64,000 bases of DNA from Planctomycetota bacterium (GCA_027001995.1 JALTLO010000177.1:754-64753); one strand, 5' to 3'. Positions 1-64,000 are shown, counted from the stretch's first letter. Notes: generated from the letters alone by a model not told the origin. Numbers and translations: made by a program.

Positions 1-334
1 AGTAACGAACCGATCGAACCAAGAAGAAGCCAAGCGCGAAGCGCTCGGAAACAACGGCACTGCCGACTGAGCTCAATTCTGGCTCCTCATTCCTGGATTC
101 ACGCTGGAAATCGACACTTACGGCGAAACCGAGCCACCAATCGGACTCAAAAAACCATCCCCATTTACCCATATTGCGGGCCAGCGTGTCCATATGCGGA
201 ATCGCTGTAAAAGACCTGGATATGTATGCCCAAACCGTTACGGTATTCGAATGTAGGGAATTCAAACTCTTGATGGCGTGAGTTTCGATTTCCTGGGCCT
301 GATTTCCAAAAGACACCAGAAGAAAGTTGAAACG

Positions 335-1996
335 ATGCAACTCTATCGATCCATATTATGTTCATTTTTGTTTGTGGCCCTTGCGGCGACTGCCAACGGA
401 CAGTTCACCACGGTCTACTACTTTGACCAACCGATTGACTTTCTCTCCGAGGAGTCGAGTATCTCCCCTGCCGGAGATGTCAATGGCGACGGTGTGCCAG
501 ATCTCTTGATCGGAACGCCAGGAGAGTTTGTCAATGCTCAAGGTTTCCCTCGTTCGGGGCTGGTCCGGGTCGTTTCAGGGGCAGACGGTTCTAACATTCA
601 CGTTCTTTCTGGCTCTGCTAATTCCAAGTTCGGAGCCTCCATTGATCGTTTGGGCGACGTGAACAACGATGGATTTGACGATTTCATTGTCGGCAGTCCG
701 AACTTCGGTGTCACTCCGATAGAATCTGGATTGGTCAGTGTGATTTCTGGAATCGACGGTACCACCATTCACTCCATGCAAGGTTTCGCAGCGTTCGAAG
801 CATTCGGGTCTTCAGTGGCGGGCCTCGGAGACATGGACGGGGACGGTACCAATGATTTTGCGGTGGGCGCCCCTGGATTCATGTCTCTGTCGGGAAATGT
901 TCTCGTCTTTTCTGGGGCGTCAGGATCGACCATCTACTCGTTCTTAAGTCCAACTTCCCTTGGGGCGGGTGTCAATTTTGCGAATGCGCGAGATGTGAAC
1001 AATGACGGGGTCGATGATATTATTATCGGCTACCCCCGATACATGATGACATTCATCCCCCCGACTCAAGGGTTGGTCAGAGTTCAATCAGGTGCAGGCG
1101 GCGTACTTCATACGTTTTTGGCAGCGGGCCCTGATATGACCGGCGGTTCGGTCGGCGGTGTCGGTGACATCAACGGTGATGGATTTGCCGATCTGATCGT
1201 TGGTGAGCCTGAACGGTTTAATGTCAATGGTGGCCGAGGTCGTGTGAGGATTTTCTCTGGTTCTAATGGTGGGGTTTTGCGGACTATTGTAGCCACGTCG
1301 CCCGGCACGATTCTTGGCGGGTTCGTGGGCGGCGTCGGCGATATTGACGGTGACACTGTCGGAGATTATGCCATTCGGCAGACTGACTCCTTTGGTGCCA
1401 ATTCGAAGTTCAAACTGTTCTCTGGGGCAAGTGGGCTGCAATTCGGTGAACTTCAAGGTCCAGTTGCGGCGGCGGAAGTGAATATCAAGATTGCCGCACT
1501 TGGCGATCTCAATAGCGATGGCAAGAATGACGTTGCTGTAGGGGCCTTTCCGGTTGCTTCAAATCCACCCACCAGCGCAGATCAGGGCGAGGTGAGAGTT
1601 TACTTGAGCGGCATTGCACCCATTGCCTCGTATCAGTCAAACTCTGGGAATGCGCCAGCCATGAATTTGAGTTGGATACCAAATGAGGGGTTTAGCAATC
1701 ATCCAATAGGCACGCTCGCAGCTACGGGTGCCGCGGCAGGAGCTTCAGGGCTCGTTCTTGTTAGCTTGGCTCCTGCAGATATTCCGGTCTTAGGTTTCGA
1801 TCTCCTCACCGCCGTAGATCCGGTCAATTTGTTAGCCCTTGCTAACATTGCTGCAAATCCGATTGGCAACTTCATCATAGCTGAAGTCTCGCGCAGGTCT
1901 CCTGCGATTGCTGGCACAACTCTCTTCGTTCAATTTATTCAAGTAGCCCCAAGTGTCCAAGCTTCCAATGGCATCAAGTTGATTGTCATTCCATGA
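335..1996 (+). CDS. FG-GAP (integrin alpha-like beta-propeller) repeat protein, secreted, with an extra C-terminal domain
   Basis: About seven GDxNxDGxxD..G.P repeats (GDVNGDGVPDLLIGTP, GDVNNDGFDDFIVGSP, GDMDGDGTNDFAVGAP and others). A signal peptide starts at ATG 335 (MQLYRSILCSFLFVALAATANG), preferred over the track start at 278. Confidence 0.9.
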   Translation: MQLYRSILCSFLFVALAATANGQFTTVYYFDQPIDFLSEESSISPAGDVNGDGVPDLLIGTPGEFVNAQGFPRSGLVRVVSGADGSNIHVLSGSANSKFGASIDRLGDVNNDGFDDFIVGSPNFGVTPIESGLVSVISGIDGTTIHSMQGFAAFEAFGSSVAGLGDMDGDGTNDFAVGAPGFMSLSGNVLVFSGASGSTIYSFLSPTSLGAGVNFANARDVNNDGVDDIIIGYPRYMMTFIPPTQGLVRVQSGAGGVLHTFLAAGPDMTGGSVGGVGDINGDGFADLIVGEPERFNVNGGRGRVRIFSGSNGGVLRTIVATSPGTILGGFVGGVGDIDGDTVGDYAIRQTDSFGANSKFKLFSGASGLQFGELQGPVAAAEVNIKIAALGDLNSDGKNDVAVGAFPVASNPPTSADQGEVRVYLSGIAPIASYQSNSGNAPAMNLSWIPNEGFSNHPIGTLAATGAAAGASGLVLVSLAPADIPVLGFDLLTAVDPVNLLALANIAANPIGNFIIAEVSRRSPAIAGTTLFVQFIQVAPSVQASNGIKLIVIP

Positions 1997-2078
1997 TGGA
2001 ACGATTGCGCAGATTTGAATCCGAGAGGGCGTCGGGAGGAGCCGGCGTCACTACGACCTCGGGGCACCAGGGGCGGCA

Positions 2079-2654
2079 CTAAGTGTGCATGCGGACCATC
2101 GGCGGAGCTTCTTCTAAGATTTTGGCTTCGTATAGGGCAATCTCTTTGAGGCGCGTTCTGACTTTGGCTTCATCCATGACGTGGATGGCCATGGAAACGT
2201 AAGAGGTGTGGTGCCGGGCTTCGCTGGCCAAGAGGCTTTGGTAGAGCTGGGCTAATTCTTGGTCTTCTAAATTCTCTGCCAGAAGTTGCATACGTTCACA
2301 GGATCGTGCTTCGATGAGAGAGCAACAAAGGAGGGTATCGACCAAGCGTTGTGGTTCTTGTTTGTTCACGCAAGACAAAAGCTGGCTAGCGTAGGGGCTG
2401 GGTTTCTGCTTGTCGTAGGCGATGCCGCGCCTCTTGAGCAATCCTAAAACGATTTCAAAGTGCTCCAGTTCTTCGCGGGCGAGTTCGGACAGAGTTCGCA
2501 GCATGTGATGCTGTTTCGGATAGCGAAATATCAGTCCCAGGGCGGTGGAGGCCGCTTTCTTCTCGCAATGCGCATGATCCAAGAGGATCTCATCCATGCC
2601 ACCCAAGGCTCGACTCAACCATGCCTGGGTTGTGTCCGATTCAAGATTCAACAT
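2079..2654 (-). CDS. miaE: tRNA-(ms2io6A) hydroxylase MiaE (ferritin-like di-iron enzyme)
   Basis: DHAHCEKKAAS, LAREELEHF, LIEARSCER and SEARHH di-iron motifs. The start overlaps the stop of the upstream glycosyltransferase. Confidence 0.88.
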   Translation of the reverse strand: MLNLESDTTQAWLSRALGGMDEILLDHAHCEKKAASTALGLIFRYPKQHHMLRTLSELAREELEHFEIVLGLLKRRGIAYDKQKPSPYASQLLSCVNKQEPQRLVDTLLCCSLIEARSCERMQLLAENLEDQELAQLYQSLLASEARHHTSYVSMAIHVMDEAKVRTRLKEIALYEAKILEEAPPMVRMHT

Positions 2655-3640
2655 AAGACTTTTTCATAAACCTCGAGCAAAGCATTCATTTCTCTTTCCA
2701 GTCCGTAGTGGTCGCTGGCGTATTTTCGTGCCTTGTTCCCTAATTGCTGGGGATCGTGTTGTGATAGCCCCTTGAGCCAGGAAAACCAAGCCTTGAGCCC
2801 TTGAGCTGTGGGATCGATTAAGTGAGCGAAATCCTTGGAGGCAGATTCCAGAAGCCCCGTGTTTCCGGGATTTCTTCGAGCGGCAACGCAACGACCCAAA
2901 GCGAGAGCCTCCAAAATGGCATTGGACGCTCCTTCGTTCTCCGAAGAGTTGAGTAGGAAGTCGTACTGGCGGATAAGCTCTTGGGTTGCCTGGGGGCTCA
3001 GTGAGCCTAAAACACGGGTGTCGTCTTGAGCCTCAACGGCTTGCTGAACCTTCTCACCGTATCCCTGGTCGATCACTGGGCCAGCTATAGTCAATGTGAA
3101 ATGAAAGCCTTTCGTCTTTGCCTGTTCTTGCCATGCGATGGCCTCAAGTTGTCCCTTGACTTGGCGAATCCCTCCCACAACAACTCCCCGGAGAGGGCGA
3201 TGGAAGGGATGGAATTCTGGCGGAGGCAGAAAGACTCCCCGAGGGACCACGTGGAAATTGTCGCATTCAGGAAAAGCAGCTTTTAGTTTTCGGCCATCCT
3301 GGGCAAAGGGGCCGACAACGGCATCCGCTGCCGCCAAGGCTTGGCGGCCTTGTTCTTGGGGGCTACCTTGGGGACCATGCAGATCTGTTCCCCCCAAGCT
3401 AATGACCAAACGCGTGTCCTTGATTCTATTCTTGAGTGCCAGGGCGGTGGGACCGCAATGGACGGCGTGGTGTGCATGGATGATGTCGGGGGCCAGTGAA
3501 GGAACTTGGTCTTTTTCCGAATTCTCTAAGATCGTCACGGTATGTCCGCGTTTTATTAAACCGTCGGTCCAGCGTTGAACAGTGACCGTGTTTCCTCGAG
3601 CTGTCGACTGGTGTGTTGGTGTCAGGAATACGATCTTCAC
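2648..3640 (-). CDS. GT4 glycosyltransferase, SenB/GLT1D1-like
   Basis: GNTVTVQRW, HAHHA, LGGTDL, GGIRQVKG and NSSENEGASNAILEA..ARRNPGN. The GTG start overlaps the YdjC stop (GTGA). Confidence 0.85.
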   Translation of the reverse strand: MKIVFLTPTHQSTARGNTVTVQRWTDGLIKRGHTVTILENSEKDQVPSLAPDIIHAHHAVHCGPTALALKNRIKDTRLVISLGGTDLHGPQGSPQEQGRQALAAADAVVGPFAQDGRKLKAAFPECDNFHVVPRGVFLPPPEFHPFHRPLRGVVVGGIRQVKGQLEAIAWQEQAKTKGFHFTLTIAGPVIDQGYGEKVQQAVEAQDDTRVLGSLSPQATQELIRQYDFLLNSSENEGASNAILEALALGRCVAARRNPGNTGLLESASKDFAHLIDPTAQGLKAWFSWLKGLSQHDPQQLGNKARKYASDHYGLEREMNALLEVYEKVLC

Positions 3641-4458
3641 GAAAGTTCTCCGAAAGGAACAACATCAAGATTCCAAGACTCGATGAGATCCTTGAGGCTG
3701 TCCCCAGTCAAGAAATCCAATTCGCATTGCCTATCTTTGCTTGCGGTGAAGGTGCTTTTCTCCCTCCTACCTGGATGTACCATCCACTCGCAGGTGGTGG
3801 CATTTGTTGTCCCTAAAGCAGAGATGGATTCTTCTTCTTGGGTGACAGAGAACTGAAAGCCGACGAATTCTTGGCAGGCGAAATGACCCGCATCTTCAAT
3901 TCTTCGGCGCATCTCCTTTTGTGTGAGATGAGGGTTGGGAAAGGGTGGGCGCTTGTCTTTCGGACAAGAAGTTTCGAATGGAATGCGAATGTGTAGGGGT
4001 TTCGTCTTGGGAAGAACGTCCAAGATTGCCGACAAGACGCATGGGTAGAGATGGACGTGATTGTGGCTATCTATGTGGCTAGGCTTGGCCCCAAGTTGGA
4101 GCAGAGCTTGCCACTGGGCTTTGATTTCCGCCCTGAGGGCAAGTGGATCTAAGAATCCCTGACAGGCGTTTTGCCAGACTTCATCTTTAGGGCCACAAAA
4201 TTGTCCATCACCAGAAGTAAGAGAACTTGCTTCGCTGGAAGTTGGCAGACCTTCTGTGATGTTGAAATGCAGCCCTAAGCCGATTCCAAGACTCTTAGCG
4301 GACGGAACAAACGTGGGAGCCGTCTTGCCATTGACAATGACGGAGGCGGAACTGAGGAGCCCTTCTCGCGCTGATTTCAGAATGCAAGCGTCCACGTGTT
4401 CATCGATGCCTGCGTCATCGGCGTTGATCACCAGTTTTTTTCTTGGACTTCGGGTCAA
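3637..4458 (-). CDS. YdjC/ChbG/HpnK family carbohydrate deacetylase
   Basis: NADDAG, GLHFNIT, HIDSHNHVH and EWMVHPG motifs. TTGA overlap with the upstream methyltransferase. Confidence 0.88.
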   Translation of the reverse strand: MTRSPRKKLVINADDAGIDEHVDACILKSAREGLLSSASVIVNGKTAPTFVPSAKSLGIGLGLHFNITEGLPTSSEASSLTSGDGQFCGPKDEVWQNACQGFLDPLALRAEIKAQWQALLQLGAKPSHIDSHNHVHLYPCVLSAILDVLPKTKPLHIRIPFETSCPKDKRPPFPNPHLTQKEMRRRIEDAGHFACQEFVGFQFSVTQEEESISALGTTNATTCEWMVHPGRREKSTFTASKDRQCELDFLTGDSLKDLIESWNLDVVPFGELS

Positions 4459-5291
4459 TTGTCAACCTTTCTCAATCCTCTCCAAACGCAAGCGATGATT
4501 CCCGTCTTGCCACCTTCTTGCCACAAGAAAGATGTGGCCCCTCGATGTCGTTCTTCGAAGTGACTCAGAAGAGTCTTGAATTCTTCCGCTTGGAACCAGC
4601 GAATCTTCCAAGTCATCAAGGTAAGATCATAGTAAAGGCTCAGTTTGGAAATGAGCCGTGGGTGGGGCAAAGAATGTAAGAAAAAATTGAGCTGGGCTCC
4701 CTCATTTTGCAGGGACGCTATATCTGGGATTGCTTGATTCCACAAAGAGTCTCCTTCCGGCCCCCCAGCCTGTCCCAGGGGCAAGTCCTTGAAATTGTCG
4801 GGGGCGGGTTTGTGAGGTAAGTTGACCACAATGAAATCGAAGGGTGCTTCATTCTTAAGGGGCTCGCATAGGGAACCAAGCCGTAGATCCATAGTGAGAC
4901 CATTGGATCGACAGTTCTTTTGACTCAAGGCAATCGCATCTTTGTCAATATCAGTTGCCACCACCTGCGCACCGAAACTTGCGGCAACCATACCCAGAAG
5001 CCCTGTCCCACAGCCTAAGTCCAGGAAACGTTTGGATGCGAGTGTTTCACCGGCTTGGACGATTTCTTGTGACAGGGAGAAAGTGGCGTGGTCTGAGCCC
5101 AGGGCTGTTTCCTGGTGGTCGTATTCGAGCAGATCCTGGCCCTCTATGAGGCCCTTATGGCGACGGGGCCGGGGGCCTTGGGGAAGCAGGCTGGAATCGG
5201 CGTCTTGATCTCGGCTCAGGAGGGGGGATAGAGCAAAAGTCGCCCCATGTTTGGTCAAGAAGGACTGATAAAGTTCGATGGCTTGACTCAT
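4455..5291 (-). CDS. Class I SAM-dependent methyltransferase, HemK/N6AMT1-like, with an NLPH variant of motif IV
   Basis: LDLGCGTGLLG motif I, TDID and FDFIVVNLPH. Start moved to ATG 5291 to avoid overlap with the divergent aminotransferase. Confidence 0.8.
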   Translation of the reverse strand: MSQAIELYQSFLTKHGATFALSPLLSRDQDADSSLLPQGPRPRRHKGLIEGQDLLEYDHQETALGSDHATFSLSQEIVQAGETLASKRFLDLGCGTGLLGMVAASFGAQVVATDIDKDAIALSQKNCRSNGLTMDLRLGSLCEPLKNEAPFDFIVVNLPHKPAPDNFKDLPLGQAGGPEGDSLWNQAIPDIASLQNEGAQLNFFLHSLPHPRLISKLSLYYDLTLMTWKIRWFQAEEFKTLLSHFEERHRGATSFLWQEGGKTGIIACVWRGLRKVDN

Positions 5292-5361
5292 AGGTTGCTT
5301 TGGTCCTGGGTGGTGCAAAAAAATGTGCTTTCGCTTAGACTTTTCCAACTGGAGGACTGAA

Positions 5362-6519
5362 ATGATCGCCGACCGTTTTGTTCCATTTGGGACGACCATC
5401 TTCAGCGCGATGACAAAGCTGGCTCAGGACCACGATGCCATCAACTTGGCCCAAGGCTTTCCCGATTTCGAGGGACCGACTGAACTCCTTGAGGCGGCAA
5501 TTGAGGCACTTAAAAGTGGTGACAATCAATACGCACGATCCATGGGGCATCCGGACTTGGTCCACGCTGTCGCCGAGCACCAACGTCTCCATTTTGGCCT
5601 CGATTGGTCTCCGATGGAAGAGGTTATCGTCTTTTCTGGGGCCACGGAGGGAATTGCAGCGTCCTTGCTTGGTTTGCTCAACCCAGGGGATGAGGTCATC
5701 CTCTTTGAACCGTTCTACGACTCCTACCGCGCCTGCATCGCCATGTCTGGGGCTGTTCCCCGATACTGTACTCTTCAATTTCCTGATTTCGCTGTGGACT
5801 TTGACCGCCTGAAATTGTTGGTTTCGGAGAAAACCCGGGTGTTGTTGCTGAACACACCCCATAACCCAACAGGAAAGGTGTTTCACGGGGAAGAACTCAA
5901 GAAGCTAGCCCAATTCTGTGAAGAACACGACTTGATCGTCATCGCCGACGAAGTCTATGAGCATCTTTGGTTCGACGGGATTCAGCATAGTCCCATGGCC
6001 ACCTTGCCTGGAATGAAGGATCGCGTGCTGACGATTTCCAGCGCTGGAAAGAGCTTTTCCTATACGGGCTGGAAGATTGGCTGGGCTACGGGACCGGGGC
6101 CCCTGGTGGCTGCTGCCCAGGCCGCCCACCAATTTTTGACGTTTTCCACAGCGACACCTCTGCAGCGAGCGGTGGCTTGGGGATTGGGACGTATTGATCC
6201 GAATTATTTTGTTCAACTGCGACAGATGTATGATCAGAAACGGCTGTTCTTGAGGGATGTTCTCGAACAATGCGGCTTTGTGGTGGCTCCTTGCCAGGGG
6301 ACCTATTTTCTCTTGGCAGATTTTCGGCAAATCTTCGATGGTGATGATGTGAGTTTCACCAAAGCCCTGGTGGAGAAAGCTGGAGTCGCGGCGATTCCTC
6401 CCCACGTTTTCTATCAGGCGGATCCGGAAGCTGGAAAGAGCCTGGTTCGCTTTGCCTTCTGTAAGAAAGAGGACACATTGGCAGAAGCGGCCATGAGACT
6501 GAGGAGGTTTCGAGGATGA
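5362..6519 (+). CDS. PLP aminotransferase class I/II, YbdL/glutamine transaminase K-like
   Basis: INLAQGFPDF, NTPHNPTGKV, DEVYEH and SAGKSFSYTGWKIGW. GGAGG RBS at 5351 before ATG 5362. Confidence 0.9.
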   Translation: MIADRFVPFGTTIFSAMTKLAQDHDAINLAQGFPDFEGPTELLEAAIEALKSGDNQYARSMGHPDLVHAVAEHQRLHFGLDWSPMEEVIVFSGATEGIAASLLGLLNPGDEVILFEPFYDSYRACIAMSGAVPRYCTLQFPDFAVDFDRLKLLVSEKTRVLLLNTPHNPTGKVFHGEELKKLAQFCEEHDLIVIADEVYEHLWFDGIQHSPMATLPGMKDRVLTISSAGKSFSYTGWKIGWATGPGPLVAAAQAAHQFLTFSTATPLQRAVAWGLGRIDPNYFVQLRQMYDQKRLFLRDVLEQCGFVVAPCQGTYFLLADFRQIFDGDDVSFTKALVEKAGVAAIPPHVFYQADPEAGKSLVRFAFCKKEDTLAEAAMRLRRFRG

Positions 6520-7280
6520 AGGTGGCTGGGATTCAATTCGACATTGCCTGGGAAGACCCAGTAGCCAATTTATCGTGGGTGAGAGATTTGGCCGCCCAAG
6601 CCCGGGACAACGGCGCCGAACTCTTGGTCTTACCAGAAATGTTTGCCACTGGTTTTTCCATGGCTGCAAAATCAGTCGCTCGTCATGCTCCCCAGATTAA
6701 CGACGTTCTGCAGAACTTGGCGCAAGAGACTGGCCTGGCGATTTTGGCTGGCTTTGCTGAGGAGGAATCGGGGGCCTTCTTCAATTCTTGTTCTTTCTTG
6801 GATCCCAGCGGGAAGAAACTTCTTCACTACCGAAAGATCCACCCGTTCTCATTGGCCCAAGAGGACAAATTCTACAAGCCTGGTGACAGGATTGAGACGG
6901 TAGAATGGGAAGGTTTGAGAATTACACCTTTCATCTGTTATGACCTTCGGTTCCCGGAGATTTTTCGGTCGGTCGTGCAAGAAACGGATCTCTTTTGCGT
7001 CTTGGCGAATTGGCCAGCGAAGCGAAGTTTTGCTTGGCGTACGCTCTTGACCGCTCGTGCCATCGAGAATCAAGCTTATGTGCTTGGAGTCAATCGCATT
7101 GGTACGGCCTCTGGACTGGAATACAACGGTCATTCAGTACTCCTCGATCCTATGGGAGAAGTTCTGAGTCACGCTGTAGACCGACAAGCTCTGATCGAGG
7201 GCGACGTGTCCGCTGATCTTGTTGGGGGCATCCGGGAGCGATTTAGCTTTGTGGCTGATCGAAGAGTTGACCTATTTTGA
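6516..7280 (+). CDS. Carbon-nitrogen hydrolase, omega-amidase (YafV-like)
   Basis: LPEMFATGF, YRKIHPF and ICYDLRFPE (Glu-Lys-Cys triad), plus ARAIENQAY. ATGA overlap with the aminotransferase. Confidence 0.88.
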   Translation: MKVAGIQFDIAWEDPVANLSWVRDLAAQARDNGAELLVLPEMFATGFSMAAKSVARHAPQINDVLQNLAQETGLAILAGFAEEESGAFFNSCSFLDPSGKKLLHYRKIHPFSLAQEDKFYKPGDRIETVEWEGLRITPFICYDLRFPEIFRSVVQETDLFCVLANWPAKRSFAWRTLLTARAIENQAYVLGVNRIGTASGLEYNGHSVLLDPMGEVLSHAVDRQALIEGDVSADLVGGIRERFSFVADRRVDLF

Positions 7281-7312
7281 ATTTTGAACTGATCGTCTAA
7301 GAGGACCGAATC

Positions 7313-8350
7313 GTGCGGATATGGATTACAATTGTTGTTCTTGGGTTGTTTGCTGTTTCTTCACAGGCACAAAAAATCCATATCGAGACCAGTGATGGAA
7401 ATGCCCAAGTGGGTTCTCTTGCCGGACTTTTTTCTGATGGTTTGAAAATCAAAGGCCCAAATGGGGTGAATCTCATTTCTTGGTCGTCCATTCTTCTCCT
7501 CAATACGGATGAAAACGTCAGCGTTAAGTTCGGAGAAGATGAACAGATTCATGTCCGTCTCATGGGGGTTGAGGATGATCTCCTCATCGTCAACTCGGAT
7601 CATCTGGGGATTCTCAAACTTCAGCTTTCATCGCTGCCTGTGGCCCCAACAGAAAGGACGGTCCCTGCAGAAGGGCCAAAAACACCATTGGAGCCCAAGG
7701 ACTGGTCAGGCTCGGTGACTCTCAATGGTAGTTCGACCTACGGGAATAGCGATACTCTCCTGGTGGCGATCGACGCCGCTGCTGCCAAACAATGGTCTCA
7801 TGATCGTCTGGAAACTTCTCTACGCATCGTTTATGGCCAAACTGACAGCGAAGAAAGTGCCAATTCCCAGGCTTTTCGCATACGATTTGAGCATCACTAT
7901 AGCGAGAACTTCTACAGCTATGCCCAAGCCGAGATCTTCCGCAACAAGATTCAAGATATCACGCTTGGGGCATTGGTTGACGTGGGTGCTGGTTACACCT
8001 TGTGGAAAGATAGCGACAAAGAGCTTTTCTCTGTGGAAGGTGGCGTTGGCTACCGACTTGAGAGCTACGAAGATGACACGGACACGAGGAATGATGTCAC
8101 AGGTCGTGGGGCGCTTGTCTATAAGGATATTCTCTTTGGTAAAGTTGAACTCAGTACTTTGGCAGAAATCATCGTGCCTTTGAATGAGCCCAATGCTTAC
8201 TTGGGCCGCCTACAGATTCAGTGGCAAGTGCCGGTTTCTGAGAACTGGAGCTTTAATAACGCGATCCGTTTCAACTACCGCAATGTGCCAGCGAATGACG
8301 CCCAAAAACTGGATGTCTTTATTGGTGCCGGACTGAAATACAGTTTCTAA
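7313..8350 (+). CDS. DUF481/YdiY-like outer-membrane beta-barrel protein
   Basis: Signal peptide, WSGSVTLNGSSTYGNSDT, alternating beta-strand pattern and C-terminal GLKYSF. Confidence 0.8.
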   Translation: MRIWITIVVLGLFAVSSQAQKIHIETSDGNAQVGSLAGLFSDGLKIKGPNGVNLISWSSILLLNTDENVSVKFGEDEQIHVRLMGVEDDLLIVNSDHLGILKLQLSSLPVAPTERTVPAEGPKTPLEPKDWSGSVTLNGSSTYGNSDTLLVAIDAAAAKQWSHDRLETSLRIVYGQTDSEESANSQAFRIRFEHHYSENFYSYAQAEIFRNKIQDITLGALVDVGAGYTLWKDSDKELFSVEGGVGYRLESYEDDTDTRNDVTGRGALVYKDILFGKVELSTLAEIIVPLNEPNAYLGRLQIQWQVPVSENWSFNNAIRFNYRNVPANDAQKLDVFIGAGLKYSF

Positions 8351-8374
8351 CCTGGCTAAGGAGGGGTGAAATTG

Positions 8375-9022
8375 ATGGGTTTCTATGACCGTCGAATTTT
8401 ACCCCACATCATTCATTTGGTTTGCGGATCTGCCAAGATCAAGGCTGAGCGGCTAAAGGTCGTACCCCAAGCTGAGGGCCAGGTCTTGGAAATTGGCATG
8501 GGGTCTGGCCACAATCTGGCGCTCTATGATCAAGACAAGGTAGAGCAACTCTGGGGCTTAGAACCGTCCGCGGCCATGCGCCAGAAGGCTCGGAATAATG
8601 TCGAAGCGAGTGGGATGGAAGTCACATGGCTTGATCTTCCCAGCGAGACGATTCCTTTGGCTGATGAGAGTGTGGATACCGTTGTCCTCACATTTACCCT
8701 TTGTTCTATCGCTGATTGGCGTGGAGCTTTAGGGGAGATGGGGCGAGTCTTGAAGCCCCAGGGCAAATTGCTCTATTGCGAGCATGGCTACGCACCCCAA
8801 GGGCGTGTGCGTCGTTGGCAAGATCGTCTCAACTCTTCTTGGAAGAAGATCGCTGGGGGCTGTCACCTCAATCGACGGATCGAAGATCTCTTGGTGGAGT
8901 CCGGTTTCGTCCTTCATTCTCCCCAACGAGGTTTTGTCCCTGGTGCTCCCAAGTTCTCGAGCTACATCTATTGGGGCTGCGCTTCCTATGCTCAGGATTC
9001 GAAATCCCTGTCGGAGTCGTAA
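8375..9022 (+). CDS. Class I SAM-dependent methyltransferase (Methyltransf_11-like)
   Basis: VLEIGMGSGHNL, DTVVLTFTLCSI, RVLKPQG and GGCHLNR. AAGGAGG at 8358-8364 favours a start at 8372 or 8375 over 8366. Confidence 0.88.
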   Translation: MGFYDRRILPHIIHLVCGSAKIKAERLKVVPQAEGQVLEIGMGSGHNLALYDQDKVEQLWGLEPSAAMRQKARNNVEASGMEVTWLDLPSETIPLADESVDTVVLTFTLCSIADWRGALGEMGRVLKPQGKLLYCEHGYAPQGRVRRWQDRLNSSWKKIAGGCHLNRRIEDLLVESGFVLHSPQRGFVPGAPKFSSYIYWGCASYAQDSKSLSES

Positions 9023-9047
9023 GGGGAGTAGGCCTGTTCTTTGGCAG

Positions 9048-9083
9048 GAAAAAGAAAGGCCGATGCAAAGCATCGGCCTTTCT
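9048..9083. terminator. Rho-independent terminator between convergent genes, strongest on the minus strand
   Basis: Perfect 14-bp inverted repeat AGAAAGGCCGATGC-AAA-GCATCGGCCTTTCT (9053-9083), followed on the minus strand by a T-tract. Confidence 0.85.
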
Positions 9084-9137
9084 CGCAAGTGTGGTTGTGG
9101 GCCTAAGGTGAGCTGCGGGCTCTAACCCGCTTCAGGC

Positions 9138-10325
9138 TTAGTAGCTGCCTGTCACTCCACCTTCGGTTGTCTTTCCTTTACGAGCGCCCGTGATTCCACC
9201 AAACGCTTTGCGTTTGTGATCAAGGGAGACTTCGATTTCAGCATCTTTCGGTACACGCACGGTGACCGGACTAAAACCGCCGCCTCAGCACCCACCAAAC
9301 TTGGCCGTCTTGATTTCCCGGCCTTTCTTGTCTTTGATGACAAATTTAGGTGGTGCTCCGTCTGGGACCCAGTTGTAATATTCCTCACCGGCCTTACCGT
9401 AGAACCAAAGGCTCTGCGGTGAGAAGGTGATTTCTTCGCCATTGCGTGTGTATTCGAATTCGGCGCGGATTGGCGCGCCCCACGCGAATACAGATGGCTC
9501 GTCCGCTGTGACGCGGATAGGCTTGGCTGTACCACCCTTAATAAGAGCAGACTCCTTACCCATAGTGATTTTGCCTGCAGCGATCGAGTAGAGACCCTCT
9601 GGGACGAGGAATCCTTTTTTCGCTGAAGCCATGTTGAAGGAATAGTCACCATTCTCAGAAACTACGATTGCAGCAGTGAGTTTGGCTTTTGCTTTGTACT
9701 TGGCGCGCAGGTTGAGAAGACCAGCTTTACCAGAGTAGGGCTTGTAAGAAATCTTTGAACCATTTTCAGGGACTTCGATTTCGAAAAGCTCACCCTTGAC
9801 GCTGATCACGCGCGACAAGAAAGAAGCGACATCCGTTTTGCCTACGACCATAGCGTCTTCACCGAAATCGTTGAAGCGGCCATTGTTGTTTTGGTCGATG
9901 AGCTTAACTTGTACACCGTTGACTTTACCGACATGGGCACCGGAAGATGACCACTTCCAACCGCCCTTGTTTTGAAGGCGGACTGTGTACTTGAACTTTG
10001 TGCCGTTGGCATCTTTACCCTTGAGGGTAAGAAGGCCACCGACGCCTTTGGCTTTTTCATCCACTTTGCCGTCTGCATTGCAGTCGACTGCCAAGGCCAT
10101 GCCATCGATTTCAGCTTTGAAGCCGTCACCAATTTGAATGGACCCTGCAACAGGGGTGAAAGTTTCCTTAGGCAAGAGAATATTCCACTTCGAATACGAG
10201 GTGTACTTCATCTTCGCAACTTGCACTTGATCGTCTTCATTGTTCGCGGCCGCGAAGTTTGAGACGTAAGCGAAGCAACCCAAGAGAGCAGCTGTCGTAA
10301 GAAGTGAACCGATGAATTTCTTCAT
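9138..10325 (-). CDS. Exported protein of unknown family, predicted selenoprotein (UGA at 9287-9285 read as Sec; 395 aa, ...KFGGC-U-GGGFSP...)
   Basis: AGGAGG RBS at 10337-10332, signal peptide and DxNxDG-type Ca-binding-like loops. The in-frame TGA after Cys is followed by 48 open codons to TAA 9140-9138, a SECIS-like hairpin and then the terminator. The CDS is well supported; the readthrough is inferred. Confidence 0.75.
9234..9278 (-). promoter_or_regulatory. Putative bacterial SECIS element
   Basis: mRNA after the UGA reads GGCGGC GGUUUUAGU C CGGU CAC CGUGC GUG U ACCG AAAGAU GCUGAAAUC. It has a lower stem (9 bp, 3 wobbles), an internal loop and an upper stem with a bulged U. The 5-nt loop has GU at positions 2-3 and starts 24 nt after the UGA. 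Confidence 0.6.
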
Positions 10326-10612
10326 AACGGTCCTCCTAGGATTAATAAAATTACAACACGTGTTTGTGATCGGGATGGTTGGTTAGGAAGGGATTCCGCC
10401 GCTCATCTCTCTCACTCCCGAAGACTAAACTATTTACGATGCAGAAATAGCACTATTCTCAGTCTATTGTGCGGGAAGAAATGATTACCGATCGCCATAA
10501 ACGCTTGGTAGGATTTCTGTTGTAGAGCGATTTTGCTCGGTTATCCCGTCTCATTCATGAGATTGTGGTCGTGAATTATTCGGGTCAGGGGCCCCTAGGG
10601 AGATCTTTTGCC

Positions 10613-11164
10613 ATGAATAAGAACGCTCAGGCCCGTTTGGGCGACATTCGCTGTCTCCAGGGGGACATAACCGACTGTGAGGTGGACGCGATTGTAAATG
10701 CGGCCAATTCCTCGTTGATGGGGGGCGGGGGAGTCGATGGAGCGATCCATCGCGCTGCAGGCCCTGCCTTGGTTCATGCCTGCCGCGCTCTTCAGCCTCC
10801 GGGCTGCGAAACCGGGGAGGCCAGAATCACATCAGCTTTTGACCTCAAAGCTCAGTTTGTCATTCATACAGTGGGGCCGGTTTATCGGGACGGAAGCGTG
10901 GGCGAATCAGCACTTTTGGCCTCCTGCTACCGCTCTTGTGTGAAGTTGGCTGCGCAAAACGATATCCAGACGATGGCATTCCCGGCAATCTCCTGTGGAA
11001 TCTTCGGTTACCCGGTGGGAGAGGCTGCTGCGATTGCTCTTACAAGCCTCGCTGAAGCTTTGGGAGAAAACCCAGATGTTTCCCATATTTCGATGGTGCT
11101 GTTCGAGGAAGAGGTCTACCGGATTTTTCAGGAAACTCACAAACTCCTTGGAGCCGGATCCTAA
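10613..11164 (+). CDS. Macro domain protein, O-acetyl-ADP-ribose deacetylase (YmdB-like)
   Basis: GDIT, IVNAANSSLMGGGGVDGAIHRAAG, VIHTVGP and AFPAISCGIFGYP. GGAGA before ATG 10613. Confidence 0.92.
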   Translation: MNKNAQARLGDIRCLQGDITDCEVDAIVNAANSSLMGGGGVDGAIHRAAGPALVHACRALQPPGCETGEARITSAFDLKAQFVIHTVGPVYRDGSVGESALLASCYRSCVKLAAQNDIQTMAFPAISCGIFGYPVGEAAAIALTSLAEALGENPDVSHISMVLFEEEVYRIFQETHKLLGAGS

Positions 11165-11282
11165 TACAGGTCTTCTGTCTACTTCACGACTTCGGGGCCG
11201 CGATCTTGTGACTTAGTCGAGTTTATCTTGGCCTTGTTTTCCTTTTGTGAATTTTTTTGGATTGGGGGCCGATAAGGGCCTC

Positions 11283-12317
11283 ATGACATCCGATTTAGTC
11301 TTAGAAACAACACCGTCTCTCCTTGTTGACCAAACCCCTGAATCTCGCCTTGGGTTAGAAAGAGCCGCTCGGCGCCGTGAACTTGAGGGAAAGCCCCAGT
11401 TCTTTGGCGATGGGCGCAAATGGATCCCATTTCAAATGATGGATCCGGCTCTTAGGATCGCCCGAGGCGTTCTTTCTCTTGCTGGGGTGTATCGTCCTTT
11501 GGCCTCCCGGGCTACGAAAATCAACGTGGTCGAAAATGAAGTTTACCTCCGTGGGGTGAAGCCTGGAGTCGAAGGGGCCCGTATTCTCCATCTTTCGGAT
11601 TTGCACATTGATGGTTCTCCTGGGTTGGGCAAACGTTTGGCTGAGGCTTGTGCTGAAATTGACTTTGATGTTGCTGTTTTGACGGGAGATCTGCGCCTTG
11701 AGATCAAGGGAGATTTCACCCCAGTACTTGAGGAATTGGCGCCTCTCATCGAAGTTCTCAACGGTTGCGAGCACGGGGTTTTTGCTATCTTGGGCAATCA
11801 CGATGAGTTGGACATGGTGGCGCCCATCGAGAGTATGGGCGCGACCTACTTACTAAATGAATCCTGTGGAATCGAAATGGGCTATGACCAGCTTTACCTA
11901 GCGGGCGTTGATGACGCTCATTTCTTCGGCACGGATGATATCGATTCGTCTTTGCAGCAGGTGCCGGCGGATGAAACTTGCCTCTTTCTTTGCCATAGCC
12001 CTGATCTCATTCAGGAGGCAGCAGAGAAATACTGCGATATGTATCTATGTGGTCATACCCACGGTGGGCAGATTTGTTTACCAGGTGGCAAGCCAATCGT
12101 TTCGAATGCCAGCGTGTCTCGGCGGTTCTGCACCGGACCATGGTTGCTTGGAGGTATGCGAGGTTATACATCCCGAGGAATTGGGTTTTCCGGTATTCCA
12201 TTCCGTACCCATTGTGATGCCGAGCTGATTGTTCATGTGATCAAACGAGAGCGAAGAGGAAGTCAGCGTCTGTTATGTGAAGAGATAGCAGAGCAAGAGC
12301 TTTTCGACGACGCCTAA
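11283..12317 (+). CDS. Calcineurin-like metallophosphoesterase (YkuE/YaeI-like)
   Basis: HLSDLH, LTGD, LGNHD, CHSPD and GHTHGGQ motifs. Start uncertain (11247 or 11283). Confidence 0.88.
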   Translation: MTSDLVLETTPSLLVDQTPESRLGLERAARRRELEGKPQFFGDGRKWIPFQMMDPALRIARGVLSLAGVYRPLASRATKINVVENEVYLRGVKPGVEGARILHLSDLHIDGSPGLGKRLAEACAEIDFDVAVLTGDLRLEIKGDFTPVLEELAPLIEVLNGCEHGVFAILGNHDELDMVAPIESMGATYLLNESCGIEMGYDQLYLAGVDDAHFFGTDDIDSSLQQVPADETCLFLCHSPDLIQEAAEKYCDMYLCGHTHGGQICLPGGKPIVSNASVSRRFCTGPWLLGGMRGYTSRGIGFSGIPFRTHCDAELIVHVIKRERRGSQRLLCEEIAEQELFDDA

Positions 12318-12684
12318 GAACTCCCACCCGACTCTTTCATGAGTTCTTGATTCTTTTCTTGGAAAATGCCTTTGGGACCACCGATTGGCCACGAAGCTTG
12401 AATGCAAAACAAGCCCGTCAAAATATTACATTATCCCTGCGTATCGTCCTAACTCAGATCGTTTTTTGACTTTGTCTTTCGACCAAGATCGTCAAGGGAG
12501 TGCCCTGGGTTGTGCAAGTTGTCGCAGCTTCCCTCAGTCTGAAAATATCTTGAGATTGTTCGACAGAATCTTTGTCGTAAGACGTCATGTGTCTGAGGGG
12601 CGAGAATGTAGTTCGCCCTCTTCGTTTCTTGTCGTGACTTCTTGTGCAAGTAAAGTAGCGACTGTGCCCACGCCAGAAGGATCT

Positions 12685-14148
12685 ATGAATTTGAACTGGA
12701 CCCGACTGCTCCGTCCATGGACCCCAAGGAAGCCGATTGCGTTCTTGTCTGCTGAGAAGACCAACTTGGCTTTGCCGTGGACGTACCTGCTACTATTTTT
12801 CTGCCTGTCTATGCCTAGCCAAGGGCAGGGAGGGCCGAGTCTTCTCATCACATCTCAGGATATTCGTGATTTGAATGAGTTGGTCGCCAACCAGCATGTA
12901 TTTCCCTATGGTTCTGTTTCTAAAGTGGGGCAAGATGCTTTTTTTGCTCACCTGGCAGGAAAAGTTGGGAAGTGGTCGCAGTCTCGCATTCTTGTCGAAA
13001 TGATGCGGGGCATTGCCGAGCTGAAGTGTGGGAAAACAGAATTGATCTTGCCCAAAGGGGTTCTGCCTCGCTTGCCTTTGTCCTTTCAGGCATTTGCGGA
13101 TGGGCTTTTCGTTTCTTGTGCTCAAGAGCCATTTCGAGATCTTCTTGGTTGTCGTTTTGTAAGCCTCAATTTGCGCTCAGCGGAGGAAGTGACGAGGAAG
13201 TTGTCGGAACTCATAGCCCATGAGAATCAGAGCGCTGCCAACCATGGGACAGGGCATCTTTTGGCGATCCCTCATATCTTGGATGGCCTGGGTCTATTAG
13301 GAAATCGTAAAACTTGTCATTTTGTCTTCGCCCATGAATCTGGAAGAAAACTGAGCCGCACATGGACTGTGAGTGATTGGTCTCTCGCAGTGCACAGAAA
13401 GATCAATGCGCCGAAGTTCCTTCACGTGGCCAAAGTGAAAGATCGTTTGCGATTTCAAGCTTTGGGCCAAGCCCTTTGGTCTTCCCACTTACCGAAGAAA
13501 AAAACTCTCTATGTCCGTTACTCTCGGGCAGAGGATCTCCCTGGTCAAGTAAGCATTGCTTTAGCGACTCAGAAAATCTTAAGGCGTATGCAAGAGAACG
13601 ATGTCGAGCGATTGGTGTTGGATATTCGCGTCTTAAATAGTGGCCATTGTGCACTGAACCGGACCCTTATTGAGGGGCTCGAGAAATCCGCCAAATTCAA
13701 TCGCCCCGGTGGACTCTTTGTTTTGATCGGAAGTGAAACCAAAGCTGCTGGGGTTCATTTAGCTTTTGCATTGGAAGCCAAGACTCAGGCCGTTTTTGTT
13801 GGGCAAGCGACGGGGCAAGGATCTGACCATTACGCCGAGCCTGCGGTTTTTCGTCTTCCTGACAGTGGCCTGCAAGTTTGTTTGCCGCAGACACATTGGT
13901 CGCTGACTTCACCTGCCCAAAGGCGAGACGCCTTGTATCCAGATGTTTTGGTCAAGAATACTTTTGCAAGTTTTGTTGCCGGGAATGATCCTTGTCTTGT
14001 TGCCGTTAGTGCTTTTGAGATAAACAAGAAACCGGACATTGCCGCAGCGATCAAGAGCCGCCAACGATCAAAGCGTCCAATTCAATACCTGGGTCATCTG
14101 AGGCGTCCATCCCAAGAGATGTTAGAGATGCGCAACGGTCGCTTTTGA
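12685..14148 (+). CDS. S41-peptidase-like protein with a degenerate active site
   Basis: LVLDIRVLNSG, LFVLIGSETKAAG, FVGQATG, FRLPDSGLQV and YPDV..TF..F.AGNDP match the S41 layout. GAAGGA before ATG 12685; start uncertain. Confidence 0.65.
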   Translation: MNLNWTRLLRPWTPRKPIAFLSAEKTNLALPWTYLLLFFCLSMPSQGQGGPSLLITSQDIRDLNELVANQHVFPYGSVSKVGQDAFFAHLAGKVGKWSQSRILVEMMRGIAELKCGKTELILPKGVLPRLPLSFQAFADGLFVSCAQEPFRDLLGCRFVSLNLRSAEEVTRKLSELIAHENQSAANHGTGHLLAIPHILDGLGLLGNRKTCHFVFAHESGRKLSRTWTVSDWSLAVHRKINAPKFLHVAKVKDRLRFQALGQALWSSHLPKKKTLYVRYSRAEDLPGQVSIALATQKILRRMQENDVERLVLDIRVLNSGHCALNRTLIEGLEKSAKFNRPGGLFVLIGSETKAAGVHLAFALEAKTQAVFVGQATGQGSDHYAEPAVFRLPDSGLQVCLPQTHWSLTSPAQRRDALYPDVLVKNTFASFVAGNDPCLVAVSAFEINKKPDIAAAIKSRQRSKRPIQYLGHLRRPSQEMLEMRNGRF

Positions 14149-14185
14149 ACCGGCGAAAGGAATTGTTGTCGCGGTGCAAAGACCC

Positions 14186-15121
14186 TCAAGGTAATCTTCT
14201 GAATTTCTCGATGATCTTTGCCAACTCGGCAATCGTCTTGGGTGATGTGCGACAGCAACCTCCAATCCCAGCCACCCCTAATTTCAGCCATTTTTCGGCC
14301 TCGATTAAGAGGTCACTGGCCTCATTTGAGGCAGTCCATTTTCCTCTGTTGTAAACTTCGCCACTGTTGGGATAAACGAAAATGGGTTTCTTGCTTTTGC
14401 CAAGGGCCAGTTTGAGAGCCTGAGTTGCCAAAGGTGGCGCCAGGCAATTGACGCCGATGGCAACCAAGTTGTCGTAGGCTTCAAGTTGGAGAATTAAGTC
14501 GTGAAATCTGTCGCCATTGGCTAAGCACTCAGGGTCTCGAAGTTGGAAACTGAGCCAGAACTCCCATGCGGGAAAATCTCTCATGCGCTGGGCGATGGCT
14601 AATGCTTCATCCCCTCGGGGGATGGTCTCAAAAGCGAAGACATCCGCTTTCGTTGTTGACAAAACTCGCATCCGCTCATCGTGTAGATTCATGATTTGAT
14701 CGATACCATGGGCACCGTAGTTGCCGGTGTATTCTGATCCGTCTCCTAAGGTGGCTCCGAACGGTCCCAGGGAGGCAGCGACGAAGAATTGCTCTTCACG
14801 TCCAGGGTGCAGCTGTTTGATACTCTGTTTGGCGATTGCGATGGACTTCCTGAGCAAGTCGTCGGCCGCACTCTTGGAAAAACCCATGGCTGCCAGGGTG
14901 TCATGGGAGAATTGGTAGCTGGACGAGCTGATGACTTGAGACCCGGACCTTAGGAATTGTTCGTGGGCCCAGCGAATCTCTTCTGGTGCTTCGATGAGGA
15001 GCTTGGCTGACCAAAGATGGGAGTCCAATTGAGCGCCGTGGGATTCTAAAGTTGTGGCCAAACCTCCATCCAAGAGAATCGGTCCATTTTCTTCTATGAA
15101 TTGGCCCAAGGGGAGAGGCAT
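14186..15121 (-). CDS. mmuM: Homocysteine S-methyltransferase
   Basis: LLDGGLATTLE, LWSAKLL, AASLGPFGATLGDGSEYTG, AFETIP, GVNC, YPNSGE and GGCCRT (zinc ligands). ATG 15121 is 1 nt after the upstream stop. Confidence 0.92.
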   Translation of the reverse strand: MPLPLGQFIEENGPILLDGGLATTLESHGAQLDSHLWSAKLLIEAPEEIRWAHEQFLRSGSQVISSSSYQFSHDTLAAMGFSKSAADDLLRKSIAIAKQSIKQLHPGREEQFFVAASLGPFGATLGDGSEYTGNYGAHGIDQIMNLHDERMRVLSTTKADVFAFETIPRGDEALAIAQRMRDFPAWEFWLSFQLRDPECLANGDRFHDLILQLEAYDNLVAIGVNCLAPPLATQALKLALGKSKKPIFVYPNSGEVYNRGKWTASNEASDLLIEAEKWLKLGVAGIGGCCRTSPKTIAELAKIIEKFRRLP

Positions 15122-15122
15122 G

Positions 15123-18100
15123 CTATTGCAACCAGGAAGGGCGCGTGCTGTTTTCTTGCTGCAAGAGGGCCCGGTACTCTCTGGCTGCTTCTTTGACATG
15201 CTCTGGGGCAATGGTGTAGGTGGCGATGATCTGTTTGCTTCCCCGAACACCCAAACCGTACTCGTTGTACTGATTAAAACGAACGACGCTGAGCCAGACT
15301 TTGTCATTCACTTTCAGCGCTCCCATGGCCCTGAGACCAAAAAGGGCCAAGGCTTGCCGCCAAGGATCTTGGGAGACCTGTACTGATCTGACATCCACGA
15401 TGAGGTGGAGACCGTGATCGCGGCGTAAAGACGTGGACGCCATGGAAACGCCGTGTTCCTGGGCCTGGCTTTGGGTGAGTTTGCTGCCATCGACAATCTG
15501 TGCTCCAGAGTGGCGCTCGAAACGACCGTCAGCACGTTCTTTCTTCATCTTTTCGTTTTGCTCGAAGAGAAAAGTCTGAGATCGCACTAAGGGAGCAATT
15601 TCGGAGACGAGGGCTTGGCCGATGGCTCGAATGAGGTGAGATCGAAGGTGTCGGTCTCCGAGGAAGTTGTAGGGGTACAGGCGGGGGAGCTGGTCGCCCA
15701 TGAGATCTTCTATCTTGATCAAAGGTATCTTCAGTTCTGACAAGACTTTCCGTGCGACTCTCATATCTTCTTTTCGACCATAGATGGGGAGCTTCTCTCC
15801 ATCAGCTGTGATTCTGTCGATGGCGGTGATGTCTAAGAACAATGGCGCAATCAACTTCGCTTGGCAGTAAGCCGTGATCTCAGTGAGGGCGTCGCGGATT
15901 GTCTGGGTTCTTGATCTACTTGTTACCTTGACAGAGCCGATGCGTATCTTGGGCAATCGTCCAGCCCAACGATCAATGATGGGCCGCTGGGCTTCGTCCC
16001 GCATAATGGCGGGCCATCGTTCAACGATGGTCTCGATGTCCTTCTCTGTGGATTCAGGGGAGCCCAAGGACGCTAAGTCCAAAACGATGACAGCAATGTT
16101 TAAGTCTTGAGGGTCTAAGTCCAAGAGTGTTGCATAAATGGATATGAGGTCGCCATTGGCCATGGACATGTTGACACCTTCAACATGAAAAGGGCCGTCT
16201 GCGTTCTGGCGTTGGTAGGCATTTTCGAATGACCGGGCGAAGGACATGGACGATGCGAGGCCCTGGGGACGAATGACGTCACCGGGCCAGACAGCCCCAG
16301 AAATGGAGCTACCAAAAAAACCTACTCTTATGGTCGATCCAACCCGATGGCGCATGGTATGACCCATGGCAGTCAACGATTGCGATTCTGGGTCTGGTGG
16401 TGTGCCATAAATCCAATTGAAACGCATGACCCGTGTTGAATCCAGTTGCCTCCAACCCTGCCAGTGGCTGAATATCTGTCCCGTTTCTTGGTTGATGCAA
16501 ACGATGTCACCGGGTTTGATGGGCCGCTTGGTGTTTTCATCAAGGACGATTCCGGTTTCAGCGGGCCATAACAGTGCATAAGCTACCCGAGCTGCGGCGT
16601 TCATATTCCACAGAGATGAGAAACTCTCCTCTTGGATCATGGGGCTCAAAGAGCCTTTTGACTTGGGGGCAAACCCCGGGGCTTCAATCAAGACGCGATT
16701 TTTCTGATTTAAAGCGAAAACCTGGCGGGCCCCGGAGATGGGGATCTGGTCTTCTTTGGGACTGATTTGCACCAATCCCTTTGACTGGAAGATTTTTCGC
16801 CACGCCAATGCAGCATCCTTGTCTTCGTTACCAAAGTAGTTTTTGATCTTGCTGATATCACCGGTCAGAAAGTCCTTCAGTTGAAAGGAACACAAACCCG
16901 TAGCCCTTGGCCCTTGGGCAATGGTGTTAATCAGGACAAAGATCTCATCGTCTTCATTGACAGAGAACGATCGGATAGTCTGATGATCGGGGACCTGGAA
17001 ATGATCATTCCAAGTCATGGTATCAGTTTCTAAGCTCCAGACTCTCTTACTCGATGGGCCGAATATGATGATGCGGTTTTTCCTCATTGCTGTCACCAAA
17101 CGATCTTCTCGCCAAGGAAACTTTTGGGGGATCTTGGTGACCTCTTGAGGTCCATTTAGGTTAAAGCGAAGAATCTCTCCGTTGGAGCAAAAAATGAGCG
17201 CAGATCCTGGTTTTTCCTGGACGATGGCTGAGATCGTCTTGAACGGCTCGCTCTCGAAAGCAATGGTCTGCACGCTCGACATAGACAGATTGACCAAGCG
17301 TAGGTGAGGGCCATCGTCCCCAGGTTCACTCAGCAGAACGTGATTGGGCGTCAAGAAAGCCCCATGGTCAAAAGAGTGAATTGTGGCGTTGTGACCAAAT
17401 CCGTCTTGGGCCTTGGAACCATCCGCTATGACGCCTGGGGTCGCTTGGGGATAGGGTTGGGACGAAGGAATGGCCAGGCTCGCCAGGATTCTTTGGGCCA
17501 GGATTTGGTTGCCTACGGGGGTGAGATGGCAATGGTCAAGAAAATCGCTGTTCTTGAATGTCTTGTCGTCGAAGTGTCTGGAAACGTGGAGGTGGGTGTT
17601 ATTCCGGGGATCTCCTTGGGTGAGGATTTCTGTCTGTCGATGGAGAATCAACTGAGCCTTTGCGATCTGGATGGGATGCCGGCTCAGACCAAATTTTTCA
17701 CCGTTAATGGGGGTCGTGAAGAACAGGCTTCGGCGTTTGTTTTTCTCTAGTGCTTGGGCGATTCTGCGAAGGGCTCTGATTTGGCCTGATTCTTTGTGGC
17801 TGTTGGATTCCAAGAAATGCTGGGCGATTCGTAGCGAGCTGGAATCTGCTGCTGTTTTCCTTGGTCCTTCAAGGAAGCTTTCTTCTGGATGGCGAAGGGG
17901 GTCATTCATCTGGCGGCGAAGGGGTGTGAGCCCCAGGCGATGGCGAACCAAGGACAAGCGCTTCAAGTGCGTCACGATGTTGTCCTTCTTACGCTTGTTG
18001 TCTTGGAGTGTTTCAAGCCAAGGGCGGGCGAAGGAAGTTGGGGTGGTGGCATAGCTGGCGGAGAGATAGCGGGGCGACAACTCGATGACAATTTCGATTC

Positions 18101-18542
18101 TTTGATTGAGGTCAATGGCGTCCAGAGAACTGAGGATGACTTCCATGTCACTGGGCAACATGCCGTCCAATGACAGGTCGTAGAATGCCACAGACCCTGT
18201 AGCCAAAAGCCTGGCCCAGTAGGCAGGTGTTTCCCTGCTTGGAAGCCCGTGTTCTCTGAGAACATGCCCTCTCATGACAGAGTCGCCCAAGAACAGGACA
18301 ACACGATCCGACGCGTCTTGAGAAGCCTTGTTGAGTGTGTCCAAAACATCGTATTGGCCAGTGGGGTCATCGTGCTGGAAGGGCTTGGACTGAGTTTGGG
18401 TTCGGTTGAGGAAAAAGAGCAAAAATGCCCCGACACTGACCAATAGCAAGGTACTTTTCCATGGGGAAACCTCTCGAAGGAGCCCTTCGAACTCTCTATC
18501 GTCGTCGTGCTGGCAATCTTGTTTCATCTGGGCAGTGCTCAA
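15123..18542 (-). CDS. Large membrane-anchored protein with two SGNH-like domains and a central NHL/beta-propeller-like region
   Basis: N-terminal TM helix, LFLGDSV...FLDHCHLTPVGN, and a second domain GFFGSSI...GDRHL. The TTG start overlaps the MBOAT stop. Confidence 0.65.
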   Translation of the reverse strand: MSTAQMKQDCQHDDDREFEGLLREVSPWKSTLLLVSVGAFLLFFLNRTQTQSKPFQHDDPTGQYDVLDTLNKASQDASDRVVLFLGDSVMRGHVLREHGLPSRETPAYWARLLATGSVAFYDLSLDGMLPSDMEVILSSLDAIDLNQRIEIVIELSPRYLSASYATTPTSFARPWLETLQDNKRKKDNIVTHLKRLSLVRHRLGLTPLRRQMNDPLRHPEESFLEGPRKTAADSSSLRIAQHFLESNSHKESGQIRALRRIAQALEKNKRRSLFFTTPINGEKFGLSRHPIQIAKAQLILHRQTEILTQGDPRNNTHLHVSRHFDDKTFKNSDFLDHCHLTPVGNQILAQRILASLAIPSSQPYPQATPGVIADGSKAQDGFGHNATIHSFDHGAFLTPNHVLLSEPGDDGPHLRLVNLSMSSVQTIAFESEPFKTISAIVQEKPGSALIFCSNGEILRFNLNGPQEVTKIPQKFPWREDRLVTAMRKNRIIIFGPSSKRVWSLETDTMTWNDHFQVPDHQTIRSFSVNEDDEIFVLINTIAQGPRATGLCSFQLKDFLTGDISKIKNYFGNEDKDAALAWRKIFQSKGLVQISPKEDQIPISGARQVFALNQKNRVLIEAPGFAPKSKGSLSPMIQEESFSSLWNMNAAARVAYALLWPAETGIVLDENTKRPIKPGDIVCINQETGQIFSHWQGWRQLDSTRVMRFNWIYGTPPDPESQSLTAMGHTMRHRVGSTIRVGFFGSSISGAVWPGDVIRPQGLASSMSFARSFENAYQRQNADGPFHVEGVNMSMANGDLISIYATLLDLDPQDLNIAVIVLDLASLGSPESTEKDIETIVERWPAIMRDEAQRPIIDRWAGRLPKIRIGSVKVTSRSRTQTIRDALTEITAYCQAKLIAPLFLDITAIDRITADGEKLPIYGRKEDMRVARKVLSELKIPLIKIEDLMGDQLPRLYPYNFLGDRHLRSHLIRAIGQALVSEIAPLVRSQTFLFEQNEKMKKERADGRFERHSGAQIVDGSKLTQSQAQEHGVSMASTSLRRDHGLHLIVDVRSVQVSQDPWRQALALFGLRAMGALKVNDKVWLSVVRFNQYNEYGLGVRGSKQIIATYTIAPEHVKEAAREYRALLQQENSTRPSWLQ

Positions 18543-19963
18543 AATTGAAAATAGATGAATGGAGAGGAAACTTCTGGCGCCAAAATAGCAGTCAGCAAGA
18601 TGGCCGTGGCGATGATGGTGGCATAGCCCAATGGAGTTGACGATAGGCGATGAAAGGCTCGCTCCTTTTCTTCCCAGAACATAAGGCCAAAGGTGATGAC
18701 TAAGAGCATAAGTGTCAAGCCTGCCCCCGATTGATTGGTCGGTAAGCCAGAAGATATCCAGGTCGAAATCTGCTCCATAATAAAGATGGCATCATGCAAG
18801 CTCGTGGCGCGAAAAAGGATCCAACCAAGACAAACAAAATGGAACATGAAGAAGACTTTGAGGCCAGTTGCCAGCCAAGGACTTATGAATTTCGAAAGAG
18901 GAGTAAAGAGGGGGGCCAGGATGCGGTAGGCGACTAAAAGGCAGCCATGAAAAAGCCCCCAGACCACGTACGTCCAGGCCGCGCCATGCCACAAACCGGC
19001 CAATCCCATGGCCAAAAGTAGGTTTACCAGGGTTCGAGGGACGCCACCTTTGCTACCCCCCAAGGGAAAGTAAAGATAGTCTCGAATCCACTCTGATAAG
19101 GAAATGTGCCAGCGCCGCCAGAAGTCGGAGGGATTTTGAGCCAAGTAAGGCAGCTTGAAATTGCGAACGAGCTGAATGCCAAAGAGAGAGGCAGCACCAC
19201 GAGCCATATCTGAATAGGCCGAGAAGTCGAAGAAAATTTGGAAAGCAAATGCATAGGTAGCAATGAGCAAGTCCAAGCCGCCATGGGCGGATGGATTGCC
19301 ATAGGAGACATCAACGATGCGGGCCAGATTGTCGGAGAGGGCTGCTTTTTTGAATAGGCCCCAGGCAAGGAGTAAGAGACCCGCGTGAAAGTGTTCATTG
19401 CGAAACTGGTAGTCTCTTACCCGTTTGATCTGGGGCATCAAATGGCCGGCCCTTTCAATGGGGCCTGCAATGAGCTGGGGAAAGAAACAGACATAGAGCA
19501 TGAAGTCGACGAAACTGGATTCCGGGTGGATGCGCTTGCGGTAAACATCAACGGAATAGCTCATAGTTTGAAAAGTGTAAAAAGAAATGCCGATGGGCAA
19601 AATGATAGGCCAGCGCTCAGAGAATGCGTTGATGTCCGGAAGGGCTAAGTGAAGACTCTCGCGAATGAAGTTAGCGTACTTGAAGATGACCAAGACACTT
19701 AAGTTGCTGACTAAGCTCATGACTAGCCAATGCTTCTTGGCCCGATGGTTGTGAGCGGTCTGAATCTTCTTTGCCACCAAGTAGTCCAAGACAGCGGAGT
19801 AGAGCACCAGGATGAGGAAGGGTGCGTTCCAAGAGCCGTAGAAAACTAAGCTGGCCCCCAAGAGTACAGCAACGCGCATCTTCTTGGGCCCCAGGTAAAA
19901 GGCTAAGAAGGTCAAGGACAACAGAACTAAGTAAGAAATCGAATCGAACTGCAAGAACGTCAC
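18539..19963 (-). CDS. MBOAT family O-acyltransferase (AlgI/PatA/DltB type)
   Basis: LPIGISFYTFQTMSY, FFPQLIAGPIER, DFSAYSDMA, FWRRWHISLS, GLWHGA (catalytic His) and C-terminal FIYFQF. Confidence 0.95.
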   Translation of the reverse strand: MTFLQFDSISYLVLLSLTFLAFYLGPKKMRVAVLLGASLVFYGSWNAPFLILVLYSAVLDYLVAKKIQTAHNHRAKKHWLVMSLVSNLSVLVIFKYANFIRESLHLALPDINAFSERWPIILPIGISFYTFQTMSYSVDVYRKRIHPESSFVDFMLYVCFFPQLIAGPIERAGHLMPQIKRVRDYQFRNEHFHAGLLLLAWGLFKKAALSDNLARIVDVSYGNPSAHGGLDLLIATYAFAFQIFFDFSAYSDMARGAASLFGIQLVRNFKLPYLAQNPSDFWRRWHISLSEWIRDYLYFPLGGSKGGVPRTLVNLLLAMGLAGLWHGAAWTYVVWGLFHGCLLVAYRILAPLFTPLSKFISPWLATGLKVFFMFHFVCLGWILFRATSLHDAIFIMEQISTWISSGLPTNQSGAGLTLMLLVITFGLMFWEEKERAFHRLSSTPLGYATIIATAILLTAILAPEVSSPFIYFQF

Positions 19964-20014
19964 TCCATGTACCTAAGTCGCTTCATGCAAGCGATTGTGG
20001 CTGGCGCGCTTACC

Positions 20015-20200
20015 TTAAGCCATATAGCCCGTAATTTCTTCTTCGTTTTCTTCTTCTTCGCTCATGTACAGAGTTTGGAGAGCCTTTGAGGCCAGAGAAG
20101 AAAGCGTGAGCGACGATCGACGGACAGATCGGACTTGACTGGAAAAGGGAGGGCGCGAGGTTGTGGATAAGGCGGGCGGTGGCATCGTTGCCAATGGCAT
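20015..20200 (-). CDS. Possible small protein (61 aa) with an acidic C-terminus
   Basis: GAGG 7 nt before the ATG. It fills the gap upstream of the MBOAT gene in the same orientation. No recognisable homology. Confidence 0.3.
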   Translation of the reverse strand: MPLATMPPPALSTTSRPPFSSQVRSVRRSSLTLSSLASKALQTLYMSEEEENEEEITGYMA

Positions 20201-20356
20201 GGCTGGCCCTCGCTTTCTAAATCTGCCACTGGGGAAGTATTTCGGGACTTCCCCAATACTTCGGCATTCGCCCCGGTGGAATCAGCTCTTGGACGTATTC
20301 TCGGTTGCTGCTTTTCCTGAACCCTGGTAGTTTTCGTCCTGAAGCAAAGGAGTTCT

Positions 20357-21556
20357 ATGCGCAATTTCAATCCAATCGCACCGGCGACCAAAGTCGCATC
20401 GATTAAGTATGCCGTCCGTGACATCCTGAGTGTGGCTGCTGAGGCCCAGGAGAAGGGCTTGGAGATGCTCTATCTCAACGTCGGAGACCCGAACATCTTC
20501 GACTTCGAGACCCCTGAGGTCATTGTGGAAGCGGCGTCGAAGGCATTGAGAGACAACAGGAATGGTTATGCCCCTTCTGATGGCATCCCTCAAGCATTGG
20601 AGGCGATTCGAGAGAATGCCGAAAAGGCCGGAATCCGGAGCATCCAAGATGTCTTCATCTCGAATGGCTGCAGTGAAGGAATTGAGATTGCTCTTTCCGC
20701 TCTGTGCAACGAAGGAGAGAATATCTTAACGCCATCTCCTGGTTACCCCTTGTACACAGCCTTGGTGTCGAAGCTCTGTCTGGAGATGAACCCATACTTC
20801 TTAGATGAGAGCAATGGCTGGCAACCTGATCTGGAAGACATGGCCAAACGGATCAACTCAAAGACCCGTGCTATTGTCTTGATTAACCCCAATAATCCGA
20901 CGGGGAGCGTTTGCACCGAAGAGACTCTCCGTGGCATCATCGCCTTGGCCAAGGAGCATAGCCTTTTGATTATCGCCGATGAGATTTACGGGGAGCTGAC
21001 TTTGGACGGGGCTGTTCATATTCCTTTGGCGTCTTTGGACGCAGAGGTTCCAGTTCTGACTTTTGATGGTTTGTCGAAGGCGTTTTTGGCTCCGGGACTT
21101 CGTGTGGGATGGGGCGTTTTGAGTGGTGAGGAATCTTTGCTGCGGGATTATCGTGGGGCCGTGGCTCAGTTGTGTCGTGCTCGTTTGAGTTCCAATCACC
21201 CTCAGCAATATGCGATTCGGCCATGTTTAAAAGACAAGAGTCACCTTCCTGCTTTACGGGAAAAGGTGGGGCGGAGGCGGGATATCACCGTAGAAATGCT
21301 CAATGCCGTCGATGGCATAAGCTGCGTTTCGCCTAAGGGTGCTTTTTATGCTTTTCCTCGTTTAGATGTACCTCAGGAAGAAGAGCAGGAATTCATTGCC
21401 AACATGATCCGTGCTACGGGCGTGGTGGTTGTTCACGGTGGTGGATTTGGCCAAAGGCCCAACACAGCTCATTTTCGCGTGGTGTTCTTGCCTCCTGAGG
21501 AGATCTTGAGAAAGGCCTACGGTAAAATCGGGGAATACGTCAAAACCCACCGATAG
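20357..21556 (+). CDS. PLP aminotransferase class I/II, alanine transaminase AlaA/AlaT-like
   Basis: IKYAVRD, LNVGDP, INPNNPTG, ADEIY and GLSKAFLAPGLRVGW. AAGGAG RBS. Confidence 0.88.
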   Translation: MRNFNPIAPATKVASIKYAVRDILSVAAEAQEKGLEMLYLNVGDPNIFDFETPEVIVEAASKALRDNRNGYAPSDGIPQALEAIRENAEKAGIRSIQDVFISNGCSEGIEIALSALCNEGENILTPSPGYPLYTALVSKLCLEMNPYFLDESNGWQPDLEDMAKRINSKTRAIVLINPNNPTGSVCTEETLRGIIALAKEHSLLIIADEIYGELTLDGAVHIPLASLDAEVPVLTFDGLSKAFLAPGLRVGWGVLSGEESLLRDYRGAVAQLCRARLSSNHPQQYAIRPCLKDKSHLPALREKVGRRRDITVEMLNAVDGISCVSPKGAFYAFPRLDVPQEEEQEFIANMIRATGVVVVHGGGFGQRPNTAHFRVVFLPPEEILRKAYGKIGEYVKTHR

Positions 21557-21696
21557 AACGAGATTTGGAGTGTTTGAAAAATTTCCTGGTCCGCTTTAGC
21601 CGTTTCTCGCGTCTTCATGTGTGAAAGGTGTCCCCAGTCGAATTTAGGCTGCTGGTGCTTACCTATGTCCCACTTGAAGAAAGCGAGTGCCTCAAT

Positions 21697-22821
21697 ATGG
21701 CTCGTAGTGCAAAATCACAAAAGACAATGGCCGCCGCACCAGCGGACAACAAAGCCCGCGACTTGGCTCTTGACCACACCCTCCAGCAAATTGAAAAGCA
21801 ATTTGGCACCGGGTCAATCATGCGCCTGGGGGAGGAGTTTCACCACAAAATCGATTGCATCCCATCTGGCGCCCTGTCGTTAGACTTGGCCATTGGAGGT
21901 GGACTACCCCAGGGGCGGGTGGTCGAGATCTATGGCCCTGAAAGTTCTGGTAAGACAACTTTAACTCTTCATGTCGTCGCCAATGCTCAGAAGAAGGGAG
22001 GCGTTTGCGCCTTCATTGACGCGGAGCATGCCCTTGACCCAGCCTATGCGAAGAAGCTCGGGGTCGATTTTGAGAACTTGTTGGTCTCCCAGCCTGACAC
22101 GGGCGAACAAGCTTTAGAGATCACTGAGATGCTTGTGCGGAGTCACGCTGTTGACGTCATCGTCATCGACTCTGTGGCAGCCTTGGTGCCCCGTGCCGAA
22201 ATTGAAGGTGAAATGGGAGATAGCCATGTGGGTCTTCAAGCTCGCCTGATGTCTCAAGCTTTGCGGAAACTCACAGGTATCGTGGCCAAGAGCAATACTT
22301 GCATCATCTTCATCAACCAGATTCGTGAGAAGATCGGTGTGATGTTTGGCAGCCCTGAGACAACAGCCGGTGGCCGCGCCCTTAAATTCTACTCCTCGGT
22401 TCGTTTGGATATCCGTCGGATTGGTCGAATCACCGACCGAGATTCCGTGGTTGGCAACCGCACCAAGGTCACAGTGGTGAAGAACAAAATTGCCCCACCT
22501 TTCCGTGTGGTTGAGTTTGACATCATGTTCAACGAGGGGATTTCTCTGGTTGGCGATATCTTAGATCTCGGTGTTGAGAATAAAATCGTCGATAAGAGCG
22601 GCTCCTGGTATTGCTACGGCGATACACGGCTAGGTCAGGGGCGAGAGAAAGCCAAGCAATTTCTCCGAGATAGCCCTGACCTGATCGAAGACATTCGTGA
22701 AAAACTTCTCGATAAGCTCGATCCGAAGCGCCAAGCCAAGGAAGAGAAACCGGTTCAAAAAGCGCCGGAAATTAAGCCAGAGACCAAACTCAGAAGCAAA
22801 TCTGCGGCTAAAGGGGCTTGA
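21697..22821 (+). CDS. recA: Recombinase RecA
   Basis: [41 protein letters not shown] and [14 protein letters not shown]. Start at 21697 or 21727. Confidence 0.99.
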
Positions 22822-23041
22822 TTTCTTTCGGGTCTCTGCTGGCGACGGTTGGAAGTCCTTTGGTGGCAAGGGCTTATGGTCGTCGCTTTTTCTTTTCCCG
22901 ACTGTTTCAAATTCCTTTCTGACCGTTGAGTCCTGACCCATGTCCACATAAAATGCCGCTTCCCCAATTTGGGGATCCTTAAGGATTTGATCAAACAACC
23001 ATGGGCGCTGAGTTGCCAATAATTCACGCCTGGAGAATGTC

Positions 23042-23227
23042 ATGGCAGTACCAAAAAGACGGACCTCAAAGTCCAAGAAGAACCTTCGTCGCGCCCACCA
23101 TGCTTTGAAGACCCCGAACACCATCCGCTGCTCCAATTGCGGTAACTCGTTGATTCCCCACCGTGTTTGCAGCAATTGTGGTCATTATCGTGGACGTAAC
23201 GTCTTGAATCTCGAGATGGCTGACTGA
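23042..23227 (+). CDS. rpmF: 50S ribosomal protein L32, zinc-ribbon form
   Basis: MAVPKRRTSKSK..RRAH and CSNCG...HRVCSNCGHY. GGAG RBS. Confidence 0.97.
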   Translation: MAVPKRRTSKSKKNLRRAHHALKTPNTIRCSNCGNSLIPHRVCSNCGHYRGRNVLNLEMAD

Positions 23228-23276
23228 ACCTCCCGCCAACCATTCTTGTTTGCTGGATGAATCGGAAAAGCTGAAC

Positions 23277-24281
23277 ATGCGAATTGCTCTTGATGCCATG
23301 GGCGGCGATAACGCCCCGTACGAGATGGTCATGGGTGCTGTTGAGGCGCTCACACGGGAATCCGACTTCGAAGTCCTGCTGGTTGGGCGTCAAAGCGAAA
23401 TAGAAGCTGTTCTTGATGCTGAGAATCCCGACATTGATCGGGAGCGTCTTCCAATTCTCCATGCCGAAGACGTCGTGGGCATGGACGAGAGTCCCGTTGA
23501 TGCTCTGCGAAAGAAGAAAGACAACAGTATTAGCAAAGCCCTGGGCGCTGTCCGACAAGGAGCTGCCGATGCTTTCGTAAGTGCCGGGAACACGGGGGCG
23601 GCTGTGGGCGGTGCCACTTTGTTCTGGAAGCTCATCCCTGGGGTTAAGCGTGCAGGAATTGCTGTCCCTCTGGGGACCCGAGGCAATAGCTCCATCGTCA
23701 TCGATGTGGGAGCAAATATTCACTGCAAGCCTCGTCACCTTCTTCACTACGGCATGATGGCTTCGATCTATTGCGAGCATGTTTTGGGGCAAGAGAACCC
23801 TAAGATCGCTCTTCTCAACATCGGCAGTGAAGACAGCAAGGGCAATACCCTGGTCAAAGAGACCCAGCAGTTGTTTGAAGGGGCTCCCCTTAACTTCATT
23901 GGCCACTGTGAAGGCGGCGATATCTTCGAGAAGAAGGCCGATGTGGTTGTCTGCGAAGGATTCGTGGGCAATGTGGTTCTCAAAGTGAGCGAAGGTCTCG
24001 CTGAAACCATGCACAGCCAATTCGAAGAGATCGTCGGCGGACACGTCAGCAACGATGAAAATGTTGGCATGGCTCAGCACATTCGTGAATTCCGCCGGGC
24101 CACAGACTACGCTGAAATCGGCGGTGGAGCCCTCTTGGGTGTAAACGGGATTTGCATCATCGCCCATGGCAGATCTGGTCGCCGAGCAATCAGCAATGCT
24201 ATTTCGCTAGCGGCCAAATTCGTTCGGGCTGAAGCACCCAAGAAAATCGAAGCTGGCGTTGATGCGCTGCGAAATGAATAA
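23277..24281 (+). CDS. plsX: Phosphate acyltransferase PlsX
   Basis: MRIALDAMGGDNAP, VSAGNTGA, DVGAN, LLNIGSEDSKG, EGFVGNVVLK and HGRS. Confidence 0.97.
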   Translation: MRIALDAMGGDNAPYEMVMGAVEALTRESDFEVLLVGRQSEIEAVLDAENPDIDRERLPILHAEDVVGMDESPVDALRKKKDNSISKALGAVRQGAADAFVSAGNTGAAVGGATLFWKLIPGVKRAGIAVPLGTRGNSSIVIDVGANIHCKPRHLLHYGMMASIYCEHVLGQENPKIALLNIGSEDSKGNTLVKETQQLFEGAPLNFIGHCEGGDIFEKKADVVVCEGFVGNVVLKVSEGLAETMHSQFEEIVGGHVSNDENVGMAQHIREFRRATDYAEIGGGALLGVNGICIIAHGRSGRRAISNAISLAAKFVRAEAPKKIEAGVDALRNE

Positions 24282-24350
24282 AGCGAGTTCAGTCCTTGTT
24301 CCATATTCGGACTGAGGTCTTGTGGGCTCAAGAAGATACCAGGGGAAATC

Positions 24351-25343
24351 ATGGTGGATACGCTGCGCAAAGTTGGAATCGCTGGTACTGGTCACTATGT
24401 ACCAGAAAGAATCGTGCCCAATAAGTGGTTCGAAGACACATTGGACACAACCGATGAGTGGATCTTCGACCGCACTGGAATGCGGGAACGCCGATTCGCT
24501 GAAAAAGGGCAACCCTGCTCTGATTTGTGCATCAAAGCCGGTAAAAAGGCTTTGGACGATGCGGGTATGAAGCCAGAAGAGCTGCAATTGATCATTGTTG
24601 CGACTGTCACCCCCGATCATCTCTTGCCCGCAACGATCGCTTTTGTCCAAGATGGATTGGGGGCGATTAATGCCGGCGGTTGGGATGTCAATAACGCATG
24701 TACTGGATGGTTGTCTGCGCTGATGTCGGCCCAAGGGATGATTGCCGCAGGAATCATCGACAACGCGATGGTCATCGGCGCCGAAGTTCTCAGTAGCATG
24801 ATGAACTTCAAAGACCGTGGCTCTGCCATCCTCTTCGGTGATGGAGCGGGTGCGACGATCTTAAAAGCGGACCACCCAAGAGGGCAGATCTTGTGCTCGT
24901 CATCTGGCATGGATGGACGTCAATGGAAAGCCATTTCTCGTCAGGCTGGTGGCAGTAAGCAACCCGTGACTCATGAAGACTTGGAGACTGGCGATCATCT
25001 CATGGCTCTTCACGGGAACGATGTCTTTAAGTTCGCCGTTGCCAAGTTCCGCGATTTGATTCGGGAACAAGTGGCGACCCTGGGCATCGGCCTGGATGAC
25101 ATTGGGCTTATTGTTCCCCATCAAGTTAATCTTCGCATCATACAATCGGCGTTGAAGAAACTCGATTTCGATATGGATCGTATCTTCGTCAATCTTCAGA
25201 AATACTCCAATACTTCTGCGGCATCCATTCCCATCGCTTTTGATGAGGCAAGGGCTGAAGGTCGTGTCAAGGAAGGCGAGCTTATTAGCTTCATTGCTTT
25301 TGGTGCTGGGCTCGGATGGGGCCAGGCCGTCATTCGTTGGTAG
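24351..25343 (+). CDS. fabH: 3-oxoacyl-ACP synthase III
   Basis: NACTG (Cys), LFGDGAGA, PHQVN (His), NTSAASIP (Asn) and FGAGLGWG. Confidence 0.95.
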   Translation: MVDTLRKVGIAGTGHYVPERIVPNKWFEDTLDTTDEWIFDRTGMRERRFAEKGQPCSDLCIKAGKKALDDAGMKPEELQLIIVATVTPDHLLPATIAFVQDGLGAINAGGWDVNNACTGWLSALMSAQGMIAAGIIDNAMVIGAEVLSSMMNFKDRGSAILFGDGAGATILKADHPRGQILCSSSGMDGRQWKAISRQAGGSKQPVTHEDLETGDHLMALHGNDVFKFAVAKFRDLIREQVATLGIGLDDIGLIVPHQVNLRIIQSALKKLDFDMDRIFVNLQKYSNTSAASIPIAFDEARAEGRVKEGELISFIAFGAGLGWGQAVIRW

Positions 25344-25353
25344 AAAGAAATTC

Positions 25354-26277
25354 ATGGCAAAGACTGCATTGCTTTTCCCCGGACAGGGCGCCCAGAAAGT
25401 CGGCATGGCCGCAGACTTCGTCGAGAAGTTTCCGGCAGCCCGAGAGATGTTTGATCGTGGAAACGAGACCCTTGGGTATGATATCACCAAACTCATCCTT
25501 GAGGGCCCAGACGCGGATCTGACCCAAACTCGCTATTGCCAACCGGCAATCTATCTCACCGGTGCCGCCATTGTTTCTGTGCTAGAGTCCGAGGGGAAAT
25601 TAGAGCGCAGTGACATCGCTTGCACAGCAGGGCTTTCCCTCGGTGAATACACGGCTCTTTATTTTGCTCAGGTGTTTACTTTTGAAGAGGGATTGACTCT
25701 TGTGGCCCGTCGTGGCGAAGCTATGCAAGAGGCATCTGATGCACCTCCGAGTGGGATGGTGTCACTTGTTGGGGCTGATTTAGAAAAGGCGACAGCCGTG
25801 GCTGCCGAAGCTGCTGGGGACGATGTTCTCGTGGTCGCCAATCTGCTTTCGCCGGGACAAGTGGTTCTCTCCGGTACGAAAATGGCCTGCGCTCGTGTCC
25901 CAGAAATCGCTAAGAGTCATGGTATTCGTCGAGCCATTCCTCTCAAAGTTGCAGGTGCATTTCACAGTCCATTGATGGCATCGGCAGCAAGCAAGCTGAA
26001 GAACGTTTTGGATGGTATGGATCTCAAGGATCCGACGATTCCAGTGGCTGGTAATGTGACCGGCAAGTTCATGACAGAGGCAAAGGAAATCCGACTTGCT
26101 CTCGAAAGGCAAGTGGTCGAACCAGTGCTTTGGCAACATGCCATGGGGGCGATGATTGAAGATGGTGTCGAGAAATTCATTGAGCCAGGCCCCGGGGCTG
26201 TCCTTTCTGGATTGATGCGAAAGATAGATCGTCAAAAGACCTGTGTCAGCTACGACAAAGTCGAAGACTTGGGCTAA
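25354..26277 (+). CDS. fabD: Malonyl-CoA:ACP transacylase
   Basis: LFPGQGAQ, QPAI, AGLSLGEY and GAFHS. Confidence 0.97.
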   Translation: MAKTALLFPGQGAQKVGMAADFVEKFPAAREMFDRGNETLGYDITKLILEGPDADLTQTRYCQPAIYLTGAAIVSVLESEGKLERSDIACTAGLSLGEYTALYFAQVFTFEEGLTLVARRGEAMQEASDAPPSGMVSLVGADLEKATAVAAEAAGDDVLVVANLLSPGQVVLSGTKMACARVPEIAKSHGIRRAIPLKVAGAFHSPLMASAASKLKNVLDGMDLKDPTIPVAGNVTGKFMTEAKEIRLALERQVVEPVLWQHAMGAMIEDGVEKFIEPGPGAVLSGLMRKIDRQKTCVSYDKVEDLG

Positions 26278-26344
26278 GGTTCCTTCAACAATAATTTCGT
26301 GTTCTGAGACCAATGCAAGGGCCGGAATGCGCAAAGGAGAATTC

Positions 26345-27091
26345 ATGGATCTCAATCTGAAAGACAAAGTTGCTGTCATCACCGGGGCAAGCCGGGGTAT
26401 CGGCAAATCGATCGCACTCGAGCTGGCTCAGGAAGGCTGTCACGTTGCTTGCATCGCTACGGCGGAAGAACGGGCTGCGGCGACAGCAGCAGAGGCTGAA
26501 GGGCTGGGGGTCAAGGCAAAAGCTTACGGTGCTGATGTCTCTAGCTTCGAAGACATGAAAGAGTTGTGTGCCAAGATTCTGGAAGATTTTGGCACCGTCG
26601 ATATTCTGGTCAATAACGCTGGTATCACCAAGGACCAATTGCTCCTTCGGATGTCCGAGAGCGACTGGGATCAAGTCATTGCTGTGAACCTCAAGGGCAC
26701 ATTTAATGCGTGTAAGGTGTTTGCCAAGACCCTGATGAAGCGCAAAGGTGCTCGGGTGATCAACATCTCAAGCGTTGTGGGTTTGGATGGTAACGGGGGC
26801 CAAGCCAACTATGCTGCCAGCAAAGCTGGTGTCATTGCGTTCACCAAATCCATGGCAAAAGAGCTCGGCGGTAGGCAAGTTTGTGTGAATTCTGTAGCCC
26901 CCGGATTCATCGAGACGGACATGACAGAAGGCCTCGGTGGGGACCTGCGAGAAGACATGAAGAAAGTGATTCCTTTGCAGAGATTCGGCTCAGCCTCCGA
27001 GGTCGGCAAACTTGTGACCTTTTTGGCGGGAGAAACTGGTTCTTATATTACCGGCCAGACGTTCGTAATCGACGGCGGAATGGCGATTTAG
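26345..27091 (+). CDS. fabG: 3-oxoacyl-ACP reductase
   Basis: TGASRGIG, NNAGIT, NYAASKAG and APGFIETDMT. AAGGAG RBS. Confidence 0.97.
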   Translation: MDLNLKDKVAVITGASRGIGKSIALELAQEGCHVACIATAEERAAATAAEAEGLGVKAKAYGADVSSFEDMKELCAKILEDFGTVDILVNNAGITKDQLLLRMSESDWDQVIAVNLKGTFNACKVFAKTLMKRKGARVINISSVVGLDGNGGQANYAASKAGVIAFTKSMAKELGGRQVCVNSVAPGFIETDMTEGLGGDLREDMKKVIPLQRFGSASEVGKLVTFLAGETGSYITGQTFVIDGGMAI

Positions 27092-27132
27092 GGCTGTCTG
27101 CGTATTCCGTAAGGAAATGCAGCGAACTCGAT

Positions 27133-27161
27133 TTGAAGAGTTTTCAGCATCGTGGTATTAG
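27133..27161 (+). promoter_or_regulatory. Possible sigma70-type internal promoter for acpP
   Basis: TTGAAG-N17-TATTAG with TG just upstream of the -10 box, in the 186-nt fabG-acpP gap. Confidence 0.35.
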
Positions 27162-27277
27162 GATGCACACGAAACTGCAAGTTTTGATGCATAACGGGTC
27201 GGACGCGCAGAGGGCGGTCCATACTGGCGAACACGGTGTTCCCCAGCCCACGACAGAATTCGAAGGGATTGAAAGCA

Positions 27278-27514
27278 ATGTCGGATATTGCCGAAAAGGT
27301 CAAAGACATCGTCTGTGAGCAGATGGGTGCCACCAAGGACAAAATCACGGACTCAACATCTTTCATCAACGATTTGGGTGCTGATTCACTCGATACTGTT
27401 GAATTGGTCATGGAGTTCGAAGAACAGTTCGACATCAACATCCCAGATGAGGATGCTGAGAAAATCCAGACTGTAGGTGACGCTGTTACCTACATTACGG
27501 CCAATAAGGACTAA
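27278..27514 (+). CDS. acpP: Acyl carrier protein
   Basis: [18 protein letters not shown] phosphopantetheine site. Confidence 0.98.
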
Positions 27515-27577
27515 GGTTCCCAGCCAACGCGGCGCGTAGATGCCTGCGTTAGGGCGTCTTCTCCGAGTAACAGATAC

Positions 27578-27618
27578 GCCGCGTTCCCCATTCATAGGGA
27601 ACGCGGCTTTTTTCTTTT
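27578..27618 (+). terminator. Rho-independent terminator between acpP and fabF
   Basis: GCCGCGTTCCC-8 nt-GGGAACGCGGC followed by TTTTTTCTTTT. Confidence 0.85.
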
Positions 27619-27633
27619 GGAAAGAACGATTCC

Positions 27634-28887
27634 ATGTCTTCGATGCCACGCAGAGTAGTTGTAACTGGCCTTGGATGTACCTCACCTGTGGGGGTCACTG
27701 TTGCTGATACTTGGGATGCTCTCTTAGCCGGAAAGAGCGGGATCAAACCTCTGACGGCTTTTGATCCCACTGACTATAAAGTCCGCATTTGTGGTGAAAT
27801 TCGCGACTTCGATCCAACTGTGGCTATTCCTCTTAACAAGGCCAAGAAGTTGGACCGATTTGCGAATTTGGGTGTGGTGGCTACCTATGAGTGCATGCGG
27901 GATGCTGGCTTGGGCCCAGTGAGCGAAGAAGAAGCACCTCGGGCCAGCGTTATTGCTGGTTCTGGAATTGGTGGACTCATTGAAACAGAAGCTCAGCACA
28001 TCAAGCTGCTGTCCAAAGGACCCAACCGTGTTTCTCCTTTCCTGATTCCAAAATTGATGTTGAACGCCTTGGCAGCACAAATGTCTATGGCATTCAACTT
28101 CAAAGGTGCCAACTTTGCCACCGTGTCAGCTTGTGCATCGGCTGGTCATGCTATTGCTATGGCCATGCGATCAATCAAGTATGATGAGTCCGATTTGGTT
28201 TTGACTGGTGGTTCTGAGGCCTGCATCACAACCTTGGGCATGGGTGGCTTTGCCTCGTTGAAGGCTATGTCAACTCGTAACGACGATCCAGAAGCGGCGT
28301 CGCGGCCATTCGACAAGGATCGAGATGGTTTCGTTATGGGCGAAGGCGCTGGCATCCTCTTGCTTGAAGAGTTGGAACACGCCAAGAAACGTGGCGCCAA
28401 AATCTACTGCGAGATCGTTGGTGCTGGCATGACAGCCGATGCCCATCATATCACCCAACCAGCACCGGAAGCAGAAGGAGCGCAACGCTCTATGAAGCTT
28501 GCTATGGGCGAAGGTGGTTTGAATATTGAGGATGTTGATTACATCAATGCTCATGGAACATCGACTCCCATTAACGATGTGAATGAAAGCAAAGCAATTG
28601 AAGCGGTTTTCGGTGATCACGCCAAGACTCTCGTTGTCAATAGCACAAAGAGCATGGTGGGTCATTTGCTCGGGGCTTCTGCCGCCGTCGAATCGGTTGT
28701 CACCGTTAAGTCGATCGCTCATGGCATGGTTCACCAAACTCTCAATCATGAGAACCCTGGAGAAGGTTGCAATTTGGATTACGTCAAGGGCTCGGCCCGT
28801 GACCGAAGCATTCGCGCAGCTCTCACCAACTCCCTTGGTTTTGGTGGGCACAATTTGACTTTGGCATTTAAGCGATACGAAGACTAA
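27634..28887 (+). CDS. fabF: 3-oxoacyl-ACP synthase II
   Basis: RRVVVTGLG, SACASA, SRPFDKDRDGFVMGEGAG, INAHGTST, KSMVGHLLGA and NSLGFGGHN. Confidence 0.98.
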   Translation: MSSMPRRVVVTGLGCTSPVGVTVADTWDALLAGKSGIKPLTAFDPTDYKVRICGEIRDFDPTVAIPLNKAKKLDRFANLGVVATYECMRDAGLGPVSEEEAPRASVIAGSGIGGLIETEAQHIKLLSKGPNRVSPFLIPKLMLNALAAQMSMAFNFKGANFATVSACASAGHAIAMAMRSIKYDESDLVLTGGSEACITTLGMGGFASLKAMSTRNDDPEAASRPFDKDRDGFVMGEGAGILLLEELEHAKKRGAKIYCEIVGAGMTADAHHITQPAPEAEGAQRSMKLAMGEGGLNIEDVDYINAHGTSTPINDVNESKAIEAVFGDHAKTLVVNSTKSMVGHLLGASAAVESVVTVKSIAHGMVHQTLNHENPGEGCNLDYVKGSARDRSIRAALTNSLGFGGHNLTLAFKRYED

Positions 28888-28899
28888 AGAAAGTCATCC

Positions 28900-30288
28900 A
28901 TGGCTCAAGTAAATCGAGAAGAACTCAAGCGGCGAGCTGAAGACGCAGGCCAGCAGCACCTCTTCGCCCTCGTCGACACCCTTGATGAGCCCGCAACCGC
29001 AAGGTTCTTCGAAGAACTGGCCTCCCTTGATTGGGACCTCATAGGACGCCTCAAAAAGCAGATGTCTCATGGAGGCGATCAAGGGGCCATGGATTTGGCT
29101 CCTGCTCCTTCGGTCCAGAAGGGGAGTGCTGAGGATGGTGCAGCTCATGCGAGGGGTGAAGAGCTGTTGAAGAAGGGGGCAGTCGCCGCCTTTATCGTTG
29201 CCGGAGGTCAGGGCTCTCGCCTTGGTTTTGATGGGCCCAAAGGCATGTATCCGGCGAGCCCAGTCCGCAAGCAGACTTTATTCCAGCTCTTTGGCGCCAA
29301 GATTGGGGCCTTGAATGATCGCTACGGCATAGAAATGCCATGGTATGTCATGACAAGTCGCAGCAACCACGAAGCGACTTTGTCTTACTTCCAAGAACAA
29401 GATTGGTTTGGCCTTGGGGAAGACAACGTCAAGCTATTTTCTCAAGATATGTTGCCGGCCATGGATCAAGAAGGTCGTCTCCTTTTGGAATCTCCAGGTA
29501 GGCTGTTCCTCAGTCCCAATGGCCACGGTGGTTCCTTGTTGGCTTTGAAAACCAGCGGTGCCTTGGAAGAGATGGCATCAAAAGGAGTGGAGCAGATCTT
29601 CTACTTCCAAGTGGACAATCCACTGGCTGTGATGGCAGATCCCATCTTCTTGGGTCACCACGATCTGCAAGAGGCTCAAATGTCGACCAAGGTTGTTGCC
29701 AAGAGAGATGCCGCAGAGAAGGTGGGTGTGGTGGGACTCATTGGCGGTAAATATGGCGTGATTGAATACTCGGATCTGAGTGATGACGAGTTGAACGCCA
29801 AGAACGATGACGGCCAATTGAAGTTCATTGATGGTAACATTGCGGTCCACATGCTCCGCCGAGATTTCGTTGAATCTCTCACAGCGCAAGGATTCGACCT
29901 GCCTTATCATGTGGCCAAAAAGAACATCCCAGACATCGATCCGGCTTCTGGCGAGAGTCGTCAAACCCCAGGGGTCAAGTTCGAAACTTTTGTCTTTGAC
30001 GCACTGGCTCATTGTGACAAGTCTGTTGTTCTTCAAGTCGATCGCGACTTTGAATTTGCGCCCATCAAGAATGCTGAAGGCAGCGATTCGCCTGAGACAT
30101 CTACGGACGCTCAGTCCAAGATGTACGCAACTTGGTTGAAGGCCTGTGGCCAGGACGTTCCTTGCGACAGCGAAGGGTGTCCTTCATGCCGCATTGAGAT
30201 TCATCCTCAATTCGCGGACAGCTTGGAAGCGCTTAAGAAGAAGAACTTAGGAGACCTGGATTTCTCTGGTGATCTTGTTCTTGAGTAG
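28900..30288 (+). CDS. UDPGP type 1 family nucleotidyltransferase (eukaryote-like UDP-N-acetylglucosamine pyrophosphorylase)
   Basis: AGGQGSRLGFDGPKG, PWYVMTS, SPNGHGG, QVDNPL, EKVGV, IEYSD, KFETFVFDAL and EFAPIKN. Confidence 0.92.
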   Translation: MAQVNREELKRRAEDAGQQHLFALVDTLDEPATARFFEELASLDWDLIGRLKKQMSHGGDQGAMDLAPAPSVQKGSAEDGAAHARGEELLKKGAVAAFIVAGGQGSRLGFDGPKGMYPASPVRKQTLFQLFGAKIGALNDRYGIEMPWYVMTSRSNHEATLSYFQEQDWFGLGEDNVKLFSQDMLPAMDQEGRLLLESPGRLFLSPNGHGGSLLALKTSGALEEMASKGVEQIFYFQVDNPLAVMADPIFLGHHDLQEAQMSTKVVAKRDAAEKVGVVGLIGGKYGVIEYSDLSDDELNAKNDDGQLKFIDGNIAVHMLRRDFVESLTAQGFDLPYHVAKKNIPDIDPASGESRQTPGVKFETFVFDALAHCDKSVVLQVDRDFEFAPIKNAEGSDSPETSTDAQSKMYATWLKACGQDVPCDSEGCPSCRIEIHPQFADSLEALKKKNLGDLDFSGDLVLE

Positions 30289-30363
30289 CCAAGATCTGTC
30301 CTTGCCATTTTCGATCGGATCGTGAGTTTGATTGAAGGTTGAACTCCTGGGGAGAACACCAGC

Positions 30364-31380
30364 ATGTTCATTGTCGTCGTCATGGGTGGTGTGTCCTCAG
30401 AACATGACATCTCTTTGGAATCTGGGCAAAGTGTCGTTTCGGCTTTGCTTGCTCGAGGGCATCAGGTTGAGCCTTTGGTCATCGAAAAAAACGGAACCTT
30501 TACTTTTCGCCACCAAACTCAGTCTCCTTTGGAAACGACTCAAGAACTGGTTCGCTCTCAGGTTGAAGCCATCTTTCTGACTCTTCATGGCGTTGGCGGA
30601 GAGGATGGATATATCCAGGCTTGGTTTGCTTGGGCTGGGATTCCCTATACCGGATCTGATTTGCCTGCCTCGGCTTTGGCAATTAACAAATGCACCTTCA
30701 AAGCCGTTCTTCTTGATCGGGGCTTGCCAACTCCTCGCCATGTGAACATTTCATCCCAAGATTGGCTTAGAGATCATGAGTCGGCGCTGAAGAATGGTGA
30801 AGAGGGGCCAGGGTATCCGGCGATACTCAAGGTGGCCAGTGCGGGTTCAAGCTATGGCGTTGTCAAAGTGGTCGATCGGGCTGAAGCCAGAAAAAAACTT
30901 GATGAGCTCTTCAGGCAGGACCGCTGGGTTATTTGGGAATCCTGCGTCAAAGGGCGAGAATTGACGGTTCCTGTTTACGCCGACCGCCAAGGTGTCCTTC
31001 AAACATTGCCTGTGGTTGAAATTGTACCTCAAATTGGCGAGTTCTTTGATCTTGCTTCCAAGTATGAAAAGGGTGGGGCCAGTGAAATTGTCCCTGCAGA
31101 TATCGATCCAGTTTTGGCCGCTCAAGTTTGCGACCTGGCCAAAAAGACTCACACTTTGGCGGGATGCCAAGGCCTGTCCCGCACGGATTTCATGGTGGGG
31201 GATGAAGGCCCCATGATCTTGGAAATCAACACAGCTCCCGGTTTGACACCGGCTTCCTTAGTCCCCAAGTCCCTGGCAGCCGCTGGGCTTGACTTCGGTG
31301 CTTTCTTCGAAGGGCTCATTGAAGAAGCAATGAGTCGTGTTTCAATTCTGGGGAACCATGGGCATGTCGCTTCCGATTGA
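30364..31380 (+). CDS. ddl: D-alanine--D-alanine ligase
   Basis: GGVSSEHDISLESG, LHGVGGEDG, IPYTGS, GSSYGV, GRELTV, SKY omega loop (Tyr), RTDF and LEINTAPGLT. Confidence 0.93.
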   Translation: MFIVVVMGGVSSEHDISLESGQSVVSALLARGHQVEPLVIEKNGTFTFRHQTQSPLETTQELVRSQVEAIFLTLHGVGGEDGYIQAWFAWAGIPYTGSDLPASALAINKCTFKAVLLDRGLPTPRHVNISSQDWLRDHESALKNGEEGPGYPAILKVASAGSSYGVVKVVDRAEARKKLDELFRQDRWVIWESCVKGRELTVPVYADRQGVLQTLPVVEIVPQIGEFFDLASKYEKGGASEIVPADIDPVLAAQVCDLAKKTHTLAGCQGLSRTDFMVGDEGPMILEINTAPGLTPASLVPKSLAAAGLDFGAFFEGLIEEAMSRVSILGNHGHVASD

Positions 31381-31999
31381 TCTTTCTGTCTTAGCGATTT
31401 CTCCTGATCGTGATACGCCACCTTTGAGTTTGGAAAGAGAACTGGAAGCTTTGATTGATGGAGGAATCACAGCATTCATGTTTCGGGAGAAGCGTCTCGA
31501 TGACCAAGCCTTTCTATTGTTGGGCAGGAGGCTTCGGCAGATCTGTGATCAACGCGGTGTTGGCTTTATTCTGAATGAAAGAACGGGGTTAGCTGAACCT
31601 ATGGGGGCTCGAGTCGTTCACTTAACTTGGAGGTCGCGTCTACCCAAGGTGACTGCGGCAAAGGACTCCATCTTGATGGGAAGAAGCGTCCACTCCCTAT
31701 CCGAAGCCATGGATGCCATGGCTTCTGGAGTGGACTACCTCGTGGCGGGGCCTGTTCTTCCAACACCGTCCAAGGAAGGCTTGGTTGAGACAATCGGGCT
31801 CGAGGGTTTAGCAACTTTATGTGCCCATGTGGATTTGCCTGTTGTGGCCGTTGGTGGGATCAAAGCTGATGCCTTGGTTTCTGCACGCGAAGCAGGGGCT
31901 GTGGGTGTCAGCGGAATCTCTTGCTTCTTTGGTGGCGATGATCCGAAATCTTCTGCTGCAGAGTTTCGACAAGTTTGGGAATCAAGCGATGAGCGTTGA
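31358..31999 (+). CDS. thiE: Thiamine-phosphate synthase (ThiE/TenI family)
   Basis: FREK, GRSVHS, DYLVAGPVLPTPSK and PVVAVGGI. Somewhat divergent, so it could be TenI-like. Confidence 0.75.
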   Translation: MGMSLPIDLSVLAISPDRDTPPLSLERELEALIDGGITAFMFREKRLDDQAFLLLGRRLRQICDQRGVGFILNERTGLAEPMGARVVHLTWRSRLPKVTAAKDSILMGRSVHSLSEAMDAMASGVDYLVAGPVLPTPSKEGLVETIGLEGLATLCAHVDLPVVAVGGIKADALVSAREAGAVGVSGISCFFGGDDPKSSAAEFRQVWESSDER

Positions 32000-32537
32000 G
32001 AGCAAAGCAAAACAAAAGACTCAGTTGTTGGTGGCCAGGATTCGCAAGGCAGTGTATTTAGGGGTTCTTCTCGGGTTGGCTTGGTTCTTTTGGCGTTACG
32101 ACTTTCAGACAATTCCCGCAGATTACAATCACTTGGCACCTCAACATATGCCAGCCGGTGCCACTGTTGTTTTGGTTGACTACAGCGAGGATGCGCCTTT
32201 GGGGGTGGGCTCTGTCCTTTTGTTTGAACCTCCCGGATACCCAGGGACCCACTCTTTCGGTGTGGTTGCAGGATTGCCCGGAGAGACCGTTTTGTTGGTG
32301 GAAGAGCGCCCAGGCGAAGGACATTTGGATGTGAACGGTCGCAAGGAAATCCTCGTTCTGCCAGCAGACCACAAGCTTTTTAGCGGGGTTATTCCCGATG
32401 ACCATTTCTTGATTCTCAATGGTGATCGCCATCTCAACTCCGGACAAGGCGCTCCAGATAGTCGGGTTTTTGGCCTGGTACCGCGAAAGAACCTCATCTC
32501 GAAGCTCATTGCATCTTTGAATCCTTTTTCTCGATAG
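31989..32537 (+). CDS. S26 signal-peptidase-like membrane protein lacking the Ser/Lys dyad
   Basis: One TM helix. VVAGLPGETV, IPDDHFLILNGD and DSRVFGLVP match S26 boxes D/E. Confidence 0.7.
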   Translation: MSVESKAKQKTQLLVARIRKAVYLGVLLGLAWFFWRYDFQTIPADYNHLAPQHMPAGATVVLVDYSEDAPLGVGSVLLFEPPGYPGTHSFGVVAGLPGETVLLVEERPGEGHLDVNGRKEILVLPADHKLFSGVIPDDHFLILNGDRHLNSGQGAPDSRVFGLVPRKNLISKLIASLNPFSR

Positions 32538-32668
32538 CAAAGCTTTCCCCCTGTTTGACGGCAACCCGGTTGAATCTACCCTTTGAGAGCCGCACTAAGA
32601 TGATCTTTTGACTGCGTCCTATTCGATTCATCCTCGACGGACCCCTTGTGAGAGACTAACCTGCCCTT

Positions 32669-33589
32669 ATGCCCAACGCTTTTCACGAACATGACTTTTT
32701 GAATTCTTTGTTGGCTTTGCCCATCGACTCACGTCTGAGCGTACCCATTGGTGATGACGCTGCATTGCTCAAAGACAAGTGTGGCGGAATCCTCCTGGCT
32801 GCGGATACGGTAGCTGAGGGTCGGCATTGCGAAAGAGGGCCAGATGCTCCCGAGATCTTGGCTCGCAAAGTTGTTCGGTCGAATCTCTCTGATTTGGCTG
32901 CCATGGGAGGTTATGGTGAATCTCTCCTACTCAACATGATTCTTCCAGAAAACGTTGGGCCTGATGTTCCTCGGAGGATTCTTCAGGTTGTGTCCGAGGA
33001 ATGCGCGCTTTTTGACGTGGCCTTGGCAGGAGGAGATACGGTCTGCGCCGGCGATCGTATCATCCTGGCAGCTAGCGTCACGGGCCGTCTTTTTTCTCAA
33101 CCCATTTGCCGCTCTGGGGCTATGCTCGGTGACTTGATTGTGGTGACCGGAGCTCTTGGAGGGTCGATCCTGGGGCACCACGGCACTTTTATCCCGAGGA
33201 TCAAAGAGGCCGAGATCCTAAGCCGATGGGGTCCGCCTTCTGCCATGGCAGACATCTCTGATGGTTTCCTGCGTGACCTCAATAACATCTTGGTGGCCAG
33301 CGGTGTTGGGGCTCTCGTGAATCAGGATCAAATCCCGATTTCAGAAGCAGCTTTGGCTCTGGCAGAAATGAACCCGAGTCGATCTCCCTTGGATCATGCC
33401 CTCCATGATGGAGAAGACTTTGAGTTGGTATTGACGATCTCGCCCCATCGTTTCGAAATTGTGCAAGAGAATTGGAAGATCGACACCAAGCTTCACGTCA
33501 CAGGTGAGGTGGTGGAGTCCGGTTTGTCGCTTTCGGTTGGGGGCGAGGTTCAATCAGTGGACCCGGGTGGTTTCGACCACGGAGTTTGA
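32669..33589 (+). CDS. thiL: Thiamine-monophosphate kinase
   Basis: IGDDAA, SNLSDLAAMGG, GGDT, RSGA..GD, DISDG..DL and GEDFELV. Confidence 0.92.
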   Translation: MPNAFHEHDFLNSLLALPIDSRLSVPIGDDAALLKDKCGGILLAADTVAEGRHCERGPDAPEILARKVVRSNLSDLAAMGGYGESLLLNMILPENVGPDVPRRILQVVSEECALFDVALAGGDTVCAGDRIILAASVTGRLFSQPICRSGAMLGDLIVVTGALGGSILGHHGTFIPRIKEAEILSRWGPPSAMADISDGFLRDLNNILVASGVGALVNQDQIPISEAALALAEMNPSRSPLDHALHDGEDFELVLTISPHRFEIVQENWKIDTKLHVTGEVVESGLSLSVGGEVQSVDPGGFDHGV

Positions 33590-36500
33590 GTGACTTTGAG
33601 GAACCACATGAGCTTTCGGCACCGCTATTCATGGGCATTTTTGATGATTTTCTTGCTGTCCTCCTTAACCTGTGGGCAAAGGAGCCCGGCCGGTCATGTG
33701 CATGGACGCGTTAAGTCGATTTTTGGTGGTGCCGGCATCGGAAATGCTCGCCTGAGCCTTCGGGTTCGTCGGGTCAATCGCGATGAAGTGGCCATGAGCG
33801 CCGGGAGCAATGAAAATGGCGCCTTTCGCATTCGGACTGGCGCTATGCTCGGGCAGCCACGACTGCGAATCAAAGCGGATGGTTTGGCGCCACGGGAGAT
33901 CGTCCTCAAGAGTTTGAAAAATGCCGAGGGATTGCTTCTCCCAGATATCATTTTAGATCCAGGTGTTCCGGTGGGGTTAGAAGTTGACGTCAATCTGGCA
34001 TCTGCCGCACCCATTTGGGTCCATGCATTTTCTCTCGAAGAGGATCAACGTCTGATTGATTTGGAAACTGAGCCTTTGTTGAAGGGCCGTTTCGGTCAAG
34101 ATGGTCGTTTGGTCTTTCCCCATATGGCACCGGGTCTCTATGGTTTTGTTGTGACGGACTACTTCGCGCGGTTTAGGCCCGAGCTTGTCGTTTGGGAAGT
34201 TGGTCTAGACCCAGTGCATCTTCCCCCTGTTCTGTTGCGGGTTGGGCATTCTCTTGGATTAACCATGCCAACGGGGGGCAATGAAGTCGTAGAGGGGCAA
34301 TTGATTGCTGGCTTTGGCAGATGGCCCAGGGAGGGAGGTGAGGAATATCGTTTTCGCACAAGACTTCTTGCTCGTGGGGATGGGAAGGGGAAGGCCAGGA
34401 TTTCCATGGAACACTTGCCCCCAAGTGTATGTCGCATTGATCTAGGGACCAAAGGCAAGGTCGCTACTTTCGAATTGTTACCTGGTAGCGGAATTCGGGA
34501 AGTCGTTTGGGAAAAAGCCTGTTCTGTTCGTGGGCAATTGTCCTCTCCTTTGGGAAGGCTCGATTGGGAATCCGCAACCTTGGTGATTGGCGGTCGACGA
34601 ACGAAGGTTGACAAGGCCGGTCGTTTCTATTGTCAAGGGATGCTCCCGGGCAGGCACAAGGTTTTCGCCCAGATCCCGGGGGCACCGTCGATTTCGAATC
34701 GCCTCGTCGTTTTGGCGTCCGGTGAGAGCCGTAGCGATTTCTTGCTGAGATTCGAATCTGGGACTCGGGTGAGCGGTGAGACGCGCAACAAGGACTTGAA
34801 GCGTCAAAGTTATGTTTGGGTGGGTTATCAATCCCCAGGAGATGACATCAGATTCCTTGGCACTTATTACCAGGGGATCAGCGATGGCCAGTCAAACTAT
34901 GAGATCCCAGGGATTTCAGCAGGCCATCATGTCTTTTACCTCCGAGCTGAAGGAAACTCTGTTTCACGATTCGATGGAATCGATTTGGAGGATGGAGTCG
35001 CTGCTGTTCAAAATCTCCGGTTGATCCGAGGCGGTTTTGGTAAGGGCGAGATCAAGTGGCCCGATGGCAGTCCCGTTGCGCGCGCTCGGGTGCAGTTGAT
35101 TGAGCAGCCTGTCCCTCTCAAGATGGTTTTGACTCGGGCATTTGCGGAGACTCCTTCGACCCACAAGGTTGTGGAAACCATGACTGATGAAAATGGCGTC
35201 TACAGCATGGAGGGCATTCGTCCCGGTTCTCATCTCTTGGTGATTCGGCCCTGGCATGGGGCTAACGAAGTCGGCGGGACGGTCTCCACGTCAGCAGGGG
35301 AGAATCGGTCGGGCTTCGATTGGCAGATGAACCCTCCGGGGCCCCTGGTTTTGGATCTCCCCATTGGCACCCCCATGCGCCTCAAATCCCAAGAGCATTC
35401 TTTCATCGAACGCTGGCTTTACCGTCGACCAGAAGATGGGCCCATAGGCGTCCATGGTTTGCCTCGGGGAACCTATGTGCTGTCTCCCTTGGCCTTGCAT
35501 GAGTCGAATTGGCCTCTTGCCAAGAAGAATTTCAACTATGTGGAGTGGCAGGGAACAAGCTTGGAATCGCTGGTGTCAACCTCTGCCATGAGGGCTATCA
35601 AAATCGGTTCTATGCCTGAGCTCCTCTTGTCAGAGATAGAGATTCGCTTGCTCATTGGAGGAGAATTTCCCCAAGATCAAGAGAGGGTTGAGTTGACGGC
35701 CTATCCTTTGGGGGCCTCTCGCCCTCTTCAGCCAGTGCGTCTTGAGTACCCGAGTCAGTTGTCTCACTTCAAAATTTCCTTGCCAAGGGGGCTGTGGCTC
35801 ATTGAGGCCAGGGCATTGAATCGGGGAAGAGGGAATTCCGGCCCGTTTTCTTTGGCAAGAGGTTTCGAATCCTCCGGCCATGAACACGGTAAAGAACCAT
35901 TGACTATCGACCTTTTCACATCTGCCACGGTTTTTGGATTCGTTGACCTCAAGAAAGGGGAAGCTGAAAGTGGAGCAGGGGTTTCGGTGTCTGCACATCA
36001 GAGACATGACCAGTTGATCTGGCCTTGGCGTCGAAGTAAGTCGATTGTGCCTTTGTCAGAGACCGGCGAATTGCGTTTTGGGAGATTCCCTCCAGGACCT
36101 TCCTCTCTGCGTGTTTTCGGTGACGCTGCCTATTTGGAGGTCCCTCTCGATTGCGAACCCTATGACCAAAAAGACATCCGTCGTCTTGTCCCCGGATTGC
36201 CGGCGGCCTTGGTCCTGGACCTAGCAGACATTGAGATTCGAGATAGCACGATTTTCGGACAAGACTCCTTTGGTCCTCTTAATGATCGAGCGTCCTTGCT
36301 CCCTGGCACCTATGGGATTCGGAGCCCCAGTCTTTGGAATGAGAAGGAAAGCACGGGGGTTTGGTCATCAACTCAGGTTGTCAATCTCGCCAGCGGAGAT
36401 GTGGCCATCGGAGAGGATACCCTTCGGAAGGGGGGACGTAGTTCCTTGCGGGGCGACCTACGGGTTGACGCCACGATCTTGTCCCATTGGCCGGTGACGC

Positions 36501-37573
36501 TTTTTCCTATTCGAAATGATGCCCATGATGTGAGTCGCCCGATTGTACGAGGTCGCAGTGATGCCGATGGCATTTTTTGGTTTAGTGGTTTGGCCTCCGG
36601 AGAATACGCCTTTCAGATGCGATATCGTGACGAGTTTGAGCGACCCTACAATCTGACGTTTCCACTCTTTCTCGATGATCGTACTTTGACCACGAAGCAA
36701 AACATTCGTCTTCGCACGCGGAGTCTGACAGTCATTGCGTTTGATCAAGGGGAAGGTGCCCCCGGTTCCCAGGCTTTGGTTCGAATCTTGAGAACAGACT
36801 TGCGAGGGCTTGGGGCCACGACAGTTTTTCGCAAGAGGATTGAGGAAGTCGCCCGAGGACTGACTGACGATACCGGCGAAGTGATCTTTCGGTCTTTGCC
36901 AATTGGAACCTATGACATTGTTGTGACTCGCCGTGGGCGCGTCGCTACAGTGACCAAAGGTGTGGACCTTTCATCAGGGAGTGGGGCCATTTTGGTCCGT
37001 GCTCCAGGGGAAAAGGGGAAAGCTCTGGGGGTCTTGCTTCAAGACGACGAAGGGAATCCCATCGAAGGCGCTACTTGTTTTTTATACTCCGCTGACGATA
37101 TGCGGGTTCATGGCGACATTCTTCTTCAATCCGATAAGCAGGGGCGTGTTCTCCTTTCTGACTTGGCTGAAGGAACTTATCGTTTCTACATGCAATCTCC
37201 TGATTTCCCCACCCAGCGCCTGGAAGACTTGATGGTGGAGAAGACGAATCCAGAATGGACAACCAGGTGGGCCCAGCCCGGGGCCGATCTGGAAGTTCTT
37301 TGCGTTGACAGTGAGGGCAAACAGGTTGAGGGAGTTCAGGTCTTTCTCGAGTCAGAAGCTGGGACTTGGGAACGTTTTGGCCCCCAATCGACTCTCTTGG
37401 ACGAAAGGAACAATGATGTAAATACCTTTGGCACCATTATGTTACGGAATATTCCCCAAGGTAAGTGTAAGTTGAGGGCTGTTCACAATAACTTTCATAC
37501 CTTCGCTGGGGATACGGAAATTCGCGCGGCTGCGACCAATAAATTCACTATGATTTTGAAAAGAAAACTTTGA
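33590..37573 (+). CDS. Large exported protein with repeated carboxypeptidase-regulatory-like (Ig/CnaB-type) domains
   Basis: Signal peptide and many T/SDxxGx(F/Y)...LxxGxY repeats (TDENGVYSMEGIRPG, SDADGIFWFSGLASGEY, TDDTGEVIFRSLPIGTY, SDKQGRVLLSDLAEGTY). Confidence 0.8.
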   Translation: MTLRNHMSFRHRYSWAFLMIFLLSSLTCGQRSPAGHVHGRVKSIFGGAGIGNARLSLRVRRVNRDEVAMSAGSNENGAFRIRTGAMLGQPRLRIKADGLAPREIVLKSLKNAEGLLLPDIILDPGVPVGLEVDVNLASAAPIWVHAFSLEEDQRLIDLETEPLLKGRFGQDGRLVFPHMAPGLYGFVVTDYFARFRPELVVWEVGLDPVHLPPVLLRVGHSLGLTMPTGGNEVVEGQLIAGFGRWPREGGEEYRFRTRLLARGDGKGKARISMEHLPPSVCRIDLGTKGKVATFELLPGSGIREVVWEKACSVRGQLSSPLGRLDWESATLVIGGRRTKVDKAGRFYCQGMLPGRHKVFAQIPGAPSISNRLVVLASGESRSDFLLRFESGTRVSGETRNKDLKRQSYVWVGYQSPGDDIRFLGTYYQGISDGQSNYEIPGISAGHHVFYLRAEGNSVSRFDGIDLEDGVAAVQNLRLIRGGFGKGEIKWPDGSPVARARVQLIEQPVPLKMVLTRAFAETPSTHKVVETMTDENGVYSMEGIRPGSHLLVIRPWHGANEVGGTVSTSAGENRSGFDWQMNPPGPLVLDLPIGTPMRLKSQEHSFIERWLYRRPEDGPIGVHGLPRGTYVLSPLALHESNWPLAKKNFNYVEWQGTSLESLVSTSAMRAIKIGSMPELLLSEIEIRLLIGGEFPQDQERVELTAYPLGASRPLQPVRLEYPSQLSHFKISLPRGLWLIEARALNRGRGNSGPFSLARGFESSGHEHGKEPLTIDLFTSATVFGFVDLKKGEAESGAGVSVSAHQRHDQLIWPWRRSKSIVPLSETGELRFGRFPPGPSSLRVFGDAAYLEVPLDCEPYDQKDIRRLVPGLPAALVLDLADIEIRDSTIFGQDSFGPLNDRASLLPGTYGIRSPSLWNEKESTGVWSSTQVVNLASGDVAIGEDTLRKGGRSSLRGDLRVDATILSHWPVTLFPIRNDAHDVSRPIVRGRSDADGIFWFSGLASGEYAFQMRYRDEFERPYNLTFPLFLDDRTLTTKQNIRLRTRSLTVIAFDQGEGAPGSQALVRILRTDLRGLGATTVFRKRIEEVARGLTDDTGEVIFRSLPIGTYDIVVTRRGRVATVTKGVDLSSGSGAILVRAPGEKGKALGVLLQDDEGNPIEGATCFLYSADDMRVHGDILLQSDKQGRVLLSDLAEGTYRFYMQSPDFPTQRLEDLMVEKTNPEWTTRWAQPGADLEVLCVDSEGKQVEGVQVFLESEAGTWERFGPQSTLLDERNNDVNTFGTIMLRNIPQGKCKLRAVHNNFHTFAGDTEIRAAATNKFTMILKRKL

Positions 37574-37613
37574 ACTTCTCGAACCTTAGCTCGAAGAGCA
37601 CGTTTCTACCTTC

Positions 37614-38216
37614 ATGAAGAACGAATCCAAAGAACAGGTGGATGAAGACGTCGCCTTGATGCTCTCTTTCAAAAGAGGCGATTACAACGCCTTTGCCATG
37701 TTGGTTGAAAGACATCAGCAAACGTTGATTCAGTTCTTCTATGCCCAGCATCCTGACCAGCAGTTGGCAGAGGATTGTGCTCAGGAGGTTTGGCGCAAAG
37801 TCTTCAAAGCTCGCAATGACTATGTGGCCCGGGCTCGATTCAGGACCTATCTATTTCGAGTTGCGCGCAACTACTGGATCGATGTCTACCGTTCCAAAGC
37901 CAAGCATATGCCTTTGGTGTCCTTGGATGCTTCATCTGCCAAACTTGATAGTGATGCTTCATTGGCAAATCTCGTTCAAGACGAGTTACCAACACCGCCA
38001 TCTCTTTTGTCCAATGAAGAGTTGAAACGAAAAATCGAGTGGGCATTGGGACGCTTGCCAGCGAACCAACGTGAAGTTTTTGTACTCGCAGAGCTTCAAG
38101 GTCTGAAGTATCAGGATATCGGCGAGACTTTGGAAATCCCTGTGGGGACGGTGAAGTCCCGTATGTTCAACGCCATGAGACGCTTGAGGGATCTCTTGAA
38201 TAAGGAGATTGATTAA
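37614..38216 (+). CDS. ECF RNA polymerase sigma-70 factor
   Basis: GDYNAFAMLVERH, AEDCAQEV, FRTYLFRVARN and LKYQDIGETLEIPVGTVKSR. Confidence 0.95.
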   Translation: MKNESKEQVDEDVALMLSFKRGDYNAFAMLVERHQQTLIQFFYAQHPDQQLAEDCAQEVWRKVFKARNDYVARARFRTYLFRVARNYWIDVYRSKAKHMPLVSLDASSAKLDSDASLANLVQDELPTPPSLLSNEELKRKIEWALGRLPANQREVFVLAELQGLKYQDIGETLEIPVGTVKSRMFNAMRRLRDLLNKEID

Positions 38217-38218
38217 CC

Positions 38219-38770
38219 ATGGGCAACGACAAGATGAACAAAGGTTTCGACGGGGAAGAACAAAACACTTCCTCTTTTGACCTTCAAGATTTCGAAGACT
38301 TACGCCATGAGCTTTCATCATGGGTGAAAGAATATCGTGAGCAAGTGCTCGAGACGATTGAGCCAAGTGCAGCGTACCGTGCTTCTATGCATAAGATGAT
38401 GATGGGGCTTGTTCGCGATGATGTTCTGAAAGCCCACAAGAAAGCCTCTTTATCGACAAAGTTCGCGGCAAGGTGCCAAAGGTGGGTAGCATGCTGGCAT
38501 GAGCTGGTTGCCTCATCTCTTCTGTTTCGCCTTGGCAGTCAGGGTGTTTTGGCCCTTGGTTTGGGCCTGATTCTCTCTATGGCTTGGATTTCAGCCATGG
38601 ACGAGAAGCCTGTTGCAGCCAAGAGTACTTTTGAAGAACAGAAGAGCATGGTTCCTGAGACAACTTGGAAATCAAGAATTCCCCATCCCGATGAATTCCG
38701 TCCAAGCGAAAGAGATCATCTTCCGGCAATTCCTTCTGGGCGTCCCGTGAAGAAAGTGAAGAAGAAGTAG
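38219..38770 (+). CDS. Single-TM protein, putative anti-sigma factor
   Basis: Starts 2 nt after the ECF gene. Helical N-domain plus one hydrophobic segment. Function inferred from position only. Confidence 0.55.
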   Translation: MGNDKMNKGFDGEEQNTSSFDLQDFEDLRHELSSWVKEYREQVLETIEPSAAYRASMHKMMMGLVRDDVLKAHKKASLSTKFAARCQRWVACWHELVASSLLFRLGSQGVLALGLGLILSMAWISAMDEKPVAAKSTFEEQKSMVPETTWKSRIPHPDEFRPSERDHLPAIPSGRPVKKVKKK

Positions 38771-39321
38771 ACTTCAATTGATCTCTTTGTCCTTCAATAC
38801 GACCGTCATGTCCTTATCCGAATATTTCTTGTCGTCGGTCAACAACGAGTCAACGTTGTTGTAACTTTGCGGTCTTAAGGGTGGCGAGCAACGGGCTATC
38901 AAGCGTCACTGATTTGCCCCAAGAAACGACTCAGGCTCGTTCCCATCAACGAAGTTCGTCATGTCCGATTCTGTCTATCTCGCTATTGTAGGTGACTCCC
39001 GCAGTGTTTTAGTGTGAAGAATCCAGAAGCAGACTGGATCTTATTGCGACAGGGTTGGCTTTCTTATTTGCTGGTGCGGGTGGTGGCACACAGAAGAAGT
39101 AAGAGGCGGCTCCCCGTTGTCGAATGCGAGCGGATATGTCTGACCTTTGGTCCATTGCATGACGAAGGCACATGCTCCGTGTCGATAAAATTAGGAGACC
39201 CGATAGGCCACTGGATCCGAACACATGAACGGGATTTGGCAGGGAATGGCGTTCATGACTACAAGTTCTTGACCCAACGGTCTTTTATCCTATGCTCAAG
39301 ATAAGATAAATAGAGAGTTTC

Positions 39322-41907
39322 ATGAGCATAGACGACAAGAACACTGCACCTAAGGACCAAGACCAAGATGGGCTTGACGGCGATGCACCTCAGTCCACCC
39401 GTGTTGGTTCGTCGGCGAAGTCTCGGAGCAGCTCGCTATCTATGGGGTTAGGAGGGAAGACGCTCGGACACTATAGACTTCTGAAAGAAATTGGTCATGG
39501 GGGGCAGGGCTATGTTTATCTTGCAGAAGATGAGCATCTCCATCGGAAAGTCGCCCTCAAGGTTCTGCTTGAATCGGGGCAGATGTCAAAGGCTTCACGA
39601 TTGCGCTTTGAGCGCGAAGCGGAAGCGGCAGGCATGTTAGACCACTCTGGCATCGCACGGGTCTATGAGATTGGTGAACACGAAGGTTTGGCGTTTATCG
39701 CATTCGAATTCGTCGCCGGTAGGAATCTAGCCGACCACATCAGCGAGTCTGGTGACAAGATGATTGCTGGGCAAGCGATCACAGAAGTTCACATCGAATT
39801 TGATCAGAATGAGAGCTCGTCTGCTTCGTCAAGCGCAACAGAATCGAGCGATCCGAGTACCGCAGACAGAGATGCGATTTTGAGTGCCGTGCGCTACATC
39901 GAAAGCGCCGCCCGGGCCCTCCATGCTGCCCATGAAGTCGGGCTCATCCATCGGGACATCAAGCCTGCCAATCTCATGGTTCGAGACGATGGAACTGCGT
40001 GTATCCTCGATTTTGGCTTGGCAAAAAACGAAGAGTCTCATGGGATGACGCTGACCCAATCGGGCGATCTTATGGGCACTCCGGCCTACATGTCTCCAGA
40101 GCAACTCCTGGCCCATCGCCTCAAACTTGATCGCCGGACAGATATCTATTCTCTCGGGGTCAGCTTGTTTGAGGCCTGCACTTTGCGCCGTCCTTTTATT
40201 GGCAACAACCGCCAAGAGTTATACCAGGCGATCTCGCAACAAGAGCCGCCGAATCCCCGAACCATTAATAAGAGAATTCACAAAGACTTGTCGGCCATTA
40301 TCTTGACTGCCATCGATAAAGACCGGAATCGTCGCTACCCGACAGCTTTGGAATTTGCCGATGATTTGCGGCGGTTTCGAGAATTTGAACCAGTCCGAGC
40401 TCGACCAGCAGGGCCCTGGGTCAAAGGGGTCCGATGGATACAACGGAACCGAGGCGTTGCTATCAGCCTCGGACTAGCTTTGATGTTCTTGACAACTGGC
40501 CTGATTGTCAGCTTGGTCTTGTTGGGCAAGGCACGCAGAGAGAGAGATAGCCGTTTGGTCGCTCAACAGATCGCCGAGAAACGTCGGGAAGAGGCGGAGT
40601 CATCAGCAAGGACTGCAAGGGCTGCAAGGGCTGTCAATGATTTCTTGAACAATGATCTCCTTGGGGCGGCGAATCCAGAGAGGGCTCAAGGTCGAGAAAC
40701 AACAGTGCGAGAGATCCTTGATCAAGCTGCGAAGAGAGTGGGCAAGACCTTCGAGGACGAACCGGAAGTCGAAATTCAATTGCGGCAAACTCTAGGGGAA
40801 ACTTACTCGGCTTTGGGATTGTATCCTCAGGCCTTGAAGCATTTGGAGATCACCCTAGAAAAAGTCAAACACCATTATCCTGGTGAGAGCCTCCAAATGG
40901 CCCAAGCTCATTTTGCCATGGCATTTGCCATTGGCGGAGGAAAGGGAGATCCGGAGGAAGCGGTTCGTCATATGGAAGAAGCCTATGAGATCAGGAAGTC
41001 TCTTCTTGGGGAGAATGCTCCAGAGACCTTGATTGCCGGTGCTAGGCGAGAAGAGTTTCGCGCTTTTGCCCGAGGCAAAGTGGCTCCTCCCATGACGGAT
41101 TTCTATTTGAAGACGTTTGCCTTGTTGAGAGGAAAAAGCGAGACTCAACAAGAAATTGAAGATCATCTTGCTCGCAAGATCGGCGAGATTGACAATTTGT
41201 GGCGCAGTGGCAAGAGGCAGGCTGCTATTGACTTGGTCAAGGCAGAAGCGGTCCCCATATTTAGGCACCCCATTTTCGGATCAAAGATACCTCTTGGGCT
41301 CTCATCCTATGGCGCGACTACTCTGGCCGACGCTGGTTTGCTGGGGGCAACTGAAGCCATGATTCTCGCTTCTTTTGACCTCAGCAAAGAACTTTCCGGC
41401 CCGAATAGCCATGACACCTTGATGATTGAGGGGCATCTCGGGAATCTTCGTTTGGAACAGGAAAGACTCGAAGAAGCGGAGAGCATTCTCAAACACGTAT
41501 TCCAAGTGTTGGAAAAGAAGTGGGGTTTGGGGCACAATTATACTCTCGGAGTAGCGTGGAGCCTCAGCGATACCTATCAAGCCCAGAAGCGCCTCGATTT
41601 GGCCCAAGATCTTCTCTCAAGAGCCCTTGCTGCTGGGCGTAAGAAACTGACGTCATCCCACTATTTCGTTCTTCGTACTGCGACAAAGCTGAGTCTTGTG
41701 TTGATGAAACGAGGCCAATTTGTGGAAGCGGAGTCTTTGCTTCTGGAAAACTGGAAAATCTTGGAAAACATGGATGCGAATGGGAAATCTACCCGAAACC
41801 AAAAGCTCGCTCGGAAAGGAGCCGTGGCAACGTTGATTAAGCTCTACGGTGCATGGCAAAAGCCGGCTCAGAAAAGCAAATGGCAAGGTCGGCTGCGGGC
41901 GGAATGA
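39322..41907 (+). CDS. Hanks-type Ser/Thr protein kinase with a TM helix and C-terminal TPR repeats
   Basis: IGHGGQGYVY, VALKVL, IHRDIKPAN, DFGLAK, GTPAYMSPEQ and TDIYSLG; kinesin-light-chain-like TPRs. Confidence 0.95.
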   Translation: MSIDDKNTAPKDQDQDGLDGDAPQSTRVGSSAKSRSSSLSMGLGGKTLGHYRLLKEIGHGGQGYVYLAEDEHLHRKVALKVLLESGQMSKASRLRFEREAEAAGMLDHSGIARVYEIGEHEGLAFIAFEFVAGRNLADHISESGDKMIAGQAITEVHIEFDQNESSSASSSATESSDPSTADRDAILSAVRYIESAARALHAAHEVGLIHRDIKPANLMVRDDGTACILDFGLAKNEESHGMTLTQSGDLMGTPAYMSPEQLLAHRLKLDRRTDIYSLGVSLFEACTLRRPFIGNNRQELYQAISQQEPPNPRTINKRIHKDLSAIILTAIDKDRNRRYPTALEFADDLRRFREFEPVRARPAGPWVKGVRWIQRNRGVAISLGLALMFLTTGLIVSLVLLGKARRERDSRLVAQQIAEKRREEAESSARTARAARAVNDFLNNDLLGAANPERAQGRETTVREILDQAAKRVGKTFEDEPEVEIQLRQTLGETYSALGLYPQALKHLEITLEKVKHHYPGESLQMAQAHFAMAFAIGGGKGDPEEAVRHMEEAYEIRKSLLGENAPETLIAGARREEFRAFARGKVAPPMTDFYLKTFALLRGKSETQQEIEDHLARKIGEIDNLWRSGKRQAAIDLVKAEAVPIFRHPIFGSKIPLGLSSYGATTLADAGLLGATEAMILASFDLSKELSGPNSHDTLMIEGHLGNLRLEQERLEEAESILKHVFQVLEKKWGLGHNYTLGVAWSLSDTYQAQKRLDLAQDLLSRALAAGRKKLTSSHYFVLRTATKLSLVLMKRGQFVEAESLLLENWKILENMDANGKSTRNQKLARKGAVATLIKLYGAWQKPAQKSKWQGRLRAE

Positions 41908-41983
41908 GGGACCCCGGTTTTTCATGGAACCTATGACCAATCCGGGAGTCAAATGATGCAATCTTGTTCATTCGAGGACTCCC

Positions 41984-42595
41984 ATGAGAATATCCCCCTT
42001 CTTTTTTCTTTCCACTTTGATCCTTGGGTTTGCCCCTAGCAGCGATCCTCTTGTAATCACGAGGGCCGATGTGTCGGAACGGGCTGAGATCAAATCCGAG
42101 CCCCTTGATCAGCTTATGTTCTTTGCAGTTTCCGAAGGGCTCTATCGTGAGGGTGTCAAGAATGATGACGTTGACATCATCTTGGCACAGGCCGAAGGGG
42201 AAGGGGGGACCCTGGCATACGTGAATTTCGTCTATGGCTGCGGGCTTTGCACTCCGTCATTGAATGCGTTTCGGAACTATCGCGAAAGGCAGCTTTTCTT
42301 TGCTTCAAAGACTCACGCGAGGAGTTTCGGCAAGGGCTTAGGCAAGGTTGAAAGAGTGAGGCTGCGTAGCAAGGACCCTCAAGTACGCCTGAACTGCCTC
42401 CAAGGAATGATTCAAAGGTGGATCAAGCAGAGGCTTGACAGCAAGCGTTTGACGGCTGTGGAGAAGCGCCACTACCGAATTGGTCTGTCTCGACTCCGGA
42501 AGGACGCCATGCTGTTCCTTAAGGCACCCAAGTCCCTTTATGGGTCCAAGGCGAAATGTGCCGTTTGCGAGGGTGCGGTGGAGAGCTCTCGATGA
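41984..42595 (+). CDS. Exported hypothetical protein with two CxxC motifs
   Basis: GAGG RBS, signal-like N-terminus, YGCGLCTP and CAVCEG. Confidence 0.75.
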   Translation: MRISPFFFLSTLILGFAPSSDPLVITRADVSERAEIKSEPLDQLMFFAVSEGLYREGVKNDDVDIILAQAEGEGGTLAYVNFVYGCGLCTPSLNAFRNYRERQLFFASKTHARSFGKGLGKVERVRLRSKDPQVRLNCLQGMIQRWIKQRLDSKRLTAVEKRHYRIGLSRLRKDAMLFLKAPKSLYGSKAKCAVCEGAVESSR

Positions 42596-42869
42596 AGGTG
42601 CTTACCTCTGACCAAATGGGGCTGGTTGGGGCAGCAAAGGTGGATTCGTTGCACCATTTTGTCAATTCTGCGGCTGAGTTATGGCCCCTATGTCGATGAA
42701 TGACCAGTTCTTGGTAGTGGATGCCACATACCTTAAGTCATTTATTTGTAACAGTTTGAGGTGTTATGGCTGAGGGAATTGAGTGAATTTTCAATTTCAT
42801 TACAGGGAAAGGCACGGACGTTGCGATGGGTTGGGCAAGTTTCACTTAGTTTTGGATAACGAGGTTGCC

Positions 42870-43040
42870 ATGATTATCAAATACGCACTTTCGATGCAGG
42901 GTGTTCGCTACTATCAAGTCTTTGAAGGCGACGATGACATCTTCATGGGCACTTTGGGCGAATGCAAACGTTTCATTTCGATCCACAACGCCAAGATCCT
43001 CGAACGTCAGGCTATGGCCCGAGCAGCTCGCGCTTCCTGA
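42870..43040 (+). CDS. Small hypothetical protein (56 aa)
   Basis: GAGGT RBS before ATG 42870, protein-like composition, and its own terminator at 43080-43107. Confidence 0.65.
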   Translation: MIIKYALSMQGVRYYQVFEGDDDIFMGTLGECKRFISIHNAKILERQAMARAARAS

Positions 43041-43079
43041 TCGCTTTTGAAACTTTCCTAACAGTCAATCCAGTATAAG

Positions 43080-43107
43080 GTAGGAGATACACAATCTCCT
43101 ACTTTTT
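43080..43107 (+). terminator. Rho-independent terminator
   Basis: GTAGGAGAT-ACACA-ATCTCCTAC followed by TTTTT. Confidence 0.75.
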
Positions 43108-43121
43108 CATGGACACGCGGA

Positions 43122-44342
43122 TTGCACTCATATCGTTTCCCCATCATCGGCCTACTCCTCACCCTCTTCCTTCCCGGAGCTTTAGGGCAGGAAAAGACTT
43201 ATAGGCCGTGGTTCCCACAAGCTATTCTTAATGAATCCACAGGCATCGTCGTGGCGACTTATGTGCGCACGACTAAGCTCCCAAGCAAGGAACTCTTGCA
43301 TCGGTTTCAGGTAAAGAGTGTTCTGAAGGGACAAGAATCCAAGAGCATCTTGGTCATTGGCGCCGAGCGTTCAATTCTTACCGAGAAGAAGCTTGAGAAA
43401 ATTCTCTTTTTGAGAAGAACGAAGCACGCTTCATTTCGGGTTGTGATCGATTTCGTTGATCTTCCCCGCCGTGATGCCGTCAATCGTGTTTCCTTCTTGG
43501 AGTCCTATCTTAAGCTCATCAAGGCTGCTAAGGGCTCTTTGGCAATTCCCATGAAGCAACTCTGTTTTGATCACATCGAGACTTCGAGTTCCTGGGTGCG
43601 CCGCATCATTATTCGAGAGCTATTTCGGCTGGCCACCGTTCGTGCCGATCTCTTCAGTTCTTCTGATCTCTTTGAGGTCGAGAAGCTGCAAACAAGGGTG
43701 GCAGGCAAGTATGACAAGAGAACGGTCGCCCGTATCCGATTGGCCATCGAAGAAGGCAAAGCCCTCAAGTGGACCCGCTCCCGTCTTGTTTTTCCTGACG
43801 CTGAAACCCGTCGCGCCTATCTGGCAGATTTGGCACTCTTTGAGAAATCGAAGGACGTGAAGAAGCGCCTGCAATTCTTGAAGGACACGGTTGAGACCTT
43901 TCGCAAGGCTTCAGCTCCGTTTCTTGCCAATTTGCTGTCAGACTCTTCCGCCGAGGTCGTGAAACAAGCGATCTTCTATCTGGGAGAACTGGAGTCCGGA
44001 GCTGGAGTAGGAAAACTGGTGACTTTGGCACAATCGTCCCCCCAAATGGAAATTCGGCAAGCTGCTGTCTTGGCTCTTGGAAAAATCGCAGCAACGAGGG
44101 TGACCCCATCTCTGGTGGCCCTCCTGGGGGTAGAAGAGTTGCAGGAGGCTGTTCTTCGGGCCTTGATCGCCCTGGACACCCCCAGCAGCGTTCAGGCAGT
44201 TCGCGAGTTTGATGACGCACGCAGGCGTGATCCGAAATCTTCTCCAGAGCTTCGTGTCTATTTGGCCAAAATTCTCGGAAAACCGTTTCGCAAACAATTG
44301 GAGCGGGAGCACCGCGCGCGCTTGACCAAATATGCCCGCTGA
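43122..44342 (+). CDS. Exported HEAT-repeat protein
   Basis: Signal peptide; LLSDSSAEVVKQAIFYLGEL and EIRQAAVLALGKI repeats. Confidence 0.8.
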   Translation: MHSYRFPIIGLLLTLFLPGALGQEKTYRPWFPQAILNESTGIVVATYVRTTKLPSKELLHRFQVKSVLKGQESKSILVIGAERSILTEKKLEKILFLRRTKHASFRVVIDFVDLPRRDAVNRVSFLESYLKLIKAAKGSLAIPMKQLCFDHIETSSSWVRRIIIRELFRLATVRADLFSSSDLFEVEKLQTRVAGKYDKRTVARIRLAIEEGKALKWTRSRLVFPDAETRRAYLADLALFEKSKDVKKRLQFLKDTVETFRKASAPFLANLLSDSSAEVVKQAIFYLGELESGAGVGKLVTLAQSSPQMEIRQAAVLALGKIAATRVTPSLVALLGVEELQEAVLRALIALDTPSSVQAVREFDDARRRDPKSSPELRVYLAKILGKPFRKQLEREHRARLTKYAR

Positions 44343-44449
44343 ACGGAGCGTTGCCCGTTTGATGCTTCTTCCCTCCCGTGCTACCGTAAACCCTGTTCGA
44401 GCCCATTGATAGCAGAGTTTTTCCCGCTCAGATTGAGGGTCAGTTCTTC

Positions 44450-46042
44450 ATGTTGCATTTTTCTCGGATAGGGTCATTCTCTATCATAATAATTGGCATG
44501 TTTTTTTCGTTCTTGCCAGTTGCTTTTGCACAGGTGGAAAGCACCGCCGCTGAAACTCATGTTTCGCCTAAGAAGAGTTCTCCGCGACAGTTGAGAATCG
44601 GTGTGGAAGATGCTGTGCGTTTAGCCACCACCCACAACAGCTCCTTGAAAGTTGCCTATTTTAATCAATTGATTGACCACACTTCTGTTTCTGAATCGGA
44701 AGCCAAGTTTGAACCAACATTGAATCTCGCCGCCAACTATGGCGCTCGCGAGTCGGTGTTTCCAAGCACTTTCCCTACAGGAAACACCAATCCAGATGGA
44801 ACTCCCGAGTTCTTCCAAACCATCGTCACCAACTCGGCGGATGCCGCGGGGTTCAGCGCTGGGGTCAAAGGGCTCTTTCCTACAGGCGCCACTTACGAAA
44901 TGCAAATTGGCACCAGCTTCGAGAACAATGAACGAGGGGGTTTGATTAACCCAAGTTTTCAAACATCGACGACGGTGACTTTCACCCAACCGATTCTTCG
45001 AAATGCTTGGCTTCAATATAACTACGCCGAGATTCGATTGGCGCGTTTTGCCGAATCTCAAAGTCGGCAGCGATATCGCACCGATGTTTTGGCTACGATT
45101 CAGGCAGTTCATGAAGCCTATTGGAACTATGTCTTCTCAATCAAAGACTTGACGGTGAAGAAACGTTCTTTGGAGCTGGCGAACAAACTCTTAGACATCA
45201 ACCGGGTGAAAGTGGAGACAGGCGTTTTTGCTCCCATCGAAATTGCTGCTGCAGAGTCGGGGGTGGCAACACGTGTGACCGATGTCCAAGTGGCAGAAAA
45301 TGCTATTGAAGACAATGCGGATCGTTTACGTCGGCTCATTTTGAGCTTCGCAAAGCGTTCCGATTGGGATATCGATCTCATTCCAACAGACGATATCAAG
45401 GAAACAACATGGAAAATTCCGCCACTTGATGAATGCATTGATATTGCCCTTTCGGAAAGACCAGATCTTTCAGAATCTCGCCTGAATCTCCGTCGCCAAG
45501 ACATCAATATCGCCGTGGCAGACAATGAGCTCTTACCCAAAGTTGACGTGGCGGGTTCGGTGACCTTCACGGGTCTGAATAGTGGCTTTGATAGCTCATT
45601 CACTGATAGCTTTGGAACTGTCGGTGCTGAGACTTGGAATTTGGCGGTCACTTTGGAGATCCCCCTGGGGAATCGCGCTGCAAGAGCAAAGCTGTCTCGG
45701 TCGCGTCTTCAAAGAGATCAAGCTTTGATGACCTACAGAGATCTTCAGTTGACCGCCATGGAAGAAGTACGAAAGTCCTATCGCGACGTGGAGATTGCCC
45801 TCAAGACCACCCAATCCCAGAAGAAAGCAATGGAGCTCAAAAGAGAAGAGCTCAAGAACGAACAGATCAAACTGGAGAACAAGGTCTCAACGAATTTCCA
45901 AGTCTTGGAGGTTGAAAGTGATCTGGCAGAACGCAAAAGTGAATTTATTCGGGCATTGGTTCAATATCGAATAGCTTTGTCGAGCTTGGCCAAGGCCATG
46001 GGATCAAGTCAAAGAGTGCTGAAATGGTCGCTTCGCCGTTAG
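44450..46042 (+). CDS. TolC family outer-membrane efflux protein
   Basis: DAVRLATTHNSSL, FTQPILR, VHEAYW, ALSERPDL, LLPKVD and LEIPLGNRAARA (two OEP repeats). Confidence 0.9.
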   Translation: MLHFSRIGSFSIIIIGMFFSFLPVAFAQVESTAAETHVSPKKSSPRQLRIGVEDAVRLATTHNSSLKVAYFNQLIDHTSVSESEAKFEPTLNLAANYGARESVFPSTFPTGNTNPDGTPEFFQTIVTNSADAAGFSAGVKGLFPTGATYEMQIGTSFENNERGGLINPSFQTSTTVTFTQPILRNAWLQYNYAEIRLARFAESQSRQRYRTDVLATIQAVHEAYWNYVFSIKDLTVKKRSLELANKLLDINRVKVETGVFAPIEIAAAESGVATRVTDVQVAENAIEDNADRLRRLILSFAKRSDWDIDLIPTDDIKETTWKIPPLDECIDIALSERPDLSESRLNLRRQDINIAVADNELLPKVDVAGSVTFTGLNSGFDSSFTDSFGTVGAETWNLAVTLEIPLGNRAARAKLSRSRLQRDQALMTYRDLQLTAMEEVRKSYRDVEIALKTTQSQKKAMELKREELKNEQIKLENKVSTNFQVLEVESDLAERKSEFIRALVQYRIALSSLAKAMGSSQRVLKWSLRR

Positions 46043-46121
46043 AAGCCATTTCATTTGTGGCTAAAGATGAGACCAAAATCGAAATGCGCATTCCACAAGA
46101 ACTCATTAGGATCGAATTCTC

Positions 46122-47534
46122 ATGGATATGAAGACCCTTTTGCTCTACGGCGCAGTTGTGGCTCTCGCGGCTGGCTTAGCAGTCTTGGTATTTTCGGAAC
46201 CGGCCACTTCAGATTCGCTTGGAGATAGGGAGGTTGTGCAGGTTGATGATCCAGCTTGGTATCGAACCGCCTCTTTCGGAACTCGTTTGGCTGCTCTCAA
46301 GAAGCGCCTTGCATTGATGACTTCTCGCGCGATTGCACCGGAGCAAACAGGACCGGTGAAGGATGACATTGCGCTTCTTTGCCGAGATGAAGCTTTGGTG
46401 GACGTTGTGATTGACTCCTTCGAATCTCATCCTCATTTGACCTCAGCCCTTCTGTCCGCATACATGGAGATCTTTGGCCGAGTCAAGAATCCCAAATTCA
46501 CGCCTCTTTTGAAGCGCGGTTTTGAAAGTCCTGAGTTTGAAGTACGGATGAACGCTGCTGCCGCAGGAATGGTTCACGGAAGTGCTCGCTCCATCGAAGA
46601 GATTGGCCAAGCTCTTCTTGTCAGCTCGGGAGCCCAAGCCGGAAGTTTGTTGGCGACGCTCTTGGCCGACGGTGGGGGAAACGCACTCCATTGGGTCGAG
46701 GCCGTTATTGCCGAGAGAGAAGAAGAAGGCTTGCTCATCCCTTCTCTTCGTGCCATGGGAGACGCCCGATACATGAACGCTATTCCGACGATTCGTCGCC
46801 GTCTGAAGCATCCCAGTGCTGCGGTGGAGATTGCTGCCGCCGCTGCTTTAGCGATTATGGGCCAACAGGATGGCTATCAGTATATTCGCAACTTAGCCAT
46901 GGACGAGAAAGCCAGCCCTTTGGCAAGAGCTGAAGCCGTCCAAGTCTTGCACACCGTAGCCGGTGGCAAAAACAAGGAGCTCTTTCGCAAACTGGCCTCG
47001 CGTAAAGACGCTGCGGGCTTTGAGTCGCGGCTTGTTTTGCTGAAGTTGCGCGATCCAGAAATGATCAAGCAATTGAGAAGTAAAGCTTTGGGAAAGAGAG
47101 GTCTCGACAAAGTTCAGGCTGCAGGGGCCCTTGGGGCTTCTGGGGTGGAAGAAGATGCGGCATTCTTGGCAGAGCATGTGGACGAATTTGATGTGGCGAC
47201 GCTTCGCGCTGTCATCGAATCTCTCAAACGAGGCCGGCCGAAAAACGCCGGTCGTTTCATCGCCAACCTGGCAGCCTTGAAAAAGCCGGAAGCAGGCTTG
47301 GCTTATCGCGCTTTTTCTCAGTATGGCGAGGATGCTCTGGATGACTTGGCCCGTGTCCTTGCCAAAGAGACAGACCCGGAACGACGTGACCTGCTATTGA
47401 GAGCTGCGTCGCTTGTACCGTGTGAAAAGTCATTGGCTATCCTTCAGTCCGTAGACGCGGGAGACGATCGCGATTTGTGGATGCTTGTTCGGAGTCTTAT
47501 TCGCAAAGTTGATCTGGGGATCCTTAAGAAATGA
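46122..47534 (+). CDS. Membrane-anchored HEAT-repeat protein
   Basis: N-terminal TM helix; FESPEFEVRMNAAAA and LKHPSAAVEIAAAAALAIMG repeats. Confidence 0.75.
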   Translation: MDMKTLLLYGAVVALAAGLAVLVFSEPATSDSLGDREVVQVDDPAWYRTASFGTRLAALKKRLALMTSRAIAPEQTGPVKDDIALLCRDEALVDVVIDSFESHPHLTSALLSAYMEIFGRVKNPKFTPLLKRGFESPEFEVRMNAAAAGMVHGSARSIEEIGQALLVSSGAQAGSLLATLLADGGGNALHWVEAVIAEREEEGLLIPSLRAMGDARYMNAIPTIRRRLKHPSAAVEIAAAAALAIMGQQDGYQYIRNLAMDEKASPLARAEAVQVLHTVAGGKNKELFRKLASRKDAAGFESRLVLLKLRDPEMIKQLRSKALGKRGLDKVQAAGALGASGVEEDAAFLAEHVDEFDVATLRAVIESLKRGRPKNAGRFIANLAALKKPEAGLAYRAFSQYGEDALDDLARVLAKETDPERRDLLLRAASLVPCEKSLAILQSVDAGDDRDLWMLVRSLIRKVDLGILKK

Positions 47535-47540
47535 CAGCCG

Positions 47541-48122
47541 ATGCAGATCGTTAAGAGTGTGGTCCAAGAGGGGCATGTGGATCACATCCGTGAAGGTACT
47601 CGTGCCTATTTCTTGGGCGAGAATTATACCGAACTTCAGATCGACAAAGAGCAGTTGCGTTTTTGCAAGCATGGGGCTGTAAAGGTGGCCATGAACTCAA
47701 AAATCGAGTCTCTGCCAACAGTGCTTGATGTTCGTTTGATTCCCCAAGTCGACAGAGACGGCCATGACTTGGTTGTTCTGACCTTGAACTATGAAGTAAA
47801 AATGAAGTTTCGACTAGTGAGTCGAATCGACACATTATTTTTCGATTTGGAAACCGAGGCCCTTCAAGAGTACTTAGAGACGGGGAAGCGTAGTTTTGAT
47901 GTGGGACGGTTGAACGATGTTCGCAATCCCATCGCCATTACAGCTTTTGGTAACGCTCTTTTGACTGCTTTTCTGATCGGAGCGGCGGGGCTCTTGATCG
48001 GGGCTAAAGCCCATGTCATCTTTCCGATCGCCCTTGGCATCAGCTTGATTACCTATGTCAGTATTATTGGTTTCGCCGATATCATTGTTGATGGCATGGA
48101 TCAGCTCAAGCACAAGAAATAA
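47541..48122 (+). CDS. Hypothetical protein with two C-terminal TM helices
   Basis: Clean ORF 6 nt after the previous stop, with a hydrophobic hairpin at the C-terminus. Confidence 0.7.
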   Translation: MQIVKSVVQEGHVDHIREGTRAYFLGENYTELQIDKEQLRFCKHGAVKVAMNSKIESLPTVLDVRLIPQVDRDGHDLVVLTLNYEVKMKFRLVSRIDTLFFDLETEALQEYLETGKRSFDVGRLNDVRNPIAITAFGNALLTAFLIGAAGLLIGAKAHVIFPIALGISLITYVSIIGFADIIVDGMDQLKHKK

Positions 48123-48132
48123 TCGGCAACCA

Positions 48133-49908
48133 TCAAGCCTGAGCCGAGGACTCAATCTCCGTGTTAAGCCTCTGGATTGTGGCGACGATCTCTTTCAATT
48201 CCAGTTCTTCTTCTCTCATACGGCCAAGGGCTGTGGATTCAGCTTTGGTCAATTGGGTTGTGAGCTGGTCAAGGAATGAGTCTTTCCATTCGCTGGAATT
48301 CAGAAATCGGCGACACCGGGATACGACTTTCTTGTAGGCGGCGGCTCTCAACAAGGCGATGTAAATAACATAAATCATGAGCACGAATGCTGCGGAAACC
48401 ATGAGGTGAACAGCGCCGGACATGCGGACCAAACGGAACGCAAGCCTGCCTGACAAGGTACTCAGCCCCCTGGTGGGTCTCAGGATCTCTTCTGCCAGAG
48501 GCTGCACCAAGGGAAACCAAAGCAAAGGGGCCCATACCAACATGCGGCGCTTCCATCGTGAAAGGGTGCTGGTCTTTTTGCTCGTGCCTTGTAGGGCCCC
48601 CAAACCTTCTTGAATACGGAGAACACATTCGTTCTCAACCTCGACTAAGCGACTTTCAATGGCAAGCTGGTCTTGCTCTCGGTTTCGGTTTAGAAGAGGA
48701 GTGGGAGCCCGGCTGGCCAAGCGCCGCCTTTCTTTCTCCATGGCGAGCATGCCCTGAAGGAGTCGTGGGAAAGGGCGATTCTTGATCTTTGATTCTTGAT
48801 CCTGGGGCAGGAGGAGTTTCGCGCTGTTGAGAATTCGGCCTACTTGTTTCAAAGGCGATGCCAAAAGTTGTAAATGGGGTAGAAGCGGCCATTTTTGAAT
48901 CGTCTCGGCGAACAATTCAGCACCGATTTTCTGTGGTGCGCTGCTTGACTGCAGACGGTTCAACATTTCGTCGTGGATAGGAGGCTCTTCGGTCAGGCAC
49001 TTCAATTTCTCACGGACCAAGTCTATTTCAGTTGACAGTTCTTCTTGTCGCTTTTCAAAGTTAATGCTCTTGTTGATGTGCTCAACACGACGTTGAAGAG
49101 AGCTCAAACGATCAGATGACTTGATGTTTCGGATTTCTTGCAGACTGCGTTCCTTGGCGATGTAATCAAAGAACTCAGCGAATTGGTTTCCAGGAATCTG
49201 GGCATGGGGATTCTTCGCCGAGCAGGTGAAGAATTGAGCTGCATTGACATTCGTTTCGGCCTTTGAAAGCGTCTTCTCGACGGCATGTCTGAAATTCTGG
49301 AGAAGTTTTTCTGCTCCCAAATGCGGATCGTCTTCGCGTACACGGTCAATCTTGTTGAGTAGAAAGACTGCGTTATTGAGGTTTCTCGTTGCTCCATGCC
49401 GGGCCAGCCATTCGTGAAAAATACGGTCATTGTATTTTAGATCGGAAGTCACCCATACAATGAGATCGAGTCCTTGTAAGGCCCGATGCACCACTGCGGC
49501 GTGCTCCGGCTTGGATCCATCCATGTCAGGAAGATCAAAAATGATGATGGATTTGAGCTGCTGGACCTCATGCAGTCCTTTGAATTCATCTAAGTCATTC
49601 TTGACAAAATTGAACTTTGGCAAGAGTGCTGCGTGGTCCTGGTGAAGGTAAGGAATGACTCGTGAAGTCGTTGGGCGACGAACGGATGTTTTCGAGATGT
49701 GCTTGCCTGCCAGGGCATTGACGATTGTGCTTTTGCCCACGCCGGTGCCCCCGACCAAGCCAAGGGTGAGAATGTCTTCTGGGATTCCATCTCTGTTTCT
49801 AAAAGGCAAATCCAAAGGACTAAATGCAAGGGTTGACTGGCCCTTCAAACTGGATTCTAAGGAGTCCAGCCTTTCTTCGCAGGCCAGGAGATCTTGGTAG
49901 GTGCTCAT
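48133..49908 (-). CDS. Dynamin-like/YfjP-like P-loop GTPase with C-terminal TM segments
   Basis: G1 GGTGVGKS, G2 RRPTT, G3 DLPD, KYND and G4 NKID. ATGA overlap with the upstream GTPase. Confidence 0.82.
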   Translation of the reverse strand: MSTYQDLLACEERLDSLESSLKGQSTLAFSPLDLPFRNRDGIPEDILTLGLVGGTGVGKSTIVNALAGKHISKTSVRRPTTSRVIPYLHQDHAALLPKFNFVKNDLDEFKGLHEVQQLKSIIIFDLPDMDGSKPEHAAVVHRALQGLDLIVWVTSDLKYNDRIFHEWLARHGATRNLNNAVFLLNKIDRVREDDPHLGAEKLLQNFRHAVEKTLSKAETNVNAAQFFTCSAKNPHAQIPGNQFAEFFDYIAKERSLQEIRNIKSSDRLSSLQRRVEHINKSINFEKRQEELSTEIDLVREKLKCLTEEPPIHDEMLNRLQSSSAPQKIGAELFAETIQKWPLLPHLQLLASPLKQVGRILNSAKLLLPQDQESKIKNRPFPRLLQGMLAMEKERRRLASRAPTPLLNRNREQDQLAIESRLVEVENECVLRIQEGLGALQGTSKKTSTLSRWKRRMLVWAPLLWFPLVQPLAEEILRPTRGLSTLSGRLAFRLVRMSGAVHLMVSAAFVLMIYVIYIALLRAAAYKKVVSRCRRFLNSSEWKDSFLDQLTTQLTKAESTALGRMREEELELKEIVATIQRLNTEIESSAQA

Positions 49909-51572
49909 GAATTCGATCTTCCTGCGCCGGGTTTGAAAGCAGTTCCTATCTCGTTGAGGGCTTGCGTGGTTGCCCTTGAAGTCCCCATGGCGTTGAGCTC
50001 GTTTTCATAGCGTTGGTTTTGCCATGCGATGGTCTCGTCCATGATCTCGCGGAATTCTTCCTTTGCACGACGGTATTCTTGGGTCATTGCATTGGTGAAA
50101 CTGGGAAGTCCGATGACGCGAAGTAACTCCCATACTATGGCGGGAACGACGGCGAGGGTGAGGCCAAGTGTGAGCAAGTGAAGGACCTTATCAACAGCCC
50201 AAAGGCGTAGTGTTCCTATAGGGCCAGATTGGTGTGCGGTTTTTTCGAGACGGGCGGTTTCCAGGCATTTCTTGCCAAACTCATTGAGATGAGTTGCGAG
50301 CTTTTGGAATCTCTGAAAGACCTCTTTCTGACTCAACTCTATTTCATTGGGCCCTGCCAAGTTGGCCAATAGCAAACGTCCCACCTCATGTCTTTGCATG
50401 GTTTCTCTGGCCCGGATCTGGGAACTTTCAAATAGATCCCATGCTTGGTTCTTGACTGTCTTGTCCAAAGCGCAATTCTCTGGCGGATCTAATATGGGTT
50501 CTTTGCGGGGGGTGAGAATGCTACGGGGTTGAGTGACGATCGTGCGAATCCCTTTGATGACGCTGCGAGGTGAGTAGCGTAGCCAAAATTTCCTGACCTC
50601 TTCGTTGTATTCCAGGTTTCTGAGGGCCTGGTCAGTTTCGAGTTCCATGGCCGAAGGGATTGTTCTTGAGAGATCTTCTCGCAAACGATCTATAGAAGAT
50701 GCCCATGCGTTGACTGCTGGTAGAATATCGTGGTGAAGACCAAAAACGATGGGGTCGAGATTCTCTCGGTTTCGCAGTTTCGTAAGCTTAATTTTGTCTC
50801 TTATGGTCTGGATGTCGTCCAGGTCTGCGAGAGAGCCGGTGTCGTTCTCATCGATGTAGAAAGTGACAAGTGGTTTTATCTCCAAAGTTGCGATCTCAGA
50901 CTCAAAAGACTCTTGGAGGCTTTCGTCGTTGGTGGGAATGCGATTGAGGACAGCGATGACTGGCACGGCGAGATCGCCATAGTTCTTAAATTCGTCGACG
51001 GTGCTTTGGTCCGCATATTTCTCAGTGCTGGTGACAAACAAGATGACATCTGCCCAAGGTACGATGCGTCTTGTTACTTCTTGATTCCGGTGTGCGACTG
51101 TGTCGAAATCTGGGCAATCGACGAGGACCACGGGTGACTCCGTGATTCCAGGAAGGAAACGGACGGCACCAGTATCTCCGGCGGTCTTGGTGGTTTCTTG
51201 ACCTGCACGGGGCAGGGTGGGAAAGAGTGCAGTTTCTTGATTGAAATGTATTCTTGCTGGGAGAGCACAAATGGCGCCCTTTGTGGCCGGTCGTTCGATG
51301 CTGGAGGTGTGAGAAATGGCATTTCCGACGATGGCATTGAAAAGGGTGGATTTGCCACTGCCTGAAGGTCCAACAAGGACAGCAATGATCGTATTGTCGT
51401 CATTGATTTTGCGATGGATCAGAAACAAGGCAGCGTGAACCCGTTCTTTGAGTTGGGCTAACTGACTGGCTAATCCCGGGGCGCGGGGAACACGCACTTG
51501 CTCTAGAAGAGCCAGGAGCTGCTCCAGAAACTCCTCTGGATCCTCATGGTAGTTTTTTTGGGTTTCTGTCAT
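49905..51572 (-). CDS. Dynamin-like P-loop GTPase with a C-terminal hydrophobic segment
   Basis: G1 GPSGSGKS, G2 ERPAT, G3 DCPDFD, EKYAD and G4 LNRI. ATG 51572 overlaps the upstream TGA. Confidence 0.82.
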   Translation of the reverse strand: MTETQKNYHEDPEEFLEQLLALLEQVRVPRAPGLASQLAQLKERVHAALFLIHRKINDDNTIIAVLVGPSGSGKSTLFNAIVGNAISHTSSIERPATKGAICALPARIHFNQETALFPTLPRAGQETTKTAGDTGAVRFLPGITESPVVLVDCPDFDTVAHRNQEVTRRIVPWADVILFVTSTEKYADQSTVDEFKNYGDLAVPVIAVLNRIPTNDESLQESFESEIATLEIKPLVTFYIDENDTGSLADLDDIQTIRDKIKLTKLRNRENLDPIVFGLHHDILPAVNAWASSIDRLREDLSRTIPSAMELETDQALRNLEYNEEVRKFWLRYSPRSVIKGIRTIVTQPRSILTPRKEPILDPPENCALDKTVKNQAWDLFESSQIRARETMQRHEVGRLLLANLAGPNEIELSQKEVFQRFQKLATHLNEFGKKCLETARLEKTAHQSGPIGTLRLWAVDKVLHLLTLGLTLAVVPAIVWELLRVIGLPSFTNAMTQEYRRAKEEFREIMDETIAWQNQRYENELNAMGTSRATTQALNEIGTAFKPGAGRSNS

Positions 51573-52225
51573 TCCATGAGCCAACGATATGATCTTTGGG
51601 TACCTTGGGGCTTCTTTGCAAAGGGATAACTATGTCCTTCTTCTGGTAATGCCAGATGGGCAGGGGGAGGTTTCTCTATTCCTGAGTAGTGTGTCTTTGT
51701 ACTCGACTCATTGTTCCAAGCTCGGAGGGAACCTCGATAGTCCATGACAAAAACACGTCTTCCTGAAGAACCGTAGCTCCGGGGCCAGGCGTATCCAATC
51801 CAGAAATCTGGATTGACGTCAGAGTCCTTGATTTGGCCTTCTTGGATGGGGAATCCCAGCTTGTCAACCAAGTAGACGGCGAAGCAGTAGTTCGAGTTGG
51901 CAAAGACGTGGCCTTTGTGATCGGATGTCTCCAAGAAGAGGCGCAATTCATTTCCGATGTCGGCATAGCGCGAACGGTTGTCTCCCAAGCCCATGAGCTC
52001 ATCGAATGTTCCAAATCGTGACAGTCCAGTTCGTTTCGTTTCTTCGCGGAATTCATCTTGTGCGCTGGCAATGGCCCGTAGAATCTCGCATGCCTTAGAT
52101 TCGTTTATTATGAGTTCATCGCTCGATCGCCAAGCACGCCAAAAGAAGGAAATGCCACAACCAAGAACAACAATGGCAAGTAGTTCCAGGTAAATGTGTC
52201 CTGCGTTTCTTTGATCGTGCTTCAT
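51569..52225 (-). CDS. Prepilin-like / DUF2950-like protein
   Basis: Short basic leader, then G|HIYLE and a hydrophobic helix. NESKACEILRAIASAQDEF and AWPRSYGSSGRRVFVMD. Confidence 0.6.
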   Translation of the reverse strand: MKHDQRNAGHIYLELLAIVVLGCGISFFWRAWRSSDELIINESKACEILRAIASAQDEFREETKRTGLSRFGTFDELMGLGDNRSRYADIGNELRLFLETSDHKGHVFANSNYCFAVYLVDKLGFPIQEGQIKDSDVNPDFWIGYAWPRSYGSSGRRVFVMDYRGSLRAWNNESSTKTHYSGIEKPPPAHLALPEEGHSYPFAKKPQGTQRSYRWLME

Positions 52226-52436
52226 GGGAAAAGCGTAACTCAGTTGTCCTTTGATTTGACGTTGCGAATAAGCCCCGCGAGGCTTACTCGGTCGACGAAT
52301 GGATATTTCGGAATCGACTGATAGATTTTCGCATGAGATGGTCAGGGGTCAACCCCAACAGGGACCCAAATTATTCTGTTTGGGGAAAGGACGACCCTTC
52401 CTTTTCAATCCATGGCCCTCAAGCTATCCTTAGCCT

Positions 52437-53696
52437 ATGAATGAGAATTTCGAGCAAGCCAGAAGAATTGTCCAAGAATTGAAGGCAGGAGGCCACGAAG
52501 CTTTTTTTGCCGGGGGTTGCGTCCGTGATTACCTCTTAGGAGTCGATCCGAAAGACTATGATATTGCCACGTCCGCCAAGCCAGATCAGGTAGAAGGGCT
52601 GTTTTCCAATACCATTGGCGTTGGCAAGCAATTTGGCGTGATTATTGTCTGTCGAAAGGGCCGCAGTTTCGATGTCGCCACATTTCGAGCTGATGGCAAC
52701 TATGGCGATGGAAGACGGCCAGATCAGATCTCCTTTTCAAGCGCCAAGGAAGATGTGCTTCGCCGGGATTTGACCATCAACGGGCTCTTGATGGATCCGG
52801 AATCGATGGAAGTGGTCGACTATGTCGGCGGCAAGGACGATCTTGAGGCAGGGATTATTCGCACCATCGGTGATCCTCTGCTCCGATTTGGGGAAGATCA
52901 CTTGCGAATTTTGCGGGCTCTCAGATTCGCTTGTCGTTTCGGATTTCAGATCGAGTCGGAGACGAAGGGGGCGATCCAGCGCTTGGCAGATAAGGCAGCC
53001 AACCCCAGCGCTGAAAGAACGTTTGCTGAGTTAGACCGCATGTTGACGGAGAGGGCGCCTCATCATGCCTTGGAGTTAATGGATAGCTTGGGAGTCTTGC
53101 CTGTTGTCTTGCCCGAAGTTGCCAAAATCTGGGGCGAGGTTCTTGAAGATCGTCTCAATCCGAAACCGAACACCGCCTTGACTTATCGGGATCGGACGAA
53201 GTTGATCTTCGCTCGTTTAGGCGGATCGATTTCGTCTGCTTTGGCCTGGTCCATTTTACTTGGGGATTTGGGATTTACTTCACCAGTGGTAAGGGGAAAA
53301 CGGGCGGCTCAAGTTCTCAAAGGCTTGCGGGCAGCGAATGGCCTGATCAAAAAATGTCAGTTTCTTGTGACCCACAGAGATCGGTTGCTTTTTGCCTGCC
53401 GTATTTCTCAAGGGAGGCAACGTTTGCTCCTGGCACATCCTGATTTGGAGTTGATTCACGCATTCACCTCTTGCCAGTGTGGCGCTTCCAATCCCGCTGC
53501 TGTCATGGAAAGGAACTTTCCCCAAGATGGCGTGCCTCTACCTTGCCCTCACTTGAATGGTAAAGACTTGATGGCTTTGGGTGTTCCTAAAGGACGTATC
53601 ATGGGCCGGGTGCTTAAGAAGTTGCGTTTTCTTCAACTCCAAGGCCGAATCCTGGATCGGGAGCAAGCGATCACTTGGGTCCGTGGCACTTTCTAA
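52437..53696 (+). CDS. cca: CCA tRNA nucleotidyltransferase (class II, no HD domain)
   Basis: GGCVRD, KDYDIAT, VATFR.DG.Y.DGRRP, EDVLRRDLTIN and EDHLRILRALRF. Confidence 0.88.
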   Translation: MNENFEQARRIVQELKAGGHEAFFAGGCVRDYLLGVDPKDYDIATSAKPDQVEGLFSNTIGVGKQFGVIIVCRKGRSFDVATFRADGNYGDGRRPDQISFSSAKEDVLRRDLTINGLLMDPESMEVVDYVGGKDDLEAGIIRTIGDPLLRFGEDHLRILRALRFACRFGFQIESETKGAIQRLADKAANPSAERTFAELDRMLTERAPHHALELMDSLGVLPVVLPEVAKIWGEVLEDRLNPKPNTALTYRDRTKLIFARLGGSISSALAWSILLGDLGFTSPVVRGKRAAQVLKGLRAANGLIKKCQFLVTHRDRLLFACRISQGRQRLLLAHPDLELIHAFTSCQCGASNPAAVMERNFPQDGVPLPCPHLNGKDLMALGVPKGRIMGRVLKKLRFLQLQGRILDREQAITWVRGTF

Positions 53697-53869
53697 TTTC
53701 AGCATTTTTTCCGCAGCAGTGACGGACGCAAGTGCACTCTTCGGACACAGTTGCACCTGCTTCGATTTCTTATGCAGTCACTGAAGGAATGATTCATTCA
53801 AGTTGTTTAGCCATGTGGCCGATTTGGGGGATGCGGTGATCATGTCCCACGCGTTTTTCTTGGGGTTAG

Positions 53870-54325
53870 ATGACTGAGATGACTTTTGCCAAAATGTCAC
53901 ACGATAACGATCCAATTGATGCATTCGAGCGGAAACGCCGGATGCAAGAAGGTGATGCGCCTTCGCTTGAACCGATGGATGCCTCGGGTATTGACGACAT
54001 GCTCGATGCTCTCGACCGCGTCTTGTCTGCGGAAGAAACGCAGGTCAACGTCGATGCAACAGAACCCGCGCCCATCGTTGAAACGGTTGTCGCCATTTTG
54101 CACGACCTCCAAGACAACTGCGAACGCCTTTCGGTGGCTGCTGCCCGGGAAGGTGATGTTCTGAGCCAAGATTTCTTGACCGTTATTCAGCCTCGATTGC
54201 AATTCTTGATCAAACGAGCAGAAGATATGCCTTTGCCTGCTGCGGGGGCCATCGAAGTTGAGCTAGACTACGAGGCACTTCATGCCTTCATGCTTGACCC
54301 GGACATCGATCGCTTGGCATCTTAG
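53870..54325 (+). CDS. Acidic hypothetical protein
   Basis: Protein-like helical ORF filling the cca-ubiA gap. Alternative start at 53894. Confidence 0.6.
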   Translation: MTEMTFAKMSHDNDPIDAFERKRRMQEGDAPSLEPMDASGIDDMLDALDRVLSAEETQVNVDATEPAPIVETVVAILHDLQDNCERLSVAAAREGDVLSQDFLTVIQPRLQFLIKRAEDMPLPAAGAIEVELDYEALHAFMLDPDIDRLAS

Positions 54326-54357
54326 GCCGACTCCAACTCAGTCACGACATTGGCGCT

Positions 54358-55242
54358 CTATGAGGTCTTTTGGGACAAAGCCCAGGCGGACAAACGGAGC
54401 AGAGCGTAGCAGCCAAGAGAGAGCCCTGCTAGTTGGTTTTGTCCCCAGGCGAAAGCCCAGACCGCGTCATAAAGTGGAAGTGCGAAAATAACATTGCGCA
54501 CGATAAGCCCTGCCGCTGGGTTTGGTTTATGACATGGCCAAAGGATGAACACAGTCAAGCACAATGAGAGAATCCCTGTCGTCAGGAAGTCTGTTCCGCG
54601 AGCCAAAAGGGGAGTGAGCAAAGTCAGGGCCAAAATGACGATGAGAGGTCGGATTGATGTATCCTCTTCCTCGTCGGATTCAAAATTTGAGATGGCCGTG
54701 ATGGTGGTGATCAGCAAGAGATAGGACAGTGGCACCAACAGCGCTGACCACCTGAAGACGGACTCCCACTCCTTTCCCAAGGTCGATCCCAAGACTGTGC
54801 CAATGAGGACACAGGTGAAACGGCACATGCCCATGGCGCCACTGGCCGCCACAGGCCAAGGTTTTAAGGCAGCATCATAGAGCACGACAAGCATACATAG
54901 GACTATGCCCACAAGGATAAGCGACGGGGCCGCCAGGCCCAGGGAAACCAGGCCTCCTATCAGGAAGAAGGTGGCGACAAGCTGAGCGGTTCTGACCGTA
55001 ACGCGGCCTTGGGGTAGAACTCTATCTGGATGCTCTATTTGGTCCTTCTCGACGTCGACAATGTCATTCAGGCACATGCCAAAAGCATAGAGGAGCATGG
55101 CCCCTAAACTAGCCAGTAGGAGGCGGCCATCTATCTTGAGGGTTGGATCCCATGACTTAGCCACAGCGAAACCCAAGATGACGTTGGACGCCGCCGTGAA
55201 GCTGTTTGGCAGACGCATCATCTGCAGAATGGCTATGAGCAT
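54358..55242 (-). CDS. UbiA family prenyltransferase (EboC-like)
   Basis: RLPNSFTA, NDIVDVEKD...PDRVLPQG Asp-rich motif, LYDAALK and MGMCR; multiple TMs. Confidence 0.85.
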   Translation of the reverse strand: MLIAILQMMRLPNSFTAASNVILGFAVAKSWDPTLKIDGRLLLASLGAMLLYAFGMCLNDIVDVEKDQIEHPDRVLPQGRVTVRTAQLVATFFLIGGLVSLGLAAPSLILVGIVLCMLVVLYDAALKPWPVAASGAMGMCRFTCVLIGTVLGSTLGKEWESVFRWSALLVPLSYLLLITTITAISNFESDEEEDTSIRPLIVILALTLLTPLLARGTDFLTTGILSLCLTVFILWPCHKPNPAAGLIVRNVIFALPLYDAVWAFAWGQNQLAGLSLGCYALLRLSAWALSQKTS

Positions 55243-55245
55243 CGA

Positions 55246-57069
55246 CTAATTCTTAAAGAAGAACCGAACGATATCTTGGTAAGTCACAAAGACCATCAGG
55301 CCCAGAATGAAAACTAATCCAAGCACGTTGGCGTAGCCCATAATGCGTTCGCTGAGTGGTCCCCCTTTGATCTTCTCCATGGCCAAGAACATCAAGTGTC
55401 CTCCATCTAAGACCGGGATGGGCAAGATGTTGAGGATAGCTAAGTTGAGGCTCAGTATGGCCATGAAGAACAGGATCTTTCCTAAGCCTTGCTCAACGAA
55501 GGTATAACTCACCACGGCAATAGTAATGATGCCGCCCATGTTCTTAGCCGCGACTTTGCCCGCTATCAGGGATTTCAACGTCATGAGGATAGATTTAAAT
55601 TGACTGATTGCTTGGCTGAAACCGGCGGTCATGCTTTGGGGGAATGACAATTGGACCCGTTCTTGAAGGGGCCGGAGTTTGAGCTTCTTCAGTAGGGTGT
55701 TCACCATGGATGGGGCTGCTTTGATGGGGAAGGTTAATTCTTCGCCACCACGATTAACGATGATGGTTTCGCTTTTGCCTTTTGCAGCCTCTTTGAGCTC
55801 GGTGAATTGCTTCCAGCCGTCCATGCCTTTCTTAAGCTTCTTACCGGCGTAAGAAATCAATATGTCGCCATTCTTGAGGCCTGATATGTCGGCTTGGCTT
55901 CCTGGGAAGACGCTGACCTGAATGCCGTCGTTGAATTCTAATTGGAATGAGCTCAGGAATGATGCGGGGTCCCCGTCCCATTTGTCCGTTTGCAAGAGCA
56001 TCTCATCGCCATCACGTTGGATAAGGACGGACAGATTTTTTTGCCCAGACATGGCGAAGATGCGCTTCTGGATGCCGTTGAGGTCGCTGATATCTTCCCC
56101 GGCAATCTTCAGAATGACGTCGTTCTTCATCAAGCCGAGGGCCTGGGCGGCGCTGGGGCTGTTGTCTTTTGTTGGGCGCAAATCTGCTACCCGCGTGCGC
56201 AAGGTGCCAACGCCAATGCTCAAGGTGTCATCGTTGATTTTTTCGAATGTTGCAGGGACGGAAACGACCTTCGTTGTCTCGCTTCCAGGCTCACGGACAG
56301 TCAGAGACATGAGCTCGCCTTCACGAAAGGCTCCTGGCCCCATGGATAAACCGGCGGTCACGGGAACACCTTGGACAGCCACCAACTCCATTCCAGGTTC
56401 GATACCAGGGGGTAACTCTTCAGCCTTATCATCGAAGAAATACGTCTTGCTGCCGTACATGCCAATGAGATGGAGACCCTGGTTTTCGTCATACCTGGGT
56501 TCGACGGTCTTCGTGATTTCCTTGCCGTTTCGGATCAGAGTGAACGTCTTCTCGTCGTCGCTAAAGGCTACGGACGTGCGAATATCGGTAAAAGATATGA
56601 CATCGGAGTCATCGATCTTTGCTACCCGATCTCCAGGTAAGATGCCCGCCTCCCAAGCGGCACTTCCAGGTGCTACAGACCCGACCACGGGTGCCTCAAA
56701 TGGGACCCCGATGGTGAATGCCAGGGGAAATGCAATGATGGCAAAGAAGATATTCATGATGACCCCGGCCGAAACGACCCAGGCTCTTTGACTAATGGTC
56801 TTGCCGAAGAACTCTTCGCCAGTGCTTTCGTCCCCTTCTTCTTTGAACTCTCCCGCCATCTTCACGTAGCCGCCCAAAGGGATGAGGCTGAGCTTGTAGG
56901 TGGTGTCGCCCCGCGTGAAGCCCCAGATTGTTGGTCCAAAACCCAAAGAGAATGCTTCGACGCGAATGCCGACTTTCTTGGCCACCAAGAAATGGCCAAG
57001 TTCGTGAACGAAGATGAGGATGCCAATCGCTAAGACGACAACGCCTCCCTGTACAATGCTTAGTAGCAA
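55246..57069 (-). CDS. rseP: RIP metalloprotease RseP (M50) with several PDZ domains
   Basis: HELGH, FSLGFGP, IPLGGYVKM, AGVIMN and NILPIPVLDGG. Confidence 0.95.
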   Translation of the reverse strand: MLLSIVQGGVVVLAIGILIFVHELGHFLVAKKVGIRVEAFSLGFGPTIWGFTRGDTTYKLSLIPLGGYVKMAGEFKEEGDESTGEEFFGKTISQRAWVVSAGVIMNIFFAIIAFPLAFTIGVPFEAPVVGSVAPGSAAWEAGILPGDRVAKIDDSDVISFTDIRTSVAFSDDEKTFTLIRNGKEITKTVEPRYDENQGLHLIGMYGSKTYFFDDKAEELPPGIEPGMELVAVQGVPVTAGLSMGPGAFREGELMSLTVREPGSETTKVVSVPATFEKINDDTLSIGVGTLRTRVADLRPTKDNSPSAAQALGLMKNDVILKIAGEDISDLNGIQKRIFAMSGQKNLSVLIQRDGDEMLLQTDKWDGDPASFLSSFQLEFNDGIQVSVFPGSQADISGLKNGDILISYAGKKLKKGMDGWKQFTELKEAAKGKSETIIVNRGGEELTFPIKAAPSMVNTLLKKLKLRPLQERVQLSFPQSMTAGFSQAISQFKSILMTLKSLIAGKVAAKNMGGIITIAVVSYTFVEQGLGKILFFMAILSLNLAILNILPIPVLDGGHLMFLAMEKIKGGPLSERIMGYANVLGLVFILGLMVFVTYQDIVRFFFKN

Positions 57070-58211
57070 CGCGCAATCTCCTGTCTAGCCCAAGCATCGG
57101 CCTCGAGAATTTCTTCGAGGTTTGGTTCTTGCTTAGGTGTGTGTCTTTCCATCACTTGGGCGACGGAATCAAAAATTTGTTGGAAACCGATTTTGCCCGC
57201 CATGAAACCAGCGACGGCTTCTTCGTTAGCGGCGTTCAGGACTGAGCCATAGGTGCCGCCTTGTTCGGCAGCAAAGAAACCTAAGGAAAGGGAAGTGAAC
57301 TTCTCTAAATCGGGGGTATAGAAATTCAGGTTGTTGAACAATTCTGGGGAATAAGTTTCGACAGTGCCCGTCAATCGGTCTGGATAGGTCATGGCATACT
57401 GAATCGGTATTTTCATGCTCGGTGCTCCCATTTGGGAGATGACAGATCCGTCTTTCCAAAGCACCATGGAATGCACGATGGACTGGGGATGAACAACCAC
57501 ATCGATTTGTTCTCTTGGAACATCAAACAGCCAACGGGCCTCAATGATCTCCAATGCTTTGTTGAACATGGTTGCCGAATCGATGGTGATTTTTGGCCCC
57601 ATGGTCCAGGTGGGGTGTTTGAGGGCCCGCTCCAAAGTAACGTGAGCGAAGTCTTCTTTGGGTAGTTGACGAAAAGGACCCCCGGAGGCCGTTAGGATCA
57701 GCTTGCCAACGTCCTTGGCTTGACCACTTAAGAGGCATTGGAACAGGGCGCTGTGCTCGCTGTCCACGGGGATGATCTCTGTTTGTTTCTTTTTGGCCAT
57801 GGCGTTGAGCAAAGGGCCAGCCATGACCATGGATTCTTTGTTGGCCAAGCCCAAACGGTGTCCTGCACTAAGTGCGCCCAGACTCACAGGAAGTCCTTGG
57901 GCCCCGGTGATACCGGAGATGACAATACCGATGTCTGGGCGACTGGCGGCTTCTTGCAATCCTTCAGGCCCCGCCAGGATCTCGAACTCGTTCTGATTTG
58001 CTCCCAAGGCCTCTTTGAGTCCCGTTTCCGATTCGAGGCGGCCAACCACCAAGATTTGCGGGCGGAACTCCAGGGCTTGTTTTGCCAGCTCTTCAACGCT
58101 GGTGCCCGCTGCCAAGATCGTGATCTGGAAGAGTCCTTGGTGAGAGCGGACAATGTCCAATGTACTCTGGCCGATTGAGCCAGTTGATCCGAATACAGCG
58201 ATCTTCTTCAT
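57060..58211 (-). CDS. dxr: 1-deoxy-D-xylulose-5-phosphate reductoisomerase
   Basis: GSTGSIG, LANKES, PVDSEHSA, TASGGPF, HPTWTMGPKITIDSAT and NAANE. Start moved to ATG 58211. Confidence 0.98.
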   Translation of the reverse strand: MKKIAVFGSTGSIGQSTLDIVRSHQGLFQITILAAGTSVEELAKQALEFRPQILVVGRLESETGLKEALGANQNEFEILAGPEGLQEAASRPDIGIVISGITGAQGLPVSLGALSAGHRLGLANKESMVMAGPLLNAMAKKKQTEIIPVDSEHSALFQCLLSGQAKDVGKLILTASGGPFRQLPKEDFAHVTLERALKHPTWTMGPKITIDSATMFNKALEIIEARWLFDVPREQIDVVVHPQSIVHSMVLWKDGSVISQMGAPSMKIPIQYAMTYPDRLTGTVETYSPELFNNLNFYTPDLEKFTSLSLGFFAAEQGGTYGSVLNAANEEAVAGFMAGKIGFQQIFDSVAQVMERHTPKQEPNLEEILEADAWARQEIARCY

Positions 58212-58468
58212 GGACCCTTGACCGATTCTGGGTGATAGAGGATAAAGTCTTTGCAGCCCTCGATTTAGAGCCTGCCATAAGCCCAAGTATAGCACTGTGA
58301 GAAACGAAGACAACGGGATGCTCCGGGCATGGCACAGGGATTGCGAATCATGGGGCAAGAACTCTCTGGCCTCAGGTCCGGGGAATCTCGTATTTAACGG
58401 CTTCCTTACCTTTGAGACCATGGAGGATGGGAGCGAAGGAATGTCTTTCACAAGGTGGATCTTGCGCA

Positions 58469-59380
58469 ATGTCACCAATCGGTAACGAATCCGAATTTCC
58501 CTTCTTGGGCAGGCTCCAAACTGACAAGGAGGGCATCTTGCCTGTTATCTCCCGTGGAGGGCGAGTTTTCACCATTGAATGGCCACGAAACAGGGACAGT
58601 TGGTCTTTGGCATTTCGTCAAGGAACAGCGGGACTTGAATCCCTGGCGAGATTCATTCTGGAGGATACCCGTTGGCAGACTTCCGCCTCGGACCTGGGAG
58701 ATGAAGTCGAGTTGCGGTCAAACTTGTTGCCAATCCTTTGTTCTCCAGGAAAAATAGTGGCTTTGGGGAGGACTTTCCCCGCCCATGCTGTGGAGTTGGG
58801 TAATGAACCGATCAAGGAGCCCCTCATCTTCAATAAGCTGAGTGAGAATATTGTTGGCGACGGTGATGAGCTTGTCATTCCTTGGGTACAGGGAGAACGC
58901 TTTGACAATGAGATCGAATTAGGAATTCTGATTGGAAAGCCTCTTCATTTTGCCAGTCAAGAAGAGGCAGAGCAGGCTTTCTTCGGATGGTGCCAGATCA
59001 ACGATTTTACTTGGCGCAGTGAACAGGGCAGAGCCAAAGGGAAAGGGGCACCCTGGTTTGTTGCGAAGAACTTGCCTCGATGCTTACCCCTAGGAAAGCG
59101 TTTGGTTCTTGCCTCCTCAGAGCTAGACCCATGCTCATGGCGTTTCACCTGCAAGATCAACGGAACTCAAGTGCAGCAAGGGGATTTTGCTGGCATAGGA
59201 CAAGAGCCTGGGGCACTGATTTCTTGGCTTTCCCGGCAATTACCTTTGCATCCAGGGGATCTGATCGCTTTAGGAACACCGAAGGGGGTCACATCCGTGA
59301 AACCCGGGGACATGGTGACGACGGCCATTGAAAACTTAGGAACGCTGACTCATCAGATAGCGGCAGGAAGCCAACAATGA
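58469..59380 (+). CDS. Fumarylacetoacetate hydrolase family protein
   Basis: KIVALGRTF.AHAVELG, EPLIFNK, EIELG, NDFTWR, W..AKN and PGDLIALGTP.GV. Confidence 0.88.
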   Translation: MSPIGNESEFPFLGRLQTDKEGILPVISRGGRVFTIEWPRNRDSWSLAFRQGTAGLESLARFILEDTRWQTSASDLGDEVELRSNLLPILCSPGKIVALGRTFPAHAVELGNEPIKEPLIFNKLSENIVGDGDELVIPWVQGERFDNEIELGILIGKPLHFASQEEAEQAFFGWCQINDFTWRSEQGRAKGKGAPWFVAKNLPRCLPLGKRLVLASSELDPCSWRFTCKINGTQVQQGDFAGIGQEPGALISWLSRQLPLHPGDLIALGTPKGVTSVKPGDMVTTAIENLGTLTHQIAAGSQQ

Positions 59381-60900
59381 ACAAAATTATCTATATCGCA
59401 GTCATGGGGTCCTTCTTCGTGTTGACGCTTTTCGGCCAAGAAACAGAGGTCCAGGCCGAGAAACTCTATAGGGAGGCACGCTACCAAAAGGCCGTATCAG
59501 CCTATGAGAAGCTGATCACCAAGGAAGGGCGAAAGCCGAGTCTCTTGCTGGGCTTGGGAAAGAGCCTTTTTGGTTTGAAAGAAACACGCAGGTCCCAAGC
59601 TCTGTTTCAAGAGGTGATTGGGGAGGATGATTCCATTGGTGCTGCACACTATTGGATGGGCCGTGTTTTAAGTCAGCAGGCTCTGGATGGCATTGAGGCT
59701 GGGCGTCTTTTGGCGTCGGCCGATTTGCGGGATGCCGTTAGCTTCTATCGGGCAGCCTCAAGTCGAGAGAAAGATCCGTTTCGCTCCCATTTTGCTGCTG
59801 GTCGCGCGCTTATGTACCTCTTAGATTTTGATGGCGCGATCCAAGAGCTTCAAGCGGCGAGACGAATTCGTCCTAAGAATCGTGATGTGATGGACCACCT
59901 TTTGGGGGCCTTTTATCGGGGTGAGCGATTCGACGAGTTTCTCCGTGTGGCGCGGGAAGAGAAAATTCCTATGGATCCAATGCGGGAACTTGATGCTGTT
60001 CTTCGGCTGGGCCGAATTGAAGAAGCGAAGAGACTTTTCGTTGGGCTTATTGAAAAGCAGGGCTTTGCTGGACGTAAGGAGCCTTACAACGTCTTGCTGA
60101 AGGTGGGTGAAGATAGCAAGAGACTTCCGGCGATCATCGAGATTCTTCAAGCGCTTCGAGCCAAAGTCCCAGATGAACATTTTGCTTCTTTTTATCTGGG
60201 GTATTTTCAGGGATTGGCTGGCGACTATGTTGGGGCCGAAAGGAACTTGAAGGCCCACTTGAAGATCATGGAATCCAGCTGGATGGCCAGGGTTTATTTG
60301 GCGTCCGCCTTGCGGCTTGATGGGAAGCTGGAGGCAGCAGATAAGGAGATCCGTTTAGCCCTGGCGCGAGTGCCTGAGGCTCCTTTGGCTCAGGAGGGGG
60401 CATCCATGGTTGTGGGAGCTTGGGTCAACAAGAAAGAATTTGAGCGGGCTCTCAGTTTGCATTCTCTTCTTCTCAAAGGGCAAACATCGGCGGCAACCCG
60501 GCGAAATCACGCCATTTTGCTGAAAGAAACTGGTCGACTCAAGGAAGCGATTGCCATACTCCAGGAACTCTGTAATGAGGAAGACGTGGAAGGATTTCGG
60601 CTTTCCAAGTTCTGGAATGACCTTGGGCTTTGCCTCAAAGGCGATGGGCAGCGGGAAAAAGCCAAGGCTGCTTTGCTGAAAGCCACAGAAATCTTCGAGT
60701 TTAACGGGGATGCCTGGGAAAACCTGGGGGTAATAGAGTTCGAGAATAAGGACTATGACGCAGCCCAAAATTCCTTGAAAACGGCCATCAGGGTTCGCCT
60801 GGCGGAAGATAGCCAAAATAAGAAGAATAACTGGCGCGCTCGCTACTATCTGAAATTGGTGAAAAGTGCGAGAATAAGCGTATCGAAGGGAGACTTATAG
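59377..60900 (+). CDS. Exported tetratricopeptide-repeat protein
   Basis: Signal peptide and TPR consensus repeats (AHYWMGRVL, WNDLGLCL, AWENLGVI). ATGA overlap with the FAH gene. Confidence 0.85.
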   Translation: MNKIIYIAVMGSFFVLTLFGQETEVQAEKLYREARYQKAVSAYEKLITKEGRKPSLLLGLGKSLFGLKETRRSQALFQEVIGEDDSIGAAHYWMGRVLSQQALDGIEAGRLLASADLRDAVSFYRAASSREKDPFRSHFAAGRALMYLLDFDGAIQELQAARRIRPKNRDVMDHLLGAFYRGERFDEFLRVAREEKIPMDPMRELDAVLRLGRIEEAKRLFVGLIEKQGFAGRKEPYNVLLKVGEDSKRLPAIIEILQALRAKVPDEHFASFYLGYFQGLAGDYVGAERNLKAHLKIMESSWMARVYLASALRLDGKLEAADKEIRLALARVPEAPLAQEGASMVVGAWVNKKEFERALSLHSLLLKGQTSAATRRNHAILLKETGRLKEAIAILQELCNEEDVEGFRLSKFWNDLGLCLKGDGQREKAKAALLKATEIFEFNGDAWENLGVIEFENKDYDAAQNSLKTAIRVRLAEDSQNKKNNWRARYYLKLVKSARISVSKGDL

Positions 60901-61092
60901 TCGTCCCAAAGATAGCAAAAACAATCATCGTGGTATTGGACTCGCCAAGAGGCTATGAAGGGCGTATCAAGGACACAGGTGCTATGATGATTGGGATAGA
61001 CCGTATCTGTTATTTTGGCAGAGCTTGACTTGTCGAGCTCGAACACAAATTCAGCCTTCGATCTTGAATTGACGAAGGGGAGACTCTGACAC

Positions 61093-62640
61093 ATGAGACG
61101 TTTCATTTGCCCGTTGATCTTGGCTTTTTTTTGTTGCGTGGCGGCATTGCCGACATTTGCTCAAAACGAAGAAAGTAAGGAAGAGACAAAAGCTCCGAAC
61201 AAGGCCAAGCTTTCTCAAGAAGACATCGCCTATTTTGAGCCCTTGTTGAGAGCCTATTTGGACGCAGAAGGACGCGCCGATATCGCCGAGGCCAAAGCAA
61301 GCATTTTACAAGCTATGGACGACTATGCTGAGAAGAACAAAGTGTCTTCTCCAGTGGCTGACTATCAAGCTTGGGTGGATATGTTCGGGCGCTACAACAA
61401 AGAGACTTTCACTCGCAAGAAAGTTTATGCCACCGGCCGAATCAAAACAGAACAGTTCGTCCTTTCTCGTAACGGCGATCATTATCTCTACGAGTACAGT
61501 GTGTTCGTCCCACGAGACTATGACCCGGCGAAGTCTTGGCCTGTTCTTCTTTGCCTTCATGACAAAGAAGCCAAAGGATTAGGCAAGGGTTACATCCAGA
61601 AGGTGTGGCAGGGAACTAAAGAGTCAAAGCTTCTGTGCGAGAACTTTATTATTATCGTTCCTCATATTCCCAAGAAACTTCTCAAGAAGAAAATCAAAGT
61701 CACGATCGCCGGCAAGAAAACTTCAGTTAAGAGTACAGTCAAGAGACTCGATTGGTTTAATAGCTATCACCTTTGGGCCATGGTCCTTCCATTGGTTGAG
61801 ATGCGCAAGAACTACAACTGCGATCCGACACGCATCTTTATCGAAGGTGTGGGGGATGGGGCGGACGCGGCTTTGTCCCTTGCAGCCATGATGCCTGGAC
61901 GTTTCGCCGGTGTTATCGCCAGACACGGAAAACTGCGGACACCACGATTGCTCACCGGGCTCCAGCACACTCCAACTTTGATCTTGGCCAGGGAAGAGGG
62001 CAAGTTTGCCAAAGGTCCAGGTAAGGAATTTCTTGAGATTGCCAATGAAGCAACAAAGGGTGACGTTCAATACGACTCTTTGGAGGTCGTCAAATTCCCA
62101 TCTCTTGGTAAGAAGAAGATCTCCTTGAAGAAGCTTGCCAATCAAAAGGTTGATCCAATCTTGGAGGCGAACGAGCAGATTGCCACTTACTTGACCAAGC
62201 ACGTTCTTGATCCCAATCCAAAGAAAGTCAGGATCACGAGCAACAATCGGGTCTTCCGCTTGCACCCTTTGCTGAAAGTGACTGAGCACGATATCGCCGC
62301 AGGAAATATCCTCGATTGCATCGCAACTTTCGACAAAGAGAAAAACACTGTTGAGCTGACCGGTGAGAATTTTTATGGCGTGTCCTTGTTCATCAGTGAC
62401 GCCGTTCTTGACCTGAGTAAACCAGTTCAGGTTTTGGTCAATGGCCGTCAAGTAGACGCCCGCATCCCCGATCGCAATGCGGCCAAGATGCTGAGCACGT
62501 TCCGCAACGCCAAGACCGATTTTCACCGTGCGATGACCTGCAATATCGTTGTGCCTCGATTTACACTTGAAGTCGAAGAAGACGAGAAAAAGGAAGGCGA
62601 GAAGAAAGCGGGCGAAAAAGAATCTGGGGAGAAAAACTAA
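61093..62640 (+). CDS. Exported alpha/beta-hydrolase-fold (esterase/peptidase-like) protein with a degenerate nucleophile elbow
   Basis: GGAG RBS, signal peptide, YSVFVPRDYDPAKSWPVLLCLH and DPTRIFIEGVGDG...PGRFAGV. Confidence 0.72.
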   Translation: MRRFICPLILAFFCCVAALPTFAQNEESKEETKAPNKAKLSQEDIAYFEPLLRAYLDAEGRADIAEAKASILQAMDDYAEKNKVSSPVADYQAWVDMFGRYNKETFTRKKVYATGRIKTEQFVLSRNGDHYLYEYSVFVPRDYDPAKSWPVLLCLHDKEAKGLGKGYIQKVWQGTKESKLLCENFIIIVPHIPKKLLKKKIKVTIAGKKTSVKSTVKRLDWFNSYHLWAMVLPLVEMRKNYNCDPTRIFIEGVGDGADAALSLAAMMPGRFAGVIARHGKLRTPRLLTGLQHTPTLILAREEGKFAKGPGKEFLEIANEATKGDVQYDSLEVVKFPSLGKKKISLKKLANQKVDPILEANEQIATYLTKHVLDPNPKKVRITSNNRVFRLHPLLKVTEHDIAAGNILDCIATFDKEKNTVELTGENFYGVSLFISDAVLDLSKPVQVLVNGRQVDARIPDRNAAKMLSTFRNAKTDFHRAMTCNIVVPRFTLEVEEDEKKEGEKKAGEKESGEKN

Positions 62641-62643
62641 GTC

Positions 62644-64000
62644 GTGACTGATTCCGAAGTCGAGGCTCCAATACAGGGGAGCGCAAACCTTGGACTCCTC
62701 TTAGCTGTCGCGTTTTTTGCCGGAGCGGGCACTATGCTCCTGGAGGTCTTGGCACCCCGGGTGATGCAGCCTTATTTTGGTGCCTCCACCTTCGTATGGA
62801 CCAACGTCATCGGCGTCATCCTCTTGGTCATGGCCTTGGGGTATAATCTTGGCGGCAGGCTTTCTGAACGGGATGGAGGTTTGCTGAGAATTGCTGGGAC
62901 ACTGGGAGGGGCAGCCCTCTTGATTGTCTTGATCAGACCCTTATTCCCCTTTGTCGCTGAATTTTTACTGCCGAGTGCCGAGAGTTTAGCCAATTCCGAC
63001 GATGCCCGTAGTCGCTTGGAATGGGGCTCTCTTGTTGCTGCGGTCTTCCTGTTTTGTCCTCCAGTCTTGCTGTTAGCGACGATTACTCCTCAGCTTGTAC
63101 AACAAGTGCACCTCAGTGGGCTGACGGTTGGCAGGGCCTCTGGCCGTGTCTTCATGTGGGGAACTTTGGGAAGCCTCTTCGGCACTTTCCTGCCTACTTA
63201 CTGGTTGGTCCCTTCTTTTGGCACATCCGTTAGTCTTTATGTTGCCACGACTTTTCTTTTGATCCCTTCAGCCCTTCTTTTCGTTGGCAACAAGAAAACG
63301 ACTGTGGCATCGTCCTTCATGGTGCTGGCTGCTTTCCTGATATTGGGAGGATCTTCCTTTCGTTCCACAATCCGCCCGGCCTTGGTTGGCGAAGAGGTCC
63401 TTTTGGAAGAAGAGAGCCGCTATCAGTACCTACGGTTGGTGAGGCGGCATGCTGTGGAAGACAGCAACGTGATGGAGACGAAGCTCTGTTTGGATGAGGG
63501 TCTGCTCGACTTTCACAGCGTTGACTGTGAAGGAAAAGTCGGGACGTTGGGGAAGTACTACGACTATTTCGCCTTGTTGCCGACGGCGTTTCCCAAGGAC
63601 AGGAAATTGAGAATCTTGGTGCTGGGAAGCGAAAAAAGCAATATGTCTTCGATGCTCTGTTCTTTTTGGCCTGATCGCGTCGAGCGCATCGTTGACGTGG
63701 AGATTGATCCCCGTGTCATTGCCATGGCCAAAAAACTGGGCCAGGAAAGAGACCCACGAATCGAGTCTGTCGCTATGGACGCCCGGGCCTATGCACGACT
63801 TACCAAGGAAACCTTCGATTTGATCCTGGTGGATGCATATGCTCGGCAAGTTGACATTCCTTTTCACATGACCACCGTTGAGTTCTTCCACTCCCTGTCA
63901 GAGATTCTTACTGACGACGGCATCGTTGCTTTGAATGTCAGCGTCAAGAATGTGGAAGCAGAGCTGACTCAAGCCCTTTTTTTGTCTATGAGCTCGGGGG
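62644..64000 (+). CDS. Fused MFS-like membrane domain/spermidine-synthase-like protein, truncated by the window end and missing from the ORF track
   Basis: Manual translation from GTG 62644: MLLEVLAPRVMQPYFGASTFVWTNVIGVILLVMALGYNLGGRLS, GTLGSLFGTFLP, ESRYQYL, VEIDPRV, DARAY, FDLILVDAY and IPFHMTTVEFF. Confidence 0.9.
   Translation, partial: MTDSEVEAPIQGSANLGLLLAVAFFAGAGTMLLEVLAPRVMQPYFGASTFVWTNVIGVILLVMALGYNLGGRLSERDGGLLRIAGTLGGAALLIVLIRPLFPFVAEFLLPSAESLANSDDARSRLEWGSLVAAVFLFCPPVLLLATITPQLVQQVHLSGLTVGRASGRVFMWGTLGSLFGTFLPTYWLVPSFGTSVSLYVATTFLLIPSALLFVGNKKTTVASSFMVLAAFLILGGSSFRSTIRPALVGEEVLLEEESRYQYLRLVRRHAVEDSNVMETKLCLDEGLLDFHSVDCEGKVGTLGKYYDYFALLPTAFPKDRKLRILVLGSEKSNMSSMLCSFWPDRVERIVDVEIDPRVIAMAKKLGQERDPRIESVAMDARAYARLTKETFDLILVDAYARQVDIPFHMTTVEFFHSLSEILTDDGIVALNVSVKNVEAELTQALFLSMSSG

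Follow-up and report, generated by a model that had tools for sequence, protein, structure and literature searches.

A probable SECIS-dependent selenoprotein from Planctomycetota with a Cys-Sec loop on a predicted exported all-beta scaffold, representing a large uncatalogued family

In bacteria, selenocysteine (Sec) is inserted at an in-frame UGA when SelB, bound to a SECIS hairpin, brings Sec-tRNA to that codon. The formate dehydrogenases of E. coli are the type example of such SelB/SECIS selenoproteins, and the gene described here has in common with them an in-frame UGA, the selABCD set, homologs with Cys, and a hairpin inside the open reading frame that carries G[U/G] in its apical loop and lies 16-37 nt downstream of the UGA. 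In mammalian thioredoxin reductase, a C-terminal Gly-Cys-Sec-Gly with vicinal Cys and Sec is the redox centre. A reading of our locus from the sequence alone (the sequence-only reading) had pointed to this parallel, and the local GCUG motif, with a possible vicinal selenylsulfide, is indeed common to both proteins. Here, however, another 48 residues follow the motif, which is internal and predicted to lie on a beta-sandwich loop; no FAD/NADPH domain was found by Pfam or in the all-beta model; and the motif varies among family members (UU, UC, CxxU). As the motif is internal and the fold unrelated, the comparison is retained only as an analogy.

SaoL (NF040728), SaoB (NF040727), SaoC (NF040734), HgcA (NF040863) and the KCU-star proteins (NF033934) also share the Cys-Sec dipeptide. 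Database entries of SaoL likewise stop short, missing about 50 residues at the true end, and SaoB and SaoC are exported, as predicted for the present protein. However, the NCBIfam models of those families match neither this protein nor the 49 family members searched at E 0.1, the predicted fold is all-beta instead of MerB-like or that of a substrate-binding protein, no SAO/hgc neighbourhood was seen, and the hosts are Planctomycetota. Among the 119 families in Table 1 of a 2026 catalogue (PMC13188914), none of the entries fits by name, motif and domain; most families listed there are thioredoxin-like, whereas ours is predicted to be all-beta and exported. The motifs in the parts of the catalogue consulted include CU, UxxU and UxxxxU, with no adjacent UU. 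The families of Haft and Tolstoy (2025), as entered in that table, carry NCBIfam or Pfam identifiers, and neither library matches the present family. A literature search found no paper on the family and none on adjacent or consecutive selenocysteines; the deep-Sep, groundwater-survey and BSepDB candidate lists could contain the family, and the main text of PMC13326102, taken apart from its supplements, has no mention of “Planctomyc”. Set apart by Pfam, NCBIfam and Table 1 of PMC13188914, the locus is almost certainly a real, unannotated selenoprotein gene from a large uncatalogued family. Sequence comparison and the structural model place its product among the SECIS-dependent bacterial selenoproteins, and apart from thioredoxin-fold proteins, thioredoxin reductase and the Sao/Hgc proteins.

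The window analysed here is a stretch of 64,000 nucleotides from a Planctomycetota bacterium, and the gene lies on its minus strand (Table 1). From the ATG at 10325, the frame runs for 346 residues to KFGGC, meets the TGA at 9287-9285, and continues for 48 sense codons to the TAA at 9140-9138. The open frame reported from sequence was thus re-derived as 395 residues with U347, and both acidic loops quoted at that time (DCNADGKVD and DQNNNGRFND) are present in the protein. Both loops are putative Ca sites, the first of them DxDxDG-like, and Ca would probably stabilise the mature chain. Their conservation was computed over 120 TGA-bearing sequences, where the second loop is among the best-conserved stretches of the protein. 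A hydrophobic N-terminal stretch occurs in 47 of 51 database proteins, and the protein appears to be exported via its signal peptide. A lipoprotein was ruled out, as the context of Cys17 is not conserved and only five of the 51 proteins have a lipobox-like motif.

A strong terminator had been claimed about 200 nt past the UGA. A 15-bp hairpin does occur there, between the selenoprotein gene and the convergent methyltransferase gene; however, it is only a plausible terminator, as only three U follow the stem and the hairpin is not among the calls of the consensus terminator scan. No sigma-70 promoter-like site was found for the gene, and an Rfam search over 8800-10700 gave nothing at the gathering score, with no SECIS family among the matches. 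The neighbours in the window are ordinary: a convergent class I methyltransferase (8366-9022) on one side and, on the other, divergent genes for a macrodomain O-acetyl-ADP-ribose deacetylase (10565-11164) and a metallophosphoesterase (11247-12317). The runs listed as containing the stretch include no RNA data.

Table 1. Coordinates of features of the selenoprotein gene in the window and of related features at other loci
Feature	Coordinates	Strand	Basis or remark
Predicted selenoprotein gene	9138..10325	-	395 aa with UGA 347 as Sec; standard calling gives 346 aa
Shine-Dalgarno AGGAGG	10332..10337	-	6 nt 5' of ATG; sequence
Predicted signal peptide, residues 1-27, probable Ala-Ala-Ala cleavage	10245..10325	-	Read by eye
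N-terminal all-beta region (predicted), residues 36-200	9726..10220	-	AlphaFold2 models
Acidic loop 1, D81-D89, DxDxDG-like, putative Ca site	10059..10085	-	Conservation: D81 0.92, D85 0.86, G86 0.92
Acidic loop 2, D144-D157, putative Ca site	9855..9896	-	Conservation: D144, G149, D157 1.00; N148 0.93
C-terminal Ig/FN3-like beta-sandwich (predicted), residues 285-383, with Cys-Sec loop	9177..9473	-	AlphaFold2 model, fold search
Cys346 (TGC), vicinal to predicted Sec	9288..9290	-	Sequence
In-frame UGA, predicted Sec347	9285..9287	-	Of 94 loci mapped, TGA at 93 and TGC at the other (among loci listed)
Candidate SECIS core, 7-bp stem, one bulge, loop CGUGC at 9261-9257	9249..9268	-	23 nt past UGA
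48-codon extension past UGA	9141..9284	-	Codon-position differences against 10 homologs
15-bp terminator-like hairpin after TAA	9052..9084	-	-25.8 kcal/mol, z -8.1
Bat-like operon in the window's genome	L112:932-17166 = G000 C31:6431-22665		775-aa, 504-aa, MoxR, DUF58, BatA-N, vWA, 2117-aa TPR
714-aa exported paralog, Ala-rich N-terminal part	L111:8020-10164 = G000 C141:100019-102163		Same beta module, no Cys/Sec
UGA-UGA genes, first UGA	L007:4519, L011:6042, L019:6024, L026:5943, L032:5743, L033:5949		
TlpA/redoxin fusions	L025:4323-4889, L029:4055-4624, L038:5955-6524, L061, L063, L068, L071		

We conclude that the UGA at 9287-9285 almost certainly encodes selenocysteine in a SECIS-dependent selenoprotein gene (probability roughly 97%). 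The alternative is that translation really stops at this codon (or that a changed code makes it Trp or Gly), with the 346-aa protein as the product. It has two observations in its favour: every database record terminates at the UGA, and at least 48 open codons follow the TGA in 174 of the 1035 long TGA-ended frames of the genome (17%). The open codons by themselves are within chance; the case rests on the homologs and the SECIS. A protein search gave 51 matches, one being the window's own protein, and the other 50 all end at the residue before U, including the “hypothetical protein” records MFT7620708.1, MCA9319266.1, MEZ6194941.1 and MEE9392618.1; the expectation that standard annotation would truncate the protein is thus borne out in the databases. 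A profile search extended the family to 1261 clusters (50% identity) at E ≤0.001, 199 of them at 1e-30. From 149 new representatives, 131 reach the site, and 107 of these terminate no more than three residues from it.

At least 105 loci were fetched (42 genomic and 63 metagenomic among the loci listed, with some duplicates), and 94 could be mapped to the site, the 11 omitted being fragments or distant forms. Among the loci listed, the site codon of these 94 is TGA in 93 and TGC in one. TAA or TAG at the site, which would have marked a true stop, was found in none, and distinct TGA contexts numbered 114 after later fetches. The 41 mapped genomic loci among those listed come from Planctomycetota (35), Verrucomicrobiota (2) and unlabelled sources (4). 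Past the UGA, the extensions comprise 36-58 aa, or 187-189 aa in six redoxin-fused loci. Beyond the SECIS, the first, second and third codon positions have 43, 28 and 116 differences to 10 homologs, a coding-like pattern, and the extension is conserved, as a selenoprotein had been expected to show. Homologs with Cys at the U position were also found: among 21 run-through representatives, the U column holds Cys in 12, Trp in none and Gly in one, with the non-Cys residues belonging to distant forms, and Cys is present as well at loci L099 and L161.

An error in the TGA had also been considered. A contig from another study, with 58 differences over 9048-10450, spans the TGA site as well, and no difference in 9170-9302 appears among the 40 listed of its 58. 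Assembly error was ruled out by this second contig together with the conservation of the site, and a pseudogene was ruled out as no mapped homolog listed has TAA or TAG. Reassignment of TGA to Trp or Gly was likewise rejected: no Trp occurs in the U column, RF2 is present in the genome, and TGA, which ends 681 of 1652 open frames of at least 400 codons, is the commonest stop, so TGA is not globally reassigned. A true stop would moreover cost the last domain three strands in the model. With the site always TGA or Cys among the mapped loci listed, a conserved extension and a covarying SECIS, we regard a true stop or a changed code as highly improbable.

Some features of the contigs themselves are of interest. 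For 30 of the 51 database matches, the longest contig is only 1115-1399 nt, and at L048, L053, L054 and L074 the contig leaves 10-90 nt 5' and 7-28 nt 3' of the read-through gene; one Cys-form cluster is on contigs of 613-46,576 nt. We infer that the gene-sized contigs may be assemblies of single-gene transcripts that run past the UGA.

The hairpin was examined in an alignment of 75 distinct 57-nt sequences starting at the UGA; this set excludes the Cys form and also the redoxin-fused loci, which have a shift of one codon. The apical pairs 24-34, 25-33 and 26-32 are paired in 72, 75 and 71 of the 75 sequences, respectively. Pair 25-33 alone has undergone 40 two-sided changes and occurs as six pair types; as column 25 is a first codon base and column 33 a wobble base in a different codon, a silent base here tracks an amino-acid change. 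The lower stem has two registers, with or without a bulge. The covariation score of the SECIS exceeds those of all 500 shuffles and all slid controls, with the relatedness of the sequences a caveat, and third-position change per codon is 0.28 inside the SECIS versus 0.58 past it. A stem of at least six pairs with a G-led loop is present in 93% of the 114 distinct TGA contexts versus 22% of random TGC/TGT sites. The loop reads CG[UG]G[AC] in 82 of 108 single-U genes, whereas the two Cys-form genes with DNA have CGCCC and CGCGC, not CG[UG]G. In PMC13188914, the bSECIS consensus is a loop of 3-9 nt with G in the first two places, a stem of 4-16 bp, a distance of 16-37 nt from the UGA, and an MFE of -7.5 or lower; the window hairpin agrees with that account (CGUGC, 7 bp, 23 nt), its core energy of -7.7 kcal/mol being marginal. 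By energy alone the hairpin is unremarkable (z -0.6 for 54 nt, z -2.2 for the core), and a genome-wide scan for the family hairpin gave 71 matches, mostly spurious.

The machinery for Sec insertion, whose presence was a point left to be checked, is complete in the genome (92% complete): selA, selD and tRNA-Sec are on contig C148 and selB is on C17. The genome's selD itself has one in-frame TGA. Of 23 genomes of the same class, all with selA, 19 have a TGA copy of the family gene, another has a copy whose contig ends right at the site, and the remaining three carry a distant paralog only. In a sample of 301 genomes of the phylum, 86 have a family match, with a TGA inside the match in at least 36 among the matches listed. 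All 36 of these TGA-bearing genomes (among the matches listed) have selA, versus 221 of 301 overall, a comparison in which kin are not independent; in the three matched genomes without a selA match, the family matches stop short of the site. The selA rate in the phylum sample is itself high and indicates much selenocysteine use. In one family of genomes, and seen in that family only, all three TGA-bearing members have a TGA copy of short form (about 340 aa) immediately 5' of selD-selA, in the same orientation (L163:106-3636, L164:2030-5499 and L165:1-3375). SelD at these three loci has Cys, not Sec, and a GlmL-like gene is located upstream in two.

An AlphaFold2 model of residues 27-395, built from a 146-row alignment, has a pLDDT of 95.7 and a pTM of 0.91 and consists of strands only. 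The thioredoxin fold was not seen: the model has no helix of four or more residues, and there is no thioredoxin Pfam match. The predicted Sec is residue 321 of the model, in a loop between strands 311-316 and 328-331. As the last three strands (model 328-331, 338-346 and 350-356), which complete the C-terminal sandwich, are encoded past the UGA, a stop at that codon would leave the domain incomplete. Many FN3/Ig chains align weakly over model residues 259-357 (best Z 4.5, rmsd 2.7 A over 75 residues, searched within the whole model). With the whole model, the best Foldseek match has E 2.5e-4 and TM 0.13, and the best VIA match Z 4.7. For the N-terminal region, the best match is to residues 76-268 of tripeptidyl peptidase II (Z 4.8, rmsd 3.0 A, 78 aligned), and Foldseek gave nothing at E 0.001. 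Neither the whole model nor the N-terminal region has a match to a solved structure at Z ≥5, which is not proof of a new fold, and the best E in a sequence search of the PDB was 0.27.

Pfam gave no match to the window protein at E 1, nor did NCBIfam at E 0.1, where five weak unrelated matches occurred in 1-3 of 49 members; the impression that the protein fits no recognised selenoprotein family was therefore confirmed in these two libraries. In the ESM Atlas, the matches are hypothetical Planctomycetota clusters only, one of which has GEVED in 38% of its members (a weak lead). No longer fused forms were found at 1e-10, and this is weak evidence, as the search missed long paralogs seen elsewhere. 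The same module, lacking Cys and Sec at the site, also forms the end of some larger proteins, among them the 714-aa exported paralog in the window's genome (Table 1); most genomes of the class have long paralogs of this kind. In P0172 and P0175 a zf-HC2 anti-sigma zinc finger at the start is joined to the family module at the end, which suggests use of the module as an extracytoplasmic sensor domain. As distant paralogs without Cys or Sec carry the same module, the scaffold also serves purposes other than redox.

Among 125 locus sequences, the motif is CU in 96, xU in nine, UU in six, CxxU in six and UC in three, with no U in five. Of the 81 distinct contexts that the first two scans gave, 80 have a second Cys or Sec at positions -4 to +7 of the U. 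The genes with a lone U and no Cys close by are those at L096, L140, L142 and L152, three of these four being from later loci. Variation of this kind would follow if the function depends on two neighbouring chalcogens. In a FastTree tree of 140 sequences, with a distant non-Sec paralog as the root and weakly supported deep nodes, Cys forms nest inside Sec clades, which suggests that Sec is ancestral in the family. Cys-Cys forms persist across a whole clade.

The six genes with adjacent UGA codons occupy five places in the tree, so adjacent Sec-Sec codons would have arisen about five times. A single origin was ruled out (delta lnL 491, p-AU 5e-5, with few replicates and 34 selected sequences). 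Each of the six has one family-type hairpin, whose loop is 20-26 nt from either UGA, and in two genomes (G012 and G014) both paralogs are UU. If full-length protein is made from these genes, both UGAs must be decoded, and we infer that both become Sec. Taken together, the family may represent a new class of extracytoplasmic selenoenzyme, with a non-thioredoxin all-beta scaffold that has no solved relative, an ancestral Sec, a loop in which Cys and Sec are permuted, and UGA-UGA genes giving vicinal Sec-Sec (a diselenide) under one SECIS; we consider this joint proposal tentative, at somewhat less than an even chance.

The main family group consists of two clades, A and B, with the window's gene in clade A. 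Clade A stands alone: a gene for a 775-aa exported protein, found downstream of 58 of 60 clade-B genes, follows none of the 29 clade-A loci with room downstream. In clade B, this partner is followed by genes for a 500-aa protein, MoxR, DUF58, BatA-N, vWA and TPR proteins. The clade-B paralogs thus head an operon similar to the Bat (MoxR-DUF58-vWA) operons known from Bacteroides aerotolerance, with the differences that the window's own gene is outside and that the two genes after the selenoprotein gene are without a curated family. The window's genome has such an operon on contig C31 without a clade-B gene (Table 1), and its 775-aa and 504-aa proteins gave no curated family match. In two relatives the C-terminal part of the 775-aa protein weakly resembles Omp28, and no CxxC was seen there by eye. 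Bat proteins have been proposed to keep the periplasm reduced, and in Leptospira biflexa no role for them in oxidative stress was found, according to PMC3557215.

Six clade-B loci run past the UGA into a TlpA-type CxxC domain; in a seventh the contig ends before the gene does. As this domain is fused past the UGA, standard calling splits one gene in two. Four T-U members of the fused subclade have a new Cys at U+6. In another clade-B subclade (L076, L080 and L091), a gene for an exported CxxC thioredoxin is directly upstream. Across the loci, the 73 flanking proteins scanned have no common family. One subgroup of clade A has a gene for a molybdopterin oxidoreductase upstream in the same orientation (L017:971-3811 and L023:450-4795), preceded at L023 by an NrfC/NrfD-like gene, and two close relatives have a gene for a tricorn-like S41 protease after that of the selenoprotein (L010:6333-9632 and L011:6359-9688).

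The function of the protein is probably redox chemistry outside the cytoplasm. SelB, on the hairpin at 9268-9249, would deliver Sec-tRNA at UGA 347, and translation would run on to the TAA. The signal peptide would export the protein, giving a mature chain of 368 residues with all-beta domains, and in the model Cys346-Sec347 would be displayed on a Gly-rich loop of the last Ig-like domain. The target of the Sec selenolate, periplasmic or on the cell surface, may then be a disulfide, a peroxide or an oxidised protein; the adjacent Cys (or Sec) would close a selenylsulfide (or diselenide), which exported TlpA/thioredoxin proteins would reduce again; and the beta domains may serve as a docking scaffold. 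A redox centre is favoured on two grounds: the family very rarely lacks the partner chalcogen, although its place shifts, and ties to exported CxxC reductases occur independently in two subclades. However, the thioredoxin links are in two clade-B subclades, with the window's clade-A gene standing alone; four lone-U genes have no nearby Cys, and paralogs without Cys or Sec share the module; and CU motifs are tied to metal handling elsewhere. The whole explanation, a two-chalcogen periplasmic redox centre recycled by TlpA/thioredoxins with the mechanism included, stands in our estimate at about even odds.

Those CU motifs lead to the main rival of the redox reading, in which the Cys-Sec loop is a periplasmic chelator for soft metals or metalloids (Hg, Cu, Ag or As) and the protein is a scavenger, chaperone or sensor. 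Haft and Gwadz tie CC/CU motifs to heavy-metal interaction (10.1101/2022.07.06.499078), and any two-chalcogen arrangement could chelate. Part of the stretch is contained in 11 listed runs; five of these carry an organism label, in each case that of a hydrothermal-vent metagenome, and one may be the source. Moreover, clade B heads an operon with MoxR and vWA genes, and MoxR has been postulated to load metal into vWA domains (PMC3557215). However, the 73 flanking proteins scanned include no metal-resistance family, the fusions found are to CxxC redoxins and not to metal transporters, and homologs come from many independent genomes and metagenomes, so we consider metal binding unlikely, if worth keeping in view.

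Two further functions were considered. A structural envelope or adhesin protein, cross-linked through Cys/Sec to itself or to a partner such as the 775-aa protein, would suit the all-beta, multi-domain architecture, the faint resemblance of the model (Z 4.5 or less) to domains of pilins, S-layers and adhesins, and the presence of the partner gene after 58 of 60 clade-B genes and none of 29 in clade A. However, a static cross-link needs no Sec, the fold matches are at background level, and the window's genome keeps the partner operon without a clade-B gene, all of which makes such a role rather improbable. A selenium store, carrier or sensor, that is, an abundant exported protein whose read-through follows selenium supply, could account for the copies directly before selD-selA, for the paralogs that are independently UU in two genomes, and for the many clade-A genes on gene-sized contigs if these are transcript assemblies. 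One or two Se per 40 kDa would be poor storage, however, a whole clade persists with Cys-Cys, and the selD-selA link is confined to one family; we regard this role as quite improbable.

These results have several consequences. The work adds a large selenoprotein family, which annotation truncates across a poorly cultured part of Planctomycetota, and it would place Sec on an exported all-beta scaffold instead of the thioredoxin fold. On a single loop, the family offers a natural series (CC, CU, UC, UU, CxxU and lone U) in which the advantage of selenium over sulfur may be tested directly. The UU genes, with loops 20-26 nt from the UGAs, also make it possible to ask whether a single bacterial SECIS suffices for Sec insertion at two adjacent codons, a question that bears both on the mechanism of recoding and on recombinant selenoprotein production.
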